NCBI GenBank assembly: GCA_963723125.1
Contig: CAVRPQ010000005.1
Location: 174,717 to 238,716, forward strand
Direction of reading: 5' to 3'
DNA from: an uncultured bacterium
GTDB taxonomy: Bacteria; Verrucomicrobiota; Verrucomicrobiia; Limisphaerales; UBA11358
Length of the DNA stretch: 64,000 bases
A program made the translations under genes and the position numbers. Positions 1-64,000 of the stretch are shown one piece after another. Every line of letters begins with the position of its first letter. Positions within the stretch are counted from its first letter, which is position 1. Under the pieces are notes generated by a model. The model did not search any database. It had not been told where the DNA came from and saw only the letters and a program-made list of their open reading frames with translations.

Positions 1-139
1 GCCGGCAGCGAGAAATCCGAACCCCACCTTGCTTCTGTCCCTCGTCCCTCAGATGGAAAAGGGCTTTCACATTCGCTGTCCCCTTAAAGATCGTGCGCGG
101 AAGTTGCCTGGCAACCGGCGTGAGCCGGGTCAAACTCCT

Positions 140-925
140 TCAACCGTGACTTCGCGCCAAATTCCACAGGCCCATCACGACCATCAGCAGGCCGGAGAGA
201 CGTCCGCCTTGCGCTCCAAGCGGGGCGAGCTTTTCAAGCAGAATGAAAATTGTCAGCGCGCCAATCCACCATAGATTCATTACGCCGCCCACGAACAGCA
301 GCAGCATGAGCGCCCAGCAGCAGCCGAGGCAGTAAAGCCCGTGCGCCGCACCCAGCCGAAAGCCGCCGGCCACGCCGCGTTTCCAGTGCTGCGCGATAAA
401 CGCGGCCGGCGACCGGCAGAATTCAAGGCAGGTGCGTTTGAAGGGCGTGAATTGATAGAGTCCAGCCACCGTCAGCAGGATGCCGCCAAAGCCCCGCTCC
501 TGCGCTGCCATCATCGGTGAAAGCAAAAGCCAATGAGCGAACAGTCGCTGCAACGCCGTCGCCATCAGGCTGAACGCCGTCCAGACGAGCAGATAACCGG
601 CCGCAAACGAGTAAACGTGGACAGTAGCGCGCCGCTCATCCGGGCTTTTGCGAATCACGCCGGCATAAAGGAAGAGCGTGGGCGCGGCCGACGGCAGCAT
701 CATGCCCGTCATCATCACCGCCCACATCGCAAACAGCAGTGCCAGATGGGTGAAATCCCATGTGTCCGTCATCATCCAGGCGGACGGGCCTTGCATTGAG
801 CCATACATGTCGCGCGCCATCGGCACAATCCACGCCCAACAAAGCGCCACCGTGACAACCAAGGCGCCGCCGATGAGCCAGCGGTCACGCAACAGGAGGG
901 ATTCGAGCGATGTGCGTTCGGGCAT
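140..925 (-). CDS. DUF2182 family predicted metal-binding integral membrane protein
   Basis: 261 aa and very hydrophobic. Carries MWAVMMTGMMLPS, YQFTPFKRTCLEFCRSP and YCLGCCWALM motifs. Lies directly downstream of a DUF1326-like gene, its usual partner. Confidence 0.85.
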   Translation of the reverse strand: MPERTSLESLLLRDRWLIGGALVVTVALCWAWIVPMARDMYGSMQGPSAWMMTDTWDFTHLALLFAMWAVMMTGMMLPSAAPTLFLYAGVIRKSPDERRATVHVYSFAAGYLLVWTAFSLMATALQRLFAHWLLLSPMMAAQERGFGGILLTVAGLYQFTPFKRTCLEFCRSPAAFIAQHWKRGVAGGFRLGAAHGLYCLGCCWALMLLLFVGGVMNLWWIGALTIFILLEKLAPLGAQGGRLSGLLMVVMGLWNLARSHG

Positions 926-1513
926 CGGCTCAAGCAGGTTCAGCGCACGACGCCGTGCGTGCTCCAGTGAAACCGCGCGAGGTGGGCGTGCGAACCATTG
1001 AGTTGCAATTCGATGGGGCCGGTGGCGTTGGACGTGCCGCTCAAAACCTCGCTCTCGGTGAACTCGAAGCCGGTCGCCATGGTGACGATCACCTGATGCG
1101 GAGCGCCGGTCACGGGGTTGCGAATGGTTTCGCCGCTGCCTTCGAGAATCCCCGGCACTTTCACCCGCGCGGTGCGCGACGTGTAATCAATCGCCAGTTC
1201 GATGGGTTTGTAGAGTGTCGGCAGAAACTCGGTGATCGTGGTCGAAAAGACCTGCCAGATCAACGAACCCGGCTCGGTTTCGCCGCCATGGGTGATCGTC
1301 TCGATGGCTTTGCGCTGTTGGACATTCGCGCGTTCTTCAATGACCGTTTGCAGCTTGCCGTTGCCGAGGTGAATGGCATTCGGCCAGGCGGCGAGGATAC
1401 CCCAGCGCAAACCGTCGAGCGGCACGTCACCGAAGTGGCCCTTGTCAATCTGCGCGAATCCGGCGGCGCGACAATTGCCATAGGTGGGCAGGCCGTTGAA
1501 CTGGCAGGGACAA

Positions 1514-2874
1514 GGGTGCATCTTGACACTGTCCTTAAGATAAAGGCCGTAACGGTTCCTCGACTCGGCGAAACCTAAACCTATGGAAGCCGTGTCACTA
1601 TATGAAACCAACATCCAAGCCGTTTCCCCGTCTGGCTGACATTGAACGAGAGGTAGTGGCGGAAGCCCGCGAATGGGGACGCCAGCGACTCCAGGAGCGT
1701 CTGCAAAAACTAGCCCAAGAAAGCGGCGAAGTTTTTCCCCCTCCGGCAACGCCGACGAAGGCCTCTGAGCCTGCGCAGCGAACTGGGCGAGGTAAAACTG
1801 ATCGTTGACTACGGTCAGGACCCGCTCACCAGCCAATGGGGTTGTCCGCTGCTTGGGGCTTGGGAGTTGGGGCCGCATCAGAAGATTACCCCTGGTTACG
1901 CCGAAAAGCTCTGCTTCACCGTGACGGCCACCGGTTCGTATGAGGAGGCCGCCCAAGTCGCCAGCCAATGGGCGCCAAGCATCGATGATTCGACCTTGCA
2001 CAGGCTGGTGCAACGGATCGGGCAGCGTGCCCAGGAGCAGGCCAAGAGCCGGTATGAGTTGCCACCGCCGGAGCGCCTGCCCCAACGGCCCGCCAGTCCG
2101 TTGGCCGTGCTGATGGCCGACGGCTGCCAAATCCGCTATCGGGGTGGTGGTTGGGGCAAGCAACAAACCAAGAAAGACCGTGTCGAATGGCATGAATTGA
2201 AGCTTGGGGTGTTCTACCGGCACGAAGAGTTGGGCCACACCGAGGGCGGCCGCGGCCTGTTGGCGGATAAGATCGTGGTCAGTTGGCAGGAACAGGCATT
2301 GGAACTGGGGCGGCGACTTAACTGGGAAGCCCTGCGGGAAGGGTTGGGCCGTGCCCGGCAGATGCTGTTTCTGGGAGACGGAGCCGACTGGGTGTGGAAC
2401 CTCAAGCAGGATCGGTGGCATCAAGCCGTGGAACTTCTGGATTTTTACCACGGCAGCCAACACCTCTGGGATTTGGGCAAGGCGTTGCAGGGCGAAAGCC
2501 AACCCGCGCTCTCCCAGTGGGTAGAACCCCTGCGACACCAGATGAGACACGGTAAGGAAAAACAGGTCTTACGGCAGATTGCTGGTCTTCAGAAACGGCG
2601 TGGACCAACCGGCAAAGTGATCCGCCGCGAGCAGAACTATTTTCAGACCCACTCCAGTCGAATGAACTACCAACAGATCGCCAACCGAGGCTGGCCGATC
2701 GGTTCGGGGGCGGTCGAATCAGCGTGTCGCCAGAAACAATGTCGGTTCAAACGTTGCGGGCAGTTCTGGACCGCAAAAGGTCTCCGCAACCTTTGCGCCC
2801 TCGATGAAGCTCGTCGAAATCACCACTGGGACGAACTTTGGACCTCCAATTAAGGACAATGTCAAGATGCACCC
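1514..2874 (+). mobile_element. ISKra4-family-like insertion sequence, 1361 bp
   Basis: 25-bp terminal inverted repeats GGGTGCATCTTGACACTGTCCTTAA (1514-1538) and 2850-2874, 24/25 identical. The 9-bp target duplication CAGGGACAA is at 1505-1513 and 2875-2883. Confidence 0.93.
1602..2853 (+). CDS. ISKra4/UPF0236-like DDE transposase in two frames joined at TTTTTCCCCC (1732-1741)
   Basis: ORF 1602-1808 ends its conserved part at ESGEVFP. The +1 frame is open from 1714 to 2853 and contains MADG, GDGADWVW, LDFYH and GWPIGSGAVESAC motifs. Confidence 0.85.
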
Positions 2875-3067
2875 CAGGGACAACCCCACGCGCAATTGCA
2901 GTTGACAAATTCAAGACCCTGCATCTCCCATTCCACGTATTTGTTCATAGTTTTTCCTCCAAGACTTTTGCGACCCCAGCAGCTTTCGCGGGGCGCCTCC
3001 GGTTGTAGTTGCGTGGAAAAACTACGACAGCAGATGTCACTGGTCAAACGTGATGTCGAATCTGTTT

Positions 3068-5749
3068 TTAATCGTCATCGTCCCTCGTGCTTGTCGCCCA
3101 AGCCGGGTACGGCAGTTGCGGACCTTTTGTCGCGTCCCACAAGATGCGATTGAACACTTCTTCCGGGCATTGATCTTCCTTGTCCAGCGGCAGTTTCGCG
3201 GAAACCATCGCGTCCTTCCGCAGTTGCGCGTCCTGGATTTTCTTCGGCGGCGGATTCATTTCATCCAGCGGCACGTTGTTGGTCACGGCGTCGAACACGG
3301 TGAAGTCCGGCGTGTTGGTGAAGCAATCGAACATCGGCGTCGCGGTGGCGTCCATCTGGTTCATCGGGGGCAAACCGAGCATGAGTTCCATCGTGCGCAA
3401 CAAACTCGTCTGGTTGTACTGCGTGTGGACCACCACGCCGCGTTTGGTGTAGGCGCTGGCGACATAAGCCGTCGTGCGGTAGCCGCTGACGTGGTCCCAG
3501 CCGTCCTGTGGATCGTCTTCAACAGCGAAAATGCACGTGTTCGTCCAAAACCTGCTGTGGCTGACGGCATCAACAACCTGGCCAACAGCGAGGTCGTTGT
3601 CCGCGACCTGTGCGGCAGGCGTGGGCGAACCAAACTTAGTCCCGCTGGTATGGTCGTCCGGCAGCCAAACGATGACGAGGTTCGGCAAATTGTCCGCGAC
3701 TTCAAATTGTTTCAGCGATTTCTCAAATTGCGCCGCGCGATAAATATCCGGCACATCCAAATCCCAGCCGATGGTGTTGGTCATGACGTATGGCCGCAGC
3801 GCTTCGATGTCCGGCGTGTCGCTGATAGTGATTTCATCCGTGTCATCCACGAAATTGCTGTAGCAATCGAGGAAATGGATTTTCCCTTTTCGCGCCGGAT
3901 TGTTCCAATGTTTTGAATCGCTGGTGAATTCGCCGAAATCGGCGACGGTTTTGTTGTGCGAGAGCGCGTCGTTCCAAATAAAACCGGCGGGCGAATATGC
4001 CAGCGCATCGTCCGTGTCCTGTCCGCCGCCGCCGGCGGGATAACTGCGCGGCCATCCGGCGAATTCGCGCTCGACGTAATCGGTCGCGATGCCCGTGTCC
4101 GTCCATTGATGGCCGTCCGCGCTCAAAACGCTACAGCAATAAGTGTTATCAAGCAGGCAAAAATCGTGGACGATTTTGTGTTCGTTCGGCGTCACGCGCT
4201 CGCCGAAGACGCACAAGTCCGCGTCGCCTTCGCCTTCGCGCACGTCGCCGAGCACCTGGTCGTAACTGCGGTTTTCCTTGATGATGTAAATGACGTGCGA
4301 GAACACGCTCGGTTCGCCGATGCGTTCGGGCACGGGAACGGCGGGCTGATTTGCGCGCGGCGGTAGCTTTGCTTCCGCCAGCAGCGGGTAACGCAAATCG
4401 GCCAGCGCGGTTTGAGTGAACCTTGCCAATTTCTTTTTCGACGGCACCGGCACGAGCGACAATGAACCGCTGAATTGACGCGTGTTGAACCCGACGCCAT
4501 TACCCAAACCGGATCTCGCTTCCTCCATTCCGGCGGGAAGGCCTTTCAGGTTCGCCACGTAAATCTCCTTTCGTTTCACGTCACACGCAATGGAACCGGG
4601 GAACCAGCCGACGGGGATGAGGCCGAGCAATTGGGATTTGCCGGGTTTGAAACGGAAAACGGCGACGGCATTTTGGGTGCCGTTGCAAACGAACAGCGTT
4701 TTGCCCCCTTTATCGAACGTCAGCGCGTTCGGTTGTGCGCCAAACAAATCCGCCGGATTTTGCCGCGCGCAGATGGTCTCGACGATTTTGTCCGTGCGTG
4801 TGTCAATCACGCTCAACGTGTCACTGCCGGCGTTGGCAACCACCAGCCAGCGGCCGTCCGGCGACAACGCCAGCGCGCAGGCGTGCAAACCCGTCAGGAG
4901 TTCGGCGTTCGGAGTTGGGAGTTCGGAGTTCAAGTCAATCACCGAAACCGAACCTTCACTGGCGATGGAACGCGCATCCACGCGCACGCGCATGCCTTCA
5001 CCGGCAGGGCCGGTCGGGCTGACTGTGTCCGGCCTTCGCCCGCCCCAGTTGCTCACGTAAATTTTCTGGCCGGCGAGCACGACATCAAACGGGGCGACGC
5101 CGACATCCCAGGTCCGCAGAACTTTTCCGGTCGCGGCATCCAATTCGATAAGGCGATTGGAAAGATTGCCCGCCACATAAAGCTTTTGGCCGTCCGGTGA
5201 AACGGTGATGCCGGCGGGGATTTCCGCCTTGCGCATTGGCGCGTTGGCCGGCGGCAGCGGAAGGGAATACAGCGGCGAGATTTTGTGGTCCGCGTCAACG
5301 CCGAAAACCTTGATGTCACCGTTCACATTGGCCAGGTAAAGGCGTGTGCCATCGGGAGAAAAGACCAGGCCGGTGAAACTGAGTTTGGCCCTTTCGTTCG
5401 GTTGGAGAATGCCGGTGAAAATGGATTCGGTTGGCGGAATTTTGTCGTCCGCGGGCAACCGCACGCGTTGCAGGATCTTCCCCGTCGCCGGATTGACGAC
5501 GATGAGTCTTTTCGTCAGACCGGCAGTCACGAGCCGTTGGCCGTCGGGACTGAGCGCGAGCGCGTTTGGCCGGACATCGGGAAGTTCGACCAGAGTTCCG
5601 GCGGGCGTGACAAGCTGGTTGACGGGCGTGACCAGACCGTTGGTGGCCGCGCCGACGGATTCGGTCGTGGCGTCAAAATCTTCCGCCCCCCGCGCGGAAT
5701 TTAAAATCCAAAGCACGGTCAGCCAGCGAACAAATAAAATTCGTTTCAT
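3068..5749 (-). CDS. Secreted YVTN/YncE beta-propeller plus phosphoesterase (alkaline-phosphatase-like) protein
   Basis: 893 aa with a signal peptide and repeated SPDG/VSVID propeller blades. C-terminal part has HVIYIIKENRSYD, SADGHQW, DDHT and EDDPQDGWDHV motifs. Confidence 0.85.
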   Translation of the reverse strand: MKRILFVRWLTVLWILNSARGAEDFDATTESVGAATNGLVTPVNQLVTPAGTLVELPDVRPNALALSPDGQRLVTAGLTKRLIVVNPATGKILQRVRLPADDKIPPTESIFTGILQPNERAKLSFTGLVFSPDGTRLYLANVNGDIKVFGVDADHKISPLYSLPLPPANAPMRKAEIPAGITVSPDGQKLYVAGNLSNRLIELDAATGKVLRTWDVGVAPFDVVLAGQKIYVSNWGGRRPDTVSPTGPAGEGMRVRVDARSIASEGSVSVIDLNSELPTPNAELLTGLHACALALSPDGRWLVVANAGSDTLSVIDTRTDKIVETICARQNPADLFGAQPNALTFDKGGKTLFVCNGTQNAVAVFRFKPGKSQLLGLIPVGWFPGSIACDVKRKEIYVANLKGLPAGMEEARSGLGNGVGFNTRQFSGSLSLVPVPSKKKLARFTQTALADLRYPLLAEAKLPPRANQPAVPVPERIGEPSVFSHVIYIIKENRSYDQVLGDVREGEGDADLCVFGERVTPNEHKIVHDFCLLDNTYCCSVLSADGHQWTDTGIATDYVEREFAGWPRSYPAGGGGQDTDDALAYSPAGFIWNDALSHNKTVADFGEFTSDSKHWNNPARKGKIHFLDCYSNFVDDTDEITISDTPDIEALRPYVMTNTIGWDLDVPDIYRAAQFEKSLKQFEVADNLPNLVIVWLPDDHTSGTKFGSPTPAAQVADNDLAVGQVVDAVSHSRFWTNTCIFAVEDDPQDGWDHVSGYRTTAYVASAYTKRGVVVHTQYNQTSLLRTMELMLGLPPMNQMDATATPMFDCFTNTPDFTVFDAVTNNVPLDEMNPPPKKIQDAQLRKDAMVSAKLPLDKEDQCPEEVFNRILWDATKGPQLPYPAWATSTRDDDD

Positions 5750-5870
5750 TGATTTGAGACACTAACGCCTCTGAATTTGCTTTCAACTGGAAAATTTCGC
5801 GCGCCAGCCGGCTGCAACCCAAACGATTGCTTGTCGTCCGCGAAGAATCCAATTAACAATTCCACCACGC

Positions 5871-7205
5871 ATGATTTCCGGACTGCTGAAAATTTTCCAA
5901 CCCGTGCCGCCCGCGCCGGTCACGCTGACAGACCCGGTGGAAATCGCGTCGAAATACAGCCGCTGGCAGATTCGTGTCCTGATTTTTTCCATTCTCGGCT
6001 ACGCCACGTTTTATTTCGTGCGCGTCAATTTGAGCATCGCGATGCCGTTCATGGAACAGCAGCTTGGAATCACCAAGCAACAATTGGGCCTGTTTCTGAC
6101 GCTTTCGGGCGTGATTTATGGCGTGTCCAAATTCGGAAACGGCTTTCTTGCCGACCGCGCGAACGCCCGCGTTTTCATGTCCATCGCGCTTCTGGCCTCG
6201 GCCTGCCTCAACATCTGGTTTGGATTGAGTGTGACCGTCCTGGCGCTGGGCCTTGTTTGGATGTTCAACGGCTGGTTTCAAGGCATGGGGTTTCCCCCGT
6301 GCGCCCGATTGATGGCCAACTGGTTTCCGCCGAAGCAACTGGCCACCAAATTTCCAATCTGGAACATTTCCCACAACGTCGGCAGCATCGGAGTTCTTCT
6401 GCTTTGCGGATTTCTCGTCAGCGGAAGTTTGTTCGCGCCCGACTGGCGGCTCTGCTTTTTTGTTCCGGCAGCCATCGCGGTTGTCATCGCCATCCTGCTT
6501 TGGCTCATGCTGCCCGACACACCACCATCGGTCGGGTTGCCGGAATTTGAGGGCACGCATGTTGACTTGCCGGAGAAAAAATCGCACGAGGACTTCAAGG
6601 CCTTTGTGTTCCAGCAGGTTTTTTGCAATAAATATATCTGGATGCTCTCGATGGCGAATTTTTTCGTCTATACCATCCGCTACGCCGTCTTCAATTGGGG
6701 CCCGACGATGCTGCTTGAGGCAAAACACATCAAAATTCTGCACGCCGCCGGAATGATCGCCGGATTTGAGGCGTTTGGAGCGATGGCCGCGCTGCTCGGC
6801 GGTTGGATTACCGACCGTTTTTTTGGCGGACGCGCCGCGCGCGCTTGTGTGATTTACATGGCGCTGGGGGGTGTTTCCATTTTGCTCTTTTGGAAAATCC
6901 AGACGCAGTCGGAGTGGCTCATCACCGGCCTGCTTTGCGCCACCGGTTTTTTCGTCTATGGCCCGCAATGCCTGCTGGCCATCGCGTGCATGAATCTGGC
7001 AACCAAGCGCGCCGCCGCCACCGCCGTCGGCCTGACCAGCATTTTTGGCTACGCGAGCACGACGCTTTCCGGCTGGGGAATGGGATTCGTCGTCCAGCAT
7101 TACGGTTGGAACGCGGGTTTTGCGGGATTGCTCGCTTGCGCCGCGGTTGGAACCATTTTATTCGCCGCAACGTGGCCCGCAAAAGCCCACGGCTACAAAT
7201 CTTGA
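5871..7205 (+). CDS. MFS organophosphate:Pi antiporter, GlpT/UhpC/PgtP family
   Basis: 444 aa with about 12 TM segments. Motifs YFVRVN, YGVSKF, NGWFQGMG, WNISHNVG and YGPQ. Confidence 0.88.
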   Translation: MISGLLKIFQPVPPAPVTLTDPVEIASKYSRWQIRVLIFSILGYATFYFVRVNLSIAMPFMEQQLGITKQQLGLFLTLSGVIYGVSKFGNGFLADRANARVFMSIALLASACLNIWFGLSVTVLALGLVWMFNGWFQGMGFPPCARLMANWFPPKQLATKFPIWNISHNVGSIGVLLLCGFLVSGSLFAPDWRLCFFVPAAIAVVIAILLWLMLPDTPPSVGLPEFEGTHVDLPEKKSHEDFKAFVFQQVFCNKYIWMLSMANFFVYTIRYAVFNWGPTMLLEAKHIKILHAAGMIAGFEAFGAMAALLGGWITDRFFGGRAARACVIYMALGGVSILLFWKIQTQSEWLITGLLCATGFFVYGPQCLLAIACMNLATKRAAATAVGLTSIFGYASTTLSGWGMGFVVQHYGWNAGFAGLLACAAVGTILFAATWPAKAHGYKS

Positions 7206-7209
7206 AAAA

Positions 7210-8217
7210 TCAAGCAGCTTCAGGATCAAGCCGCTGGTCCGGCACAAGATAATGGCGGACGTAATCGTTCACGGCGTCTTCGAGAGAGGTAATCGGCGCA
7301 GTGTAGCCGGCGGCGCGTAACCGGCCCAGGTTCGCCTGTGTGAAATACTGGTACTTGTCGCGGATGCTTTCGGGCATCTCGATAAATTCGATTTTAGGCT
7401 CGCGCTTCAACGCAGTAAAAACCGCTCGCGCCAAATCCAGCCACGTCCGCGCCGCGCCGCTGCCGATGTTGAACAAACCACCGGCTTTTTCATCGGCGGC
7501 CAGATGCAGCGTCATGGCGACCGCATCCTTGACGTAAAGGAAATCGCGCTTCTGTTCGCCATCGCGAAAGTCTTTCCGGTAACTCTTAAAAAGACGAATG
7601 ACACCGGTTTCGCGCACCTGGCCGAAACTTTTGTGAACCACCGACCGCATGTCGCCTTTGTGATCCTCGTTCGGCCCAAAGACGTTGAAATATTTCAGCC
7701 CGACAATTTTATTCAAGTACCCGGCGCGTTTGGCATGCAGATCGAACAGATGCTTTGAGTAGCCGTACATGTTCAACGGGCGCAAGGTGTCGAGTTTGGA
7801 ATCATCGTCTTCCATGCCCGCCGAGCCGTCACCGTAGGTCGCCGCGGAAGAGGCATACACAAAGCGCGCCTTTTGGCCGAGCGCCCACGCGGCCAGGTCT
7901 TTGGTGAATTCAAAATTGTTGTGGATGAGGAAACTTGCATCGCGCTCGGTGGTGGATGAACAAGCGCCCAGATGCAGGATCAAATCAAATTTCCCCAGAG
8001 CGCCGTTCTGCAATCGCGGCAACAATTCGTCCGCTTCGATATAATTGGCGAAGCGCAAGGGCGTGAGGTTGCGCCATTTCTCATCTGGACCGAGGCGGTC
8101 GCAAACGACGATGTGTTCGCAGTCTTGGCGATTCAGCGCCCAGATCAGCGCACTGCCAATAAAACCCGCGCCGCCGGTGACCAACACCCGCGCGTCGGAA
8201 AAGTTATTGGGTTTCAT
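7210..8217 (-). CDS. hldD: ADP-L-glycero-D-manno-heptose 6-epimerase
   Basis: VTGGAGFIGS, HLGACSSTTE, YASSAATYG, YGYSK and YFNVFGPNEDHKGDMRS motifs. Start moved to ATG 8217. Confidence 0.93.
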   Translation of the reverse strand: MKPNNFSDARVLVTGGAGFIGSALIWALNRQDCEHIVVCDRLGPDEKWRNLTPLRFANYIEADELLPRLQNGALGKFDLILHLGACSSTTERDASFLIHNNFEFTKDLAAWALGQKARFVYASSAATYGDGSAGMEDDDSKLDTLRPLNMYGYSKHLFDLHAKRAGYLNKIVGLKYFNVFGPNEDHKGDMRSVVHKSFGQVRETGVIRLFKSYRKDFRDGEQKRDFLYVKDAVAMTLHLAADEKAGGLFNIGSGAARTWLDLARAVFTALKREPKIEFIEMPESIRDKYQYFTQANLGRLRAAGYTAPITSLEDAVNDYVRHYLVPDQRLDPEAA

Positions 8218-8291
8218 ATTTTCGCCAGCCGATGACTTGAGCATGACGGGAGCGCGGCGGGAATTCAAGCGCAACGATGCCGCGCAGCAGC

Positions 8292-9434
8292 CTACTGGTT
8301 GACATGCACCACGGTTGCCGGCGGGAAACCGTTGAAATACGTCGAGGAGGCGTGGCTGTAGGCGCCGATTTGTTCGCTGTAAAGCAGGTCGCCGATTTCC
8401 AGGTTGTCCGGCAGGTTTTCCGCCATGGACACCACATCCAGCGCGTCACAGGTCGGCCCGAACACGGAGCAGATTTGTGTCGGGCCGGACTTGAACGCTT
8501 TGAGGTGGTAATGGCAGTGGTCAAAGATGACGCCGGAGAACGTGTGATACACGCCGTCGTTGATGTAGTAGCGCAGCTTGCCGTCGCGCACGGCCTTGCC
8601 AACGATTTTTGAAACGGCGGTCGCGGCGGTCGCACAAAGGAAACGGCCCGGCTCGGCAAGAATCTGGATGTTTTTCGGAAACAACCGCTCCAACTCGCGG
8701 TTGATAACTCCCGCCAATTCGCGAAACGGTTTGACGCTGGCGTCGTAGGGCGCGGGGAAACCGCCCCCGATATCGAGCAGGTTCATCTTCGTGTAACCCC
8801 GGTCGCGCGCTTCCTTGAAAATGTTAGCGGCGAGATTGATGGCAGCGACGTAGTTTCCAAAATTCGTCGTCTGGCTGCCGACATGGAAACTGATGCCCTC
8901 GACGGTCAAGCCCACGCGGTCGGCTTCGAGGATCATGTCCACCGCCTCGCCGGGTGACGCGCCAAATTTCGAGGAAAGTTCCACCATCGCGCCGGTATTC
9001 GGCACCATCAGCCGCAAGGCCAGCCCGGCGTGCGGCGCATATTTTCTGATTTTCTTGATCTCTTCGTAATTATCGTAAGTGACCAGCGGCTTGTATTGGT
9101 CAAGTTGTTTCAAAGTTTCGATGGCTTTGATGGGATTGGCGTAAATGATCTTGTCCCAAATCCAATCCTGCCGCTCCTTCGCCGGCAGGCGTTTGATGTT
9201 TTCATAGACGTTTTCGAACTCCGGCATGGAGGCAACGTCGAAACTGGCGCCGGCCTGGTAAAACGTGCGGACGATGGCCGGGTCGGAGTTGGCCTTCACG
9301 GCATAGTAAACCTGGATACGCGGGAGGTGTTTTCTGAACATCGCGTAGTTGCGCCGCAATTCGTCGTGGTCAACGACGAACAGCGGCGTGCCATGTTTCG
9401 CCGCGAGTTTTTTGAGCAAGCTCTTTGAAATCAT
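8292..9434 (-). CDS. Fold-type III PLP-dependent ornithine (lysine/ornithine) decarboxylase
   Basis: YAVKAN PLP lysine, FDVAS, SFHVGSQ, DIGGGF, EPGR, GPTCDALD, GAY and FNGF motifs. Abuts the homospermidine synthase gene. Confidence 0.9.
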   Translation of the reverse strand: MISKSLLKKLAAKHGTPLFVVDHDELRRNYAMFRKHLPRIQVYYAVKANSDPAIVRTFYQAGASFDVASMPEFENVYENIKRLPAKERQDWIWDKIIYANPIKAIETLKQLDQYKPLVTYDNYEEIKKIRKYAPHAGLALRLMVPNTGAMVELSSKFGASPGEAVDMILEADRVGLTVEGISFHVGSQTTNFGNYVAAINLAANIFKEARDRGYTKMNLLDIGGGFPAPYDASVKPFRELAGVINRELERLFPKNIQILAEPGRFLCATAATAVSKIVGKAVRDGKLRYYINDGVYHTFSGVIFDHCHYHLKAFKSGPTQICSVFGPTCDALDVVSMAENLPDNLEIGDLLYSEQIGAYSHASSTYFNGFPPATVVHVNQ

Positions 9435-10892
9435 TTATTCTCCATGGGTGACGAGAAAATTCTTGAACTGCCATGGGTCGGCCAAATCCAGGTCCGGCTG
9501 GCGGTAAGCACCGAACGCATTGGTGCGATGCGTCAACGGCGTCCAGTCTGACGGCTTGGAAATCCACTTGCCGAGATACGGCCTGGAAATTTTTAAAACG
9601 TAATCGTGCGGCAAATCGTCCGGCACCAGCACGCCGCAGGCCGGATTTTCAATCATCCACATCGCGGCGGCGATGACGGAAATCGCCACCTGCATCGTCG
9701 TGGCGTTCTGGTGCGGCACAAGCCGGCGCGATTCCTCGATGCTCAAATCGCTGCCGATCCACCATGAATTGTAGGCGTGGCCCATGAGCAACGCGCCGAG
9801 AATGTCCGCGCCGCCGGTGATTTCGTCGTTCAGGATGCGCGCCTTGGGCTGCAATTGATAATCGTAACCGCGCAATTCGTTCAGCGACGCGATGGCCACG
9901 TCCGCCGGACAGTAAGCATAGTGGACCGTCGGGCGATAAACCGCCTTGCCGTTTTCCCAGACCGTCAGCCGGTCGGAAATCGTGAAGGCCTCGCCGTGGC
10001 GCACGACCATGCCGTGGATGCAATAATCGGGCACCCACGAGCGCACCCAGGTGTTGATGCCCATGCGGGCGAGGCAAATCTGGTTGCGCGGGCCGTCGGT
10101 ATGCTCATGCGCCAGCGCCGGCAATTCCTTCTCGTGCGTGCCCCAGCCCATCTCGGCCGTCGTCGTGCCTTCCTCGCGGAACCCTTCAACGCTCCACGTG
10201 TTGGCGAATTCGTCCACTGCCTTCGGCTGGTCGGTGATTTGCGTGTCGCGCTCGCTGCAATGAATCACCTTCACGCCGAGTTTCATGGCGAGCCGGTTGA
10301 ATTTTCCATCAGCGATAAGCTGCTGAATTTCTTCCGCCGTGCTTCCGGTGGCTTTCTTGTCCTTGATGGCGCGCTTGCCGATGTCAATCAAGCCCTGCTT
10401 GGTAAAATGCGAAATGAGCCCCGGATTTGCGCCATGCTCCAGCACCGCCGTCGGGCCGGGTTTTGACCATTGGGCAATCATGCGGCGGATGTTCAGGTGC
10501 CGCCAATAAAGTGTCATCTTCTGCGGCGGCGCGCCCTTGGAATTCTCGTACGGGTCCCACAACTCGACCGAGGTGTTGATGTAAAGCACGCCACGCTCAT
10601 GACACCACTGGAGGATTTCGCAACAGTCAATGTTCCACGCGAGGTCAATCAACAGGTCGCCGGCGAAAAGATACCGGCCCAGCAGCGCGTCCATATTTTC
10701 GCGCGTCACACGTTTACGGGCGAACTTCACACCGCGCTTGAGCCACGGCGACAACACGCCGCGCCGGTCCTCGAAATCCATGACGGTAACGTTTTGGGCG
10801 GGCGCCTTGAGGTGTTTGAACAGGATCGGCAGCGCACATTGTGCCACGGCACCGTAGCCAACGAACAGGATTTTATTTTTGAATTCCAGCAT
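9435..10892 (-). CDS. hss: Homospermidine synthase
   Basis: GYGAV Rossmann fold, HGANPG, HCSERDTQ, NTWSVEG, WGTHE, HGEA, YRPTVHYAY, NATTMQV and DPWQF motifs. Confidence 0.88.
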   Translation of the reverse strand: MLEFKNKILFVGYGAVAQCALPILFKHLKAPAQNVTVMDFEDRRGVLSPWLKRGVKFARKRVTRENMDALLGRYLFAGDLLIDLAWNIDCCEILQWCHERGVLYINTSVELWDPYENSKGAPPQKMTLYWRHLNIRRMIAQWSKPGPTAVLEHGANPGLISHFTKQGLIDIGKRAIKDKKATGSTAEEIQQLIADGKFNRLAMKLGVKVIHCSERDTQITDQPKAVDEFANTWSVEGFREEGTTTAEMGWGTHEKELPALAHEHTDGPRNQICLARMGINTWVRSWVPDYCIHGMVVRHGEAFTISDRLTVWENGKAVYRPTVHYAYCPADVAIASLNELRGYDYQLQPKARILNDEITGGADILGALLMGHAYNSWWIGSDLSIEESRRLVPHQNATTMQVAISVIAAAMWMIENPACGVLVPDDLPHDYVLKISRPYLGKWISKPSDWTPLTHRTNAFGAYRQPDLDLADPWQFKNFLVTHGE

Positions 10893-10983
10893 GGCAGAAC
10901 ATTTTTGGCGCGGCACTTTGTCCGAAAATTTTTTTTCTTACAAGCGTTTATTGAAAAATTGGCAGGGACGATCCCTTTCGGCC

Positions 10984-11985
10984 TCACCACCCCAGCACGT
11001 ACGCGAAAATCAGCGGCGCGACGATGGTGGCGTCGGATTCGATGATGAACCGGGGCGTATCCACGCCGAGTTTGCCCCAGGTGATTTTCTCGTTCGGCAC
11101 CGCGCCGCTGTAACTGCCGTAGCTGGTTGTCGAGTCGCTGATCTGGCAGAAATAGCCCCAGAGCGGCACGTCGGTGCGTTGCAAATCCTGATGCAACATG
11201 GGCACGACACAAATTGGGAAATCGCCCGCGATGCCGCCGCCGATCTGGAACATGCCGAGCGGATTTTTTTTTGCCGTGCGCGTATAAAAATCCGCCAGCC
11301 AAGTCATGTATTCGATGCCGGTGCGGATCGTGTGAACATCTTTCAAGCTGCCACGAATGAGCGCGGCGGCGTACATGTTGCCGAGGGTCGAGTCTTCCCA
11401 GCCGGGTACAACGATGGGCAGGTCCTTCTCAGCGGCGGCGAGCATCCACGAATCTTTCGGCTCAATCTGGTAATGTTTCCGGTATTTGCCGCTGCGGAGA
11501 ACCTGGTAGAAAAATTCGTGCGGGAAGAACCGTTTGCCCGCCTGCTCAGCGGCGACCCAGACTTCGAGCATGGCTTCCTCCATGCGGCGCATGGCTTTGT
11601 CTTCGGGAATACAGGTGTCGGTCACGCGATTGAGATGGCGGTCAAGCAAATCCGCTTCCTGCGCGGGCGTCAGATGCCGGTAATGCGGCACGCGCTCGTA
11701 AAAATCATGCGCCACCAGGTTGAACACGTCCTCCTCCAGATTCGCACCGGTGCAGGTGATGAGATGCACCTTGTCGCGGCGAATCATCTCGGCCAGGGAC
11801 AATCCGATTTCGGCGGTGCTCATGGCGCCTGCGAGGCAAACCATCATGCGGCCGTTGGCGTCCAGATGGGCGCGGTAGGCCCGCGCGGCGTCCACGAGCG
11901 TCGCGGCATTGAAATGCCGGAAGTGTTCTTGAATGAAATCGGAAACGGGCCCGCCGGAGGATTTGGGCTGTGCTTTCTTATTCAT
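10984..11985 (-). CDS. Deoxyhypusine synthase-like protein
   Basis: AGAMSTAE, TGANLEED, GWEDSTLGN, GGGIAGDF and GSYSGAVPNEKITWGK (catalytic Lys retained), ending in SDATIVAPL. Confidence 0.88.
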   Translation of the reverse strand: MNKKAQPKSSGGPVSDFIQEHFRHFNAATLVDAARAYRAHLDANGRMMVCLAGAMSTAEIGLSLAEMIRRDKVHLITCTGANLEEDVFNLVAHDFYERVPHYRHLTPAQEADLLDRHLNRVTDTCIPEDKAMRRMEEAMLEVWVAAEQAGKRFFPHEFFYQVLRSGKYRKHYQIEPKDSWMLAAAEKDLPIVVPGWEDSTLGNMYAAALIRGSLKDVHTIRTGIEYMTWLADFYTRTAKKNPLGMFQIGGGIAGDFPICVVPMLHQDLQRTDVPLWGYFCQISDSTTSYGSYSGAVPNEKITWGKLGVDTPRFIIESDATIVAPLIFAYVLGW

Positions 11986-12124
11986 AGGTTGAATCTGAAA
12001 AATTCCGCGTTGCCCCACGATACAAAGGTTTGCACGATTGCCAATCCCCAAATTCAAAATTGGTCACGGCGCAAAATTTCCCGCCGGGCGCAGATTTGCG
12101 TCGAAATCTGAAACGGTAATGGAG

Positions 12125-13183
12125 TTACTGCAGCACCACCAAATCCGGCCGGGCGAGCGACAGCCCGCCCTGAATATCATCATGAAATTTGGCACCGATG
12201 ATGACATTGTTGGTGCAGGTGGTGTCATTGACCCGGAAGGCGGCGCCTCCACAATTGCTGGCAACGAGGTTGGTGAAGGCGTTATGCACGCATTCAGTCC
12301 GGGGCACCGGCACCCAACCCCGCACGGTCTGCCTCTCGGCGTGGGCCATGAAGACCCCATAGTGGCGGCTGTCCTGGATGGAAATATTATAAAATTTATT
12401 GCCACGGCTCGCCCGCATAAAGATGCCCAAGTCGTTTGCAACCAGAAGCGCGTTGCTGATGGTGTTGTTATTGAAGGCCAGATCGAGCGAGATGCCGGCG
12501 CCAGGATTGTCGTGGAGATCAAGCTCCGTGAACAGGGAGTCCTCCGTATGATAACAGGCCAGGCCGTCGAATTCGTTGTCAAAAGCCGTCAAATCCCGCA
12601 CGGTCAGCCGCCGCACGCCTCGCGTGGTGACCAGACCACCCGAGCGGCAACGGGCGCAGGTCACATGTTCCACGACCGAATCGGTCACGTTTTGCACGGT
12701 GATACCGTTATTACGGATTTGCGAACCTTCACCAAACAGTCGCCAGAGTTCGCGTTGCTGGTGTGAGCGGTTCCCATCAATGAAAAGGTTGTTGACGCAC
12801 AAATATCGGATGGTGTGCTGTGGATTATTGACCGGTTCTCCCATGATGATTACCGGGCAATTGGCGCCATCCGCCAACCGAAGGATGGTTTCCTTCCCGG
12901 CACCGCGCAGGGTCTGGTGATCCCGGCGCAACACAATGGGTTGATAAATCGTAAAAACTCCCGCCGGTAATACCACTTCACCGCCACTTTCAGGCAGAAG
13001 ATCCAGTGCTCGTTGGATTTGCATGCCCGTCGCCCCACCGGCCAAATGGATGACCATCGGTTGGGCCGCCTGCACAGATAATTGGGAGACAGCAAGATAG
13101 GTTAGCGACAAGAGCAACAGCTCAATGAACGTCGTGCTTGTCACAGCCGCCCGGGTTCTGACTTTGTTTAGGCTCATCTTCAT
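12125..13183 (-). CDS. Right-handed parallel beta-helix repeat protein, probably secreted
   Basis: Hydrophobic signal region, IQRALD...GGEVVLPAG pectate-lyase-3-like start and repeated N-x-G-I beta-helix rungs. Start codon uncertain. Confidence 0.7.
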   Translation of the reverse strand: MKMSLNKVRTRAAVTSTTFIELLLLSLTYLAVSQLSVQAAQPMVIHLAGGATGMQIQRALDLLPESGGEVVLPAGVFTIYQPIVLRRDHQTLRGAGKETILRLADGANCPVIIMGEPVNNPQHTIRYLCVNNLFIDGNRSHQQRELWRLFGEGSQIRNNGITVQNVTDSVVEHVTCARCRSGGLVTTRGVRRLTVRDLTAFDNEFDGLACYHTEDSLFTELDLHDNPGAGISLDLAFNNNTISNALLVANDLGIFMRASRGNKFYNISIQDSRHYGVFMAHAERQTVRGWVPVPRTECVHNAFTNLVASNCGGAAFRVNDTTCTNNVIIGAKFHDDIQGGLSLARPDLVVLQ

Positions 13184-13421
13184 AAGAGCGAGACCGTTGT
13201 GAGCAATCGCTGTTCCTAGTTTAGGGTCGTTCAAGTGGGGTGAATTTGCACCCAATGACCATCACTTTTTTAAAAATTTTTCATTTGAACTAATCCGTAA
13301 TGTGGGCGATAATAATGGTTGGAAGGGCAACCAACCCGCTTTCAAACATCGCTTCTCCCGCGACTGGATGTCGTTTCAAGATTTCCCGAACTTGGCGGAG
13401 TGATTATGCTCCGCGCACCTT

Positions 13422-14591
13422 ATGGTGAACTTGCAATCGGCAAACACTGCAACTCCCGCCGACCTGGGTTACCGGATGCCCGCAGAATGGGAACCCCATG
13501 AAGCCACCTGGCTCGCTTGGCCGCACAATGCCAGTGACTGGCATGGCAAATTCGCGGCCATTCCCTGGGTCTATGGCGAATTGGTGCGAAAAATTTCCGC
13601 CGCCGAAATTGTCCGCATTCTTGTCCGCCACAAAGCCGAGGAAAATGCCGCGCGCCAGATTCTCGCGCGGGTCGGCTGCAATTTGAAGAAAATCCGGTTT
13701 GTTGTGCACCCGACGAATCGGAGCTGGACGCGCGATAGCGGCCCGATTTTTGTGAAAAAAGGTAGGGCGGGCAGTCCTCTGCCCGCCGACGGACGGCGCG
13801 CACGGAGTGACGCGCCCTACCCGAAATCGGAAACCGCCATCGTTCATTTCCATTTCAACGGCTGGGCCAGGTACGACAATTGGCGCCAGGACACAAAAGT
13901 TCCCGAAACCGCCGCGCGCGTTTTGCGAAAACCGTTGTTTCACGCGAAATGCCAGGCAGCTGACTCAATCCGCAATCCGCAATCCGCAATCCGCAATTTC
14001 ACGATTGAGGGCGGCGGCATCGAGTTGAACGGGCGTGGGACGCTGCTCTCGACGAAGCAATGTTACCTCGATCCCAGAGTCCAGGTCCGCAACCCCGGCC
14101 TCGGCAAAAAGGAAATCGAAGCAACGCTGAAAAATTATCTTGGCGTCCGGAACGTCTTTTGGCTGGCTAAAGGCCCGGTCGGCGACGACACACATGGACA
14201 CATTGACGACATCTGCCGCTTCGTTAATCCCAGGACACTCGCGCTCGTGCGCGAAAAAAATTCAAAAGACGTGAATTACCGCCCGCTCGCCGAAAACTGG
14301 GAGCGCATCCGTGAGTTACGGCTCGAAGATGGCACGAAACCCGAATTGGTGCCGCTGCCCATGCCCACACCGCTTTATTTTAACGGCCGGCGTTTACCCG
14401 CCAGCTATGCGAATTTCTACATCTGCAACGCCGCTGTCATCGTGCCGACGTTTAACGATCCCAACGACCGTGTCGCGCTGGGCATTCTTGGTGAGTTGTT
14501 CAAAGACCGGCCGGTCGTGGGCATTCACGCGGTGGACTTGGTTCTCGGTCGCGGCACGTTACATTGTTTGACGCAGCAGCAGCCGTTATAG
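13422..14591 (+). CDS. aguA: Agmatine deiminase / peptidylarginine deiminase family protein
   Basis: MPAEWEPH, WTRDSGP, FNGW, EGGGI, DDTHGHIDD, ASYANF and LHCLTQQQP motifs. Contains two in-frame repeat insertions. Confidence 0.88.
   Translation: MVNLQSANTATPADLGYRMPAEWEPHEATWLAWPHNASDWHGKFAAIPWVYGELVRKISAAEIVRILVRHKAEENAARQILARVGCNLKKIRFVVHPTNRSWTRDSGPIFVKKGRAGSPLPADGRRARSDAPYPKSETAIVHFHFNGWARYDNWRQDTKVPETAARVLRKPLFHAKCQAADSIRNPQSAIRNFTIEGGGIELNGRGTLLSTKQCYLDPRVQVRNPGLGKKEIEATLKNYLGVRNVFWLAKGPVGDDTHGHIDDICRFVNPRTLALVREKNSKDVNYRPLAENWERIRELRLEDGTKPELVPLPMPTPLYFNGRRLPASYANFYICNAAVIVPTFNDPNDRVALGILGELFKDRPVVGIHAVDLVLGRGTLHCLTQQQPL
13761..13821. repeat. GTAG-type REP doublet (REPIN-like) inside the aguA coding sequence
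   Basis: Terminal inverted repeat GGTAGGGCG / CGCCCTACC with two internal hairpins (GGCGGGCAG-tcct-CTGCCCGCC and GGCGCG...CGCGCC). Translated as GRAGSPLPADGRRARSDAPY. Confidence 0.8.
13966..13997 (+). repeat. Tandem heptamer array (CAATCCG)x4 in frame in aguA
   Basis: Seen directly. Encodes SIRNPQSAIRN. Confidence 0.9.
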
Positions 14592-14595
14592 TTGT

Positions 14596-14747
14596 GGTAG
14601 CACCCGCGTCCCGCGGGTGAAATTCGGCGTCCCGCCGAATTTTTGCCGGGCGCTCTGCTGCCAACAAACGCTTGGCATTCCAACCCTGCGCGCCTCGATG
14701 GTTTCCGGCGCGACGCCGGAAACAACCGGCCAGAGGCCTGTGCTACC
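14596..14747. repeat. Intergenic REP-doublet/MITE-like palindromic element
   Basis: GGTAGCAC ... GTGCTACC termini. Internal hairpins CACCCGCG/CGCGGGTG, AATTCGGCG/CGCCGAATT and GTTTCCGGCG/CGCCGGAAAC. Confidence 0.75.
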
Positions 14748-14759
14748 CACAGCTCCCAA

Positions 14760-14831
14760 ATCTTGTTTGACGTGGAGAATGGTGTTATCGTGATCCGCAG
14801 AATCGGCAATCGAAAAGATGTATATGACTAA
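14760..14831 (+). pseudogene. C-terminal remnant of a RelE/StbE-type toxin
   Basis: ILFDVENGVIVIRRIGNRKDVYD* matches the RelE C-terminus pattern (IGHRKDVY). The N-terminal portion is missing and the palindromic element occupies its place. Confidence 0.7.
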
Positions 14832-15009
14832 AACCGCGCAACAAACCGTTGTTCGCTCCATCTCCCGCAAGCGTGAGCAAATCGCCACGCTGCGCGAAGA
14901 ATTGGAAGACTTGAACGACTATCTCGATTTGGTCGAAGCCCGCGTGCGCGACGCCGGCAAACCGCGTCTTACCCACGCCGAAGTCAAAAAACGCTACGGC
15001 TTGAAATAA
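14824..15009 (+). CDS. Small putative antitoxin (61 aa)
   Basis: Overlaps the toxin remnant's 3' end. Has an acidic helix LREELEDLNDYLDL and ends RLTHAEVKKRYGL, a pattern typical of RelE-partner antitoxins. Confidence 0.6.
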   Translation: MTKTAQQTVVRSISRKREQIATLREELEDLNDYLDLVEARVRDAGKPRLTHAEVKKRYGLK

Positions 15010-15016
15010 CTTTGCT

Positions 15017-15067
15017 GGCTTCGGTTCGCTGCACTGCCTTACGCAGCAACAGCCGGCGGAGGGTTGA
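15017..15067 (+). pseudogene. Orphan duplicate of the aguA 3' end
   Basis: Encodes GFGSLHCLTQQQPAEG*, versus GRGTLHCLTQQQPL* at 14547-14591 (11/13 aa, 27/39 nt identical). Confidence 0.85.
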
Positions 15068-15140
15068 ACAACCAAGCAACGCGGAAACATAGGCATTTGA
15101 CCTTCGTCGCTTCGTTTCCGGGTCGCTCAAGAGAAATGGT

Positions 15141-15749
15141 TCAATTCACCGGCGCGGCCTTGACGGTCCCGGCAAAATCCGGTTCCGCTGCGTATTTTTT
15201 CAGATCCACAAAACCCTGCGGGCCAAACAGCTCATGCTGAATAATGCCGTTGCGATCAATGAACATCGTTACCGGAATTGCATCCACGTCCTGATACGGT
15301 GACGGCACATTTTGCAGGATGGTGAGCGGATAATTGATGCCTTGCCGCTGCGCGAAAGCCTTCTGCGACGCCATGTCTTCCGTGCTGATGCCGATGATCA
15401 TAACGTTTGTAGGCGAGGTGACGCTGCGCAATTTGATGAAATCCGGAATCTCGTCCAGACACGGCGGACACCACGTTGCCCAAAAATTCAATACGACCCG
15501 TTTGCCTTTCAAATCAGCCAGATGAATGGCCTGGCCATCGAGATTGGTCACGGAAAAATCTGGTGCGCGGACGCCTTGCCACGCCAAGAGGGCTTTTTGC
15601 TCGGGATCAAGCGGCGTTGGGGAAAAATAATAAAACGCCTCGACCGCAAGCAGCGCCAACACAACGGCCAGCAGGCTCAGGATCCAACGAAGCTTTCGCA
15701 CCAATCCCGATGGTGAATTGACGGCAGGAGCTTTGGTTTCGTCGGCCAT
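15141..15749 (-). CDS. TlpA/ResA-family membrane-anchored thiol-disulfide oxidoreductase
   Basis: N-terminal TM segment, APDF, NFWATWCPPC and IPVTMFID motifs. Confidence 0.88.
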   Translation of the reverse strand: MADETKAPAVNSPSGLVRKLRWILSLLAVVLALLAVEAFYYFSPTPLDPEQKALLAWQGVRAPDFSVTNLDGQAIHLADLKGKRVVLNFWATWCPPCLDEIPDFIKLRSVTSPTNVMIIGISTEDMASQKAFAQRQGINYPLTILQNVPSPYQDVDAIPVTMFIDRNGIIQHELFGPQGFVDLKKYAAEPDFAGTVKAAPVN

Positions 15750-15783
15750 GACATTCGATTCGACACCGACAGCATCTGCCCAT

Positions 15784-18744
15784 TCAACCTTGAGAACCGG
15801 CTTGAAACTCCTTCACCGCCTCGACGCAACGGCCGCAAATCGTCGGATGCTCCGGATTGGAGCCTACGTCCATTTCCCAATGCCAGCAACGTTCGCATTT
15901 CTGGCCGTCGGCTTTTTCAATCGAATAGGTTTTATAATCTCCAAGCGGCATACCACTCGAAGAAATCCCAATTTGCGAGACATTTAACAATTCACGCAGG
16001 TCTTCTAGGTGACGTTTTTCTATTTCAACGGAGATATCTGTGCTTCCCGAAATTGCTAGTTTGGCTTCGAGGGATTTGCCGATCAATTTTGCCTTTCGCT
16101 TTTCTTCCAAAAATGGAAGCGCTTGCTCTCGTGTCTTAAAGAGTTCTTCCCATTCAACTTGCTCGCCAATGGGCCAGTCGAATTCTATTCCTTCCCAATT
16201 CGCTTCGTGAACTGAGTTTGTTTTCTTTCCCGGTACAAATTCCCACGCTTCATCGGCCGTGAACGACAAAATCGGCGCAAGCATCTGGCAGAGGCCGGTC
16301 ACAAGCCGGTACAGCGCGGTTTGCGTCGAGCGGCGGCGCGGCGAATTGGCCGGGTCGGTGTAAAGCCGGTCTTTGATAACGTCGTGGTAGATCGCCGAGA
16401 GTTCCACAGCAATGAACTGGCTGACCTTCTGGTAAACGACGTGGAATTCGTAATTGTCGTAAGCCTTGATGACCTCCTGCTCCAGCTTCGAGAATTCGTC
16501 CAGAACCCAGCGGTCAAGACCGGTGAGTTTATCGTCAGCGACTATATGTTTCGCCGGATCAAAATCGTGAAGATTCGAGAGTTGATAGCGCAATGCGTTG
16601 CGGATGACACGGTAGGTTTCAGCGACTTTGTTGATGCGTTCCTCGCTTACGATGATGTCGTTCCGGAAATCCTGCGACGAAACCCAGAGCCGCACGATGT
16701 CGGCGCCCCATTTTTTCACGTAAGCCTCGGCGGTTTGCGGCTTTTCGTAACCGCCTTGCCCTTGCTTGCTTTTGGAAATCTTTTCGCGGTCGGCATCCAC
16801 CATAAAGCCGTGGGTGAGCACGGTCTTGTACGGCGCCGCGCCGTTACCCGCCAGCGACAACAGCAGCGAAGATTGGAACCAGCCGCGATGCTGGTCCGAA
16901 CCTTCCAGGTACATGTCGGATTGCCATTGGAGCGTGGACGGCTCGTCCGCGTGTTGATTCGGTTTGGCAGAACTCGCGGACGAGCCGTCCGCGCTCCGAT
17001 GCGAGAGTTCGCTTCGCCGCATCAACACGCTCCGCGAAGACGAACCGGAATCAATCCACACGTCAAGAGTGTCGTTGGATTTGTTGACCACGGCGGCACC
17101 CTGCCAGTCTTTCGGTTTCAATAATGACCAAAGCTCGGCGGCGGATTTTTCGAACCAAATATGCGAGCCATGCTTCTCAATCAAATCCGCGGTATTGCGG
17201 ACGATTTGGGCGTCAAGAATCGGCTCGCCTTTCGCGTCGTAAAACGCCGGAATCGGCACACCCCAGGTCCGCTGGCGCGAAATGCACCAGTCGGGCCGCG
17301 ACTCCACCGCAGCTTTGATACGATTGACGCCCCAGTCGGGAATCCAGCTCACACGGTCAATCTCGGCAAGGGCCTCCTGACGGAATGTAGCCGCGTTTGT
17401 CAAAACGCGGTCGTTGCTAACGGGCGATACGGTCCGCGCTTTCACAAGCGCGGCTACGTGATCAATCTCAATAAACCACTGGTCCATCGCGCGGAAGATG
17501 ATGGGCGTTTTGCTGCGCCAGCAGTGCGGGTAGCTGTGATGATAATTTTCCTGATGCAGCAGGGCATGGCGCGCCCGAAGTTCGTGTAAAACAGCTTCAT
17601 TGGCGTCACTTCTGCCGTGTTTCTCGAGAATTGATTTGCCGACCATTTCCTTCGGCATCTGTTGCTCAACAGGCAAGTCGTTTGTGTAAGCGAATTTACC
17701 GTCGTCATCCACGGGCGAATAAATCGGCAGACCCACCGCAGAGCCAAGATTGTAATCTTCGAGACCATGGCCAGGAGCGATGTGAACAAACCCTGTACCA
17801 GTGTCGCTGGTCACAAACTCAGCCGGATAGAATTTGCCGGTGCGCTTTGGAATAAATGGGTGCAGGTATTCCAACTTGGCGAGCTCGTCAGGGGGGAAAG
17901 GTGTTTCGCTGTAATTTGACCAGCCGCATTTTTCAGCAACCGTGGGAAGCAAGCCACGTAATAAAATGTATTTTTCACCGCCGATTTCGACCTGGACGTA
18001 TTTTAATTTGCCGTTGTAGGCGATGGCGAGGTTTGCGGGCAGTGTCCACGGCGTGGTCGTCCAGATGAGCACAAAAGTGTTCGGCTGGCCGATGACGGGA
18101 AACTTCACGTAAATGCTCGGACTGACATGGTCTTTGTATTCGACTTCCGCCTCGGCGAGCGCAGTACGGCAGGGAATGCTCCAATACACCGGCTTTTTGC
18201 CGCGATAAACAAAGCCTTTCTCAACAATGTTGGCGAACAATCGCAATTCTTCGGCCTCGTATTCCTTGTTCAACGTGAGATAGGGGTTATCCCAATCGCC
18301 CAACACACCTAGGCGTTTGAACTGCGCACGTTGGATGTCAATGTACTTCCGGGCGTAGGCTTCGCAGGCCTTGCGGATGGTGGCGGCGTCAGCACTCGTG
18401 TCGCCGGCTTTGCGCATTTCCTGTGAAACCTTGAATTCAATGGGCAAACCGTGGCAGTCCCAGCCCGGCACATACGGTGCGCTGAAACCGCGCAGGGACT
18501 TATATTTAACGATGATATCCTTGAGGATCTTGTTCAGGGCGGTACCGATATGGACGTCGCCGTTCGCAAACGGCGGGCCGTCGTGCAGGACAAATTTGTC
18601 TTTTGCTTGGGCGCGGTTGGTCTGGATTTTCTCGTAAAGCCTGGCCTTTTCCCACTTTTTCAGCCGTTCCGGCTCCCGGGCGACGAGGTCGGCTTTCATC
18701 GGGAAATCGGTGCGCGGCAGGTTTAATGTGTTTTTGTAGTCCAT
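15784..18744 (-). CDS. ileS: Isoleucine--tRNA ligase (type 1)
   Basis: LHDGPPFANG-HIGT, GWDCHGLPIE, WTTTPWT, WCISRQR, EGSDQHRGWF and KISKS motifs, plus the C-terminal CERC...CGRC zinc finger. Confidence 0.97.
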   Translation of the reverse strand: MDYKNTLNLPRTDFPMKADLVAREPERLKKWEKARLYEKIQTNRAQAKDKFVLHDGPPFANGDVHIGTALNKILKDIIVKYKSLRGFSAPYVPGWDCHGLPIEFKVSQEMRKAGDTSADAATIRKACEAYARKYIDIQRAQFKRLGVLGDWDNPYLTLNKEYEAEELRLFANIVEKGFVYRGKKPVYWSIPCRTALAEAEVEYKDHVSPSIYVKFPVIGQPNTFVLIWTTTPWTLPANLAIAYNGKLKYVQVEIGGEKYILLRGLLPTVAEKCGWSNYSETPFPPDELAKLEYLHPFIPKRTGKFYPAEFVTSDTGTGFVHIAPGHGLEDYNLGSAVGLPIYSPVDDDGKFAYTNDLPVEQQMPKEMVGKSILEKHGRSDANEAVLHELRARHALLHQENYHHSYPHCWRSKTPIIFRAMDQWFIEIDHVAALVKARTVSPVSNDRVLTNAATFRQEALAEIDRVSWIPDWGVNRIKAAVESRPDWCISRQRTWGVPIPAFYDAKGEPILDAQIVRNTADLIEKHGSHIWFEKSAAELWSLLKPKDWQGAAVVNKSNDTLDVWIDSGSSSRSVLMRRSELSHRSADGSSASSAKPNQHADEPSTLQWQSDMYLEGSDQHRGWFQSSLLLSLAGNGAAPYKTVLTHGFMVDADREKISKSKQGQGGYEKPQTAEAYVKKWGADIVRLWVSSQDFRNDIIVSEERINKVAETYRVIRNALRYQLSNLHDFDPAKHIVADDKLTGLDRWVLDEFSKLEQEVIKAYDNYEFHVVYQKVSQFIAVELSAIYHDVIKDRLYTDPANSPRRRSTQTALYRLVTGLCQMLAPILSFTADEAWEFVPGKKTNSVHEANWEGIEFDWPIGEQVEWEELFKTREQALPFLEEKRKAKLIGKSLEAKLAISGSTDISVEIEKRHLEDLRELLNVSQIGISSSGMPLGDYKTYSIEKADGQKCERCWHWEMDVGSNPEHPTICGRCVEAVKEFQAGSQG
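16929..16997. repeat. GGAG-type REP doublet in frame in ileS (69 bp)
   Basis: 23-bp arms GGAGCGTGGACGGCTCGTCCGCG (16929-16951) and 16975-16997 are inverted, 22/23 identical. Translated as RSADGSSASSAKPNQHADEPSTL. Confidence 0.88.
17387..17457. repeat. GTAG-type REP doublet in frame in ileS
   Basis: GTAGCCGCGTTTGT / ACAAGCGCGGCTAC inverted arms (13/14), each arm itself a hairpin. Translated as VAALVKARTVSPVSNDRVLTNAAT. Confidence 0.85.
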
Positions 18745-18765
18745 CGTGACTTTCAAGAAGGAACG

Positions 18766-18794
18766 AAGCTAACAGCCGGGAAAAACGGTGTCAA
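18766..18794 (-). promoter_or_regulatory. Sigma70-type promoter of ileS
   Basis: TTGACA (18794-18789), 17-nt spacer, extended -10 TGtTAGCTT (ending 18766), about 20 nt before the ATG. Confidence 0.7.
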
Positions 18795-18826
18795 CGAACG
18801 CGCGTGGCCATTTGGATTGGACATTA

Positions 18827-18875
18827 GAAAGAAAAAACCGGGTCAAACGGCCAGGGGGTGGCCGAGAGACCCGGG
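18827..18875 (-). terminator. Intrinsic terminator-like hairpin on the minus strand
   Basis: Minus strand reads CCGGGTC-tct-CGGCCA...TGGCCG-ttt-GACCCGG followed by TTTTTTCTTT. Confidence 0.65.
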
Positions 18876-19178
18876 GAATTTTCGAGAGTACGTACGTAGG
18901 ATTACGAAGAACTCCAATCCGGGGCGTACCAAAACCCGGATTGAAAATTGTTGTAGAAATTCAAAGAACACCGTCGACAGACCCTATAACCCGTCGCACC
19001 TTGCACATATAAAATCATAACTTCTTATTTATGTCAACATGTGCCAGCAAAGTATAAGTGAAATTTATTTTGTCACACTAAACCAATAAGTGTGTACAGC
19101 AATCCGGTGTGGTTTTGATGTTCATTGGCATCTCGCAGAGGATAAGACACCAAACGAAGATTCCTGTTTACAGGTTAA

Positions 19179-19562
<384 letters not shown>

Positions 19563-19681
19563 ACCATGATTCAGCGCGACAGGATCGGGTGGAAGATTTT
19601 TTGTTTTGGAACCCAATTTTAATTTGCAGAAACAGTCAGCTAATTGTGAAATCATCTTGACTTAACGGGGTGGAAGGCGGT

Positions 19682-19986
19682 TGTGAATAACTCGTGAACA
19701 AAAGTTAATATGTTGTCCTAGAAACGTTCGGCCAATTTGCGTAAAAAGTTCGCGTAAGCAAAAAGTGGGTCGTGATGTTTCAAAGGTTTTAGAAGACGCA
19801 GAATCAGAGTTTTGGTCTTATAATTCGCAACATATTACAAATCAGTGTGTTGCATTGATATTTGAGCGGTGGTTTCGGTGAATAAGAGCGTGCGTGTGAA
19901 CGCTTTATCGAAACAATGAGTTTGAAGTGGCGCAAAGTGAGCATGGCGGGCGAAGTCAAACGCCAATTTTGGGGCTAGGTGAATAA
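19682..19986. promoter_or_regulatory. DnaA-box-like sites upstream of dnaA
   Basis: TGTGAATAA at 19682-19690, GGTGAATAA at 19877-19885 and 19978-19986, and a weaker CGTGAACAA at 19693-19701, all in an AT-rich spacer. Confidence 0.55.
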
Positions 19987-20021
19987 AATGCTTGGAAAAC
20001 GGGCTTTTTGACAAAACGCAA

Positions 20022-21392
20022 ATGCAGCTTTCGGTAGAAAAAATTTGGAATTCAGCGAGGGAACATCTTCGTTCCAGGTTGAATGCAGACACATACAACA
20101 TGTGGTTCGCTCCGTTGCGGGCCAATGCGGTTGACCCCAACTGCGTTACCTTGGAGGTGGCCAACGAATTTTGCGAGGTCTGGCTCAAGGACAATTATCT
20201 CAGCCTCCTGCAGGACGCCTTGGCCGTCGCCGCCGGGCGCCAGTTACAGATAAAATTTAAAGTTGCCGCCGGCAACGTAGCCCAAGCACTTTCCGCACCC
20301 GTCGCTCCGGCGCCGGCCAAACCAACCAGAGCCGCCGAGTTCAACCACGAACGTACGCCGCACAACGGGGAAATTAATTTCAACCCCAAAAACACATTCG
20401 AAACCTTTGTGGTCGGCAACAATAACAATTTCGCTTACGCGGCGGCACTGGCCGTTGCCCAGGCGCCCGGCAAATCCTACAACCCGCTTTTCCTCTACGG
20501 CGGAGTCGGCCTCGGCAAGACCCACCTGCTCCACGCCATCGGCCAGCATGTCGCCAGCAACAAGAAAAGTGCGCGCGTTGCCTATGTCTCATCCGAGAAG
20601 TTCACGAACGAGTACATTGATGGCATTCAAAACAACCAATTGGCCCGGTTTCGCAAGAAATACCGCCAAACCGACGTGCTGTTGATTGATGATATCCAGT
20701 TTCTGGCGGGCAAGGAACGCATTCAGGAGGAATTTTTCCACACGTTCAACGCGTTGCACGAGGCGCACAAGCAGATCGTGCTCACCTGCGACCGCCCGGC
20801 CAGCGAAATCCAGAATCTTGAACACCGTCTCGTTTCCCGTTTTGAATGGGGGCTGGTCACCGATTTGCAACCGCCCGACATCGAAATGCGCCTGGCGATT
20901 CTCAACAAAAAGGCGCAGCTCATGGGTGTCACGTTGCCGGAGGATATTTTGAATTTCCTCGCCAGCCGGATTCGCACGAACGTCCGCCGGCTCGAAGGCG
21001 CGCTCATTCGCGTGGCTTCCTATGCGTCGCTCACCGGCAAAAAACTGTCGATTGAAGTGGTCGAAGGTCTGTTGCGCGAAATCCTCCACGAAGAAGGCCG
21101 GCTCTCCATCAGCATCGAAGTCATTCAGAAACGGGTGGCCGAGCATTTTGATATCCGTCTCGCCGACATGACCAGCAAACGCCGTCCGGAAAACATTGCC
21201 TTTCCGCGCCAGGTGGCCATGTATTTGTCGCGCCAGATGACCGAAAGCTCGCTCAATACCATCGGCGAAGCCTTTGGTGGCCGTGATCACGGCACCGTAC
21301 TCCACGCCTGCCGCCTCGTGAAAGACCGCATGGAAGTGGACTCCAATGTCCGTCAAGTCGTCCATTATCTTGAAAAGCAATTGATGCGCTGA
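20022..21392 (+). CDS. dnaA: Chromosomal replication initiator protein DnaA
   Basis: YNPLFLYGGVGLGKTHL, LLIDDIQF, QEEFFHTFN, NVRRLEGAL and domain IV PRQVAMYL...GGRDHGTV. Start probably ATG 20022. Confidence 0.96.
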   Translation: MQLSVEKIWNSAREHLRSRLNADTYNMWFAPLRANAVDPNCVTLEVANEFCEVWLKDNYLSLLQDALAVAAGRQLQIKFKVAAGNVAQALSAPVAPAPAKPTRAAEFNHERTPHNGEINFNPKNTFETFVVGNNNNFAYAAALAVAQAPGKSYNPLFLYGGVGLGKTHLLHAIGQHVASNKKSARVAYVSSEKFTNEYIDGIQNNQLARFRKKYRQTDVLLIDDIQFLAGKERIQEEFFHTFNALHEAHKQIVLTCDRPASEIQNLEHRLVSRFEWGLVTDLQPPDIEMRLAILNKKAQLMGVTLPEDILNFLASRIRTNVRRLEGALIRVASYASLTGKKLSIEVVEGLLREILHEEGRLSISIEVIQKRVAEHFDIRLADMTSKRRPENIAFPRQVAMYLSRQMTESSLNTIGEAFGGRDHGTVLHACRLVKDRMEVDSNVRQVVHYLEKQLMR

Positions 21393-21435
21393 TTCCGCGC
21401 TCGACACTTTTCGCCCGTCACTCGACACTTTCGTC

Positions 21436-22413
21436 ATGCCGGTAATTGAAGTCAACGGCCTGACCAAGGCTTTTCGCACCTATAAAAAGCAGCCCGGCTT
21501 TGCGGGCGCGGTCAAAGGGCTTTTCCACCGGCAATACGAGCAAACCGTTGCCGTCAATGACGTGCATTTCCAGATTGAACCCGGCGAACTGGTCGGTTTC
21601 CTCGGCCCGAACGGCGCCGGCAAGACCACCACGCTCAAAATGCTCGCCGGGCTGCTTTATCCCACGGGTGGCTCGGCCAAGGTCCTCGGTTATACTCCGT
21701 GGGAACGCGCCGACGGTTACCGCCGCCAGTTCGCACTCGTCCTGGGCCAGAAAAACCAGCTTTGGTGGGATTTGCCCGCGCGCGAATCCCTGGAATTAAA
21801 TGCAAAAATTTACGGCATTCCCGCCGACCGTTTTGAGCGAACGGTAGCCGAAATGAGCGAATTGCTTGCCGTCCAGGAAAAGCTCAACGTCAGCGTGCGC
21901 GAACTTTCCCTTGGCGAACGCATGAAAATGGAACTGATCGCCTCCCTGCTCCACGAGCCCAAGGTGCTTTTCCTCGACGAACCCACCATCGGCCTGGACG
22001 TCGTTTCGCAAAAGACCGTCCGTGAATTCATCCGCCGCCATAATGCCGAGCAAAAGACCACAATTCTGCTCACCAGCCATTACATGGCCGACATCCAGGC
22101 GCTCTGCCAGCGCGTCATCATCATTGACCGCGGCAAAATCTTCTTCGACGGCCGGCTCGACGAGATCGTGGACCGCTTTGCCGATTTCAAATTCGTCACG
22201 ATTCAATGCGCTAACACGGACGCGCAATCGGCTGAAAGCCTGGCGCTTTACGGCGAAGTCGTGGAAAAGACGCCGAGCGCCATCACGCTCAAGGTCAAGC
22301 GCGACCGCGTGATTACCGTCTGCAAGTCGCTGCTCGATGAACTACCCGTGACAGATATTGACATCCAGGAAGTGCCGATTGAGGACGTCATCCGCCAGAT
22401 TTTTGCGCGATGA
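21436..22413 (+). CDS. ABC-2 type exporter ATP-binding protein
   Basis: GPNGAGKTT, LSLGERMK, FLDEPTIGLD and TSHYM motifs. Confidence 0.9.
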   Translation: MPVIEVNGLTKAFRTYKKQPGFAGAVKGLFHRQYEQTVAVNDVHFQIEPGELVGFLGPNGAGKTTTLKMLAGLLYPTGGSAKVLGYTPWERADGYRRQFALVLGQKNQLWWDLPARESLELNAKIYGIPADRFERTVAEMSELLAVQEKLNVSVRELSLGERMKMELIASLLHEPKVLFLDEPTIGLDVVSQKTVREFIRRHNAEQKTTILLTSHYMADIQALCQRVIIIDRGKIFFDGRLDEIVDRFADFKFVTIQCANTDAQSAESLALYGEVVEKTPSAITLKVKRDRVITVCKSLLDELPVTDIDIQEVPIEDVIRQIFAR

Positions 22414-22414
22414 A

Positions 22415-23938
22415 TCAATCACAGGGCACGGTGCGGTCTGACGCCCAATCGCGCGTTTCCTGGATCTTCTCCCTCATGACCACCGACAGGGGCCGGGTCT
22501 GCTGGATTTCGGTAATCAAATTCGCCTGCGTCAGGCTGTGCCCTTGCGCGTGCGCGGTGTACATCGCCGATACGATGGCCTGTTCGATTTCCGAACCCGA
22601 AAAACCTTTCGTGGCTTCCACCAGTGCGTCCAGGTCGAATTGCGCCGGTTCCAGCGAGCGTTTGCGCAGGTGAATCTGCAAAATGTCCCGGCGGTTCTGC
22701 GGCGACGGCAAATCCACGAAAAAAATCTCGTCGAACCGGCCTTTGCGCACCAATTCCGGCGGCAGGCGCATGATGTCATTGGCGGTGGCAACCACAAAAA
22801 CCGATTTTTTGCGTTCGGACATCCACGTCAGGAACGTTCCCAAAATCCGGCGCGACAGACCGTCATCGTCTTCCTGCACGGCCACGCCTTTTTCAATTTC
22901 GTCCATCCACAGGACGCACGGTGACATGACTTCGGCGGTTTCAAAGGCTTTGCGCAAATTGCGCTCGGTTTCGCCATAGTATTTGTTGTAAAGCACGCCG
23001 AAATCGAGCCGTAAGAGCGGCACGCCGAAAATCGCGGCGGCGGCCTTGGCCACGAGACTTTTGCCGCAACCCTGCACGCCCAACAGAAGAACGCCGCGCG
23101 GTGGGTCGAGCGGCGTGTCGGCGTCACCCAGAAAAAAGTCCTTTCGCACGGTCAGCCAGTCGCGCAGCCGCTGCAGGCCGCCAATTTCCGAGAATTGCAC
23201 GGTTTCATATTCAAATGACAAAACGCCGTCGCGTCCGAGCAATTCATATTTCGCGCGCATGACTTCGGGCATTTCCGATTCGGAAATCACGCCGTCATCG
23301 TTGATGGCCTTGAGGGCGAGGCGGCGCACATCCGTGGTGGTAAGGCCGACCAGGTTCCGCACCAGCAAATCAACCGCCTTGTTGGTCGTTTGGACATCCC
23401 GTTTGCCGTGTTCCGCGCCCCAGTCGGCGGCCACATCATAAACGATTCCGCGCACTTCATCGGATGACGGCAGCGGCAGGCGAAACCGCGCGGTGAACGG
23501 CTGCAAATCCGGCGGCACCGGCATGGTCGAACCAACCAATACCACCGTTGAATAGTGGTGCGAATACGTCAGGGCAATGTCTTTCAAATAACGGACCACC
23601 ACCGCATCTTCCAAATAGGGATTGAAATCCAGCAGGAGGAACAGCGAATACGAGGCGGAATTTTTGATATAGCTCAGAACTTCCTGGGATTTGCTGACCG
23701 ATTGCAGCGGCTGGTCACACGGATCGAACGCCTGCAAGCCTTCCGTCACCGTCCAGCGGTACGCTTTCAGTTGTAAACGTTGTGCGATTTGCCGCACCAT
23801 TTGGACAATCTGCGGCTCTTCGCCGGTTTCGACGACAATCAGCGGTGTTCGTGAACGGATGATGGCCTCCAAATCACGAATCGGGCTTTCCGTGATCAGC
23901 GATCCCGTATTGGCGAGTTTGGCGGACGGCAAATTCAT
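22415..23938 (-). CDS. AAA+ ATPase, Ycf46-like
   Basis: Degenerate N-terminal ATPase-like domain, then GVQGCGKS, WMDEIEK, VATAN and LPPELVRKGRFDEIFFVDLP. Confidence 0.85.
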   Translation of the reverse strand: MNLPSAKLANTGSLITESPIRDLEAIIRSRTPLIVVETGEEPQIVQMVRQIAQRLQLKAYRWTVTEGLQAFDPCDQPLQSVSKSQEVLSYIKNSASYSLFLLLDFNPYLEDAVVVRYLKDIALTYSHHYSTVVLVGSTMPVPPDLQPFTARFRLPLPSSDEVRGIVYDVAADWGAEHGKRDVQTTNKAVDLLVRNLVGLTTTDVRRLALKAINDDGVISESEMPEVMRAKYELLGRDGVLSFEYETVQFSEIGGLQRLRDWLTVRKDFFLGDADTPLDPPRGVLLLGVQGCGKSLVAKAAAAIFGVPLLRLDFGVLYNKYYGETERNLRKAFETAEVMSPCVLWMDEIEKGVAVQEDDDGLSRRILGTFLTWMSERKKSVFVVATANDIMRLPPELVRKGRFDEIFFVDLPSPQNRRDILQIHLRKRSLEPAQFDLDALVEATKGFSGSEIEQAIVSAMYTAHAQGHSLTQANLITEIQQTRPLSVVMREKIQETRDWASDRTVPCD

Positions 23939-24174
23939 TCAAGTGGCCCCTAAAACTCGCAAAATCACTTCGGCCCGCAAGAAAAAACGCCTTGTTTTCT
24001 TGTTTTTAACATCCGGTACGGCCAGTTTTTTGCGCGCTGAATCAGTTTTACCCCTGGCACGACTTCATCCACAGAATATTGAAACTTGGTATGATAAGGA
24101 GATTGGGTGTGATTCGGTGATCTACCTGCCAGCTACAGAGCAGGCTTCAATCGCAAATCCGAAATCGAAAATTC

Positions 24175-25452
24175 CTAGGCCGCTTCCATATCCGGCTTGC
24201 GTCGCACCAGGGGCTGGGTCTCGCCGAGTACGGCAGACCGGGTGATTTTCACATGAACGACGTTGCCGCTTTCCGGTGCATCATACATCACATCGAGCAT
24301 GAGCCGTTCGATCAACCCGCGCAAAGCGCGCGCGCCGGTGCCTTTTTTCAGGGCCAACACCGCCAGTTCACGCAAGGCATCGGGTGTGAATTCCAGTTCC
24401 ACGCCTTCCATCGCCATGAGCTTGGCGAATTGCTTCGTCACCGCGTTTTTTGTCTCGGTGAGAATGGAAACCAGTTGCTCCTCAGACAATTCCGCCAACG
24501 TGGTCACCACCGGCAGTCGGCCGATGAATTCGGGAATGAAACCGTAATCCAGCAAATCCTCCGGTTCGGCGTGCTGTAAAATTTGATCGCGCGCGGCCTG
24601 GCCGTTCTTTTGCACCTCACCAATGGCGCCAAAACCCATCGTGTGCCGGCCCAGCCGCCGTTGAATGATTTTCTCCAGCCCGACAAACGCCCCGCCGCAA
24701 ACGAACAGGATGTCCGTCGTGTCCACGCGGATATATTCCTGTTGTGGATGTTTGCGGCCGCCCTGGGGCGGCACGTTGCAAACCGTGCCTTCGAGGATTT
24801 TCAGCAACGCCTGCTGCACGCCTTCGCCGGAAACGTCACGCGTGATGGACGGGCCGTCGGCCTTGCGCGCGATTTTATCTATCTCGTCAATATAGACGAT
24901 GCCGCGTTGGGCGCGTTTCACGTCGTAATCCGAATTTTGCAGCAACCGCAATATGATGTTCTCCACGTCTTCACCCACGTAGCCCGCTTCGGTGAGCGTG
25001 GTGGCGTCGGCGATGGAGAACGGTACATCGAGAACTTTGGCGAGCGTGCGCGCCAGCAGCGTTTTGCCGGAACCGGTCGGGCCGATCATCAAAATATTGC
25101 TCTTCTCGATTTCCACGCCCGCATGCTTGCCCTTGCCGGCGGCGAATCCCCCCTCCGGTTCCTGCTGAATGCGCTTGTAATGATTATGAACCGCGACCGC
25201 CAATGTTTTCTTTGCGTGCTCCTGGCCGACACAGTGCAAATCCAGTTGCCGTTTGATTTCCGCCGGTTTGGGAACGGTGAATTTCGGCTGTTTCTTTTGA
25301 TTCTGGAGTTCCAGCTCGCGGTCGAGGACGTTTTTACAAAGGATGATGCAGTTGTCGCAGATATAAACGCCGGGCCCGGCGATCAACTTGCGCACTTCCG
25401 CGTGCGATTTGCCGCAGAAACTGCACATGGTAAGCTGGTTTGGACGGGCCAT
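24175..25452 (-). CDS. clpX: ATP-dependent Clp protease ATP-binding subunit ClpX
   Basis: CSFC...CDNC zinc domain, [30 protein letters not shown] loop and TGARALR. Confidence 0.97.
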
Positions 25453-25476
25453 TCTCGATTTTTGATTTAAGATTTT

Positions 25477-26106
25477 TTACACATTCACTGATGATTTTTC
25501 CGTCAAGCCGGCGATATCCTTGCGCGATTGCACAACCTGGTCCACGAGTCCGTACTCCCTGGCTTCGTCGGCAGACATAAACCGGTCGCGGTCCGTATCA
25601 CGCGTGATGTCCTCCACCTTGCGCCCGCAATGTTTGCCGAGAATTTCATTCAACCGGTCTTTGAGCCGCAAAATTTCCTTCGCCTGGATGCTGATGTCGG
25701 TGGCCTGGCCCTGCACGCCGCCCCAAGGCTGGTGAATCATGATGCGCGCGTTTGGCAGCGCGTAGCGTTTGCCCTTCGTGCCCGCCGCCAGCAACACCGC
25801 CGCCATGCTCGCGGCCTGGCCAATACAATACGTATTCACGTCGCAGGTGAGAAATTGCATGGTGTCGTAAATCGCCAGCCCGGCGGTGACGCTCCCGCCC
25901 GGCGAATTGATGTAAAGATGGATGTCCTTCTTCGCGTCGTTCATCTGGAGAAACAACAGTTGGGCGATGATGATGTTGGAAACGGTGTCATCCACCGGCG
26001 TGCCGATGAAAATGATTCGGTCCACGAGCAGGCGGGAATAAATGTCCCACGTCCGCTCGCCGCGTCCAGTCTGCTCGACCACAATTGGAACCAAAAAGTT
26101 TTGCAT
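25477..26106 (-). CDS. clpP: ATP-dependent Clp protease proteolytic subunit
   Basis: [18 protein letters not shown] (Ser), MIHQP (His) and DRDRF (Asp). Confidence 0.96.
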
Positions 26107-26181
26107 GCCTGAATAACTACTCCATTTCTGACGCAAGTAAAGGAGCAAACCTTGCGCCAAACCTTGAAGACACACGGAAAT

Positions 26182-26691
26182 TTATCTTTGGTCCCCGGTT
26201 GAATACTTTTTCCAAATCAACCGGAAGGCACTTGCGAAATCTTGCGGACGCCCGGCAACCCAACGCGTAACCGCTTCCGGCGCAAGCCACTCGCCACGCT
26301 CGATTTCGCCGGGATGTAATTGAAAAGGCCCTTCCGCCTGGCAGCGATAAACCCAGACGAATTCCTGGCCTGTTTCCGCGCAAGCGTCAATCTTGAACAA
26401 ACGTTCCGGAGTTTTTGGGACAATCAATCCAATTTCCTCGTGCAACTCGCGCACCGCACAGGCATCGTAATCCTCTCCCGAATCCACGTGGCCGGACGAC
26501 GAGGAATCCCATTTGCCCGGTTCGCGGTCCTTGGTCATCGAACGTTTCTGGAGAAAAACCACGCCGCGTGAGTTGAACACCAGCACATGAATGGCGCGGT
26601 GCAGCAATCCAAGCCGATGAACTTCGCCGCGTGGCTTATGATCAATCACCTCGTCGCGCACGTTGACGACATCGAAGATTTCTTCAGCCAT
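26182..26691 (-). CDS. NUDIX hydrolase (Idi/YfcD-like)
   Basis: Nudix box GHVDSGEDYDACAVRELHEEIG, with LLHRAIH and LQKRS. Confidence 0.88.
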   Translation of the reverse strand: MAEEIFDVVNVRDEVIDHKPRGEVHRLGLLHRAIHVLVFNSRGVVFLQKRSMTKDREPGKWDSSSSGHVDSGEDYDACAVRELHEEIGLIVPKTPERLFKIDACAETGQEFVWVYRCQAEGPFQLHPGEIERGEWLAPEAVTRWVAGRPQDFASAFRLIWKKYSTGDQR

Positions 26692-26700
26692 GAAGGAGAT

Positions 26701-27030
26701 TTACGGCCAATCGTCGCCGTGTTGGAGTTGATCCAATTTCGTGGCGCGAAATGCCGCGATAAAATCCTTGATGAATTCATCCTGCGGCTTTTGCGGCAAT
26801 CTTACGCGAAGTAATTTGAATCCGGCCGGGGCTTTGCTTTTACGAACATTATTTGCAAAACCGACATCACGCGTGAAACAAACATCGAAATTCTGAAGCG
26901 CGAATCGGTAAATTTTCCCATTATCCAGTCCTTGCATCCGCAATGTGTGAACCGACTCGACCTCGTGGCCTTCGGCACGCAAGGCAGCGACGAGTTTGCG
27001 CGGAAGATTCTCGTCGAGCAGAATTTTCAC
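26701..27030 (-). CDS. DUF5615 family PIN-like putative toxin
   Basis: MKILLDENLP, GLDN and TRDVGF motifs. GTG start overlaps the DUF433 stop. Confidence 0.82.
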   Translation of the reverse strand: MKILLDENLPRKLVAALRAEGHEVESVHTLRMQGLDNGKIYRFALQNFDVCFTRDVGFANNVRKSKAPAGFKLLRVRLPQKPQDEFIKDFIAAFRATKLDQLQHGDDWP

Positions 27031-27236
27031 GCCGGTTGCAATTCTTTTTGATGCGCCAGTTCAGCCAGCGCGCCGCGCACGGATTCCTCGGTGAGGCTCG
27101 GATAAGCGTCCGCGATTTCGGCGACGGACATGCCGGCGGCGAGCGACTCCAAAATGAGCGCCACGGAAATGCGCGTGCCGCGCACACGCGGGCTTCCGCC
27201 CAAATGTTCCGTGTCGGCGACAATCCATTTCTTCAT
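27027..27236 (-). CDS. DUF433 family putative antitoxin
   Basis: GGSPRVRGTRISV...GMSVAEIADAYPSLT signature. Confidence 0.88.
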   Translation of the reverse strand: MKKWIVADTEHLGGSPRVRGTRISVALILESLAAGMSVAEIADAYPSLTEESVRGALAELAHQKELQPA

Positions 27237-27267
27237 GCAATCAAATTATTTGCTGTTGCGGAATAAA

Positions 27268-27315
27268 TCAAGCTGCGTCGCGCGCGTTGACGACATCAAA
27301 AATTTCTTCGCTCAT
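27268..27315 (-). pseudogene. Orphan duplicate of the NUDIX gene 5' end
   Basis: Encodes MSEEIFDVVNARDAA*, versus MAEEIFDVVNVRDEV at 26691 (34/40 nt identical). Has an ATGA overlap with the upstream ORF. Confidence 0.85.
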
Positions 27316-28080
27316 TTGGCAACAGTTTTTTCAATTCGCAATGTTGGCAAATAGTATTCCCACTCGGATTCATCAAACAAAATTTTTGCATCTATACTAA
27401 CAGTAGCGTATCCGCCGGGGATTTGTAATTTGTAACGAACTGTTTTCCGAAAAAATGGTGGTGAATCATCGCAAACAACACGTTTATGGCCTGTTACTTT
27501 GCCAAAATGTACTGCAACTGATGGCATTGGATGAATTTCTCTTGCTTTCGGATAAACCATTTCAGCCATAGCCGTTTCGCCCATCAGAATGTAAAGCTCA
27601 TAGTCATTGGCATCTGGATGAGCAAGCTGGGTTAGAAAACGTCTGCGTCCATAATTATAAGTCATGTCCAAAGGTGATGCGGAAAAATGCTGACGTTTCC
27701 AATTCACTATCAATGACCATTCTTCAAAATATTTTGATTTCGCTTTTGGCGGCAGTTCCATAATTATCCGCTCTTCAGGTTTTTCGGGTGGTTTGACAAA
27801 TTCTTCTGGATCCTCAATCGCAATTAAAAAACAGCCGAGAACAAAATGAAGTCTGTCATCGCGACGGCTCGAAAGATATTTTCCCAATTCTTCGAGGTCG
27901 GCGGCGAGTTTTTCTTTGGCTTCCGCTTCCGTCTTTTCTCGAATTTGCTCACGAACGAGATCGCAAAGCAGTGTTGTGTCTGTCCCTTCATCTATTTTGG
28001 ATTTTGGAATTTTGGCAAGAAATTCGCGATATGGTTCCAAATATCGTAGAACGTTCTGGCAAAGGCTCTGGTTTGGCCAT
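27312..28080 (-). CDS. AT-rich hypothetical protein, probably with a 1-nt frameshift near its start
   Basis: 242-aa ORF from TTG 28040. Removing one base at 28050-28051 joins ATG 28080 to give MAKPEPLPERLRYLEPYREF. Two sampled 60-nt lines are 33% and 43% GC. No motif recognised. Confidence 0.6.
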
Positions 28081-28092
28081 AAGTTTTTAGCC

Positions 28093-28932
28093 TTAATTGC
28101 AAAGTGATTTTGTCAATTCAACAAACCGTTCCAAGCTCAATTTCTCCGCGCGTTCCTGTGGCAGAATTTTCAATTGGCTGAACGCCCGTTCCAGTTTTTC
28201 AACCGGCCAATCTTCGCGCAGCAATTTTAGCATCATCTTCCGCCGTTGAGAAAAGGCGCTTTTGACGATTTTTTTGCAAGTCTCGCGCTGGTTTTCCAGC
28301 AAAAGCGGCGCGGCGCGGCGATTCAGAACCACGCAGGCCGAATCCACGTCCGGTTCCGGGAAAAAACAGCTTTTCGGAATTTTGAAGGAATCGTGCGGTT
28401 CGTAATCGAGCTGCACGAGTAAAGTCAGCACGCCGTAATTCGCGTCACCGGCTTTGGCCATGAGCCGTTGTGCCACTTCCTGTTGGAGCGTCACCACGAT
28501 TTTCTTTGGCGCACGCGCGCCCCGGGCCAGTTCCACCAGAATTGGCGACGCCACGGAATACGGCAGGTTGGCCACCAGTTTCCAATTACTCCAATCCCGT
28601 AGCTCGCGTTTGAGAAATTCCAGCGCATCAGCGTGGAGCAAACTGAATTGCGGATTGCGGATTGCGGAATGCGGATTGAACTGCTCGCGCAAGAATTCCA
28701 CAAGCCGGGCATCTTTCTCAATGGCCAGAACTTCGCCCGCATTTTCCAGAAGCCACTCCGTCAACGGCCCCAACCCTGGCCCGATTTCGAGGATTTTATC
28801 GGTCTTTGACAACTCAGCTGCCTCAACGATGCGCCGCAGTTGGTTGCCGTCGTGCAGAAAATTCTGGCCGAGGGATTTCGTCAATTGAATCCCGCGCGCC
28901 GCCAGCAACTCCCGCATTTCGGACAGTTTCAA
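28093..28932 (-). CDS. rsmA: 16S rRNA m6,2A1518/1519 dimethyltransferase
   Basis: KSLGQNFL, LEIGPGLG, ANLPY, FFPEPDVDS and FSQRRKM motifs. Confidence 0.95.
   Translation of the reverse strand: MKLSEMRELLAARGIQLTKSLGQNFLHDGNQLRRIVEAAELSKTDKILEIGPGLGPLTEWLLENAGEVLAIEKDARLVEFLREQFNPHSAIRNPQFSLLHADALEFLKRELRDWSNWKLVANLPYSVASPILVELARGARAPKKIVVTLQQEVAQRLMAKAGDANYGVLTLLVQLDYEPHDSFKIPKSCFFPEPDVDSACVVLNRRAAPLLLENQRETCKKIVKSAFSQRRKMMLKLLREDWPVEKLERAFSQLKILPQERAEKLSLERFVELTKSLCN
28647..28678 (-). repeat. Tandem heptamer array (plus strand ATTGCGG x3, AATGCGG) in frame in rsmA
   Basis: Encodes NPHSAIRNPQF. Same unit as the aguA array. Confidence 0.88.
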
Positions 28933-28943
28933 CGAGAAAATTA

Positions 28944-29009
28944 GACACGGATTTCACGAATTAACACAGATTAAAAATTGCATCCGTGAAAATCCATGTA
29001 ATCCGTGTC
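28944..29009. repeat. Inverted pair of ~9-mer (CACGGAT-type) arrays
   Basis: GACACGGATTTCACGAATTAACACAGAT ... ATCCGTGAAAATCCATGTAATCCGTGTC. Confidence 0.75.
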
Positions 29010-29021
29010 AAAAGTCTATAT

Positions 29022-30386
29022 TCATTCGGACTTGAGAATTTCGGCGAGCGCGGAGTTGGTCTTTGTCAGTTGCGCCCTTGTAATGGTCAACGGCGGGGTG
29101 AAGCTAATGACGTTGGCGTGCTCGCCTTCGGGCAAGAGAATGAAACCCCGCCGCAACATCTTTTTGATGACCCGCATCGCAATATCGGTCGCTGGTTTGC
29201 CGTCGGGCAATTGCAATTTGACGCCGACCATCAAGCCCAAACCACGAATAGAAGTGCGGAGTGTAGAGTGCGGAATGCGGAGTGAACCCAGCGCGTCCAG
29301 CAGAAATTCACCGAGTTCGGCGCTTCGTTGGCAAAGGTTACGCCGCCGAATTTCCTCGATTTGCGCCAGCGCCATCGCGCAGCCGACCGGGTTCCCCAGA
29401 AACGTGCTGGTATGAATCGCCTCACCGCGTGACTTCGGCCAGGCGGCGTCCATAAGGTCTGCGCGCCCGACGCACGCAGACAACGGAAAACCGCCGGTCA
29501 ATGCCTTGCCAATGCAGATGAGGTCGGGCACAACGCTGCTGTGCTCGCAGGCAAACCATTTTCCGGTACGACCAAACCCCGTGTAGATTTCGTCCAGAAT
29601 CAACAGCGCGCCGTGTTGGTCGCAAAGTTTGCGGACCATCGGCAAAAATTCCGGCGGCGGGACATTAATACCGCCCCGCGCCTGCACCGGCTCGACAAGA
29701 ATGGCGCCGATGCGTTCCCGACGAAAAAGCCGGCGGATCGCCCATTCAACGGCGGAGATTTCATTTATCGCCACTGGAAAAGGCACAAAATGTCCAAATT
29801 CGCGAAGTTGGTAATGGAACGGGCCCCGGAAAAAATCGCGGTGCGTGACGTTGAGCGCGCCGTAGCCGAGCCCGTGATAAGCGCCGGAAAAGGCGATGAC
29901 CCCTTGTTTGCCCGTGGCCAGCATGGCGGTTTTAAGCGCGGATTCGACGGCTTCGAAGCCGGAATTGGAGAAAATTACCTTTCCGTAGGGACGAGCGATA
30001 CGAGTCCCTGATTTCACAGGAGGCACCGGTTTGAGGGACTCGTGGAGACCGCCCCTCCGGGAATTGGCCCAACGTTCAAAGGTGAGGCGGCTTAATTCGC
30101 GCGCGAGTTCGGCCTTGCGCGCATGGGGATGTACGTCACCCATCGCATGGGGCAGCCGGGCCAGTTGTCTCTGCCCGGCGTTTACCACGCGCAGGTTGGC
30201 ATGGCCGGCGGCGGCCACGCCAAACGCCGCCGTCAGATCCAGATACTTTTTCCCGTTGGCATCCCAGACGTGTACGTCCCTTGCACGATCCCAAACAATC
30301 GGCCACGAACCGTCCTTTTCGACAAAGAGAACATTTCGCGACTCAAAATCCCGGAGCAATCGAAGAATCTGTTTTGTTTCGGCCAC
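29022..30386 (-). CDS. Class III PLP aminotransferase (GabT/ArgD-like)
   Basis: WDANGKKYLD, NSGFEAVESALK, AYHG, EPVQARGG, DEIYTGFGRTG, GKALTGG and STFLGNP motifs. Substrate not determinable. Confidence 0.88.
   Translation of the reverse strand: MAETKQILRLLRDFESRNVLFVEKDGSWPIVWDRARDVHVWDANGKKYLDLTAAFGVAAAGHANLRVVNAGQRQLARLPHAMGDVHPHARKAELARELSRLTFERWANSRRGGLHESLKPVPPVKSGTRIARPYGKVIFSNSGFEAVESALKTAMLATGKQGVIAFSGAYHGLGYGALNVTHRDFFRGPFHYQLREFGHFVPFPVAINEISAVEWAIRRLFRRERIGAILVEPVQARGGINVPPPEFLPMVRKLCDQHGALLILDEIYTGFGRTGKWFACEHSSVVPDLICIGKALTGGFPLSACVGRADLMDAAWPKSRGEAIHTSTFLGNPVGCAMALAQIEEIRRRNLCQRSAELGEFLLDALGSLRIPHSTLRTSIRGLGLMVGVKLQLPDGKPATDIAMRVIKKMLRRGFILLPEGEHANVISFTPPLTITRAQLTKTNSALAEILKSE
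29985..30058. repeat. Degenerate GTAG/GGAG-type REP doublet in frame in the aminotransferase
   Basis: GTAGGGACGAGCGATACGAGTCCCT ... AGGGACTCGTGGAGACCGCCCCTCC. Translated as RRGGLHESLKPVPPVKSGTRIARPY. Confidence 0.72.
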
Positions 30387-30472
30387 AATTTACAATTGAC
30401 GATTGACGATTGACGCGCGCTCGAACATTTCCAATGCAATCGTAAATCGCAAGCCGTAAATCGTAAATCGCT
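30387..30472. repeat. Inverted pair of heptamer arrays filling the queE-aminotransferase spacer
   Basis: AATTTAC AATTGAC GATTGAC GATTGAC (30387-30414) faces AATCGTA AATCGCA AGCCGTA AATCGTA AATCGCT (30438-30472). Confidence 0.82.
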
Positions 30473-31211
30473 AAACGCCGCGTTGTTCCGGCGGCCAGAT
30501 GATTTTGTGCAGTTGGGCCTGAAACCGGACCGGCAGCGCATCGGCAATGATTTTTTCCGCCAGCTCGCGGCGTGAAATCGGCATCTGTCCGGCCGGAACC
30601 TTTTTCAACGATTGGTCCCGCTGTTCCGGCGACAGCGGATGCACCCATGAAACCAGCAAGGGACAAATTGCGGCGAGTTTGTGTTCGGCAATCGTTTTCC
30701 TCGTCCAATCATAATCCTGTTGCGTGCCGATGACGAATTTGATTTCGTCGGTGGCTTTCAGGTGCTTGAGATTTTTCCAGCGGTTGCGTTCCCCTTCGCC
30801 GCTGCTCGGGCATTTCAAATCCATGATGCGATGGACGCGCGGGTCCACCGGTGAAATATCGTGGGCACCGCTGGTTTCCAGCAACACCGTGAAGCCGTCG
30901 TCACAAAGTAATTTCATGAGCGACAAACAATCTTTTTGGAGCAACGGTTCGCCACCGGTCAATTCGACCAAAGGCAGTGACGAGTGACGGCCGAGTGACG
31001 AGTCTTTGAATGGCGCAGCCAATTCGCGTATTTTAGCCAGGATTGCCTCCAGCGATATTTTTTGGCCTTCGGCAAAGGCGTAGGCGGTGTCGCAATAGGA
31101 GCAGCGCAAGTTGCAGGCGGTGAGGCGGATGAAAATGCACGGCCAGCCGGCAAAGGCGCTCTCGCCCTGCAAGCTCAAATAAATTTCGTTGATGACGAGC
31201 GTATCGGACAT
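30471..31211 (-). CDS. queE: 7-carboxy-7-deazaguanine synthase (radical SAM)
   Basis: EIYLSLQGES, CNLRCSYCDT, TGGEP, ETSG, DLKCPSSG and QLHK motifs. Confidence 0.92.
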   Translation of the reverse strand: MSDTLVINEIYLSLQGESAFAGWPCIFIRLTACNLRCSYCDTAYAFAEGQKISLEAILAKIRELAAPFKDSSLGRHSSLPLVELTGGEPLLQKDCLSLMKLLCDDGFTVLLETSGAHDISPVDPRVHRIMDLKCPSSGEGERNRWKNLKHLKATDEIKFVIGTQQDYDWTRKTIAEHKLAAICPLLVSWVHPLSPEQRDQSLKKVPAGQMPISRRELAEKIIADALPVRFQAQLHKIIWPPEQRGV

Positions 31212-31332
31212 CGTCAGGCAGTGTAATGTTTTGGCTTAAAAAAGGAAGCAAAGGCCGCTGTCCACCTGGGAAAACGAGAGAAAAAGCTCGCCTTTTGAGC
31301 ATGAAATTTGCTCTAATTACCGCGAATTACTG

Positions 31333-32955
31333 ATGAAAACAACCCGTTGTTTGCGGCTGTTGCGGTTTCTGGCGATTCTTTTGGGAGGATGTCAAATAGG
31401 TTCAACTGCGCAGGCGCAGCAACTTAATGCCATCGGTGTGACATTGCTGCGAAGTGTGGTCACCAACGCGGATGGCACGGGCATTCGCGTCGCGCAACCC
31501 GAAGCGCAGGGCACAAACATCCCTCCCGACTTTGAAGTCAATCCGGCGAACAGTTCGGTACAGCAGCCGGTCAGCCTCTTTCTTTACATCAACACCAATG
31601 GCACCGCCAATTTTTTTCCCAACAGCCTGGGTACGGAGTCGGGTCATGCGGACACCGTGGCCTCTTATTTTTACGGGTTGCCGGGCGGGGTGGCCACCAA
31701 TGTTGTGCACGTGGACAATTACAATGCGGATTATTTTTACGATAGCATCATTGCCGCGGCGTCTCCGACGAACATCAACGATCCGGTTGTCAATCAAAGT
31801 TTCATTTTTGGTTACGTTCCCGGTCAAGTGACTGTTTCCGAGCAGCAGCAGCTTGATTCGCAATTTGATGACTATGCGGCACAATACAATACGCTTTTTA
31901 TCTCCGGCGCAGGCAATGGCGGGCCTGGCAGTGGCTCGGTGGCTCCACCCTCGACGTGTTACAATGGCATTTCGGTCGGTGCTTATGGCTATCCTTATTC
32001 GAGCGTCGGCCCGACCGAGGACAATGGCCGGGCCAAGCCGGACATCACCGCGCCGGCAGACGCTACGAGTTTTTCCACACCTCAAGTAACCGGCGCGGCG
32101 GCGGTGCTGATGCAGACGGGTCTGCGCGGCGACGGCGGCAGCAATACCAATTCCGCCTCGGACATGCGCACGACCAAGGCTTTATTGCTCAATGGGGCTG
32201 TGAAACCTGCCGACTGGACAAATAATCCGCCATCGCCACTCGACCCGCGTTACGGCGCCGGCATTTTGAATGTCTTCAATTCCTATGAACAACTCGCCGG
32301 CGGCCAGCACGGCTATATCGCCGCTACCAGCGTTCCTTCCGGCGGTGCGCACCCACCGAATGGCGCACCCGGCACCATTGGCGCTTTGAGCGGCTGGGAT
32401 TTTAACACCAACACCAGCGGCACCAGTTCCGACGAAATAAACCACTATTATTTCAACGTCACCAATGGTTTCGGCAACGCCACGTTTGCCGCCACGGCTA
32501 CGCTTGTCTGGAATCGCCAGCAGGGGCAGACCGACATCAACAATCTTAACTTGTTTTTGTATAACGCCGCCAACAGCAATCTCGTCACATCCAGCACCAG
32601 CCTGGTGGACAACGTGGAACACATCTTTGTGTCGCAACTGGCGCCGGGCCGTTATGACTTGCAGGTCTGGAAGGCGGGCGGAATTCCCAGAGCAGGCATC
32701 GTCAGCTCTTCTGAAACGTATGCCGTGGCATGGGAATTTTCCTCAACGTTGCTGAATGCTGCGTCCTCCGGCGCCAACCTGGTGCTTACCTGGCCGATTT
32801 ATCCGGATGGTTTTGTGCTGGCATCGGCGACCAATCTGGCTGCACCAATCATTTGGAGCACAAATAATCCGGCGCCGGTGGTGACGAACAATTTGGACCA
32901 GGTTCTGGTCAGCGCAACCAACGCCGGCCAGTTTTTCCGCCTGCAGCCGCCATAA
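31333..32955 (+). CDS. Secreted S8 (subtilase) family serine peptidase
   Basis: Signal peptide, SGHAD (His), GAGN oxyanion Asn, KPDITAP and ATSFSTPQV (Ser). Glu (VAQPEA) sits at the catalytic Asp position. The C-terminal domain ends FFRLQPP. Confidence 0.8.
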   Translation: MKTTRCLRLLRFLAILLGGCQIGSTAQAQQLNAIGVTLLRSVVTNADGTGIRVAQPEAQGTNIPPDFEVNPANSSVQQPVSLFLYINTNGTANFFPNSLGTESGHADTVASYFYGLPGGVATNVVHVDNYNADYFYDSIIAAASPTNINDPVVNQSFIFGYVPGQVTVSEQQQLDSQFDDYAAQYNTLFISGAGNGGPGSGSVAPPSTCYNGISVGAYGYPYSSVGPTEDNGRAKPDITAPADATSFSTPQVTGAAAVLMQTGLRGDGGSNTNSASDMRTTKALLLNGAVKPADWTNNPPSPLDPRYGAGILNVFNSYEQLAGGQHGYIAATSVPSGGAHPPNGAPGTIGALSGWDFNTNTSGTSSDEINHYYFNVTNGFGNATFAATATLVWNRQQGQTDINNLNLFLYNAANSNLVTSSTSLVDNVEHIFVSQLAPGRYDLQVWKAGGIPRAGIVSSSETYAVAWEFSSTLLNAASSGANLVLTWPIYPDGFVLASATNLAAPIIWSTNNPAPVVTNNLDQVLVSATNAGQFFRLQPP

Positions 32956-33777
32956 GTCAAGCCCGCACCCGGTCCAGCCTGGTCTGGCTCGAAATTGTCC
33001 CGAAGCAACGCTTTGGACTCCGTCGCAAATGGAGGTATTGTTTGCCGGATATTTTTGGCAGCATCAAGGACATGAGTCATTCATTGAAAGGGAAAGTCGC
33101 GTTGGTCACCGGCGCTTCACGCGGAATTGGGCGGGCGATTGCCGAACACCTTGGCCGGGAGGGAGCGGCGGTTGCCGTCAATTATGCCAGCAACGCCGGC
33201 GAAGCGCGAAAGGTTGTGACCCAAATCGAAGCTTCCGGCGCAAAGGCGTTTTTCATTCGGGCCAACGTCGGACGCGTGTCGGAAATTGTCCGGTTGTTTG
33301 ACGAAACCATCGCCCGGTTCGGCAAGCTCGATATTTTGGTAAACAACGCCGGCATCATGCCCGTCAAGCCGGTCAGCGCCGTCACGGAAGCCGAGTTCGA
33401 TCGCATCTTCGCCGTAAACGTCAAGGGCACGTTTTTCGCGTGTCAGCAGGCGGCAATGCGGTTGGCCGACGGCGGGCGCATTATCAACATGTCCAGCTCA
33501 ACGACGGCGAGGATGATGCCGACCTACGGTGCGTATGTCGCCACCAAGGGCGCGGTGGAACAACTGACACGTTCCCTGGCCCGGGAACTGGGGCCGCGCC
33601 GCATCACGGTCAACGTCATTTCACCCGGCCCGACAGAAACGGAGTTGTTCACAAACGGCAAGACACCGGAACAAATCCAACAGTTTGCGCAAGCGTCCGC
33701 CTTTGGCCGGCTTGGCCAGCCGATGGAAATCGCAGAAGTTGTCGCGTTTTTGGCAAGCGAAGCTGCCGGTTGGGTCA

Positions 33778-34915
33778 TACAAATTTCAGTTTGATATTGC
33801 ACTATTCTGGGGATGCGGGTAAAAAAGGACATGCCGAAACGATACCATCTGAACCGGCCTGATCTGGCACAGGCTGTGGCCGTTGAATTGCGGACTTGCC
33901 AGGATGTCAAAAGCCAGCAGCGCCTGTTGGCCGCACGCTTGGCCGCCAGCGGGCAGTTGACCGCCGCGCAGATTGCCGGGCAGTTGGGCATCAGCCGCCG
34001 CCGGTTTTTCGACTGGATGAACGCGCTCAAGGCGGGCGGGCTGGCCGGACTGCTGGAGCGTCAGCACGGTGGCGGGGCCGTGCCGCAAGTGCAAGGCGAC
34101 GCGCTCAAAGAACTACAGGCCGGACTGCAATCGGGTCGGTGGAAGCGGGCCAAGGAGATTCAGCACTGGCTGCGGGAGCGGCATATGATCCGCCTCAAGC
34201 TGGCCGGGGTGTATTACTGGCTGGGAAAATTGGGCGGGGTCTTGAAAGTACCGCGCAAGACCCACGCGCAAAAAGACGCGGTTCAGGTCGAAACCTTCCA
34301 GCGAACGCTCTGCGAACAGTTGGCGAACTTGAACGTGGCTGGTGGAAGGCCGGTGCGCCTGTGGGTGGCCGATGAACATCGTTACGGCTTGATCCCGGTG
34401 GTGCGCAAATGCTGGACGCTGCGAGGGGTGCGTCCGACGGTGCCATATCGAACGAAATATGAATGGGGTTACCTCTATTCGGCCTTGGAAGTGGACGGGG
34501 AAAATGCGGCGGAGTTTTTGTGTTTGCCGGAAGTGAGCTTGGAGATGAGCGGTTTGTTTCTGGCACATCTGGCGGCGAGCGACCCCGACGCCGAACACAT
34601 TGTCATCTGGGATCAAGCGGGATTTCACCCCAAACCTGAATTGCATGCCGTGCCGGAGCATGTGCATTTGGTGCCGTTGCCGCCCTATAGTCCGGAACTG
34701 AATCCGACGGAGGCCGTCGGCGATGTGATCAAAGATCGGATTGGCAATGAGCTATGGGAGAATCTCGACGACCTGGAGCAAGCCATCGGCGAGGAACTGC
34801 GCCCGCTTTGTGAAAAAGCTGAATGCGTGCGGAGGTTAGTCTCTCACCCCTGGCTGGTCGAACAAGCAAACGCTACCGCAACCGAGAATAGTGCAATTAC
34901 GTGCTCAAAGTGGTA
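33778..34915 (+). mobile_element. IS630-family insertion sequence, 1138 bp
   Basis: Imperfect 31-bp inverted repeats (23/31 identical, perfect inner ATTGCACTATTCT). TCA duplicated at 33775-33777 and 34916-34918. Excision restores the SDR reading frame. Confidence 0.88.
33831..34915 (+). CDS. IS630 transposase with no stop codon inside the element
   Basis: N-terminal HTH, VPRKTH, ADEHRYG, WDQAGFH and LPPYSPELNPTE DDE motifs. AAGGA RBS before ATG 33831. Confidence 0.9.
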
Positions 34916-35030
34916 TCACAGGCCAGAACATTCGTGTGAACGGCGGAATTGCCTGAGGCGCCGGCACCAAACTGCGCATTGCCATCCGTGCGGGAAAGGA
35001 CAAATATGTCACCCGTCAATTTCACAATTC

Positions 35031-36719
35031 ATGGTTGGACGCGCATTTCTTGTTGTAATGACAACGATTTTGGTTTTCGCCGCCGAACGGATTCCGGCGG
35101 AAACCGGAACCTTTCCGGTCGCCATCCAGGTTCATGCTGACCGCCCGGTTGGCGAATGGAAACCGATCTGGCGCTTCTTTGGCGCGGACGAACCGAACTA
35201 CGCCTGCCTGCCGGACGGGCGGAAACTGCTTGGCGAGTTGGGCGCGCTGAAGACGAACGAGGTTTACTTCCGGACCCACAACCTGCTGACCAGTGGCGAT
35301 GGCACACCCGCGTTGAAGTGGGGATCAACCGACGCCTATACCGAGGATCAGCAAGGCAACCCGGTTTACAACTGGACGATTCTGGATCAGATTTTCGATA
35401 CTTATCGCGAACACGGCATCAGACCTTATGTGGAAATCGGATTCATGCCAGAGGCGCTGTCCATCAAACCGGAGCCTTATCAACATCATTGGACGCCACA
35501 CGCGAAATACAGCGAGATTTTCACTGGCTGGGCCTACCCGCCCAAAAGCTACACGAAGTGGTCGGACTTGATTTACCAGTGGGCGAAGCACGACGTGGAA
35601 CGATACGGTCACGACGAGGTCACCAACTGGTATTGGGAGACGTGGAACGAGGCGAACATTGGTTACTGGCAGGGCACGCGGCAGGAATTCTTCCGATTGC
35701 ATGATGTTGCCGTGGATGCCGTGCGGCGCGCGTTGCCCGAGGCGAAGGTCGGCGGACCGGATTCGGCAGGGGCCGGCATATTCCTGCAGCAATTCATTGA
35801 ACACTGCCTGCACGAAACGAATTTCGTCACCGGTAAAATCGGTACGCCGCTGAATTTTGTTTCCTTTCACGCAAAGGGTTCGCCGGCTTTCACGAATGGC
35901 TGCGTACGAATGGGCATTGCAAATCAATTGCACGATATCAATTCAGGCTTTCGAATTGTTTCGTCCTTTCCCGAATTAAAAGACAAACCGATTGTCATCG
36001 GCGAATCCGACCCGGATGGCTGCGCCGCGTGCCAGAACGAACAATTTGGATACCGTAACCGCCCGGTTTATGCCAGTTACACGGCGGAGTGTATTGCGCG
36101 TGAATGCGAGCTGGCCGACAAATACGGCGTAAATCTCGAGGGGGCTCTGACGTGGGCATTTGAATTTGAAGACCAACCGCCGTTTGCCGGCTTCCGCACG
36201 CTGGCCAGCGATGGCGTTGATTTGCCCGTGCTCAATGTCTTCCGGATGTTCAGCCAGATGGGCGGCCAACAACTCGCGGTGGAAAGTGACCACGCGGTCT
36301 CGCTGGATTCGATCTTGAAAGAGGGCGTCCGTGGCCAGCCTGATGTTTCAGCGCTCGCCAGCCTGGAATCCAACCGGCTGTGTGTACTGGTCTGGCATTA
36401 TCACGATGACGACATGGCCGGCCCAGCCGCGGGCATAAATCTCACACTCGACGGGCTGCCAGCCAAAATCACGAGTGCCCAGGTCCGGCATTTCCGCATC
36501 GATGCCGATCACAGCGACGCCTTCACGGTTTGGCAACAAATGGGATCACCAACGCAACCGGCCGCGAAACAATTCGCGGAACTGGAAAAGGCCGGGCAGC
36601 TCGCGGAGTTGGAGCCGCCGAAAAAAATCCGACTCAGGAATGGCCAAGGCGTTCTGCAGATAACCCTGCCACGGGAGGCGGTTTCGTTGCTGGTTGTCGA
36701 GTGGAGGATGCCTCAGTGA
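35031..36719 (+). CDS. GH39 family beta-xylosidase, secreted
   Basis: FFGADEPNY, RTHNLL, ETWNE (acid/base) and IVIGESDP (nucleophile) motifs, with a hydrophobic signal region. True start may be ATG 35006 if one C at 35012-35014 is spurious. Confidence 0.85.
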   Translation: MVGRAFLVVMTTILVFAAERIPAETGTFPVAIQVHADRPVGEWKPIWRFFGADEPNYACLPDGRKLLGELGALKTNEVYFRTHNLLTSGDGTPALKWGSTDAYTEDQQGNPVYNWTILDQIFDTYREHGIRPYVEIGFMPEALSIKPEPYQHHWTPHAKYSEIFTGWAYPPKSYTKWSDLIYQWAKHDVERYGHDEVTNWYWETWNEANIGYWQGTRQEFFRLHDVAVDAVRRALPEAKVGGPDSAGAGIFLQQFIEHCLHETNFVTGKIGTPLNFVSFHAKGSPAFTNGCVRMGIANQLHDINSGFRIVSSFPELKDKPIVIGESDPDGCAACQNEQFGYRNRPVYASYTAECIARECELADKYGVNLEGALTWAFEFEDQPPFAGFRTLASDGVDLPVLNVFRMFSQMGGQQLAVESDHAVSLDSILKEGVRGQPDVSALASLESNRLCVLVWHYHDDDMAGPAAGINLTLDGLPAKITSAQVRHFRIDADHSDAFTVWQQMGSPTQPAAKQFAELEKAGQLAELEPPKKIRLRNGQGVLQITLPREAVSLLVVEWRMPQ

Positions 36720-37510
36720 AACAGCGGATTCAACGCAAAGTGCTTCCCGACGCGATAACTGTTGGCGATGGCTTGAGTGATGTAATTTTTGGCCAGCCCG
36801 ACGGCTCGAGGCAAATCGTGACCCAACGCCAGCGCCGCCGTGATGGCCGCTGAACAGGTGCAACCCGTGCCGTGCGTGCGAACGTCCTTGATAAACGGCG
36901 CGGTTAAGAGCAGTTCCGTCCGGCCGTCGTAGAAAACATCCACGGCTTCGCGCGTTCCGCGCAAATGGCCGCCTTTGACGAGCGCCGCGCAGCCGAGGCA
37001 CGCATGAATCTGGTGGGCGGCTGCGCGCAGATCTTCCACCGAGGTCAACTTGCGCCGGGTCAGAATTTCGGTTTCGTGCAAATTGGGTGTTACGAGCGTT
37101 GCCAGCGGCAGGAGTTTTTCCATCAGAAATTTCAACGCTTTCGGTTTGAGCAATGGCGCGCCACTGGTGGCCATTATCACCGGGTCAACAACGAGCGGCA
37201 GGCGCTTGCGCTTTTCGAAGAGATCAGCGACGACGCGGACATTTTCCGCCGAGAGCAACAGGCCGGTTTTCACCGCCGCCGGATGCAATTCCTGGAAGAC
37301 TGCCTCGATTTGCTGCCGCAACATTTTCGCCGTCGTGGATTCCACGGCAAGAACACGCCGGGGATTTTGCGCGGTAAGGCAGGTAATGGCGCTGGCACCA
37401 TGGACACCAAACGCGGCGAATGTTTTCAGGTCGGCCTGGATGCCCGCCCCACCGCCGCTGTCCGAACCGGCAATGGTCAGCGCCACCGGGCAATGTGTCA
37501 TTCGTGGCAT
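36713..37510 (-). CDS. thiD: Hydroxymethylpyrimidine/phosphomethylpyrimidine kinase
   Basis: IAGSDSGGGAGIQADLKT, VDPV, TPNLHE, KGGH and HGTGC motifs. Confidence 0.95.
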   Translation of the reverse strand: MPRMTHCPVALTIAGSDSGGGAGIQADLKTFAAFGVHGASAITCLTAQNPRRVLAVESTTAKMLRQQIEAVFQELHPAAVKTGLLLSAENVRVVADLFEKRKRLPLVVDPVIMATSGAPLLKPKALKFLMEKLLPLATLVTPNLHETEILTRRKLTSVEDLRAAAHQIHACLGCAALVKGGHLRGTREAVDVFYDGRTELLLTAPFIKDVRTHGTGCTCSAAITAALALGHDLPRAVGLAKNYITQAIANSYRVGKHFALNPLFH

Positions 37511-37637
37511 GTGTTCGAGCTTATCGGAATTTGAGAAAACGGCACAGAAAAAGAAAAGTCGCCGGGAAACAAATGAACCATCCCAACGCGAAAACCACCC
37601 TTACACCGGCCAGGAGCGCAGAAGAGTCGGTCTTGCC

Positions 37638-39617
37638 TTACACGGTGAGTGAAAGGATCAAATTGTTCAACTCCTGGATGCGCGGGGGCTTGCCGACCAC
37701 CGCATCTACTTCCGGGGCAGTTTCTCCGTCCTCTTTCATTATCGTTCCCCAGCCGGTCATCATAACGATGGGTGTACCGGGAGATTCCGCCTTGATGGTT
37801 CTGGCCACCTGGTGACCGTCAATGTCCGGCATCCCCAAATCCGTTATCACCATCTGATAAGGCTGTTTCTGAAGCATCGCCGCGCGAAACATTTCCACCC
37901 CTTGTTTTCCGCCGGAGGCGGTCGTTACCTGATGATCCAGGGTGGTAAGACAATGTTTCAGCAATTCCTGTATCTGCGACTCGTCATCGATACAAAGGAT
38001 GCGCAACGAACGGCTTGGACCGTTGCGCACCGGGAGGGTCGAAACGGCCGCGTGTGAAATTTCTTCCCGCACGGGGAAGCTTAGCCGGACACAAGTCCCC
38101 TGACCGGGCGCACTTTCAATTTCAATGGCACCGTCGTGGCGACGCATCATTCCATAAACCATTGCCAATCCCAGGCCCGTTCCTCCCCGTTTGGCTTTGG
38201 TGGAGAAGAAAGGCTCCAGACAATGTTGGCGGGTTTTTTCATCCATGCCGATGCCATTGTCCCGCACCTCAATCTGAATCTGCTTTTCAGCAGGCAGGTT
38301 TTTCATCGCCGCCGGGCGGTTGACGGATCGTGCGCTCAGGGTGATGGTGCCACCCTGAGGAAGCGCGTCTATCGCATTGAAAATCAGGTTGATTAACGCC
38401 TCCCGTAAATCGCTTGGCTCACAAAGCAGTTGCGGCAACTGGGAATCCAATTCGCGCTGAACTTGTATGGAAACTGACTGCTTTTGCGAGAGATCGCGCC
38501 AGCGAGGGCGGGAGAGTTCGATCACCTCTTCAATAATCTTATTGATGTCCACCTTGGCCAGCGCCTCCGTATCGGAGCGCCGACGGTAAAATTCCCGCAT
38601 GCGCGCGACAATATGCGCAACGTCCTCGCCCGACTGGTGGATGATTTGCAAATACTGGCGTGCCGCATCGGGCAAACTCGCCTGGGTGGCGAGCAGCAAC
38701 TCAGAATAGGCGACAATGGGCGACAAGGCGTTGTTGACGTCATGGGCCACGCCACTGGCCATTTGGCCCAGGGCGCGCAGGCGTTCCTGCTGCACAACCA
38801 CCTGTTGCGTGCGGCGCAGTTCATCGTATGCCTTTTGCACGCCTTCGGTCAGGCGCACCTGGTCGTACAGGTTGCGGCATTGTTCCTCGGTGGTGAGGAT
38901 TTTGACCTGGAGCGCCTCCTTTTCGGAACGAACCTCGGCAATTTCCACGCGCATCTGCTCGGCATTGTAACGGACCTCCTCCATGACCAGCACGATCATG
39001 CTGACCGCGATAAAGAGCTGCAACACCGCCGCAATCAGAAAGCCGGCATTATACAGATTTTGATGTTCCAGAGTGAAGGGGTAGCTGGAGAGGTAAAAGC
39101 CCCACAACAAGAAGCCCAAGGCCAGCATTCCCGCTCCAACGAACGGCATCTTCTTTCGCACGCGGAAAAAGCAAACCCCCGCAAACACGCTGCCGAGGCC
39201 GATAAGGATGAAAACAGGCAATTCGATTTGGAGAACATTTGAAAGCACCTGTGGACTGACAAACGTCCAAACCAGCAGAAACAGCATAAACAAGCCAATC
39301 AAACTTTGTCGAACCGGCAGACTGAGAAAGCGCGCACTGCCCCATAAGAGGAATACCGCAGAAATAGCCACACAACATTGCCTGAGCATGAAAATGGCGT
39401 TGCCTCCGGAAAGGTGTACGGTGGTAAGCCCCAACGTCAACCACAACGCATAAAACAACCACGCCACGGTCCAAACGCTGAAATATGGCCGTTTCGTGTA
39501 ATGATTCAGATAATAAAACAGCCCCACCAATACCCAAACACTCAGCAGCGACACAAACAACGTTGCCTGCAGGTATTGTTCGGAAAAGTCCAAATGTGTA
39601 CTCGCAAATTTCATCAT
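37638..39617 (-). CDS. Membrane-bound hybrid sensor histidine kinase (TM domain-HisKA-HATPase-REC)
   Basis: About 7 N-terminal TM helices, AHDVNN H-box, NLIFNAIDA, DNGIG, GTGLGL, and a receiver with IDD, TDLGMP and KP. Confidence 0.9.
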   Translation of the reverse strand: MMKFASTHLDFSEQYLQATLFVSLLSVWVLVGLFYYLNHYTKRPYFSVWTVAWLFYALWLTLGLTTVHLSGGNAIFMLRQCCVAISAVFLLWGSARFLSLPVRQSLIGLFMLFLLVWTFVSPQVLSNVLQIELPVFILIGLGSVFAGVCFFRVRKKMPFVGAGMLALGFLLWGFYLSSYPFTLEHQNLYNAGFLIAAVLQLFIAVSMIVLVMEEVRYNAEQMRVEIAEVRSEKEALQVKILTTEEQCRNLYDQVRLTEGVQKAYDELRRTQQVVVQQERLRALGQMASGVAHDVNNALSPIVAYSELLLATQASLPDAARQYLQIIHQSGEDVAHIVARMREFYRRRSDTEALAKVDINKIIEEVIELSRPRWRDLSQKQSVSIQVQRELDSQLPQLLCEPSDLREALINLIFNAIDALPQGGTITLSARSVNRPAAMKNLPAEKQIQIEVRDNGIGMDEKTRQHCLEPFFSTKAKRGGTGLGLAMVYGMMRRHDGAIEIESAPGQGTCVRLSFPVREEISHAAVSTLPVRNGPSRSLRILCIDDESQIQELLKHCLTTLDHQVTTASGGKQGVEMFRAAMLQKQPYQMVITDLGMPDIDGHQVARTIKAESPGTPIVMMTGWGTIMKEDGETAPEVDAVVGKPPRIQELNNLILSLTV

Positions 39618-39750
39618 TCCGTTGTCCAATATGCTCCAAATCCGCCGATTTAATAAAATACAGCAAGCGGCGCGCCATTTTTCCCATTCGGAGGCGGACT
39701 TCAGGCCAGTTTCGCTTTTGAATCCTTTCAGCCACAATTATACTCAGGTC

Positions 39751-41511
39751 ATGGACAAAGATCAGGTCGCGGAAATTCTGCTCGAAATCGGAACCTTGCT
39801 GGAATTGAAAGGGGAAAACCCGTTCAAGACGCGCGCCTACCAGAACGCCGCGCGCGCCCTTGAAAGTCTGAGCGAACCGCTGGTGCACATGGTTGCCGCG
39901 AAACGGCTGGGCAAAATCAAAGGCATCGGCGAAGCGCTTGAACAAAAAATCACTGAACTGGTGGAAACCGGCAAGCTCGCCTACTACGACGCGTTGAAAG
40001 CCTCGATACCACCGGGGCTGATTGAGATGCTGGACATTCCAGGGCTTGGCCCTAAAAAAATCCAGGCGCTCAACAAAAAGCTCGGCGTGGATTCGGTGGA
40101 GAAATTGGAAGCGGCATGCCGGGCGGGCAAGGTCGCGCAACTCGACGGCTTCGGCGAGAAGACGCAGACGAATTTGATTGAAGGCATTGAGCGCCGACGC
40201 ACCTACGCTGCAAAACACCTGTTGAGCGACGCTTTATTGGTGGCCGAACCATTGCTGGAGGTTCTGCGCAGGCATCCGGATGTCATCCGATGTAGCGCGG
40301 CCGGCAGCCTGCGGCGGTTCAAGGAGGTCATCGGCGATATTGATTTGCTGGCCTCGTCGAAAAAGCCGTCGGCCGTGATAGAATTTTTTGTTGGGCAGCG
40401 GGATGTCATCAAAATCACCGCCAAAGGCGAGACGAAGGCGAGTGTCATCGTTAAAGGCGGTCTACAATGTGATTTGCGGGTGGTCAGTGACCGGGAATTT
40501 CCGTTTGCCCTCGCCTATTTTACCGGCAGCAAGGAACACAACATCGTGATGCGCCAGCGCGCGATTCAGCGCGGGCTGCGTTTGAATGAATACGGCCTGT
40601 TCAAATCCAAAACTGAAACCCGTGATCCCAAATTGCTCGTGCCGTGCCGGGACGAAACGGAAATCTTTGCGAAGCTGGATCTGCCGTTTGTGCCCCCGGA
40701 GCTGAGGGAGGACCACGGTGAATTCGCCGCTGCTGAGAAGAACGACCTGCCCAGACTTGTCGAGTGGACGGACTTAAAGGGCGCGCTGCACAACCATTCG
40801 ATCTGGAGCGACGGACACAATCGCCTGGAGGAAATTGCCGAATACATGGAAGGACTGGGGCTGGAATATTGGGCCATCACCGACCATTCAAAATCCTCGT
40901 TCCAGGCCAATGGTCTTGATGCGAAACGTGTCCGCCAACAGATAAGAGAAATCGGAAAGATCAACGATCAACTCGCTGAGCGGGGCCGTGAATTCCGGCT
41001 CCTCACGGGTTGTGAGGTGGACATTTTACGCGACCGGCTGGATTTCGATGATGAGCTGTTGGCGGAATTGGAAGTGGTGGTTGCGAGTTTGCATGTGCCG
41101 TCCAATAACGAAGCCGAAAACACAAAACGGCTGATTCGTGCGGCGCAAAATCCCTTCGTCCACATGATTGCCCATCCCACCGGCCGGCTATTGCTTGAGC
41201 GCGAACCGTATCCGGTCAATACCCAGGCCGTGATTGATGCCTGCGCGGGAACCGGCACGTGGATTGAACTGAATTGCAACCCGCATCGGCTCGATTTGGA
41301 CTGGCGGCTTTGGCCTTATGCCAGGAGCAAGGGTGTTAAGTGTGTCATCAATCCAGACGCGCACCGGAATGAACACAGCGGATTTCTTCGATTTGGCACT
41401 GGAATTGCGGCTAAAGGCTGGTTGGAGAGGCAAGATGTGGTGAACACATCTCCTCTCAAAGCCTTATTTGAAAAGTTAAAATTCAAGCGCCTGAAAAACA
41501 AGACGCTTTAA
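39751..41511 (+). CDS. polX: DNA polymerase X with PHP domain
   Basis: GENPFK, HhH motifs, AGSLRR, GDIDLL, CDLR and YFTGSKEHN. PHP motifs HNH, TDH, AHP and DAH. Confidence 0.94.
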   Translation: MDKDQVAEILLEIGTLLELKGENPFKTRAYQNAARALESLSEPLVHMVAAKRLGKIKGIGEALEQKITELVETGKLAYYDALKASIPPGLIEMLDIPGLGPKKIQALNKKLGVDSVEKLEAACRAGKVAQLDGFGEKTQTNLIEGIERRRTYAAKHLLSDALLVAEPLLEVLRRHPDVIRCSAAGSLRRFKEVIGDIDLLASSKKPSAVIEFFVGQRDVIKITAKGETKASVIVKGGLQCDLRVVSDREFPFALAYFTGSKEHNIVMRQRAIQRGLRLNEYGLFKSKTETRDPKLLVPCRDETEIFAKLDLPFVPPELREDHGEFAAAEKNDLPRLVEWTDLKGALHNHSIWSDGHNRLEEIAEYMEGLGLEYWAITDHSKSSFQANGLDAKRVRQQIREIGKINDQLAERGREFRLLTGCEVDILRDRLDFDDELLAELEVVVASLHVPSNNEAENTKRLIRAAQNPFVHMIAHPTGRLLLEREPYPVNTQAVIDACAGTGTWIELNCNPHRLDLDWRLWPYARSKGVKCVINPDAHRNEHSGFLRFGTGIAAKGWLERQDVVNTSPLKALFEKLKFKRLKNKTL

Positions 41512-41707
41512 TGACGCCGCGAGATCCTGGATACCGACGTTGTTGCAGAAAAAGCAAAAAATGATGTTTGACAGGATTCTTATTTTATTGATATTTAGAC
41601 GGTAGTCAAAACTGGCGTGAATTTGTCGTTTGGAATTGTCGTTAATTATTTGTATCCTTGAACATCAAAAAGATGTCAAGTAGTGTAGCGGTATAGAACA
41701 TAGCCCT

Positions 41708-43010
41708 ATGAGAAAATTTTTTGTCTGTGCGGGTCTGGCGCTAGCGGGAACGACGGGCCTTCAAGCTGCTTACGCGCCGGATTTAAACCAGTTGGAAACC
41801 GCCAAGCTGTGGAGTGTGTCGGGCACCTTGCGGGGGTTTTATGATGACAACTACAACACCGCACCGGACGGGCCAACCAAGCGCGACAGTTTTGGATTCG
41901 AACTCAGTCCTTCCCTCAGTTTGAACGTGCCGTTGCAACAGACGGAATTGGGGCTGAAATACACCTACGGTTTGTATTATTACCAGGATCGGGAACAAAT
42001 TGACGGGAGACCGATTGATCAAACGCATCAGCTTGATTTGTGGGTGGACCATGCATTCACCGAACGCTGGGAGGCGAAGGTGCAGGACTCCTTGGCGGTG
42101 GGTCAGGAACCGGAACTGATTAATGGCGGTACAATATATCGCACGGAGGGTGATAACGTTCACAATATGGCAGCCATTTCGGTGGACACGCAATGGACGC
42201 GGCTGCTCGGCACGGTACTCAGTTACCAAAACAATTTTTATGACTTTCAACAAAGCGGAGGTAACACCACCTTCCCTTACAATAACCCAAGTCTTGCCGG
42301 ACTGCTGAATCGGGATGAGCATGATATTCTCATTGAATGTGAACTGGCAATTGCAGCCGACACTGTTGGCGTTTGTCGGTTACCAATTTGGGTTGATTAA
42401 TTATACCGCGAACGAGCCTATTGGTGTTGCTACCATAGCCCCAATTGTCACCTTCTACAGTGATAACCGCGACAACTGGTCGCAGTACGGGTATGTCGGC
42501 GCGCAATATAATCCGTTGGATAATTTGACCCTTGCGGCACAGGCGGGCATTCAATACGCAGATTATTACAATCCTCCAGCTGGCGCTCCCTCAACCGACC
42601 AACTTTCTCCTTACGCAAAACTATCGGGAACTTATACCTATTTACCGGGAAGTTATGTGGAGGCAGGCTTCACCCAGAGTCGGAATGCGACGTTTGTCGT
42701 TGCAATAAGCGGCAACAGCGTCACCTTGGACCAGGAAAGTTCGGTGGTTTATGCCACTCTTAACCACCAGATTACCCCAAGATTGGCCGGTAACATTACG
42801 GGCCAGATCCAATACTCGACTTTCAATGGCGGCGCCGCTGACGGCCAGTCGCAAACCTGGTACAGCGTGGGATTGAATCTGGCTTACACCATTAATCCAC
42901 ATGTCTCGGCTGAAATTGGTTATAATTATGACGATGTCAACTCACCCGCGTCGATCCAGGCAGGGTATGACCGTAACCGCATTTATTTGGGTGTCACCGG
43001 CACTTATTGA
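41708..43010 (+). CDS. EPS-locus outer-membrane beta-barrel protein, split by a 1-nt insertion near 42329
   Basis: ORFs 41708-42400 and 42315-43010 join as ...RDEHDISLNVNWQ... if one base is removed. Signal peptide, YDDN motif, amphipathic beta strands and a C-terminal aromatic residue (GVTGTY). Confidence 0.78.
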
Positions 43011-43049
43011 CCAGAAAGCATTGGCGTGAGATGTTTTGAACGTTAGCAG

Positions 43050-43086
43050 GGGAGCGGGAGTCTCTACTCTAGCTCCTATTTTTTTT
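43050..43086 (+). terminator. Intrinsic terminator-like hairpin between the barrel gene and wzc
   Basis: GGGAGC-GGGAGT-ctct-ACTCTA-GCTCCT followed by ATTTTTTTT. Confidence 0.55.
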
Positions 43087-43091
43087 GAATT

Positions 43092-45242
43092 ATGGATCCA
43101 TCAAAACCCGATTCGATGCAGGACGCAAAACTGCATTTCTTGGATTATTTGCGCATTTTGCGCATTCGCAAGGCCATCATCATCACCGTCTTTTTGATCA
43201 CGTTTACCATTGCCACCGTGGTAACGTTTATTCTGCCGGAATCCTATTCCAGCACCGCCCGAATCAAGATTGAACCTGACACCATTTCAGACATTCAAGG
43301 TGTTAGCGGCGGGGCCGCTGACTCCACCTATGCCCCCTACGATCCTTATTTCATCCAAACCGCGTTCGAAATCATCCAGGACCAGGTGGTGCTCAGCAAG
43401 GTTATCGCCAAGCTGGATTTAAATACCGAATGGGGCAAACGGTACAATGACGGCGTGCCGTTACAGACTCCCATCACCATGAAGATGCTCGAGCGGCGAC
43501 TGGCTCTTGACCCGGTCCGGAACACCAAATTAATCGAAATCACGGTTTACGACGAAGATAAAAACATGGCGGCGAACATTGCCAACGCCATTGTGGACTC
43601 TTATCGCGATTACCGGTCGAGCCTGCGCAGTGAACAAACCGTGCGCGGCATCAAGGCCTTGCAGGATCAGTATCAGGAAGACGAAGCGAAAATTGACGCC
43701 GCCCAGCAGAAAGTGGATCAGTTACGCAGTGATCTGCACGTTAATGATTACGATCCCAACTCCACCAGCCCATCCCCCACCCTGACTGCAGAGGAATTGC
43801 GAGTTATCAATAACCAGATGATTGAAGGTGAGGCGCAATACATGAAGCTTGAAAAAGAGGTGTCTGAACTGCAACCATTAAGCCCGGAAAAATTAAGAGA
43901 TGTTCTGCCCACCGTGGTTCAAGACTCGACGCTGTCTGATTTGCTGGTCAAATTGAACACCGCCAAACAGAACTTTGTCAGTCTGACGAACGATTACTCG
44001 CCGGCAAATCCGGATGTCATCCGTATTCAATCCCTGATTGACGAGTTGAATAATGAAATCAATGACCGGGTCAGCGGCATTATGGCGGGACTGAACAGCC
44101 AGGTGCAATCCCAGAAGGCCGCGCTTGATACGTTGACTGACTCGGTGAATGAGGCAAAACAGAAAGACCTGGATGACGCCGCGAGAACTCAGCCGTATTG
44201 GGAGGAAAAACGCAAGCTGGAGACTATGTTGGATTTTCACCGGTTGCTGTCCACAAAGATTGAAGCCGAAAAAATTGACATGAACATTCCCAAGACCGGC
44301 ATGGTGGAAATTGTTCGCCGGGCCGAACCGGGTAAAGACCCCGTCCGCCCGAACAAAACTTTGAACATCGTTCTGGGTGTGGTGGTGGGGCTGGTTGTCG
44401 GCATTGGTCTGGCTTTCTTCATTGAATATCTGGATACCAGCGTTAAGACCATTGACGAGGTGGAACGCGCGTTCCAAGCGCCTGTACTTGGTGTCATTCC
44501 CCAGAACGTTGGTTATTTGCTGGAGGAAGGGCCGGACAGCCAGCATGCCGAGGCCTACCGGGTCTTGCGAACTCATTTTTTGTTCTCCCGGAAGGACGAC
44601 AAACTCAACAGCATCGTCATCATCAGCGCCGGCATGGGCGAAGGCAAATCCACCACCGCTCTGAATCTCGCCACCGTTTTTGCCCAGGCGGGCCAGCGGG
44701 TCGTGATCGTGGACTCGGACCTCCGTCGCCCGACCCTTCACAAAATTCTTCGCATCAGCAATAATGTGGGTTTGACCAATTATCTATTGAAACAAAATTC
44801 ACTGGAGGAAGTCATTCAAACCACGCCGGTGCCGATGCTCGATTTCATGGCCAGCGGCAAACTGCCGAGCAGTTCCATGAGCATCCTTAATTCGCTCCAG
44901 ATGAAAAACCTGATCGCCGAATTAAAGCAGCGTTACGATTTTGTATTTTTTGATTCACCGCCCATCCTGGGCGTCAGTGATGCCGCGGTGCTCGCCAGCG
45001 AAGTGGACATGGCCATCCAGGTCATCCAATATCGCCGGTACCCGCAACCGATGAACATTCGTGCCAAACAATTGATCGAAAAAGCCGGCGGCAATCTCGT
45101 TGGTATCGTTCTTAACAACATCACCATGTCGCAGGACGAAGGCTATTATTACTACTATTCACGCAACGAAGACGAAGTGGAAGCCACACCTCAAAGCACG
45201 GTGGACGACCCGACCAAGGTTGGCATCAAACAAAAGTATTGA
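43092..45242 (+). CDS. wzc: Polysaccharide co-polymerase / tyrosine autokinase (Wzc-like)
   Basis: Two TM segments around a coiled-coil periplasmic domain. AEAYRVLRT, GEGKST, DSDLRRP, DSPP and a C-terminal YYYYY cluster. Confidence 0.9.
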   Translation: MDPSKPDSMQDAKLHFLDYLRILRIRKAIIITVFLITFTIATVVTFILPESYSSTARIKIEPDTISDIQGVSGGAADSTYAPYDPYFIQTAFEIIQDQVVLSKVIAKLDLNTEWGKRYNDGVPLQTPITMKMLERRLALDPVRNTKLIEITVYDEDKNMAANIANAIVDSYRDYRSSLRSEQTVRGIKALQDQYQEDEAKIDAAQQKVDQLRSDLHVNDYDPNSTSPSPTLTAEELRVINNQMIEGEAQYMKLEKEVSELQPLSPEKLRDVLPTVVQDSTLSDLLVKLNTAKQNFVSLTNDYSPANPDVIRIQSLIDELNNEINDRVSGIMAGLNSQVQSQKAALDTLTDSVNEAKQKDLDDAARTQPYWEEKRKLETMLDFHRLLSTKIEAEKIDMNIPKTGMVEIVRRAEPGKDPVRPNKTLNIVLGVVVGLVVGIGLAFFIEYLDTSVKTIDEVERAFQAPVLGVIPQNVGYLLEEGPDSQHAEAYRVLRTHFLFSRKDDKLNSIVIISAGMGEGKSTTALNLATVFAQAGQRVVIVDSDLRRPTLHKILRISNNVGLTNYLLKQNSLEEVIQTTPVPMLDFMASGKLPSSSMSILNSLQMKNLIAELKQRYDFVFFDSPPILGVSDAAVLASEVDMAIQVIQYRRYPQPMNIRAKQLIEKAGGNLVGIVLNNITMSQDEGYYYYYSRNEDEVEATPQSTVDDPTKVGIKQKY

Positions 45243-45274
45243 TTCTGCGGCTGATTTGGCGAGCATTACGGTTA

Positions 45275-45961
45275 ATGAAATTGTTTTGGCAACTGTCGCG
45301 CCTGAAATGGCCGGTTTGGGGACTTTTGGCGGCTGGACTCATCTTCAACGGATGTTCATCGTCTTCCAACAACGATATTCTGTTTTCTGACAACCCTGCG
45401 CCGCCCCCGGCCGTGACCGGAGCAGAAACGGGAACCGGAACTACCGGAACCACATCAGCGGACACAACGTCAACTGATCTGACTGCCGCACGTTTTCATG
45501 TAGGTGACTCCGTCACTGTGGACTACTCGGGCACAGTCACGCCAATCCCGGAAAGTGTCCAAACCATCACGGAAGACGGCACCGTTTCTCTTCCCTACAT
45601 CGGCGCGGTTCGGGCGCTGGGCAAAACAGCGGGCGAATTGCAAACTGATATTCATGATCTCTACGTGCCCAAATACTATGTCCGGTTGACCGTCACGGTC
45701 AGTTCTCCGCAGCGCGTTTTCTACGTCGGCGGAGAAGTGAAACAACCCGGCCGCCAACTCTACATCGGTGAAACCACGGTCACCAAGGCCATTCAAGCCG
45801 CTGGCGACTTCACCGACTTTGCCAATCAGAAGAAGGTCCAGCTCATCCGCCACAACGGCGAGGTCATCACCGTCAACTGTGTCAAAGCCCTGAAAGACCA
45901 GACTCTGGACCCGCCGGTTTATCCCGGCGATCAAATCCAGGTGCCGCGCCGGATTTTCTGA
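45275..45961 (+). CDS. wza: Polysaccharide export lipoprotein (Wza/GumB-like, short)
   Basis: Lipobox FNGC, DGTVSLPYIG-GKT export domain, VGGEVKQPG SLBB domain, AGDFTDFAN and PGDQIQVP. Confidence 0.82.
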   Translation: MKLFWQLSRLKWPVWGLLAAGLIFNGCSSSSNNDILFSDNPAPPPAVTGAETGTGTTGTTSADTTSTDLTAARFHVGDSVTVDYSGTVTPIPESVQTITEDGTVSLPYIGAVRALGKTAGELQTDIHDLYVPKYYVRLTVTVSSPQRVFYVGGEVKQPGRQLYIGETTVTKAIQAAGDFTDFANQKKVQLIRHNGEVITVNCVKALKDQTLDPPVYPGDQIQVPRRIF

Positions 45962-46350
45962 TGATTGAACTTCACATTCTGGCAGGAAAAAAGGCGGGCA
46001 GCCAATCGGTTGTCCGCCGTTTTCCTTTTCACATCGGTCGGGCCAGCGGGAACGACCTGCAATTGAATGATGATGGCATGTGGGACCAACATTTGACCTT
46101 GGAATTTCACCGGCGGGAAGGTTTCAAACTCGCCGCCGCGCAGAACGCCCTGGTCATGATCAATAATCAACCGGTCCAGGCCGCGCTGCTCCGCAACGGT
46201 GATACCATTACCATCGGCTCCGCCAAACTGCAATTTTGGCTTGCGGCCGCCCGCCAGCGCGGCTTGTGGTTGCGGGAAAGATTCGTTTGGGTGCTCCTGG
46301 CAGCGGTCGTCCTTTGCCAATTCGTTCTGATCTACCGGCTGATTCGTTAA
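45961..46350 (+). CDS. FHA domain protein with C-terminal TM helix
   Basis: IGR, H, N and [13 protein letters not shown] motifs. Start overlaps the wza stop. Confidence 0.75.
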
Positions 46351-47900
46351 TGCCGGAAATGCCGCGTGCCGGTGAATGCCATTGCCACCTTTCGTTCATC
46401 CGCCGCCGCAATGACTTCTGCATCACGCACCGAACCGCCCGGTTGAATCGCCGCCGTCGCACCTGCCTCTGTCGCGGCAATCAAACCGTCGGGAAACGGG
46501 AAAAAAGCGTCGCTGCAAACCACGCTGCCTTTGAGCGAAAGTTTCGCCTCACCCGCCTTCCAGACGGCAATCCGGCTCGCGTCCACGCGGCTCATCTGGC
46601 CGGCGCCGATGCCCAGCGTTCGATCCGCCGCCACATAAACAATTGCGTTCGACTTCACGTGCTTGACGACGCGCCAGCCAAACAGCATCGCGCTCAACTC
46701 CGCCTCGCTGGGCTGGCGCCGTGTGACAATTTTCAAGTCTGCCGCCGCCGTCTTCTTCAAATCACGTTCTTGCAATAAATAAGAACCCGCACCAACGCTG
46801 CGGACGTCCCAGGATTGCGCATTTAGCGGCGATTCCAACGACTTAAGCAGTCGCAAATTTTTCTTTTTTTGCAGAATCGCCAGCGCTTCCGCCGAAAAAT
46901 CCGGCGCGATGATGACCTCGCTGAAAATCTCCGCGATGGCATCCGCACAGGCGCCATCCAGCGTGCGGTTCACGGCGATGATGCCGCCGAAGGGCGCCTG
47001 CTGGTCGGTCGCAAACGCCTTCTCCCACGCCTCGCGCAAGCTCGGACCTTGACCGACCCCGCACGGGTTCATGTGCTTGAGAATCGCCAGCGTCGGCGGC
47101 TCGCCTGCAAATTCGGTGATTAAATTTGCCGCCGCCATCGCATCCAGAATGTTGTTGTAGGAAAGTTCCTTGCCGTGAAGCTGCTGGAAAAATTCGCGGA
47201 ATCTGCCGTACAGCGCCGCTTTTTGGTGCGGATTTTCACCATACCGCAGCGGTTGTGCCAGCGGCGCGGTAATGGAAAGTGACGCCGGAAAACCGGAATT
47301 CTGTGCCGTTACGAATTCCTTCTGCAAATATGCTGCAATCGCCGCGTCGTAAGCGGCCGTTCGCGCAAAAACTTTGGCCGCCAGTTTGCGGCGGAGCTCG
47401 AGCGTCGTGTTGCCGTTTGTCTGAATCTGGCCGGCGACTTCCGCGTAATCCAGTGGGTCCACCACCACCGTCACGCTTTCGTGGTTTTTGGCCGCGCTCC
47501 GGAGCATGGATGGTCCGCCGATGTCAATGTTCTCAATCGCATCGTGCAACGACACATCCGGCCTGGCGACGGTTTCCTCGAACGGATAAAGGTTCACCAC
47601 CACAAGATCTATCGGCTGAATGTTATGCTCCTGCACGGCGGCCTCGTGCTTTGCGTTGCCGCGGATGAAAAGCAGTCCGCCGTGAACTTTTGGGTGTAAC
47701 GTTTTGACGCGACCATCGAGCATTTCAGGAAACCCGGTGTGTTCGCTGATATCTTTCACTGCCAATCCGGCTTCGCGCAACGCCTTGGCGGTACCGCCGG
47801 TGGAAATCAGCTCGACACCTGCCGCCGTGAGAGCTTGTGCGAACGGAACCAGACCGGTTTTGTCGGAGACGGAAAGCAGTGCCCTTTGAATTTTTGCCAT
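46347..47900 (-). CDS. purH: Bifunctional AICAR formyltransferase / IMP cyclohydrolase
   Basis: [46 protein letters not shown] and RHFRH motifs. Confidence 0.97.
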
Positions 47901-47946
47901 AGCCCCGTAAAAATCCCCCAAAGCCGCCAATGCCGTCAATGGTAAA

Positions 47947-49332
47947 TCAGGATTTTGGATTCTGCGTTTGCACCATGTCCGCGCCAGTCGCGCGTTCGAG
48001 TCGGGCGCGGGCGGCGTCGTAATCGTGCAATGCCTGAATTTCCGTCGTGCGCGCCTGCGTCAGCGAAGTCTGGGCGTCGAGCACGTCCAGTTGCGTGCCG
48101 GTGCCCGCGGTGGCGCGCGCCTCGGCTTCGCGCAGGGCTTCCTCTGCTTCCGCCTGGACGGTCTTTTGCGAATCCAGCACCTCGCGGGATTCGATGAATT
48201 GGGAATACGCCGTGCGCACCTCCAGTTCGATTTGGCGTCCCATGTCCTCCACGTCCGTCTTGGATTTCTCGTAAAGTGCCCGGGCCTGTACCACCTTGCC
48301 GCGCGTCAGCATCCCGTCGAAAATGTCCCAACTCAATTGCGCCCCGGCGTTCCAGCCGTGGATGTCGTGATCGAGGTCAACCGGCGGCGTGTATTGCGCA
48401 TTGTACCAACCATAGCCGGCAAAAACCTGAACCGTCGGTTTGTAACCCGACCTGGCGCTGACAACGTTTTCACGCTGCAAAGCTTCCGCTTTGCGCAGGG
48501 CGGCGAGTTCGGTGCGGTTCACCAGCGCCTGCTCGATGGCTTGCGGCAAATCAATCTGATATGGCTCGGCTTCGAGCTTGCCGGACAGGTTCAGCGGAAT
48601 GTCCTCCCAAATATCGCGCGGCAGATTGTAGCCGAGCAGGTTGGCCAGGTTGTTTTTGGCGATGCGGTAGTTGTTCCGCGCCTGGATCAAAGCCGGACGT
48701 TCGTTGGCCACGGCCACCTCGGCGCGAAGGACGTTGAAATGCGGCACGGTACCGGCATTGTACCGGCTCTGCTGGTCCTGGAGATCTTTTGACAGCAGCT
48801 CGACCGACGCCTCCTGTACGACGATTTGTTGCGCGGCCAGCAGAACATCGTAGTAGGCAACTCGCGTGTTCAACAGCGTATCCTGGACCACGGTTTGATA
48901 TTGCAACAAAGACTGCTCCTTCGTGAGCCGGGCGGCGCGGAGGGCCGCGAGCATTTTCCCGCCTTCATAAATGGACTGTACGATCTGAATGCCGGTGTTC
49001 CAGTTTTGGTCGGGCAATACCAGCGGCGGGAACCCGGGCACCTGAAGATTTTCCAGTTCGCTGCGTTCGGTGTCCTTGTATTGGCCGGTGGCCTGCACGT
49101 GAGGCAGAGCCACGGCGCGGGTTTGGATCACAATGCCATAGTTCGCCTGCAAATCGCTTTTGGCCTTGAGAATCGTGGCGTTTTGGCTCAACGCCAGATT
49201 CACGCAATCCACGAGCGACAGCGGTTGAGTGATCCAGGCGGGCGCGTTGGTGGCGGTGCTTTGCGCCGGCGCCTTCGAACCGGCGATGAAACAGGCAAGC
49301 ATTAACAGAAAAATGAGTCTGGTCGTTTTCAT
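47947..49332 (-). CDS. TolC family outer-membrane efflux protein
   Basis: Signal peptide, two OEP repeats, LSWDIFDG and [12 protein letters not shown] motifs. Confidence 0.88.
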
Positions 49333-49347
49333 ATTGTTCAAATTCTT

Positions 49348-50076
49348 TCAACGCCGCCGGCGCACAGCCGGGATCGGCCTGGACCTGGGTGTTTCAGGGT
49401 CGGGCAAGTGTTTCATCGCGGCAAGCGAGAAGCGTGCGATGTGCCCGGCCAGTGGCGCCACGGCTGAGGCGTCCAGCCGCTGGTCCGGAAACAGCCGTGT
49501 AATCATCGTCCGGCAATGATGAAAAAAAACACACTGGCTGACGATGCTGAAACAACACAATCGGACTTCTTCGTCATCGGGCGGGCCGCCGAGAATCTCT
49601 GCCACCAAACCGCGGAGCAGATCGGCCATCGGCCGGATCCGCACTTCCAGCAACAGATCCAGCGCCGGGGTCGGCTCCACCATTTCGCGCGACATGATCT
49701 TGCCAAATCGCGTGGTGGTGCCGCTGTCGAAAATACGCAGCAGAAAAGACCGGATAAAGGCGCGCAGCTTTTCCTCTGGCGGCGCGTCCGCCGCCACGCC
49801 CAGCAACGGAGGGTATTTTTCGAATGCTTTTTGCTGCGAATCGCGCAGGACCTCGGCATAAAGCGTTCCCTTGTCGCCGAAATGGTAGTTGACGGCAGCG
49901 ACATTGGCGCCGGCGCGCCGGCAGATTTCGCGCACGGTGGCGTTGCGGAAGCCAGTCTCAGCAAACACCTCACCCGCCGCTTCCAAAAGCCTGCCCCGAA
50001 CGCTTTCGGGGCTGGCGGCGGCGTGTGTTTCATCGTGCGCCTGGGCTTCAGCGCCGGACAATGATTTCAAATTCAT
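49348..50076 (-). CDS. TetR family regulator, CecR/YbiH-like (DUF1956 C-terminus)
   Basis: HTH ATVREICRRAGANVAAVNYHFGDK, plus REMVEPT and FSLAA. Divergent from the hlyD-ABC operon. Confidence 0.85.
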   Translation of the reverse strand: MNLKSLSGAEAQAHDETHAAASPESVRGRLLEAAGEVFAETGFRNATVREICRRAGANVAAVNYHFGDKGTLYAEVLRDSQQKAFEKYPPLLGVAADAPPEEKLRAFIRSFLLRIFDSGTTTRFGKIMSREMVEPTPALDLLLEVRIRPMADLLRGLVAEILGGPPDDEEVRLCCFSIVSQCVFFHHCRTMITRLFPDQRLDASAVAPLAGHIARFSLAAMKHLPDPETPRSRPIPAVRRRR

Positions 50077-50079
50077 GTT

Positions 50080-50132
50080 TCAAACAAATAATTAAAACAT
50101 TTGTTTGACATGTCAAACTTTTTTTGTAAAGT
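50080..50132. promoter_or_regulatory. Putative TetR operator overlapping divergent promoters
   Basis: Perfect inverted repeat TCAAACAAAT-N9-ATTTGTTTGA (50080-50108). The 16-bp palindrome GTTTGACATGTCAAAC (50103-50118) gives TTGACA on both strands. TAAAGT -10-like at 50127-50132. Confidence 0.72.
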
Positions 50133-50159
50133 CGCCGAAAAACGAGATTATTGAGCCCA

Positions 50160-50969
50160 ATGAGGCAAATCAAAATTCTTTGTGGTTTAACGCTGGCCGC
50201 GATGTTCATCGCGGGCTGTTCGCTGAATTCGTCGAACCAGTTTCAAGGTTACGTCGAAGGCGAATACGTTTACGTGGCGTCGCCCCTGAGTGGCACTTTG
50301 CAAAATCTCGCCGTGGCACGCGGTGACCAGGTTGAAACCGGACAATGGCTGTTTCAATTGGAACGTCGTTCCGAGGCCGACGCCGCCCGCCAGGCCAGTA
50401 ATAACCTGGCGCAGGCGAAAGCCAACCTCGCCCTGTCTGAAGCCGAATATGCCCGCCGCGAGCAACTACGGGGCGATCAAGGGGTGATTTCCGCGGAAGA
50501 ACTGGATCAAGCCCGGGCGCAGCGCGACGGCGATCAGGCGCAGGTCGCCGCCCAAACCGCTGCGCTCGCCAAGGCCAACTGGTCGTTTGAACAGAAGGAA
50601 CAGTTTGCGCCGACGAACGCGTTTGTGCAGGACACCTTGTATCGTGTCGGTGAATGGGTGGCGGCGGGCAGTCCGGTGGTCCAGCTTCTGCCGCCCGACA
50701 ATCTCAAGGTGCGCTTCTTCGTGCCGGAGACGGTCCTGCCGAAAATCAAGCCCGGCCAGACCGTCCGCGTGACCTTCGACGGCGGCCAACGTGATTATTC
50801 GGCGACCGTGAATTACATTTCGACGCAGGCCGAGTTCACGCCGCCGGTGCTTTACAGCCAGCAGAACCGCGCCAAACTGGTTTATATGATCGAAGCGAAA
50901 TTTTCTCCGGCGGACGCCGCGAACCTCCGGCCCGGCCAGCCGGTGGATGTGAGGTGGTCGGCTAAATGA
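50160..50969 (+). CDS. HlyD family periplasmic adaptor (YbhG-like lipoprotein)
   Basis: Lipobox IAGC, QGYVEGEY, AEFTPP and LRPGQPVDV motifs. Confidence 0.88.
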   Translation: MRQIKILCGLTLAAMFIAGCSLNSSNQFQGYVEGEYVYVASPLSGTLQNLAVARGDQVETGQWLFQLERRSEADAARQASNNLAQAKANLALSEAEYARREQLRGDQGVISAEELDQARAQRDGDQAQVAAQTAALAKANWSFEQKEQFAPTNAFVQDTLYRVGEWVAAGSPVVQLLPPDNLKVRFFVPETVLPKIKPGQTVRVTFDGGQRDYSATVNYISTQAEFTPPVLYSQQNRAKLVYMIEAKFSPADAANLRPGQPVDVRWSAK

Positions 50970-51061
50970 GTACCTGGTTAATCGAGTTAAATGAGTGAGC
51001 CATGGTCCGCAACCGATTTAACCAGTTACTTTTTTAACCATTTAACGCCAGCGATGTCAAA

Positions 51062-51988
51062 ATGAACTCTTCCGACCTTGTTATTGACGTCCAGGGTATC
51101 ACGAAGCGGTTCGGCGACCGCACGGTCGTGAACAACATCCCCATGCAGGTGCGGCGCGGCGAGATTTACGGCTTCCTCGGCCCGAATGGCAGCGGTAAGA
51201 CAACCTTTTTACGGATGCTCTGCGGCCTGCTCACGCCGGACGCGGGCAGCGGACGCTGCCTCGGCTTCGATATCCGCAACGAGGCCGGCGAGATCAAGAA
51301 AAACGTCGGTTACATGACGCAGCGATTCAGTTTCTACGAAGACCTGACCATCGAAGAAAACCTGGATTTCATCGCGCAGATTTACGGCGTGCCGCAACGG
51401 AAAGCCGCCGTGGATAAAAGCCTGGAACGGCTTGGTCTGACCGCGCGCCGCCGCCAACTGGCGGGTACTCTTTCCGGTGGCTGGAAACAGCGCCTGGCAC
51501 TTGCCGCCTGCCTGATTCACGAACCGCACTTGCTTCTGCTCGACGAACCGACGGCGGGCGTGGATCCCAGGGCCCGCCGTGATTTCTGGGAGGAAATTCA
51601 CCAACTCGCCGCCGGGGGTCTGACCGTGCTCATCACCACGCATTACATGGACGAAGCCGAACGCTGTCACCGTCTGGCCTATATCGCCTACGGCAATCTA
51701 TTGACGCGCGGCAGCGTTGAGGAAGTCGTGCAAGCCGCCGGATTGACAACCTGGGAAGTCACCGGACCGGATTTGCCGGTACTCGCGGAGAAAATCCGCG
51801 GCCAACCCGGCGTGGAACAGGTTGTTGCGTTCGGCACGACACTCCACGTCAGCGGGCGTGACGCAGAGAAGTTGCGTGCCAGCATCGCGCCGTGGATGAC
51901 CGGCGCCTATCGCTGGCAACAGATTGAATCCGGGCTGGAGGATGTGTTTATCAGCCTGATGGAAACAGCCAGGGACAATTTCTCGTGA
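51062..51988 (+). CDS. ABC-2 exporter ATP-binding protein
   Basis: GPNGSGKT, LSGGWKQR, LDEPTAG and THYMDEAE motifs. Confidence 0.92.
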   Translation: MNSSDLVIDVQGITKRFGDRTVVNNIPMQVRRGEIYGFLGPNGSGKTTFLRMLCGLLTPDAGSGRCLGFDIRNEAGEIKKNVGYMTQRFSFYEDLTIEENLDFIAQIYGVPQRKAAVDKSLERLGLTARRRQLAGTLSGGWKQRLALAACLIHEPHLLLLDEPTAGVDPRARRDFWEEIHQLAAGGLTVLITTHYMDEAERCHRLAYIAYGNLLTRGSVEEVVQAAGLTTWEVTGPDLPVLAEKIRGQPGVEQVVAFGTTLHVSGRDAEKLRASIAPWMTGAYRWQQIESGLEDVFISLMETARDNFS

Positions 51989-52003
51989 ACCTCAAATACC
52001 ACA

Positions 52004-52144
52004 GTAGCAGCCGACGTAAGGAGGCTCATTTTAATTCTCGTGCAGAACGTCAACGCTCATGCCGCGTTTTTTTCCAGGCCGTCCAATTTGCCGCCTGGTT
52101 GACGGCTATTCTCCCTCTCCCGGGGGAGAGGGCCGGGGCGAGGG
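52004..52144. repeat. REP-like remnants inside the efflux operon spacer
   Basis: GTAGCAGCCGACGTAAGGAGGCTC (52004-52027) and CCCTCTCCC-gg-GGGAGAGGG-CCGGGGCGAGGG (52113-52144). Confidence 0.6.
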
Positions 52145-52172
52145 CGGTTGTTTTAAACCATATGATTTCCCC

Positions 52173-53312
52173 ATGAGACTGCACGAGTTCAACTGGCGGC
52201 GGTTCTGGGCGATTGTCGGCAAAGAATTCATTCAGATGCGCCGCGACCGGCTGACCTTCGGCATGATGGTCGGCATTCCCATGCTCCAGCTTGTGTTGTT
52301 CGGTTACGCCATCAATTCCGATCCCAAACATCTGCCCACGGCCGTTTATTCGGCCGACAACAGCGTTTTTTCCAGGACCATCGTGTGGGGTCTGCGCAAC
52401 AGCAGCTATTTCGACGTCGTTCGCGAACCGAGGAACGAGGCTGACATTCAGAAAATGCTCGCCCAGGGCACGGTTCAGTTCGCGGTGGACATTCCGGTGG
52501 ATTTTTCGCGGAAATTATTGCGCGGTGAAAGGCCGGATTTGCTTCTGGAAGCCGACGCGACGGATCCCTCGGCCATTGGTTACGCCGTCGGCGCGGTCAA
52601 TTTGCTCGCCACCACGGTCCTGGACCGCGACCTCACCGGACCGCTGGCCAGATTGCAAGGCGCGCCGCCGCCGTTCAATCTGGTGGTGCATCAACAGTAC
52701 AATCCGGAAAACATCACCCAGTACAACATCGTGCCCGGTCTGATGGGCGTGATGCTGACCATGACGATGATTATCATTACCGCGCTGGCCATCACGCGCG
52801 AACGCGAACGCGGCACCATGGAAAATCTGCTGTCCACGCCGGCCCGGCCCGGCGAAGTAATGATTGGCAAAATCGTCCCTTACATCACCGTCGGTTACAT
52901 CCAGATTTTTTTGATTTTGCTGGCCGCGCGATATTTGTTCAGTGTGCCGATTGTGGGCAGCGTGCCGTTGTTGCTGGTGCTGGCCTTTCTGTTCATTGTG
53001 GCGAACCTCGCCGTCGGCATCACGTTTTCGACCATTGCCAGGAACCAGCTTCAAGCCGTGCAAATGGCGTTCTTTTTCTTCCTGCCTTCGTTGCTGCTGT
53101 CCGGCTATATGTTTCCGTTTCGCGGAATGCCCGGTTGGGCGCAGGACATCGGTGAAGCCCTGCCGCTCACCCATTTCCTGCGCGTCGTGCGTGGAATATT
53201 ATTGAAAGGAAATGGTATGGTGGACGTAGCTCCTGATCTCTGGCCGATTGCTTTGTTCCTGGTGGTGATGCTGACCATTGGCATCAAGCGCTATCGGCAG
53301 ACGTTGGATTGA
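52173..53312 (+). CDS. ABC-2 exporter permease (YbhS/YbhR-like)
   Basis: KEFIQMRRD, YNP, RERERGTMENLL, LLSGYMFP and PLTHF motifs. Confidence 0.9.
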   Translation: MRLHEFNWRRFWAIVGKEFIQMRRDRLTFGMMVGIPMLQLVLFGYAINSDPKHLPTAVYSADNSVFSRTIVWGLRNSSYFDVVREPRNEADIQKMLAQGTVQFAVDIPVDFSRKLLRGERPDLLLEADATDPSAIGYAVGAVNLLATTVLDRDLTGPLARLQGAPPPFNLVVHQQYNPENITQYNIVPGLMGVMLTMTMIIITALAITRERERGTMENLLSTPARPGEVMIGKIVPYITVGYIQIFLILLAARYLFSVPIVGSVPLLLVLAFLFIVANLAVGITFSTIARNQLQAVQMAFFFFLPSLLLSGYMFPFRGMPGWAQDIGEALPLTHFLRVVRGILLKGNGMVDVAPDLWPIALFLVVMLTIGIKRYRQTLD

Positions 53313-53403
53313 ATAATTGACAGTATCACCATAACTTTTTGTTGCTCAGGAGGTTCCTCGCTGAACTTGCAAATTTGCCCCACTTCGGTTCTCCTTAGCC
53401 TGA

Positions 53404-54975
53404 ATGTGGCGACGTAGTTGCCTGATTTTAACGGTGGTGATGGCCCTTACCGGACGAGTTGCGGCTAGTCTCGAATCTGGCGAGGTGAACCTGCCTTATG
53501 TCATCAAGCTCGCCGAGGAGCGGGCACGCCATCCATTCCATTCGCCGCGCGCCGACCTGCCCAAGGTGCTGCGACAGGACAATCTCGATTATGACAAGTA
53601 CCGGCAGATTCGTTTCCGCCGCAGCCAGGCACTGTGGCGGGTGGAAAACCTCCCTTTCCGCATCGAGTTTTTCCATCCGGGTTATCTCTATCAGGAGCCG
53701 GTGCACGTGTATGAATTCACGGCGACCCATTTGCAGCCAATCCGGTTTGTGGAAGATTTCTTTGATTACGGTGGTCTGAACATTGAAAATCAAATTCCGG
53801 CCAACACCGGTTACGCCGGTTTCCGGATTTTATATCAACTGAACGGGACCAACCAATGGGACGAACTTGGCGCGTTTCTCGGCGCGAGTTATTATCGGTT
53901 GCTGGGCGAGGATCAGCGCTATGGCCAGTCGGCGCGCGGACTTGCCTTGGACTGCGGCGAAATGGACCGGCCGGAGGAATTCCCCATTTTCACCGACTGG
54001 TGGCTCGGCAAACCGCAGCCGGACGACAAGGAACTGACGCTTTTTGGCCTGCTGGACAGCGTCAGTTGCACCGGCGCATATCAATTTATCATCCACCCCG
54101 GTGAAACGACCACGGCCGATGTCGAGGCGGTGATCTTCCTCCGCGAACCAAAAGAAATCCTGGAGGCGAACCCGCAAAGGAAACTGCCTGTCAAAACCAT
54201 CGGCCTGGCGCCGTTGACCAGCATGTTCTGGTACGGCAAAAATTCGGAACGCAAATTTGACGACTATCGCCAGGAGGTACACGACGCCGACGGCCTGCTG
54301 GTACGTATGGGCAACGGCGAGACACTCTGGCGGCCGTTGGACAATCCGGCCATCCTGCGGCACCAGGTTTTTTCCGCGCCGAACATCCGCGGTTTTGGCC
54401 TGCTGCAGCGGGAACGTTCCTTTGCGGCGTATCAGGACATGTTTAACCTTTTCCAACAGGAACCCAGCGTGTGGGTCGAACCACGCAGCGATTGGGGCGA
54501 TGGTGATCTGCATCTGGTTGAATTGAGCGCCGACTACGAAGGCCTGGACAACATCGTCGCGTTCTGGGATCCCAAAAACAAACCGGCGCCGATGCAACCC
54601 TACCGTTTTGATTACACCCTCTACTGGGAGAACGGTGACGCGGATATGAAACTTTCGGAAAACCGGGTCGTCAGCACCCGTATCGGTCTCGATTCTGACA
54701 ATGCCAACACCCGCGTTCTGATGATTGATTTTACCGGACCCAAACTGGACGCCATTCCGGAAGACAATCCGCCGCAGGCCATTGCCAGTTGCAGCACCAA
54801 CGCCGCGATTGTGTGGAATCAGGTTTTGCGCAATACTTTCCTCAAGACATGGCGTGTCGTCTTAAAAATGCAGCCGAAACCGGGCAACGCCAATCCCGTG
54901 GATATCCGATGTACGCTGCAACAGGAAACGAATATTCTGAGCGAAACATGGACCTACCAATGGAGTCCGCCCTGA
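53404..54975 (+). CDS. opgG: Osmoregulated periplasmic glucan biosynthesis protein G/D
   Basis: YDKYRQIRF, FLGASYYR, YGQSARGLA, EEFP, PLTSMF, VHDADG, DNIVAFW and SETWTYQW motifs. Confidence 0.92.
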   Translation: MWRRSCLILTVVMALTGRVAASLESGEVNLPYVIKLAEERARHPFHSPRADLPKVLRQDNLDYDKYRQIRFRRSQALWRVENLPFRIEFFHPGYLYQEPVHVYEFTATHLQPIRFVEDFFDYGGLNIENQIPANTGYAGFRILYQLNGTNQWDELGAFLGASYYRLLGEDQRYGQSARGLALDCGEMDRPEEFPIFTDWWLGKPQPDDKELTLFGLLDSVSCTGAYQFIIHPGETTTADVEAVIFLREPKEILEANPQRKLPVKTIGLAPLTSMFWYGKNSERKFDDYRQEVHDADGLLVRMGNGETLWRPLDNPAILRHQVFSAPNIRGFGLLQRERSFAAYQDMFNLFQQEPSVWVEPRSDWGDGDLHLVELSADYEGLDNIVAFWDPKNKPAPMQPYRFDYTLYWENGDADMKLSENRVVSTRIGLDSDNANTRVLMIDFTGPKLDAIPEDNPPQAIASCSTNAAIVWNQVLRNTFLKTWRVVLKMQPKPGNANPVDIRCTLQQETNILSETWTYQWSPP

Positions 54976-55550
54976 CCGGCCCCGGTGCGTTGACCGACGT
55001 CTCCGGCAGACTGGCCGGCCGGCCGTTGGAAGAGTGGAACGCCGCCTACGCCAAGGTGGAAAATTATTTCCACGCCCTGCGTATACGCAACAAGGCATTG
55101 CTGGGCCAGTTGGTGCTGCGCGTGCTCGAACGCGCCATGAAGCGCGCCCCGATCGAATCAGACCACTCCGCCACCCAGATTGCCGCCGAGGAAATGGACC
55201 GTATCGTGACCGAGTGGTTTGCCGAAGTGTTGCACGAACCGCCCACCAACGCCGACCAGATGCTGTCCACACGCGGGCGACTCGCCCTGCTCCTTGCGGA
55301 CATGCCCGGCAAGTGGCAGGATCAATTCCTCCGCCCGCCACCCTGGCCGGAGGAATTCGTCCATTCCATGCGCGAAGCCTACCTGCGCGCCGGACCGGGT
55401 TTTCAACTTTCCAAAATGACGGCGCGCCCGTTTGACCTGGGTCCCCTCACGACCTTGACGAATCTGGGTCGTATCCCTTATTTGAAAATGGCGATGGCTT
55501 GGACCTTGCTCATCCTGTTGCTGATCGCGGTTTTCTATTTCACGCACTGA
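54948..55550 (+). CDS. Hypothetical protein with C-terminal TM helix, between opgG and opgH
   Basis: About 200 aa and predicted helical. Overlaps the opgG end and stops 3 nt before opgH. Start is 54948 or 54960. Confidence 0.7.
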   Translation: MDLPMESALTGPGALTDVSGRLAGRPLEEWNAAYAKVENYFHALRIRNKALLGQLVLRVLERAMKRAPIESDHSATQIAAEEMDRIVTEWFAEVLHEPPTNADQMLSTRGRLALLLADMPGKWQDQFLRPPPWPEEFVHSMREAYLRAGPGFQLSKMTARPFDLGPLTTLTNLGRIPYLKMAMAWTLLILLLIAVFYFTH

Positions 55551-55553
55551 ACC

Positions 55554-57719
55554 ATGCCCGGCGCCCCCCAGTCCGCTTCCACCTCGGACCAGTCGCCGCC
55601 CCTGGGAGTGACTCGCCTGCCTCGCGTCCACCGCGGCTGGCGTGTGTTTATTTTTTATTCCTGCGCCCTGTTGCTGACAGGCCTGGTTTCCATGCTCTTT
55701 GCCGATTTGCTCTGGCGTGCGGGCTGGTCCGCCTCGAGCGTCATGCTGTTCGCTGTGTTTGTCATTTTGTTTTTGTTGATCGCGGTCGGTTGCATGCACG
55801 GCGTGTTCGGTTTTGTCTTGCGCGCCGTCGGCGACCCCCGCCGCATCACGCGAGCGGATTATCGCGCGCAAAGCATCGCCGGCGCCAGCACGGCCATCGT
55901 TTTTCCCATCTACAATGAAAACATCGTGCGCGTTTACGAAGGTCTGCGCGCCACCTACGAATCGCTCGCACAAACCGGCCAGCTCGAACACTTCGACTTT
56001 TTCATTCTCAGCGATTCAACCGATCCCGACAAATGGGTGGAAGAAGAGCGGCATTGGTATGAATTGATCCGCGACCTGGACGCCCTGGGACGGATTTATT
56101 ATCGCCGCCGCACGGACAACGAAGGCCGCAAGAGCGGTAACGTGCGCGACTTTCTCAACGCCTGGGGCCGCCGTTACCGCTATTTCCTGGTGTGTGATGC
56201 CGACAGCGTCATGCGCGGCGAGACCCTGGTGGATTTGGTGAAGTTGATGGAATTGCATCCGACCGTCGGGCTGATTCAAACCGTACCGGCGCTTGTGAAC
56301 GCGGAATCACTCTTCGGCCGCATCCAGCAATTCTCCAACCGCCTTTACGCGCCGGTGTTCATCGCGGGGCTGAATTATTGGGCGCTGAATCTGGGCAATT
56401 ATTGGGGGCACAATGCCATCATTCGCACCGAACCGTTCATGCAGCATTGCGATCTGCCGCAGTTGCCCGGGCACAAACCCTTTGGCGGCCAGATTTTGAG
56501 TCACGATTTCGTCGAGGCCGCGCTGTTATCGCGGGCAAACTGGGAGGTGTGGCTCGCCTATGATCTCGAAGGCAGTTATGAGGAAGTCCCGCAGGGAATG
56601 ATTGAAAATGCGCAGCGTGAACGTCGCTGGTGCCAGGGCAATCTGCAACACAGCCTCGTATTGTTCGCCAAAGGACTGCGGGGGGTGAACCGGCTGCATC
56701 TGTTGCTGGGCATTTGCGGCTATCTCGCCGGGCCGCTGTGGCTGGTGTTTTTGCTGACGTTCAACTGGATCCATTGGTATCAAAAATACACCGGCCTGTC
56801 GGAAATCATGGTGCATGGCTACTTGACCAACCTCAGCAGCACCGCTCACGCCTTTCTGGTTTTCAGCATCTGCATGGCGGTTCTTTTTTTGCCGAAGGCG
56901 TTGGCGTTGGTTGATCTGGCGTTTGATTGGGAACGCCGCCGGGCCTTCGGCGGCCTGGCCCGCACCACGGTCGGGGTCGTGGGCGAGACTATTTTTTCCA
57001 CGCTCCATGCGCCGCTCTTGATGCTCTGGCACACACGGTTTGTCGTCACAAACCTGTTTGGCGCCAGTGTGGGTTGGAGCCAGCAAAAACGCGGGCCCGA
57101 TGGCACGACCTGGTTGTCCGCCATCCGGCGGCATTGGGGCCACACTCTTATCGGCCTGGTTTGGGGTGTATTCATGTGGCAGTTGAATCAGATCCTGTTC
57201 TGGTGGTTCACACCGGTATTCACCGGGATGGTCCTTTCCATCCCGCTCAGCGTGTGGACGAGCCGGCGCAGCCTCGGCGCGCGCGCGCGAAAACTCGGAC
57301 TGTTTCTGACTCCGGAAGAAACCAAACCGCCGGTCGAACTCGTTTCGTTGCGCTCGCAGTTGAGAATCCACGAAATGACCGACGACACTACCCCGCGCCA
57401 TCCTCACGCCAGTCTGGCTGAAGCAGTGCTGGACCCTTACGTCAACGCGATTCATGTTTCGCTGCTGCGTGAAAAGCAGTTGAATCCCGTTTATGCCGAG
57501 CAACTCGCCAGGCTCGGCACCGGACGCGAAGAAGTGTGGGCCTTGGGAAAGAAATTACTGGCTGAAGGTCCGACCCAATTGACCGCAGCGGAACGGCTTC
57601 TGGTCATGACCGATGCACACGCAATGGTCCGGCTGCATCAGCAAGCCTGGTTGCGCCCCGACGAATCGCTCGCGCCCTGGTGGCGGGCGGCCATTCAGGA
57701 ATACAGTCGCCGCGAATGA
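55554..57719 (+). CDS. opgH: OPG glucosyltransferase H (GT2)
   Basis: PIYNE, ILSDS, RKSGN, DADS, YWGHNAIIR, LSHDFVEA and RWCQGNLQH motifs. Confidence 0.94.
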   Translation: MPGAPQSASTSDQSPPLGVTRLPRVHRGWRVFIFYSCALLLTGLVSMLFADLLWRAGWSASSVMLFAVFVILFLLIAVGCMHGVFGFVLRAVGDPRRITRADYRAQSIAGASTAIVFPIYNENIVRVYEGLRATYESLAQTGQLEHFDFFILSDSTDPDKWVEEERHWYELIRDLDALGRIYYRRRTDNEGRKSGNVRDFLNAWGRRYRYFLVCDADSVMRGETLVDLVKLMELHPTVGLIQTVPALVNAESLFGRIQQFSNRLYAPVFIAGLNYWALNLGNYWGHNAIIRTEPFMQHCDLPQLPGHKPFGGQILSHDFVEAALLSRANWEVWLAYDLEGSYEEVPQGMIENAQRERRWCQGNLQHSLVLFAKGLRGVNRLHLLLGICGYLAGPLWLVFLLTFNWIHWYQKYTGLSEIMVHGYLTNLSSTAHAFLVFSICMAVLFLPKALALVDLAFDWERRRAFGGLARTTVGVVGETIFSTLHAPLLMLWHTRFVVTNLFGASVGWSQQKRGPDGTTWLSAIRRHWGHTLIGLVWGVFMWQLNQILFWWFTPVFTGMVLSIPLSVWTSRRSLGARARKLGLFLTPEETKPPVELVSLRSQLRIHEMTDDTTPRHPHASLAEAVLDPYVNAIHVSLLREKQLNPVYAEQLARLGTGREEVWALGKKLLAEGPTQLTAAERLLVMTDAHAMVRLHQQAWLRPDESLAPWWRAAIQEYSRRE

Positions 57720-57854
57720 AATAAACCGGCTGCCATAATGTTCCTGAAGCGAATTCCCCAATGCGGAGGTTCCATCCCTTCACTTCGCCGCGATCGGATT
57801 GATTTTGAGATTTCGTTCTGGTGCAACCAAAAGTGCGTTATATATCGTTTACTC

Positions 57855-59162
57855 ATGCGAGCCAAACACTTCTTCCTCCTGGTTTTTGCCCTGGTTGCTT
57901 TAACCGCTGCAAGCCCCGCTCGGGCACAGATGACAGTCGCGCCCGACAGGCCCGCTGGCGTGTACCGGGTCGGGGACACCGTTCATTGGACAGTTGAATG
58001 GAAAGGTGAATCCAATGCGCCGGCGGCCCATTATACTCTCAAAAGTGGCGGCTTAAAAGATGTGGGGCAAGGCAACCTGAGCTTCACCAACAATATCGCC
58101 GGCATGGAAACCAGGTTCGATGCGCCGGGCACCATGCTGGTAGAGGTGCAATGGCAGCCGGAGAACGCCACTAATCGCGCCGTGGGCGGCGCCGTGGCCG
58201 CGCCGGACAAAATCCTGCCTGCCGCGTCAATGCCGGCCGATTTCGATGCGTTCTGGAAAACCAAACTGAAGGAATTGAGGAAAGTTCCCACGGATCCAAA
58301 ACTTGAAGGGGAAACCAGCGGAAGACCGGGCGTGGCTTATTGGAAAATCACCATGAACAATATCCGTGGAACCCATATCGCAGGCCAGATCGCCCGGCCC
58401 GAGCAGGGCAAAAAGTTCCCCGCGTTGCTCATTGTTCAATGGGCGGGTGTTTACGGATTGCAGAAAAGCTGGGTGACGGACCGGGCGGCAGAAGGCTGGC
58501 TGGCGCTGAACATTGAGCCTCACGATCTGCCGATTGACAAACCGGCGGAGTTTTACCAGGAACAATTCGCCGGGCCGCTCAAGGATTACTGGTCCATCGG
58601 CAACGACAATCGCGACACGAGTTATTATTTGCGGATGTATTTATCGTGCTATCGTGCGATTGAATACTTAAAGATGCGCGCGGATTGGAACGGCAAGACG
58701 CTGGTGGTGATGGGCGACAGTCAGGGCGGGCAACAGACCATCATGATCGCCGGATTGCATCCCAGGGACATCACTGCGGCGCTGGCACTGGTGCCGGCGA
58801 ACGGCGACACGCTGGCGCCCGAAGTCGGCCGCGCACCCGGCTGGCCGCATTGGTATTTCAACACGGAAGGCAAAGACCCGGCGAAAGTGCATGAAGCCAG
58901 CCGTTATTATGATATCGCAAACTTCGCGCGGCACATCAAATGCCCCGTGCTGGTCGGCCTGGGGCTGAGAGACGAAACCTGTCCGCCATCAAGCGTGTTG
59001 GCGGCGGTGAATGAAATCACCTCGCCGAAGGAAGTGGTCATCCTGCCAAAGTCTGGCCATCAAGACGAACACGGAACGCAAAGTTTCTACAATCAGCGTC
59101 GCTATGGCGGCTGGCTGCCCGCCTTGCGACTAGGCCGCCCTGCTCCGATCGAACAACACTGA
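57855..59162 (+). CDS. Acetylxylan esterase / cephalosporin-C deacetylase family (CE7-like), secreted
   Basis: Signal peptide, PADFDAFW, GDSQGG (Ser), DETCPP (Asp) and SGH (His). Confidence 0.85.
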   Translation: MRAKHFFLLVFALVALTAASPARAQMTVAPDRPAGVYRVGDTVHWTVEWKGESNAPAAHYTLKSGGLKDVGQGNLSFTNNIAGMETRFDAPGTMLVEVQWQPENATNRAVGGAVAAPDKILPAASMPADFDAFWKTKLKELRKVPTDPKLEGETSGRPGVAYWKITMNNIRGTHIAGQIARPEQGKKFPALLIVQWAGVYGLQKSWVTDRAAEGWLALNIEPHDLPIDKPAEFYQEQFAGPLKDYWSIGNDNRDTSYYLRMYLSCYRAIEYLKMRADWNGKTLVVMGDSQGGQQTIMIAGLHPRDITAALALVPANGDTLAPEVGRAPGWPHWYFNTEGKDPAKVHEASRYYDIANFARHIKCPVLVGLGLRDETCPPSSVLAAVNEITSPKEVVILPKSGHQDEHGTQSFYNQRRYGGWLPALRLGRPAPIEQH

Positions 59163-59194
59163 ATCCAGCCGGCCGGAAAACTTCTACGGCGAAG

Positions 59195-59833
59195 CTATTG
59201 GGCCGGGATGATTTCAATCCCGTTGATCTCGGGACTTTGCACGTTGGCTGTAAAGGTAATGACCAGTTTGCCATCCGTGACCTCCACGTTGTCCACGGTT
59301 ACGTCATAGGCGCGCTGCGGGCCGCCAGCCTTGACCCAGACATCGAAATCCTTGAATTCGGGTTGCCCGCCCACATTGAAGGAAAACACCCGGTCTCCCG
59401 GCCCGGTGATGCCGTCATAGGTTTCGGCAAAATGCAGTTTCACCGTGTATTTGCCGTTGGGAACATTTTCAGAAAAGGACGTCATATCATAATGCTCGGT
59501 CCGATACAGCGCGGGATCCTTCGTGTTGGCAATGGGCATGTCGTTGTCCCGGGTTATCACCTCGCCATCCGCAAAACCCTGGTCGGCGAGCCAGGTGTTG
59601 CCCTCGGAATCAACGTAGTTTGTGTCTGAGCCGGCATCAATACGGATGACCTTGGGTACGGGTGCGGGCGCGGCCTCGGCGGTTGCGGTGGGCGCCGTGG
59701 CCGGCGCGGCCACGGTTGCCGGTTTGCTGCTCGATTGCTCCCTGGCAGATTGACAACCGACGAGTAAAAACATAGCGAGCGCCGAAATCAGCGATCCGCA
59801 CGACCACAAGATTGGGTGTTTTGTACGATTCAT
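59195..59833 (-). CDS. Malectin-domain lipoprotein
   Basis: Lipobox LVGC, Ala/Pro/Thr linker, RIDAG, LYRTEHY, VKLHFAETY, RVFS and INGIEI motifs. Confidence 0.85.
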   Translation of the reverse strand: MNRTKHPILWSCGSLISALAMFLLVGCQSAREQSSSKPATVAAPATAPTATAEAAPAPVPKVIRIDAGSDTNYVDSEGNTWLADQGFADGEVITRDNDMPIANTKDPALYRTEHYDMTSFSENVPNGKYTVKLHFAETYDGITGPGDRVFSFNVGGQPEFKDFDVWVKAGGPQRAYDVTVDNVEVTDGKLVITFTANVQSPEINGIEIIPAQ

Positions 59834-59926
59834 TTATTTTTTGTGTTGGGTTATGAGTAGTTGGTGAAATAGTGCAACGCCAGCCGCTTGGCGACAAGTG
59901 AAAAAGTTTTTTGAACCCGAAAGAGT

Positions 59927-61126
59927 TTACTGTTTTTGGAGCCGCAACATCAGGACATCATGTCCCGGCAATTCGGCATTCAAAGGTTTTTCCGTGGTTC
60001 CCATATCTGTTTTTGTCCACAGGTCGCGAATGCCATAGACGGTCGTGTCAAATGCGGTGTCCCGTTTGGAAAGATCGTCGCTGACTTTTTCATTTTTCCA
60101 ATTGAAGAAGACCTTCTGTGGCCGGGTGCTGCGGTTGAGCACGCACACGGCCCAATCTCCGTCCGCCAACGGTTTGAACCAGACTTCCCGAATGCCGTCC
60201 GAGGAATACCGGAACCCTTCAATCCCCAGTTTGTCCTGGTCAACCGCGATGGCGTCTTTGTTCATCAGGATTTCAGACGTTTCCGGGGACATGCTGCGCA
60301 AATCGTTTCCGGCAATGAGTGGCGCGGCCAGCATGCACCACATGGAAAAGTGCGCGCGATCCTCGTTCGTGGTCATGCCGTTGCCGACTTCCAGCATGTC
60401 CGGGTCGTTCCAATGGCCGGGGCCGGCATATTTTCGCAGCCCTTTCTGCTGGTCCAGAATTTGCAGGACGCCCCATTGATACCACGTGCCGTGGTCCTGC
60501 TTGCAATCGAAACAGGGATAAATGTCGCCGGTCGTGCGCCACAGATTGCCGACATCACCGCCCCATTCCCAAGGTTTGTTGTTGCCCCATTCGCAGATGC
60601 TGAAAACGATGGGCCGGCCGGCCGCGTGCAACGCGTCCCGCATGGTCGTGTAGGCGCCTTTGGCATTCAAATCTTCACAGCCGCACCAGTCATACTTCAG
60701 GTAATCAATGCCCCACTCGGCGTACATCAGCGCATCCTGATATTCGTGACCGCGGCTGGCAGGGTATCCGCCGCACGTCTTCGCGCCGGCGTCCGAGTAG
60801 ATGCCCAGCTTCAAGCCCTTGGAATGAACGTAATCGGCCAGCGCTTTCATCCCCGAAGGAAATTTTTTTGGATTCGCATGAATAAAACCTTGAGCATCGC
60901 GCTCGCCCTCCCAAGTATCGTCAATGTTGACATATTCATATCCCGCGTCCTTCATACCCGAGGAAACCATCGCGTCGGCGGTTTGCCGGATCAGTTCCTC
61001 GTTCACGGCGCTGCCGAATTTGTTCCAACTGTTCCAGCCCATAGGCGGGGTCAGGGCCAGATCAGGGAATTTCTGGCCGTAGGCGGTGACACCAGCCAAA
61101 CAGAGAAATAGAAGAATTTTTTTCAT
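59927..61126 (-). CDS. GH27 alpha-galactosidase, secreted
   Basis: TPPMGWNSWN, NIDDTW, YLKYDWC, WRTTGDI and WNDPDMLEVGNG motifs. Confidence 0.93.
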   Translation of the reverse strand: MKKILLFLCLAGVTAYGQKFPDLALTPPMGWNSWNKFGSAVNEELIRQTADAMVSSGMKDAGYEYVNIDDTWEGERDAQGFIHANPKKFPSGMKALADYVHSKGLKLGIYSDAGAKTCGGYPASRGHEYQDALMYAEWGIDYLKYDWCGCEDLNAKGAYTTMRDALHAAGRPIVFSICEWGNNKPWEWGGDVGNLWRTTGDIYPCFDCKQDHGTWYQWGVLQILDQQKGLRKYAGPGHWNDPDMLEVGNGMTTNEDRAHFSMWCMLAAPLIAGNDLRSMSPETSEILMNKDAIAVDQDKLGIEGFRYSSDGIREVWFKPLADGDWAVCVLNRSTRPQKVFFNWKNEKVSDDLSKRDTAFDTTVYGIRDLWTKTDMGTTEKPLNAELPGHDVLMLRLQKQ

Positions 61127-61406
61127 GGTTATTCAGCAGTTTTCCCCGAAGCATGGCCAACCCGTTGCTCAGACGCAATGCGGGAAAATATAATTTGGCC
61201 GGCTTAAGCCCAGGCTATTCATGAAAGACAACCCGGTAAAATCACACTCTTGACTCAAATCCGGTTGCGACGGGAGAGTTTCAGGCACACGCGGGAATCG
61301 AACAAACACACAAGGAGAAAGAACCGGCGCACGAAGGAAACAAACTGTCATTCAAATGAAAAAAACTGAGACACAAAGCGGGGCAACTGAGACACGAAAC
61401 AATTTG

Positions 61407-61661
61407 AACCGCCAAGGCGCCAAGACGCAGAGGTTTGACGCGCATTCCAGAATTTAACACAAAACCAAACCTTTAACCACGGATGACACGGATTTTAAAG
61501 CCCGTTAGGGCTGGTACATTTGTATTTGTAGAAAACGAGCATTTGAGGAATTTCAAGCTCCGTCAGGAGCGACATCATCTTAAATTTGGGAGGGCGGGCG
61601 TCCTCGAGCCGGCTCGTCAGTAGCCCCGCCCCACCGAATATGCCGTTCCGACGGGGCTTGA
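61407..61661. repeat. Composite, nested cluster of short repeat elements
   Basis: CGCCAAG-type 9-mers (61407-61432), CACGGAT 9-mers (61475-61493) and an AGCCC/GGGCT hairpin (61499-61512). An inverted pair at 61553-61575 / 61640-61661 encloses a GGAG-type REP-like element (61588-61635). Confidence 0.65.
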
Positions 61662-61763
61662 ATTTGATTTGGGTGGTGGTTCCATGCGCCGGTTCTGGCA
61701 GGCCGCTCGAAGCCATAAATATTTGTATTGGCAATAGTTATGGTGAATTGATAAAAAACGGAC

Positions 61764-62294
61764 ATGTCGAAACCCAAGATGCCTCAAAAAGTGAGCGAAG
61801 AACTCATCCGCCAGTTTAACCAGGAGCTCGCCGCCGCACATTCGTATCTCGCGCTGTCCGTGTGGTGTGATCTTAGAAACCTCAAGGGCTTTGGCAAATA
61901 CCTTGTCAAACAGGCCGGAGAGGAGCGCGTCCACGCGGAAAGAATTCTCAAACACCTGACCGACCGCGGCGTGACGGCGGAAGTGACTGCGGTGCCCGCT
62001 CCGAAACAGGAATTCAAGACGCTGCTCGAAATCGCCCAACAAGCGCAGGCGCAGGAGCACGCCAACACACTCGGCGTCAACGCCGTCTATGAGGCGGCGG
62101 TGGCGGCAAAAGACTATCCCGCGCAAGTGCTCATGCACTGGTTCATCAACGAGCAGGTGGAAGAAGAAGATTGGTCCACGGAAATGGTTGAGCGCATTCA
62201 AGCGGCGACGTGCGCCGGCAGCTTGTCCGATCTGGATCGTCACATCGAACGCTACCTCGAACAGGAAGTTCGGGAAGTGCCGGCTGAAAAATAG
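61764..62294 (+). CDS. Non-heme ferritin
   Basis: Ferroxidase residues E..AHSY, EERVHA, QEH and WFINEQVEEE. Confidence 0.88.
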   Translation: MSKPKMPQKVSEELIRQFNQELAAAHSYLALSVWCDLRNLKGFGKYLVKQAGEERVHAERILKHLTDRGVTAEVTAVPAPKQEFKTLLEIAQQAQAQEHANTLGVNAVYEAAVAAKDYPAQVLMHWFINEQVEEEDWSTEMVERIQAATCAGSLSDLDRHIERYLEQEVREVPAEK

Positions 62295-62351
62295 TTTTTT
62301 GAGCACTGGACGAAACTTGACTTGCATCGGGCAAAAAAGGAGGCTGTCAGC

Positions 62352-62733
62352 GTGCTTGTCCGTTTTCGGTAAATGTCTTGTGATTGTCGCGCTCACCGTG
62401 ACGGTGGGCGCACAATGGACGGTGCTGCAAACGGTTGCGTGGACAACAATGCTCGCGAACAACCTGCGCACACAGTCTATGATTGAGGCGATGTCGCACA
62501 CATTCGATGGCAAACATCCCTGCTGCCTTTGCAAGGCCATCGCCGCCGCAAAAAAGTCGGAAAAGAAAAACGAGTTCGCACTGGAGTTAAAGAAAATGGA
62601 ATTTCCGCCCGCGCCGGAAAATTTCGCAATCATCGCTCCCTCGCAGTTTCAGCTCTTGCCACAGGCCAACACTTTCGCCGATTCTCTCACTCAAAAGCCG
62701 CCGACACCCCCGCCGCGCGGATTCTTCGTTTAA
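62352..62733 (+). CDS. DUF2946-like CxxC / Pro-rich-tail small protein, apparent 1-nt insertion at 62363-62366
   Basis: AAGGAGG RBS before GTG 62352. Removing one T gives MLVRFGKCLVIVAL...HPCCLCKAI...QKPPTPPPRGFFV. Confidence 0.65.
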
Positions 62734-62835
62734 TTCAATTGCCGTCGATTGCCCGTGCCATGCTGGCGCGGGCGTAAATGTTTTCCTTTAACTTGAGAGC
62801 GCCATTGTGCGTTCTCACAACCTTGAATCTTGAAA

Positions 62836-63774
62836 ATGAAGAATAACACAAAATTTGATTCGACAGTTCTGAAAACTGGTCGCGGCCTGCTGGCTGTTTC
62901 CAGTGCGGTTTTTGCAGTTGCTGGTCTGGGGGCGGCAAACGCTCACGCGCATGGGTTTGTCGGCGACCGTTTTTTCCCGCCGACAATTGCCACGGATGAT
63001 CCCTTTGCGACGGACGAATTGTTGTTGCCGTCCCTCTCGTATTTCAAAAGCGCCGGCAGCCCGGCGACCGCCACCACAGATGGCGGCTTTGAATTCGACA
63101 AGGAAATTTTCCCCCACTTTGCCCTCGGCATTGCGGGAGATTATCTGCATTTGAAGCCAGATGGCGAACCGGCGTCCACCGGTTTTGATGACTTCACTTT
63201 GAGCGCCAAATACCAACTCTGGCAAAATGACGCACACGAAGCCATTTTCTCCATCGGCGGGGAATGGGAAATGGGCGGCACCGGCAGCAAACAAGTCGGC
63301 GCGGATTCCGCGAACACGTTCACACCGACGATTTATTTCGGCAAAGGCTTCGGTGATTTGCCGGACTCGCTGAAATACGCGCGGCCATTTGCCGTCACCG
63401 GCACGGTCGGCGAAGATTTGCCGACGAGCTCCGATCCCAACAACCTCGAATGGGGATTTGCGCTTGAATACAGCCTGCCTTACCTGCAAAGCCAGGTGAA
63501 GGACATCGGCTTGTCCGCGCCGTTCAAAAACATGATTCCGTTGGTGGAATTTTCCTTTTCATCCCCGGAAAACCGCGACGGCGGCAAAACAACCGGTACG
63601 ATCAATCCGGGTGTTCTTTACGAAAGCAAATACTTCCAGATCGGCGCGGAAGCGATCATCCCGGTCAACAATACCACCGGCAGCCAGGTCGGCGCGGTTG
63701 TTCAACTGGAAATCTTCATTGATGACATCTGGCCGAAATGGTTCGGCCATCCCCTCATCGGCAACGATAAATAA
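62836..63774 (+). CDS. Putative outer-membrane transporter / beta-barrel, copper-locus associated
   Basis: Signal peptide ending AHA, so the mature protein starts with His (HGFVGDRFFPPT). Beta-strand pattern; lies directly upstream of copC. Confidence 0.6.
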   Translation: MKNNTKFDSTVLKTGRGLLAVSSAVFAVAGLGAANAHAHGFVGDRFFPPTIATDDPFATDELLLPSLSYFKSAGSPATATTDGGFEFDKEIFPHFALGIAGDYLHLKPDGEPASTGFDDFTLSAKYQLWQNDAHEAIFSIGGEWEMGGTGSKQVGADSANTFTPTIYFGKGFGDLPDSLKYARPFAVTGTVGEDLPTSSDPNNLEWGFALEYSLPYLQSQVKDIGLSAPFKNMIPLVEFSFSSPENRDGGKTTGTINPGVLYESKYFQIGAEAIIPVNNTTGSQVGAVVQLEIFIDDIWPKWFGHPLIGNDK

Positions 63775-63813
63775 TAGTCTTGAAACTTAAAAACAAAAAC
63801 CATTCTGAACATT

Positions 63814-64000
63814 ATGAAAATAAATTCAATTCAACGCTGGTGTCTGGCTGGAGTTTTATTTTTGGCACTGCAATCCCAGGCATGGGCGCACGCATTTCTG
63901 GATCATGCTGACCCGAAAGTTGGAAGCACCGTCACCAACTCGCCGGCGGAAGTAAAAATCTGGTTCACACAGGAATTGGAACCGGCCTTCAGTTCCATTC
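63814..64000 (+). CDS. copC: Periplasmic copper-binding protein CopC (partial, runs off the window)
   Basis: My translation: MKINSIQRWCLAGVLFLALQSQAWA-HAFLDHADPKVGSTVTNSPAEVKIWFTQELEPAFSSI. N-terminal His after the signal peptide is the CopC signature. Confidence 0.85.
   Translation, partial: MKINSIQRWCLAGVLFLALQSQAWAHAFLDHADPKVGSTVTNSPAEVKIWFTQELEPAFSSI

Follow-up and report, generated by a model that had tools for sequence, protein, structure and literature searches.

The aguA locus and its cassette

The locus described here lies in a stretch of 64,000 nucleotides (the window) from a genome that we refer to as G000; other G numbers denote congeners, and the genus set comprised 163 genomes. 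The host of the locus is an uncultured soil bacterium. Its aguA gene (13422..14591, forward strand) is a working gene of the agmatine deiminase family. It encodes 389 aa and matches the profile PF04371 with E=2.4e-108, residues 18-388 being aligned to profile positions 1-321 of 321; orthologues were present in 35 of 41 related genomes. The gene ends with GRGTLHCLTQQQPL* (14547..14591, forward strand), the upstream and working copy of a duplicated gene end. At a distance of 425 nt, another version of the same aguA 3' end, GFGSLHCLTQQQPAEG*, is found on the same strand (15017..15067). This orphan is untranslated; its frame lacks a start codon and is interrupted by a stop 5 codons upstream. Immediately before it stands the cassette-to-orphan junction CTTTGCT (15010..15016, forward strand), common to G000, G155 and G074. 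Behind it there is an ancestral spacer (15068..15140) that leads from the aguA end to a convergent redoxin gene and can be aligned to the DNA joining aguA and redoxin in G049. The redoxin gene itself, of the AhpC-TSA family (15141..15749, reverse strand; PF00578, E=2.5e-25), occupies the same position in G049 and is the ancestral downstream neighbour.

The two gene ends agree in 27 of 39 nt over 13 codons, in 29 of 45 nt overall and in 11 of 14 residues. A repeat search aligned 14552-14585 with 15022-15055 (34 nt, 74% identity), and the longest exact run common to both copies was 8 nt. For every ORF of at least 120 aa in the genome, a scan for chance matches compared the 14 C-terminal residues with the 3 kb downstream, reversed peptides serving as the control; aguA reached 11/14, whereas the control peaked at 9/14 (two matches at 9). 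A single public short-read contig from run X2, which may be the source sample, covers 14460-15198 with 0 differences, and contigs from three other public runs tile the region, with breaks inside a repeat arm only. The same layout in G155 is independent support against an assembly artefact. Overall, the arrangement of working end and orphan is real.

The ORFs between the two copies are a toxin remnant and an antitoxin gene only, and no integrase or transposase ORF was found in these 425 nt. The first component is a hairpin, or terminal-inverted-repeat, element (14593..14752), whose 42-nt inverted arms (14596-14637 and 14706-14747) are 71% complementary and whose DNA fold has an energy of -49.3 kcal/mol (z=-5.8). 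Non-coding and multi-copy, the element gave 33 HSPs in this genome, with 5 other near-full-length copies and many arm fragments. In G155, it sits in the same place, 2 nt past the stop. Terminal inverted repeats, many copies and the lack of coding capacity are features of MITEs and REPs, and we therefore describe the element as MITE- or REP-like.

The hairpin is followed by 24 codons and a stop (14757..14831, forward strand) that make up the 3' remnant of a RelE/ParE-superfamily toxin. In a tblastn search, 14757-14828 corresponded to residues 62-85 of the intact 85-aa toxin of G116, with 92% identity. The intact G116 toxin matches PF05016 (E=1.5e-8; 35.5 bits against a cut-off of 23) and the RelE3 structure 3bpq_B in the PDB (E=2.4e-5), while the piece in the window, which covers residues 62-85 only, has no Pfam match of its own. 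Judging by this alignment, the piece is a remnant and not a working member of the RelE/ParE superfamily. The truncation point is identical in G000, G155 and G074.

The intact cognate antitoxin gene (14824..15009, forward strand; 61 aa) starts with an ATG overlapping the toxin stop (ATGACTAA), with an alternative ATG at 14818. Of 30 related loci retrieved, about 20 have the antitoxin behind a near-full-length toxin of this kind, with the same ATGA overlap. It matched no Pfam family above the cut-off and no solved relative by sequence search, and its match to the RelB-like model NF048017 (E=2.6e-4, 21.2 bits) lies below the cut-off of 50. Among G000, G074 and G155, its pN is 0.00-0.02 against a pS of 0.16-0.25; by this measure, the retained antitoxin is under purifying selection. 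A tblastn search of this genome found no paralogous toxin for the orphan antitoxin, the best other match having 26% identity and E=0.004. We infer that the antitoxin may counteract toxins of its own family that enter the cell. The region 14400-15250 gave no match to known RNA families at E<=1 and 0 occurrences of sigma-70 promoter or intrinsic terminator consensus sequences. Among the public runs listed as containing the sequence, none is an RNA run. The anatomy proposed in the initial annotation, which had been made from the sequence alone (two versions of the aguA end enclosing a palindromic element, a RelE-type remnant and an intact antitoxin), was borne out.

Ancestry of the two gene ends

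Fifteen of 21 same-genus orthologues end exactly with GFGSLHCLTQQQPA. None of these 21 sequences has the working end's R, T or final L, and among the sampled congeners its residue changes were seen in G074 only. G049 shows the same gene order as the window, aguA being followed by the convergent redoxin gene and by ileS in the same orientation as the latter; the site is free of a cassette, and 18 nt separate its single aguA end from the redoxin gene. Such an empty site could be left by a clean loss via recombination between the repeats. The orphan of the window, together with its downstream DNA, aligns to this cassette-free site of G049, and over the first 60 nt, orphan and spacer share 87% identity with the working end and downstream DNA of G116. 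Against the G049 target, the orphan matches in 32 of 39 nt and the working end in 30 of 39. All differences between the orphan and the working ends of congeners are synonymous (7 nt for G049, 6 nt for G155), while a comparison of the window's working end with G049 gave 8 nt that lie in residue-changing codons. The genus consensus, the position of the sole end in G049, the synonymous-only differences of the orphan and the residue changes of the working end thus show that the orphan is the ancestral aguA end and support the view that the inserted DNA supplied a new one.

The initial annotation had arrived at the same polarity, and the alignment of the 3' ends of relatives, in which the orphan version came out as ancestral and a step in mismatches appeared at about codon 337, agrees with it. 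Its additional argument, namely that the orphan uses C/G-ending codons like the host and the working copy does not, failed: the shares of G/C-ending codons are not different (9 of 14 codons at the working end and 11 of 14 at the orphan, compared with 262 of 390 over all of aguA), and congeners too use CAT TGT TTG. Codon usage was, therefore, discarded as a donor signature.

The replaced aguA tail would extend over 14430..14591 (forward strand), its left limit being approximate. When G000 is compared with G074, the density of mismatched codons rises from about codon 337 onwards, and identity drops from 89-91% to 73-81% in the tail. In the last 40 codons, a span that holds about 28 synonymous sites, the synonymous difference between these two genomes reaches 0.69, compared with 0.37 for the gene body and 0.28 for codons 301-340, which served as the control. 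The nearest relatives of the tail fall outside the clade of the gene body, with neighbour identities of 81-83% that resolve them weakly. Sliding identity between G000 and G155 showed no step, and the step is seen only against the closer G074. In 20 of 33 close genus pairs, two of which count G151 twice, the tail is more diverged than the body. Being sometimes more and sometimes less diverged, the tail has a decoupled history, and these pairs give it no direction. Overall, the substitution patterns indicate that the last ~40 codons of aguA have a history different from the rest of the gene. Both the 8 nt in residue-changing codons and the contrast of 0.69 with 0.37 point to an import of the upstream copy. 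The working end keeps the HC motif, the Cys of which we take to be the catalytic nucleophile.

Recurrence at aguA and at other genes

The same toxin-less cassette with the same junctions occurs in G155 and G074, and the cassette event is thus not private to this genome. The junction TAACTTTGC(T/C)|GGCTTCG is common to G000, G155 and G074, whereas the DNA after the orphan is lineage-specific: the redoxin spacer in G000, a motif that we term PQ in G155, and a repeat element with ileS in G074. In the cassette-free G013 and G019, the PQ motif (TTTTTCTGGACAAAATTTTT..GGGCGCAAAGTCAAAA) stands directly behind the single aguA stop. Inspected by eye, it fits neither a sigma-54 promoter (the GG-to-GC spacing is one base too long and the GG is unconserved) nor an integron attC site (attC-type inverted cores are absent). 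A comparison of the G000 orphan with that of G155 reveals 6 synonymous differences and 1 non-synonymous one; the two orphans have diverged as coding sequence, which indicates that they were orphaned separately. The antitoxin pS values (0.21 for G000-G155, 0.25 for G000-G074 and 0.16 for G074-G155) are below those of aguA for the same pairs (0.58, 0.41 and 0.54, respectively); by this comparison, the cassette is younger than the species. In G155, this cassette is accompanied by a consensus-type working end; hence, either a foreign end is not obligatory in every transfer, or the left crossover differs.

A second cassette was found behind aguA in other congeners. It is composed of an unassigned 99-aa ORF and a PemK/MazF toxin (PF02452, E=7e-7), and in G047, G092 and G093 it is joined to an orphan at a different junction, TAATTAC|GCCGTG, with a 60-nt repeat starting from codon A369. 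G142 and G104 carry the MazF-type cassette without any orphan, which is possibly the donor state. Its median pS is 0.44 against 0.60 for aguA, with 12 of 66 pairs below half; a dS test for recent transfer thus revealed a mild excess of low values only (these 12 of 66 pairs), which is no clear sign of such transfer. By these values, the MazF-type cassette is old in the genus, and much of its spread may be vertical. Three nested orphans are present in G151, the most decayed being the farthest, and in G023 a RAYT transposase with REPs separates the working end from the orphan. G010 represents a mirror case at the convergent ileS end. Overall, at least 16 of the 163 genus genomes contain an orphan aguA end, with up to three of them nested. 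In G127, the copies of the aguA end are 35.7 kb apart. This interval includes mutL, recBCD-type genes, hisD, fab, purC and uvrC as well as an Xer-sized integrase; because of the housekeeping genes inside, we regard it as a rearrangement and not as an integrative island.

Elsewhere in the window, the NUDIX locus (26182..27315, reverse strand) represents a second event, with a 31/34-nt direct repeat. Its parts are an orphan NUDIX start, MSEEIFDVVNARDAA* (27268-27315), a DUF433 gene (27027-27236; PF04255, E=3e-20), a DUF5615 PIN-like gene (26701-27030; PF18480, E=1.3e-14) and the working NUDIX gene (26182-26691). A genome-wide scan for orphan termini yielded 16 candidate loci for inspection, 10 of which had TA-type cargo between the copies of a gene terminus. 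Nine of the latter possess direct repeats of 29-99 nt with 78-97% identity, and at C4:45476 the terminus copies match at the amino-acid level only. The scan covered gene ends, and the two gene-start cases, NUDIX and C1:413515, were found incidentally. In the 10 repeat pairs compared, the limit of the repeat coincides with the stop or start codon or lies slightly within it, as would be expected if the upstream copy were an imported coding end followed by cargo. No k-mer was common to the 11 duplicated segments beyond what shuffled controls gave.

The initial annotation had combined the aguA and NUDIX cases into a general route of TA cassette acquisition. The NUDIX case is confirmed, this genome holds at least 10 further TA-type loci between duplicated termini, and congeners show such events repeatedly, so that this claim has gained strength. 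As for the competence genes that it suggested looking for, the genome has ComEC and DprA, which act in DNA uptake and processing. Both are also found in 10 of 14 control genomes, E. coli among them, and so they do not demonstrate natural competence. Ku, the end-joining protein, was not found in the genome, which is 92.75% complete.

A proposed route of entry and its alternatives

We consider it probable that an imported cassette recombined into the 3' end of aguA and left the original last 14 codons behind as the orphan. The imported DNA would amount to ~590 bp, roughly 14430-15016, and would comprise a replacement aguA tail with its stop, the hairpin element, the last 24 toxin codons and the antitoxin gene. 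The last 14 codons of the recipient, shifted downstream together with its own spacer, would survive untranslated beside the ancestral neighbour. The donor would be a congener already carrying the cassette behind aguA, and the cassette that reached this lineage was probably toxin-less already. As for the recombination pathway and the way the DNA entered, we infer the following. On the left side, the conserved aguA coding sequence would pair with that of the recipient. On the right side, the join would fall inside the aguA end of the recipient, the first time illegitimately, through homology-facilitated illegitimate recombination, and in later transfers via the 40-60 nt orphan already present on the donor cassette; the donor orphan matches the recipient's only aguA end and would in this way act as a short arm of homology on the right. 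The cassette could do without a recombinase of its own, and aguA would stay intact because the incoming piece supplies its end, the catalytic HC motif included. The right-hand homology measures ~45 nt at ~80-85% identity, which, being short and diverged, makes a poor RecA substrate, and no microhomology was definable at the first illegitimate joint.

In homology-facilitated illegitimate recombination, one homologous anchor brings in adjacent foreign DNA, and the far end is joined at short or micro-homology. The process was reportedly described in natural transformation by de Vries & Wackernagel in 2002 and by Prudhomme et al. in 2002. As at aguA, the anchor is a gene common to donor and recipient. 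While the process is known from laboratory selections, aguA would represent its natural footprint in uncultured soil bacteria, and, unlike in the described process, the far-end join lies inside the anchor gene, producing a duplicate end. The step in mismatches at about codon 337 and the displaced neighbours of the tail, although confined to a short segment, favour a donor-derived stretch of aguA beside the insert. Prophage e14 and phage 21 in icd, as well as elements in tRNA 3' ends, rely on a tyrosine integrase and a fixed core. They resemble the aguA case in bringing a slightly different substitute 3' end and turning the displaced original into a pseudo-end on the far side; unlike them, the aguA locus revealed no integrase, fixed core or common motif. 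Pandey & Gerdes are said to have discussed the mobility of TA loci in 2005. Finally, minimal mobile elements of Neisseria are likewise variable small cassettes, located between conserved genes and swapped by transformation and homologous recombination of the flanks. Their arms are the two neighbour genes, whereas the right arm at aguA would be the short displaced end of the left gene, travelling with the cassette. The term minimal mobile elements occurs in PMC3787668 and PMC1797815.

This kind of scar is already named in the literature, for restriction-modification genes, and that event is the nearest known parallel. Nobusato et al. reportedly described the insertion of such genes, accompanied by long target duplication, in 2000. 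According to passages of Furuta, Abe & Kobayashi (2010; PMC2853133), restriction-modification gene complexes inserted in this manner are recognized by a direct repeat of >30 bp that is found once at the empty site of a relative, an insert of <20 kb without any other mobile-element gene, restriction and modification cargo, and an origin of both copies from the target of the recipient. The same passages state that the repeats often cover the start or stop of the target gene, which is left intact, that most cases come from naturally competent species, and that the mechanism was untested, with double-strand breakage by the restriction enzyme as a suggestion. In PMC2654758, the phrase 'long target duplication' occurs in the reference list only. 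Among the papers listed for both this term and TA modules, none appears to report a type II TA case. The aguA locus shares with these events a small addiction-type module and the absence of a transposase or integrase; its repeat exceeds 30 bp (39-45 nt), the empty site exists in G049, and the insert is small and free of mobile-element genes. The cargo is different, being a RelE/ParE remnant with an antitoxin (RAYT/REP in a congener) in place of restriction-modification genes, so that the aguA locus works like the described event with another class of cargo. Moreover, the upstream aguA copy appears imported rather than copied from the target, the aguA junctions recur across species, and as many as three orphans are nested. 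Breakage of the kind that a restriction enzyme causes would not be provided in the same way by a RelE/ParE or MazF module.

A true long target duplication in place, in which staggered breaks at the last 45 nt and repair synthesis left two native copies, would account for an outcome of the kind listed in the passages of PMC2853133 (a direct repeat of >30 bp, a single-copy empty site and no mobility gene). It would also suit the near-identity of young copies (97% over 39 nt at C1:174946; 2 synonymous and 1 non-synonymous differences only in G047). Nevertheless, we find it unlikely, as the selected copy at aguA has residue changes (8 nt versus G049) and the unselected orphan has none, the opposite of what is expected, and the aguA tail upstream of the repeat has a foreign history. 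Furthermore, the repeats stop at the coding boundary (10 pairs compared), which staggered cuts would not predict, and identical junctions combined with lineage-specific DNA past the orphan would require repeated entry.

The reuse of one gene end, the identical junctions across species and the nested orphans might also suggest site-specific integration with the aguA end as the attachment site, the cassette being the deletion remnant of a larger element or moved by a recombinase encoded elsewhere; the substitute end that keeps the gene intact would follow attL/attR logic. This scenario strikes us as quite improbable, since no integrase was present in any small insert examined, and the sole large interval (35.7 kb in G127) is a rearrangement. 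The 5' limits of the orphans also vary with the cassette (codon G376 versus A369, with still others in G151), the copies have no exact match of more than 8 nt, and no motif is common to the 11 termini. Decay of a tandem aguA duplicate down to its last codons, the alternative raised in the initial annotation, draws some credit from tandem paralogues that gave C-terminal matches in the genome scan (C7:17193 and C4:229997); it is very improbable, as ~45 genus loci examined contained no second full or half copy of aguA, the orphans measure at most about 21 codons, the orphan carries no non-synonymous change, and only one end exists at the empty site of G049. The shortness of the repeat and its identity of only 74% might evoke chance similarity or an assembly chimera, but both can practically be dismissed in view of 11/14 against a control maximum of 9/14, the spanning contig with 0 differences, the three tiling runs and the same layout in G155.

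Returning to the import of a cassette with its own gene end, it is tempting to go a step further and suppose, tentatively, that the TA cassettes and RAYT/REP units seen here are recombinase-free mobile elements that borrow their ends from the host, the orphan being part of the transfer machinery. Such a unit would travel as a conserved gene end, cargo and a displaced copy of the same end, and any relative with the conserved gene would offer it two homology arms. Each entry would swap the gene end and leave the prior one behind, so that a nest of orphans could be read, like tree rings, as the record of one invasion after another. Preferred landing sites would be the coding motifs that are best conserved in housekeeping genes, here the catalytic HC, because they are similar across species.

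To our knowledge, it has long been unclear how chromosomal TA cassettes without a transposase or integrase of their own move. The aguA locus and its relatives provide a concrete and testable route, consisting of anchoring in a conserved neighbour, replacement of its end and a datable orphan. Such a route would explain the exact placement of cassettes at gene termini, the survival of the host gene and the presence of the same cassette at the same gene in different species. Orphan gene ends might serve as a simple signature of recent gene gain in uncultured bacteria, and conserved gene ends can be mosaics, which matters for phylogeny and for the calling of pseudogenes. Finally, the toxin-less antitoxin, apparently kept by selection, is a candidate 'anti-addiction' gene.

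The duplicated aguA end and its cargo

The full-length agmatine deiminase family gene aguA (13422-14591, plus strand; PF04371, E=2.4e-108, reaching the last profile position) ends in GRGTLHCLTQQQPL and a stop. A second, untranslated copy of this end, GFGSLHCLTQQQPAEG and a stop, lies downstream on the same strand (15017-15067) in a frame lacking a start codon and closed 5 codons upstream. This orphan and the working end form a direct repeat of 34 nt at 74% in a repeat search; by our own count, they share 27 of 39 nt and 11 of 14 residues. As a chance control, the last 14 residues of each long ORF were scanned against 3 kb downstream, with a reversed-peptide version alongside; the latter reached at most 9/14 genome-wide, against 11/14 for the aguA orphan. 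One public short-read contig spans 14460-15198 with 0 differences, and contigs from three further public runs tile the aguA-orphan region, breaking solely in the repeat arm. The duplicated end claimed in the initial annotation is confirmed, the repeat standing above the control and a contig spanning the arrangement.

The cargo between the copies had been described as a palindromic element, a RelE-type remnant and an intact antitoxin-like ORF, and all three are borne out. The non-coding hairpin element (14593-14752), with 42-nt inverted arms and a strong single-stranded DNA fold (z=-5.8), recurs elsewhere in the genome (G000) as five near-full-length copies and many arm fragments. The toxin-gene remnant (14757-14828) comprises the last 24 codons, 92% to residues 62-85 of an intact 85-aa protein of the congener G116, which scores above cut-off with PF05016 ParE_toxin and also matches RelE3 of PDB 3bpq. 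No close second toxin copy was found in G000. An intact 61-codon ORF (14824-15009) overlaps the toxin stop (ATGACTAA), and its sole family hint is a below-cut-off match to the RelB-like NF048017. About 20 of 30 related loci have this ORF directly behind a near-full-length toxin, and on that basis it is predicted to be the cognate antitoxin of the RelE/ParE toxin, in toxin-first order.

Several further features accompany these genes. An open frame (14643-14831) extends from the hairpin element's right half into the toxin remnant, whose 24 codons differ between G000 and the congener G155 with pS 0.19 and pN 0.02, odd for a dead fragment; the frame may have been retained for translational coupling of the antitoxin. 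Within aguA itself there is an in-frame palindromic insert (13755-13835, about GRAGSPLPADGRRARSDAPYP), absent from G155. Its DNA gives 77 HSPs genome-wide, and its translation also matches within other long open frames of G000 and relatives; it is a REP-like element placed in frame into proteins, recalling the Rickettsia palindromic elements. Within the aguA coding sequence, the 7-nt unit CAATCCG also occurs four times in perfect tandem (13966-13993), an array likewise absent from G155. As one unit gained or lost would shift the frame, this repeat is a possible slipped-strand on/off switch.

Ancestry of the two ends and entry of the cassette

Fifteen of 21 same-genus orthologues end exactly in GFGSLHCLTQQQPA, and R, T or the final L of the working end occurs in none of the 21. 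In the congener G049, whose neighbours match the window (beta-helix gene, aguA, convergent redoxin gene, ileS), a single aguA end lies 18 nt from the redoxin gene without any cassette, and the orphan and spacer of the window align with this aguA-redoxin junction; against the working end and downstream DNA of G116, they match at 87% over 60 nt. Compared with working ends elsewhere, the orphan shows 7 nt differences from G049 and 6 from G155, every one synonymous; the window's own working end departs from that of G049 at 8 nt, which fall in residue-changing codons. In-place decay of an unselected copy predicts the opposite pattern, which argues that the orphan is the aguA end apparently in use until recently and that the working end was imported. 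The genus consensus, the empty site in G049 and the synonymous-only differences back the initial annotation, which had called the orphan ancestral. Its alternative of a full second aguA paralogue in relatives was pursued, and a second long copy was absent from all loci examined. Its codon-usage argument did not hold, G/C-ending codons making up 9/14 of the working end, 11/14 of the orphan and 262/390 of the whole gene.

The same cassette is present in two relatives. In G155, 2 nt separate the stop from the repeat element seen in the window; a toxin with the identical truncation point and the antitoxin come next, and the junction TAACTTTGCT to GGCTTCGG leads into an orphan, beyond which the DNA differs from that in the window. 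G074 has the toxin remnant, antitoxin, junction and orphan as in G000, with a 1-nt deletion in the orphan; the remnant is preceded there by an IS630-like element together with a further TA pair. In each case, the DNA behind the orphan corresponds to that found after the only aguA end of cassette-free relatives of the matching type. Synonymous difference among the three genomes is 0.16-0.25 in the antitoxin and 0.41-0.58 in aguA; between the G000 orphan and the G155 orphan, 6 nt differences are synonymous and 1 is non-synonymous. Taken together, the shared junction, the lineage-type DNA after the orphans and the low antitoxin divergence indicate that the toxin-less cassette entered the three lineages separately after their divergence, each time presumably joining within the aguA end. 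Elsewhere in G049, an intact ParE-antitoxin pair on a separate contig (L065, G049:C154) is followed by an apparent decayed copy of the aguA-end orphan; the orphan may move together with the cassette.

Synonymous difference from the nearest relative, G074 (upstream gene 89% and aguA 80% protein identity), reaches 0.69 over the last 40 codons, against 0.37 in the gene body and 0.28 in control codons 301-340, with codon mismatches dense from about codon 337 (window about 14430). The nearest neighbours of the tail (G091, G022, G160) fall outside the gene-body clade (G074, G155, G049, G104). The tail divergence and displaced neighbours suggest, with moderate confidence and on about 28 synonymous sites, that the replaced tail exceeds the visible 45-nt repeat. 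Across 33 close genus pairs, tail divergence was far above that of the body in some and far below in others, which fits repeated exchange of the aguA end. Aligning relatives' ends, as had been proposed, favours an ancestral orphan and a crossover near codon 337.

Duplicated gene ends across the genus and the genome

At least 16 of 163 genus genomes carry an orphan aguA end (the tally takes in the unpublished G118, on which no claim depends). A second cassette, a 99-aa ORF without family match followed by a PemK/MazF-type toxin gene (PF02452), lies directly behind aguA in many congeners, and 17 of the 30 second-cassette loci listed are at aguA/ileS. In G047, G092 and G093, this cassette leads into an orphan whose junction, TAATTAC/GCCGTG, is unlike that of the window, with a 60-nt repeat from codon A369; G142 and G104 have the cassette without an orphan. 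Three successive orphans occur in G151, decay being greatest in the farthest, and in G023 a RAYT transposase and REP hairpins separate working end and orphan. The convergent ileS end of G010 (L008, about 560-1450) presents a mirror image: an IS200-like RAYT transposase and REP hairpins lie between the working ileS end and an orphan one of roughly 100 nt that abuts aguA. In G127 (L061/L062, G127:C62), 35.7 kb of housekeeping genes, tRNA-Asp first, separate the working end from an intact-looking orphan adjoining ileS, an order that marks a chromosomal rearrangement with its breakpoint exactly at the aguA end.

A motif of roughly 45 nt, TTTTTCTGGACAAAATTTTT..GGGCGCAAAGTCAAAATTG, lies behind the aguA stop or old orphans in congeners (L004, L026, L033-L036, L040, L066, L071), some 24 nt ahead of the toxin start. 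In G110, G049 and G139, it forms direct repeats of 48-187 nt on either side of the ParE cassette. The motif could be a promoter or the scar of an insertion.

Within G000, the NUDIX case of the initial annotation proved real: an orphan start (MSEEIFDVVNARDAA and a stop) and the working NUDIX start, linked by a 31/34-nt repeat, lie on either side of a DUF433/DUF5615-PIN pair. The genome-wide orphan-terminus scan suggested there was run for gene ends, and 16 further candidates from this C-terminal scan were inspected. Ten hold TA-type cargo between copies of the gene terminus (ParE_like; DUF4926; DUF6036; MazE+PIN; DUF2442; ParE+Unstab_antitox; PIN+RHH; DUF4258+DUF2442; RelE+MqsA/HTH; Fic/Doc with a second pair). 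In nine of the ten, the copies match as nucleotide repeats (29-99 nt, 78-97% identity); at C4:45476, they match only as amino acids. Three candidates contained no tested cargo, and one, lysS, combines an orphan of 372 nt with a small membrane ORF and another, nested copy. Two others were rejected as ordinary tandem paralogues. In the 10 repeat pairs listed, the boundary of the repeat coincides with the stop or start codon or falls just inside it. Across 11 duplicated segments, k-mer sharing did not exceed that in shuffled controls.

The lysS locus (G000:C6:104350-107500, minus strand) runs from an AT-richer working end through an 85-aa membrane ORF to the GC-richer 372-nt orphan with in-frame stops; beyond it, a spacer and the hairpin element precede an ABC-F ATPase gene, which is followed by a second orphan, of 45 nt, again accompanied by this spacer and element.

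Proposed mechanism and precedents

In the overall pattern, cargo comes immediately after a substitute coding end, the displaced native end lies beside native downstream DNA, and cassette-specific junctions recur across species; no recombinase or common site was found in it. As a whole, the pattern is best explained as a scar from recombination of relatives' DNA with a conserved gene as the anchor. The overall interpretation of the initial annotation, an ancestral orphan and an imported working end, is supported. Donor DNA from relatives would pair via the conserved gene, and its far side would be joined inside the recipient's own gene end, initially by an illegitimate join and in later transfers through a donor-carried orphan serving as a short homology arm. 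Against this route, the right-hand homology arm is short and imperfect. The proposed check for competence genes showed ComEC and DprA in G000, but these genes are common. Ku was looked for in G000 and not found. Two other routes are possible but less likely, namely a recombinase acting in trans and a literal in-place duplication of the target.

The closest description is the 'insertion with long target duplication' of restriction-modification genes (PMC2853133), where repeats often lie across a gene start or stop and the species are mostly competent. Both cases have repeats of >30 bp, a relative with the empty site and no mobility gene; by these features, the aguA scar departs in its cargo, TA here and restriction-modification there. 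Our non-exhaustive literature search found no report of long target duplication for type II TA modules. To that description, the aguA scar adds evidence for an imported upstream copy. The value of the aguA case lies in its unusually complete comparative record and in opening the mobility of TA cassettes to test.

Follow-up and report, generated by a model that had tools for sequence, protein, structure and literature searches.

A DUF433/DUF5615 gene pair in the window, the 64,000-nucleotide stretch of DNA analysed here, forms a putative addiction (toxin-antitoxin, TA) cassette of roughly 600 bp, comprising a leader and two overlapping open reading frames, that was probably placed within the first codons of a NUDIX hydrolase gene by insertion with long target duplication; we give this reading a probability of about 70%. 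The segment of the NUDIX gene from its ATG to the insertion point would thereby have come to flank the insert on either side, upstream as a dead stub and downstream at the head of the intact gene. The NUDIX gene stays whole because its start is duplicated.

All genes of the locus lie on the minus strand, in the order rsmA, orf242, NUDIX stub, DUF433, DUF5615, NUDIX and clpP (Table 1). The second of these, found in 6 of 163 genus genomes and without a match in Pfam, NCBIfam or PADLOC, probably begins at the ATG at 28080, and its TGA stop (27314-27312) overlaps the ATG of the stub as ATGA. The DUF433 protein shares 88-94% identity with the main group among the copies of other genomes, its stop codon overlaps the GTG start of DUF5615 by 4 nt (27030-27027), and the NUDIX ATG follows only 9 nt 3' of the toxin stop. 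Judged by its domains and its overlapping two-gene operon, the pair is a putative type II TA module of the VapBC-like PIN-COG2442 kind; NCBIfam and PADLOC returned no match for it. DUF5615 was detected in 24/163 genus genomes (E<=1e-8) and the NUDIX gene in all 41 relatives searched, and synteny with relatives retains clpP and clpX on the right side of the locus.

Table 1. Features of the NUDIX locus in window coordinates, with the metagenome contigs that bridge its two junctions.
Feature	Position	Strand	Description
rsmA (16S rRNA adenine dimethylase)	28932-28093	-	Pfam RrnaAD 8.3e-51; conserved left neighbour
orf242, rare accessory ORF	28040-27312	-	no family match
Dead NUDIX start (stub)	27315 (ATG) to 27268 (TGA)	-	reads MSEEIFDVVNARDAA*; left direct repeat 27276-27315
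Junction and conserved 'type 2' leader	27267-27237	-	GCTTGATTTATTCCGC..AATAATTTGATTGC; ends at DUF433 ATG
DUF433 (COG2442-type), putative antitoxin	27236-27027	-	Pfam DUF433 3.2e-20
DUF5615/PIN_10, putative PIN-like toxin	27030-26701	-	Pfam DUF5615 7.5e-16, PIN_10 2.7e-6
Intact NUDIX hydrolase gene	26691-26182	-	Pfam NUDIX 1.1e-20; right direct repeat formed by the first 40 nt (26652-26691)
clpP	26106-25477	-	Pfam CLP_protease 2.3e-85; conserved right neighbour
clpX	25452-24175	-	after clpP; conserved right neighbour
Contigs bridging NUDIX start/TA junction	X1 record 2, 25904-27053; X2 record 17, 26323-27119		
Contigs bridging DUF433/stub/orf242 junction	X1 record 6, 27153-27481; X2 record 18, 27142-28251; X5 record 26, 27153-27608		

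The preliminary description had placed the TA pair between a dead stub and a live NUDIX start identical at 34 of 40 nt, and both the layout and a Hamming distance of 6 over the first 40 nt from the ATG bear this out. A repeat search recovered the two copies as a direct repeat of 34 nt at 91% identity (26652-26685 and 27276-27309; spacing 624); the alignment extends slightly further if a 2-nt gap is allowed, and the insert between the 40-nt repeats measures 584 nt (26692-27275). With 6 of 40 positions different, the two copies are no proof that the duplication was identical at birth. As a test of chance, a degenerate 25-nt pattern for NUDIX codons 3-11 was run across the 163 genus genomes: it matched 114 of them, the inspected matches (57 NUDIX loci) all falling at NUDIX starts or stubs, and the reversed control pattern matched none of the 163. 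The further claim, that this is not a short exact target-site duplication and that integrase, inverted repeats and transposase are missing, also holds at the locus. Terminal inverted repeats were not found at the cassette ends; no integrase or transposase gene lies between 22.4 and 31.2 kb of the window, where the neighbours are AAA, ClpX, ClpP, RsmA, Aminotran_3 and Radical_SAM; and the attC core (GCCTAAC or GTTAGGC) is absent from the whole 64 kb. A possible TGATT microhomology between NUDIX +46..+50 and the start of the leader is too short to weigh.

That the TA pair is an inserted accessory cassette, as had been proposed, is confirmed by the corresponding site in relatives. Our comparison set was 163 genomes of the genus, G000 being the present one. 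In five relatives (G004, G016, G035, G001 and G027) rsmA lies immediately 5' of NUDIX, with a gap of 4-72 nt and a single NUDIX start; these empty sites belong to different species, 67-85% identical in NUDIX, and not to near-identical strains. Occupied sites recur as well, with a TA cassette directly upstream of NUDIX in 10/163 genomes, and wherever two NUDIX starts share a contig among the 163 they are 605-664 nt apart. G143 carries a stub (63/65 nt repeat), then the leader, DUF433/DUF5615 and the intact NUDIX gene; G090 has a stub matching at 34/35 nt and the same leader, with ParDE as cargo, the ParDE stop overlapping the NUDIX ATGA; and in G023 the stub beside the cassette has decayed. In G066, rsmA is followed by an orf242 homologue (54%), the ATGA overlap, a decayed stub, the leader and a HicBA cassette, with no NUDIX gene behind. 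A remnant after a broken orf242 homologue in G164 was too short to interpret. Junction positions at the NUDIX site vary (about +36, +40 and +66), and in the leader-junction alignment, one row of which is a meaningless 10-nt filler, a CGCGGC remnant precedes the leader in G143, G023, G047, G003, G009 and G066. Such short junction remnants are consistent with one old event at NUDIX +66 and later decay and spread, so independent NUDIX events may be fewer than the genomes that display them.

The leader itself is shared among cassettes of different content. The type 2 leader also stands 5' of DUF433 cassettes in G023, G047, G143, G085, G136, G082, G128 and G146, of ParD cassettes in G090, G003, G009 and G089 and, in diverged form, of HicB in G066. 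DUF433/DUF5615, ParDE and HicBA thus substitute for one another behind a common leader, and the substitution is precise at the start codon. The leader is similar to the native promoter region of the ThiF/MoeB-like gene in this genome; it was not recognised as a promoter in a simple sigma-70 scan, whose single promoter-like site lies inside DUF5615.

The ThiF/MoeB-like gene is also a target elsewhere in the genus. DUF433/DUF5615 occupies its 5' end with a duplication that takes in the promoter and about 33 codons (121 nt on contig 172 of G090, 141 nt in G041 and 153 nt in G111), and ParDE sits in the same gene with different boundaries in G043 (about 131 nt), the junctions falling at about codon 33 versus codon 38; in this genome itself the ThiF site is empty. 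A composite cassette of an orphan DUF433 and ParDE occurs at NUDIX in G047 and at ThiF in G084. Further flanking repeats measure 84 nt in G136, 41 nt in G177 and, around ParDE, 75 nt in G082, and the cassettes have at least five unrelated targets in all. No flanking repeat scoring 14 or more was seen at 13 of the 22 DUF433/DUF5615 loci examined. The maximum-likelihood tree of the 22 cassettes is star-like, with 6/19 inner branches well supported, and copies at the NUDIX site are neither grouped nor separated in it.

An enrichment of such repeats next to TA genes, proposed beforehand as a test, is present in this genome. Direct repeats of >=30 nt flank 6 of its 15 PIN/ParE/HicA toxin genes, compared with 422 of 20000 random segments (2.1%; binomial p = 3.7e-7), although the 15 genes are not independent and the six include two genes of one array, in which the 72-nt repeats may represent a repeat element and not target duplications. 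The enclosed cassettes are ParE_like, DUF4160/DUF2442, PIN_3/RHH_1, DUF4926, PIN/VapB and HicA, the HicA gene (C6:260762) having been recovered by the family search only, and several of the repeats span gene starts or ends. The first genome-wide repeat scans were dominated by CRISPR arrays, integron attC sites and paralogues, which were filtered afterwards. For DUF4160/DUF2442, five relatives were searched for an empty site: G004 and G022 have the cassette in common with this genome, and in G016, G011 and G017 homology starts at the right repeat and the left flank is not conserved, giving no clean empty site.

Could two strains' versions of the locus simply have been joined in a metagenome-assembled genome? 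The genome has a contamination of 3.75%, a second DUF433 allele occurs in the same metagenomes, and in three other genomes two complete NUDIX genes lie on different contigs. Yet soil-metagenome contigs from runs of three studies bridge each junction with 0 differences (Table 1), though one of the runs may be the window's own source sample, and the architecture is equal in G143, there on a 422-kb contig, and in G090. The assembly chimera of two strains, which the preliminary description had named as the outcome that would overturn it, is thus largely refuted and extremely improbable. No single contig runs across both junctions because the second DUF433 allele makes a bubble at 27024-27182. Four metagenome runs yielded no cassette-skipping joint, no excised form and no circle, all of them in the form of contigs, which drop rare forms. 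It is also very unlikely that a site-specific integrative island once stood here, later lost its integrase and cargo, and survives only as a stabilising TA pair between NUDIX starts that served as attL and attR. Islands that integrate into gene ends and bring a replacement end are known, for example those with dusA-targeting integrases, and, besides its integrons, this genome yields 30 matches to Phage_integrase above the Pfam cut-off (33 at E<=0.001). Against such a history, neither an integrase nor any larger element separates two NUDIX starts in any of the 163 genomes, the repeats differ in length and the junctions in position at both NUDIX and ThiF, at least five unrelated targets would require different integrases, and an attC core, as noted, is lacking throughout the window.

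More closely matched to the evidence are two routes by which host enzymes could have brought in foreign DNA. The preliminary description held that the live start is a replacement copy from a relative: DNA with adjacent TA and NUDIX genes, anchored in NUDIX/clpP, would have been joined illegitimately at about +40 by homology-facilitated illegitimate recombination, the stub being the resident's start and the live start the donor's. Donors with this adjacency exist (G023, G085 and G143). The stub, as in G066, remains coupled to the resident orf242, and over 40 nt it differs from G004 at 4 positions where the live start differs at 7; moreover, G004, the closest relative, keeps its TA copy at another locus, ThiF, with a toxin identity of only 76%, so the G000 copy was not simply inherited in place. 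The gene body does not support the replacement: all eight of its 60-nt windows match G004 at 83-88%, sliding identity from NUDIX to clpP against seven relatives shows no mosaic break, and the clade-specific IDHKP motif stands right after the repeat of the live gene; the gene body contains no donor tract, though a very close donor would escape this comparison. Stub and live start both have the clade-typical GATGTC, not the GACATC of the other TA-bearing clade and of the known TA-NUDIX genomes, 3 of the 7 live-start differences fall in the hypervariable codon 2, and the donor's left breakpoint would be needed within a few nucleotides of the same leader position in several genomes. An assignment of donor and recipient by comparing the 40-nt stub and live start with 47 distinct NUDIX starts was tried and set aside, the segment being too short and too conserved. 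Homology-facilitated illegitimate recombination is therefore a possible origin but an unlikely one, not favoured over duplication of the resident's own start. Rather doubtful, too, is a Campbell-type integration by RecA of a circular or self-joined molecule of gene start, leader and TA genes at the conserved gene start, which would make a cassette with its own homology arm a recombinase-free mobile unit. It would accommodate the same junction remnant and leader in different clades with different cargo, a type 2 leader that looks as if it had been brought along from the promoter of ThiF, a former target, the orphan-DUF433 and ParDE composite at both sites, and excision through the flanking repeats; a comparable cycle has been proposed for restriction-modification (RM) genes in part of the text of Furuta 2010 (PMC2853133). 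Against it stand the absence of a circular junction or empty allele in the contigs, which drop rare forms, and the inability of this route to make the first insertion at a new target, as well as junction-proximal stub remnants that look lineage-matched and not donor-like, a comparison that rests on 12-18 nt only.

How, then, would an insertion with long target duplication come about? As no element-encoded recombinase is present, we infer that recombination or repair by the host acted on DNA that was incoming or ectopic, perhaps through a circular or transforming intermediate. The initial joint would be illegitimate, made when a staggered break is filled in, when the template is switched or through one-sided homology. 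Selection would then retain only those insertions whose duplication suffices to rebuild the whole gene, which would be why the repeats span gene starts and ends. Once in place, the repeats and conserved flanks would let homologous recombination delete or swap the cassette, and might also let it carry the cassette into genomes that share the conserved gene start. We tentatively extend this to a broader picture, possible though on balance not the likelier one, in which the TA cassettes of the lineage are recombinase-free mobile units that carry, or create on entry, the end of a conserved housekeeping gene, and that host homologous recombination excises, stacks, swaps and re-inserts across species, with the NUDIX and ThiF/MoeB starts acting as integron-like docking sites without an integrase.

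Several known systems resemble these cassettes in part. Integron gene cassettes often carry TA pairs, and like them the cassettes here are small, promoter-poor and stacked or exchanged at one site in a genome that owns integrons; unlike them, they have no attC at their ends and their repeats copy the local gene, the IntI genes lying on other contigs. Integrative islands at tRNA 3' ends or the dusA 5' end supply a replacement gene end by means of a tyrosine integrase and a fixed att core. Here, too, the gene stays intact through a doubled end and the direct repeats include coding sequence, but there are many targets and variable repeat lengths, and neither a recombinase within the element nor a fixed att core is found, junction positions differing among genomes. 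Homology-facilitated illegitimate recombination and Campbell-type integration are host-enzyme routes for the entry of DNA with one homologous segment in naturally transformable bacteria, the latter duplicating that segment; the present locus differs in having no donor tract and no circular form in the contigs. As to the cargo, PIN-COG2442 (DUF433) TA pairs belong to the VapBC family, reportedly a subject of Makarova 2009. The same family is treated in part of the text of Ning et al. 2013 (PMC3834315), and, as in those pairs, a DUF433 protein is followed by an overlapping PIN-like gene, whereas the toxin here matches DUF5615/PIN_10 and not the classic PIN model and is a putative one.

The closest parallel is with RM genes. 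Insertion of RM gene complexes with long target duplication is said to have been described by Nobusato et al. in 2000. Part of the text of Furuta, Abe & Kobayashi 2010 (PMC2853133) describes RM genes inserted with long, variable target duplications and no other mobile element, the flanking repeats often spanning a translation start or stop, and such insertion is also treated in part of the text of Mruk & Kobayashi (PMC3874152). As far as these portions of the sources go, the two cases share an addiction module without transposase or integrase, long variable direct repeats of the target (above 30 bp, up to about 100 bp or more), an intact target gene, relatives with an empty site and allelic replacement by other modules. 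Set beside the definition in the same part of Furuta 2010, both genes of the addiction module (TA, not RM) lie inside the insert, which at 584 nt is <20 kb and has no other mobile-element gene; the duplication exceeds 30 bp (34 nt at 91% here, 63/65 in G143, 121-153 nt at ThiF); and a single-copy empty site exists in related genomes, though of different species. The cassettes differ from RM insertions in their cargo, which consists of type II TA pairs (DUF433/PIN-like, ParDE, HicBA, DUF4160/DUF2442 and others), in having two recurrent genus-wide hot spots at the NUDIX and ThiF/MoeB 5' ends, and in having one leader in common, to which unrelated antitoxin genes are joined at the start codon. 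With TA and not RM genes as cargo, double-strand cutting by the cargo, the common cause suggested in that part of Furuta et al., is not available. Our literature search did not find insertion with long target duplication described for classical TA cassettes.

Chromosomal TA modules are patchily distributed and clearly mobile, mostly without mobility genes, and their route between genomes is an old open question. The cassettes described here offer a natural system for it, with units of roughly 600 bp at two conserved gene starts genus-wide, scars of 35-153 nt, empty sites and start-codon-precise swaps. They extend an insertion mode documented so far for RM genes to a second class of addiction module, which speaks against DNA cutting by the cargo itself as the cause and makes the host-recombination model testable. 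For annotation, they explain orphan gene starts and ends beside accessory genes, stubs that should not be called genes. Finally, the duplication scars hint at how TA selfish genes may move without a dedicated enzyme.

The first codons of the NUDIX gene occur twice in the window, once in the intact gene (the live start, at 26691) and once as a dead stub on the far side of a cassette made up of a leader, DUF433 (a putative antitoxin) and DUF5615/PIN_10 (a putative PIN-like toxin). Counting from the ATG, stub and live start are identical at 34 of 40 positions, and a repeat search of the window returned direct repeats at 26652-26685 and 27276-27309 (34 nt, 91% identity, spacing 624 nt). The stub is not a chance match, because a degenerate pattern for NUDIX codons 3-11 matches 114 of 163 genomes of the genus and its reversed control matches none (0/163). 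The duplicated start around the toxin-antitoxin (TA) pair is therefore real, as the preliminary description had it, and so is the lack of recognizable mobility features: there are no terminal inverted repeats at the cassette ends, no integrase or transposase within 22.4-31.2 kb of the window, and no integron attC core throughout the window.

Features of the rsmA-NUDIX locus in the window
Feature	Position	Strand	Remarks
rsmA	28932-28093	minus	
orf242	28040-27312	minus	no family
NUDIX stub	27315-27268	minus	16 codons, MSEEIFDVVNARDAA*; ATG overlaps orf242 stop as ATGA
Leader	between stub and DUF433	minus	31 nt
DUF433	27236-27027	minus	
DUF5615/PIN_10	27030-26701	minus	4-nt overlap with DUF433
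Spacer	between DUF5615/PIN_10 and NUDIX	minus	9 nt
NUDIX	26691-26182	minus	
clpP, clpX	after NUDIX	minus	

Two neighboring genes deserve comment. The true start of orf242 is probably the ATG at 28080; a 30-aa ORF, MAKPEPLPER... (27988-28080, minus strand), matches the N-termini of the orf242 homologues of two genomes (G066 and G164), after which the reading frame shifts. Because contigs of three metagenome runs (X1, X2 and X10) lack one base at 28050, the window may contain either a 1-nt insertion error or a true frameshift variant at this position. Downstream of clpX, a 507-aa AAA+ ATPase (22415-23938, minus strand) matches PADLOC IetA models (best 8.5e-26).

The cassette has entered a conserved locus: NUDIX was detected in 41 of 41 relatives searched, the usual gene order being rsmA-NUDIX-clpP-clpX, and empty sites, in which rsmA is followed by 4-72 nt and a single NUDIX start, occur in the closest relative (G004; 85% identity in NUDIX, 96% in ClpP) and in G016, G035, G001 and G027. 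The gene orf242 is rare (6/163 genomes), and in other relatives the rsmA-NUDIX gap holds varied cargo.

More generally, this gap is a hot spot where unrelated accessory genes collect (NUDIX loci L003, L005, L007, L016, L017, L018, L019, L013 and L014): secreted proteins, an AAA ATPase gene whose stop likewise overlaps the NUDIX ATGA, a gene with a NOV_C domain and one resembling low-molecular-weight phosphatases (identified by eye).

Could the arrangement be an assembly chimera, the refutation foreseen in the preliminary description? Soil-metagenome contigs from three studies, of which one run may be the window's source sample, bridge both the NUDIX-start/toxin and the DUF433/stub/orf242 junctions with 0 differences, and two other genomes (G143 and G090) have the same stub, cassette and NUDIX architecture, which together largely rule out an artefact. 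The junctions never share a metagenome contig because a second DUF433 allele forms a bubble at 27024-27182. The proposal that the live start was imported from a relative along with the module found no support. Live NUDIX is 83-88% identical to that of G004 in all eight 60-nt windows, with no donor tract seen at this scale; the clade motif IDHKP sits immediately after the repeat, and both stub and live start carry the clade-typical GATGTC, for which the G143/G023/G090 clade has GACATC. Only leader and TA pair thus look foreign, as far as 40 nt of repeat can tell.

The scar is recurrent. The NUDIX pattern matches twice in six genomes, on one contig in the window's own genome, G000 (624 nt apart), G090 (605) and G143 (664); in G052, G076 and G085 the paired matches are full-length NUDIX genes on different contigs (loci L063-L068), consistent with strain mixing in these assemblies and not with stubs. 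The stub of G143 is 65 nt long (63/65 identical to that genome's own NUDIX start), and its leader and TA pair match those of G000 (the pair at 93% and 80% identity). In G090 the stub (34/35) and the same leader precede ParD/ParE instead (Pfam ParE_toxin), with an overlap between the pair's stop and the NUDIX ATGA; G023 has the DUF433/DUF5615 pair and a decayed stub. In G066, rsmA is followed by an orf242 homologue (54%) with the ATGA overlap, a decayed stub, a diverged leader and HicB/HicA (Pfam HicA_toxin), with no NUDIX gene at E<=1e-10 in this 89% complete genome. Altogether, 10 of 163 genomes carry a TA cassette immediately upstream of NUDIX: DUF433/DUF5615 in G000, G143, G023 and G085, ParDE in G090, G003, G009, G109 and G089, and an orphan DUF433 with ParDE in G047. 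Right before the leader, CGCGGC remnants in G143, G023, G047, G003, G009 and G066 suggest, from very few bases, a single ancient junction near NUDIX +66 that later lost internal sequence; another possibility is that the junction travels along with the cassette.

We detected the DUF5615 toxin in 24 of 163 genomes, in most cases at sites other than NUDIX, and compared 22 DUF433/DUF5615 loci. A ThiF+Rhodanese (MoeB-like, Pfam) gene houses the cassette in G090 (contig 172), G041 and G111, where it is flanked by direct repeats of 121, 141 and 153 nt, respectively, each covering the promoter region and about 33 codons of that gene; G000's own ThiF gene is an empty site. ParDE in the ThiF/MoeB-like gene of G043 is a separate event, since its repeat has different boundaries (about 131 nt, about -15 to codon 38). 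Further repeat-flanked copies occur in G136 (84 nt, around a hairpin) and G177 (41 nt), and with ParDE in G082 (75 nt); 13 of the 22 loci have no flanking repeat scoring >=14. Behind a shared leader, one cassette can replace another. The 'type 2' leader (GCTTGATTTATTCC...ATAATTTGAYTGC, then ATG) precedes the start codons of DUF433, ParD and, diverged, HicB, and is similar to the sequence that natively lies upstream of ThiF, as though it had come along from there; DUF433 at the ThiF and hisC-like loci has a 'type 1' leader instead, as does ParD in G061. The composite of orphan DUF433 and ParDE occupies the NUDIX site in G047 and the ThiF site in G084.

Self-comparison of G000 for direct repeats (30-260 nt, >=84% identity, 300-2500 nt apart; arrays and repeats within single ORFs removed) left 61 pairs, 27 with a spacer <=900 nt. 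By Pfam, such pairs enclose ParE_like, DUF4160 + DUF2442, PIN_3 + RHH_1, DUF4926, HicA, the NUDIX-site cassette, and PIN with a weakly matching VapB. Several flanking repeats are gene ends (genes identified by eye): one stops exactly at the downstream gene's ATG, and others are 3' ends followed by two different stop contexts. The genome-wide enrichment anticipated in the preliminary description is present. Among 15 toxin genes from three family searches blind to repeats (PIN 9, ParE_toxin 3, HicA_toxin 3), six are repeat-flanked, two of them within a single array with 72-nt repeats that could represent a repeat element, against 422 of 20000 random 330-nt segments (2.1%; binomial p = 3.7e-7, the 15 genes not being independent).

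G000 holds other repeat-associated loci outside the window. On contig C3 (23077-25826), small cassettes (a pair with ParE_toxin, a PIN pair and a gene that looks DUF5615-like by eye) form an array in which five copies of a ~72-nt repeat stand between them; the repeat does not look like the attC sites of the genome's integrons, and the array may have arisen by successive insertions at a single site or from a repeat element not described before. There are two chromosomal integrons (C3:447715-455627 and C1:392100-398020), their integron-integrase matches (C1:392100-393029, 380 bits, cut-off 265; C3:454698-455627, 260 bits, near cut-off) each adjoining arrays of attC-like repeats that measure roughly 80-130 nt (GCCTAAC...GTTAGGC). 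A GIY-YIG gene (C6:1199802-1200488; Pfam 1.3e-11) is bracketed by two perfect 31-nt copies of a tRNA 3' end, and 36-nt repeat arrays at C4:18258-19779 and C9:44412-46023 (period about 71-73 nt) are CRISPR-like by spacing only.

DUF433 (COG2442) with a PIN gene has been proposed as a VapBC-family TA system (PMC3834315). Restriction-modification (RM) systems offer the closest precedent: Furuta 2010 (PMC2853133) describes insertions with repeats >30 bp, empty sites in relatives and allelic substitution. That study points to the breaking of DNA by the RM system as a feature these cases may share, and puts forward a virus-like cycle, as yet unproven; Mruk and Kobayashi (PMC3874152) restate this insertion mode for RM systems only. 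The G000 locus shares the long target duplication and the empty sites, whereas its cargo is TA. Searching mostly outside subscription journals, we found no published description of such insertion by classical TA cassettes.

The NUDIX locus carries a genuine insertion scar of the 'long target duplication' type, one that recurs and has TA cargo, and the genus has two genus-wide docking sites for TA cassettes. We infer that the route is most likely host recombination or repair without a dedicated enzyme: such processes would insert the cassette, selection would retain only those insertions whose duplication restores the target gene, and homologous recombination would later swap, delete or transfer cassettes.
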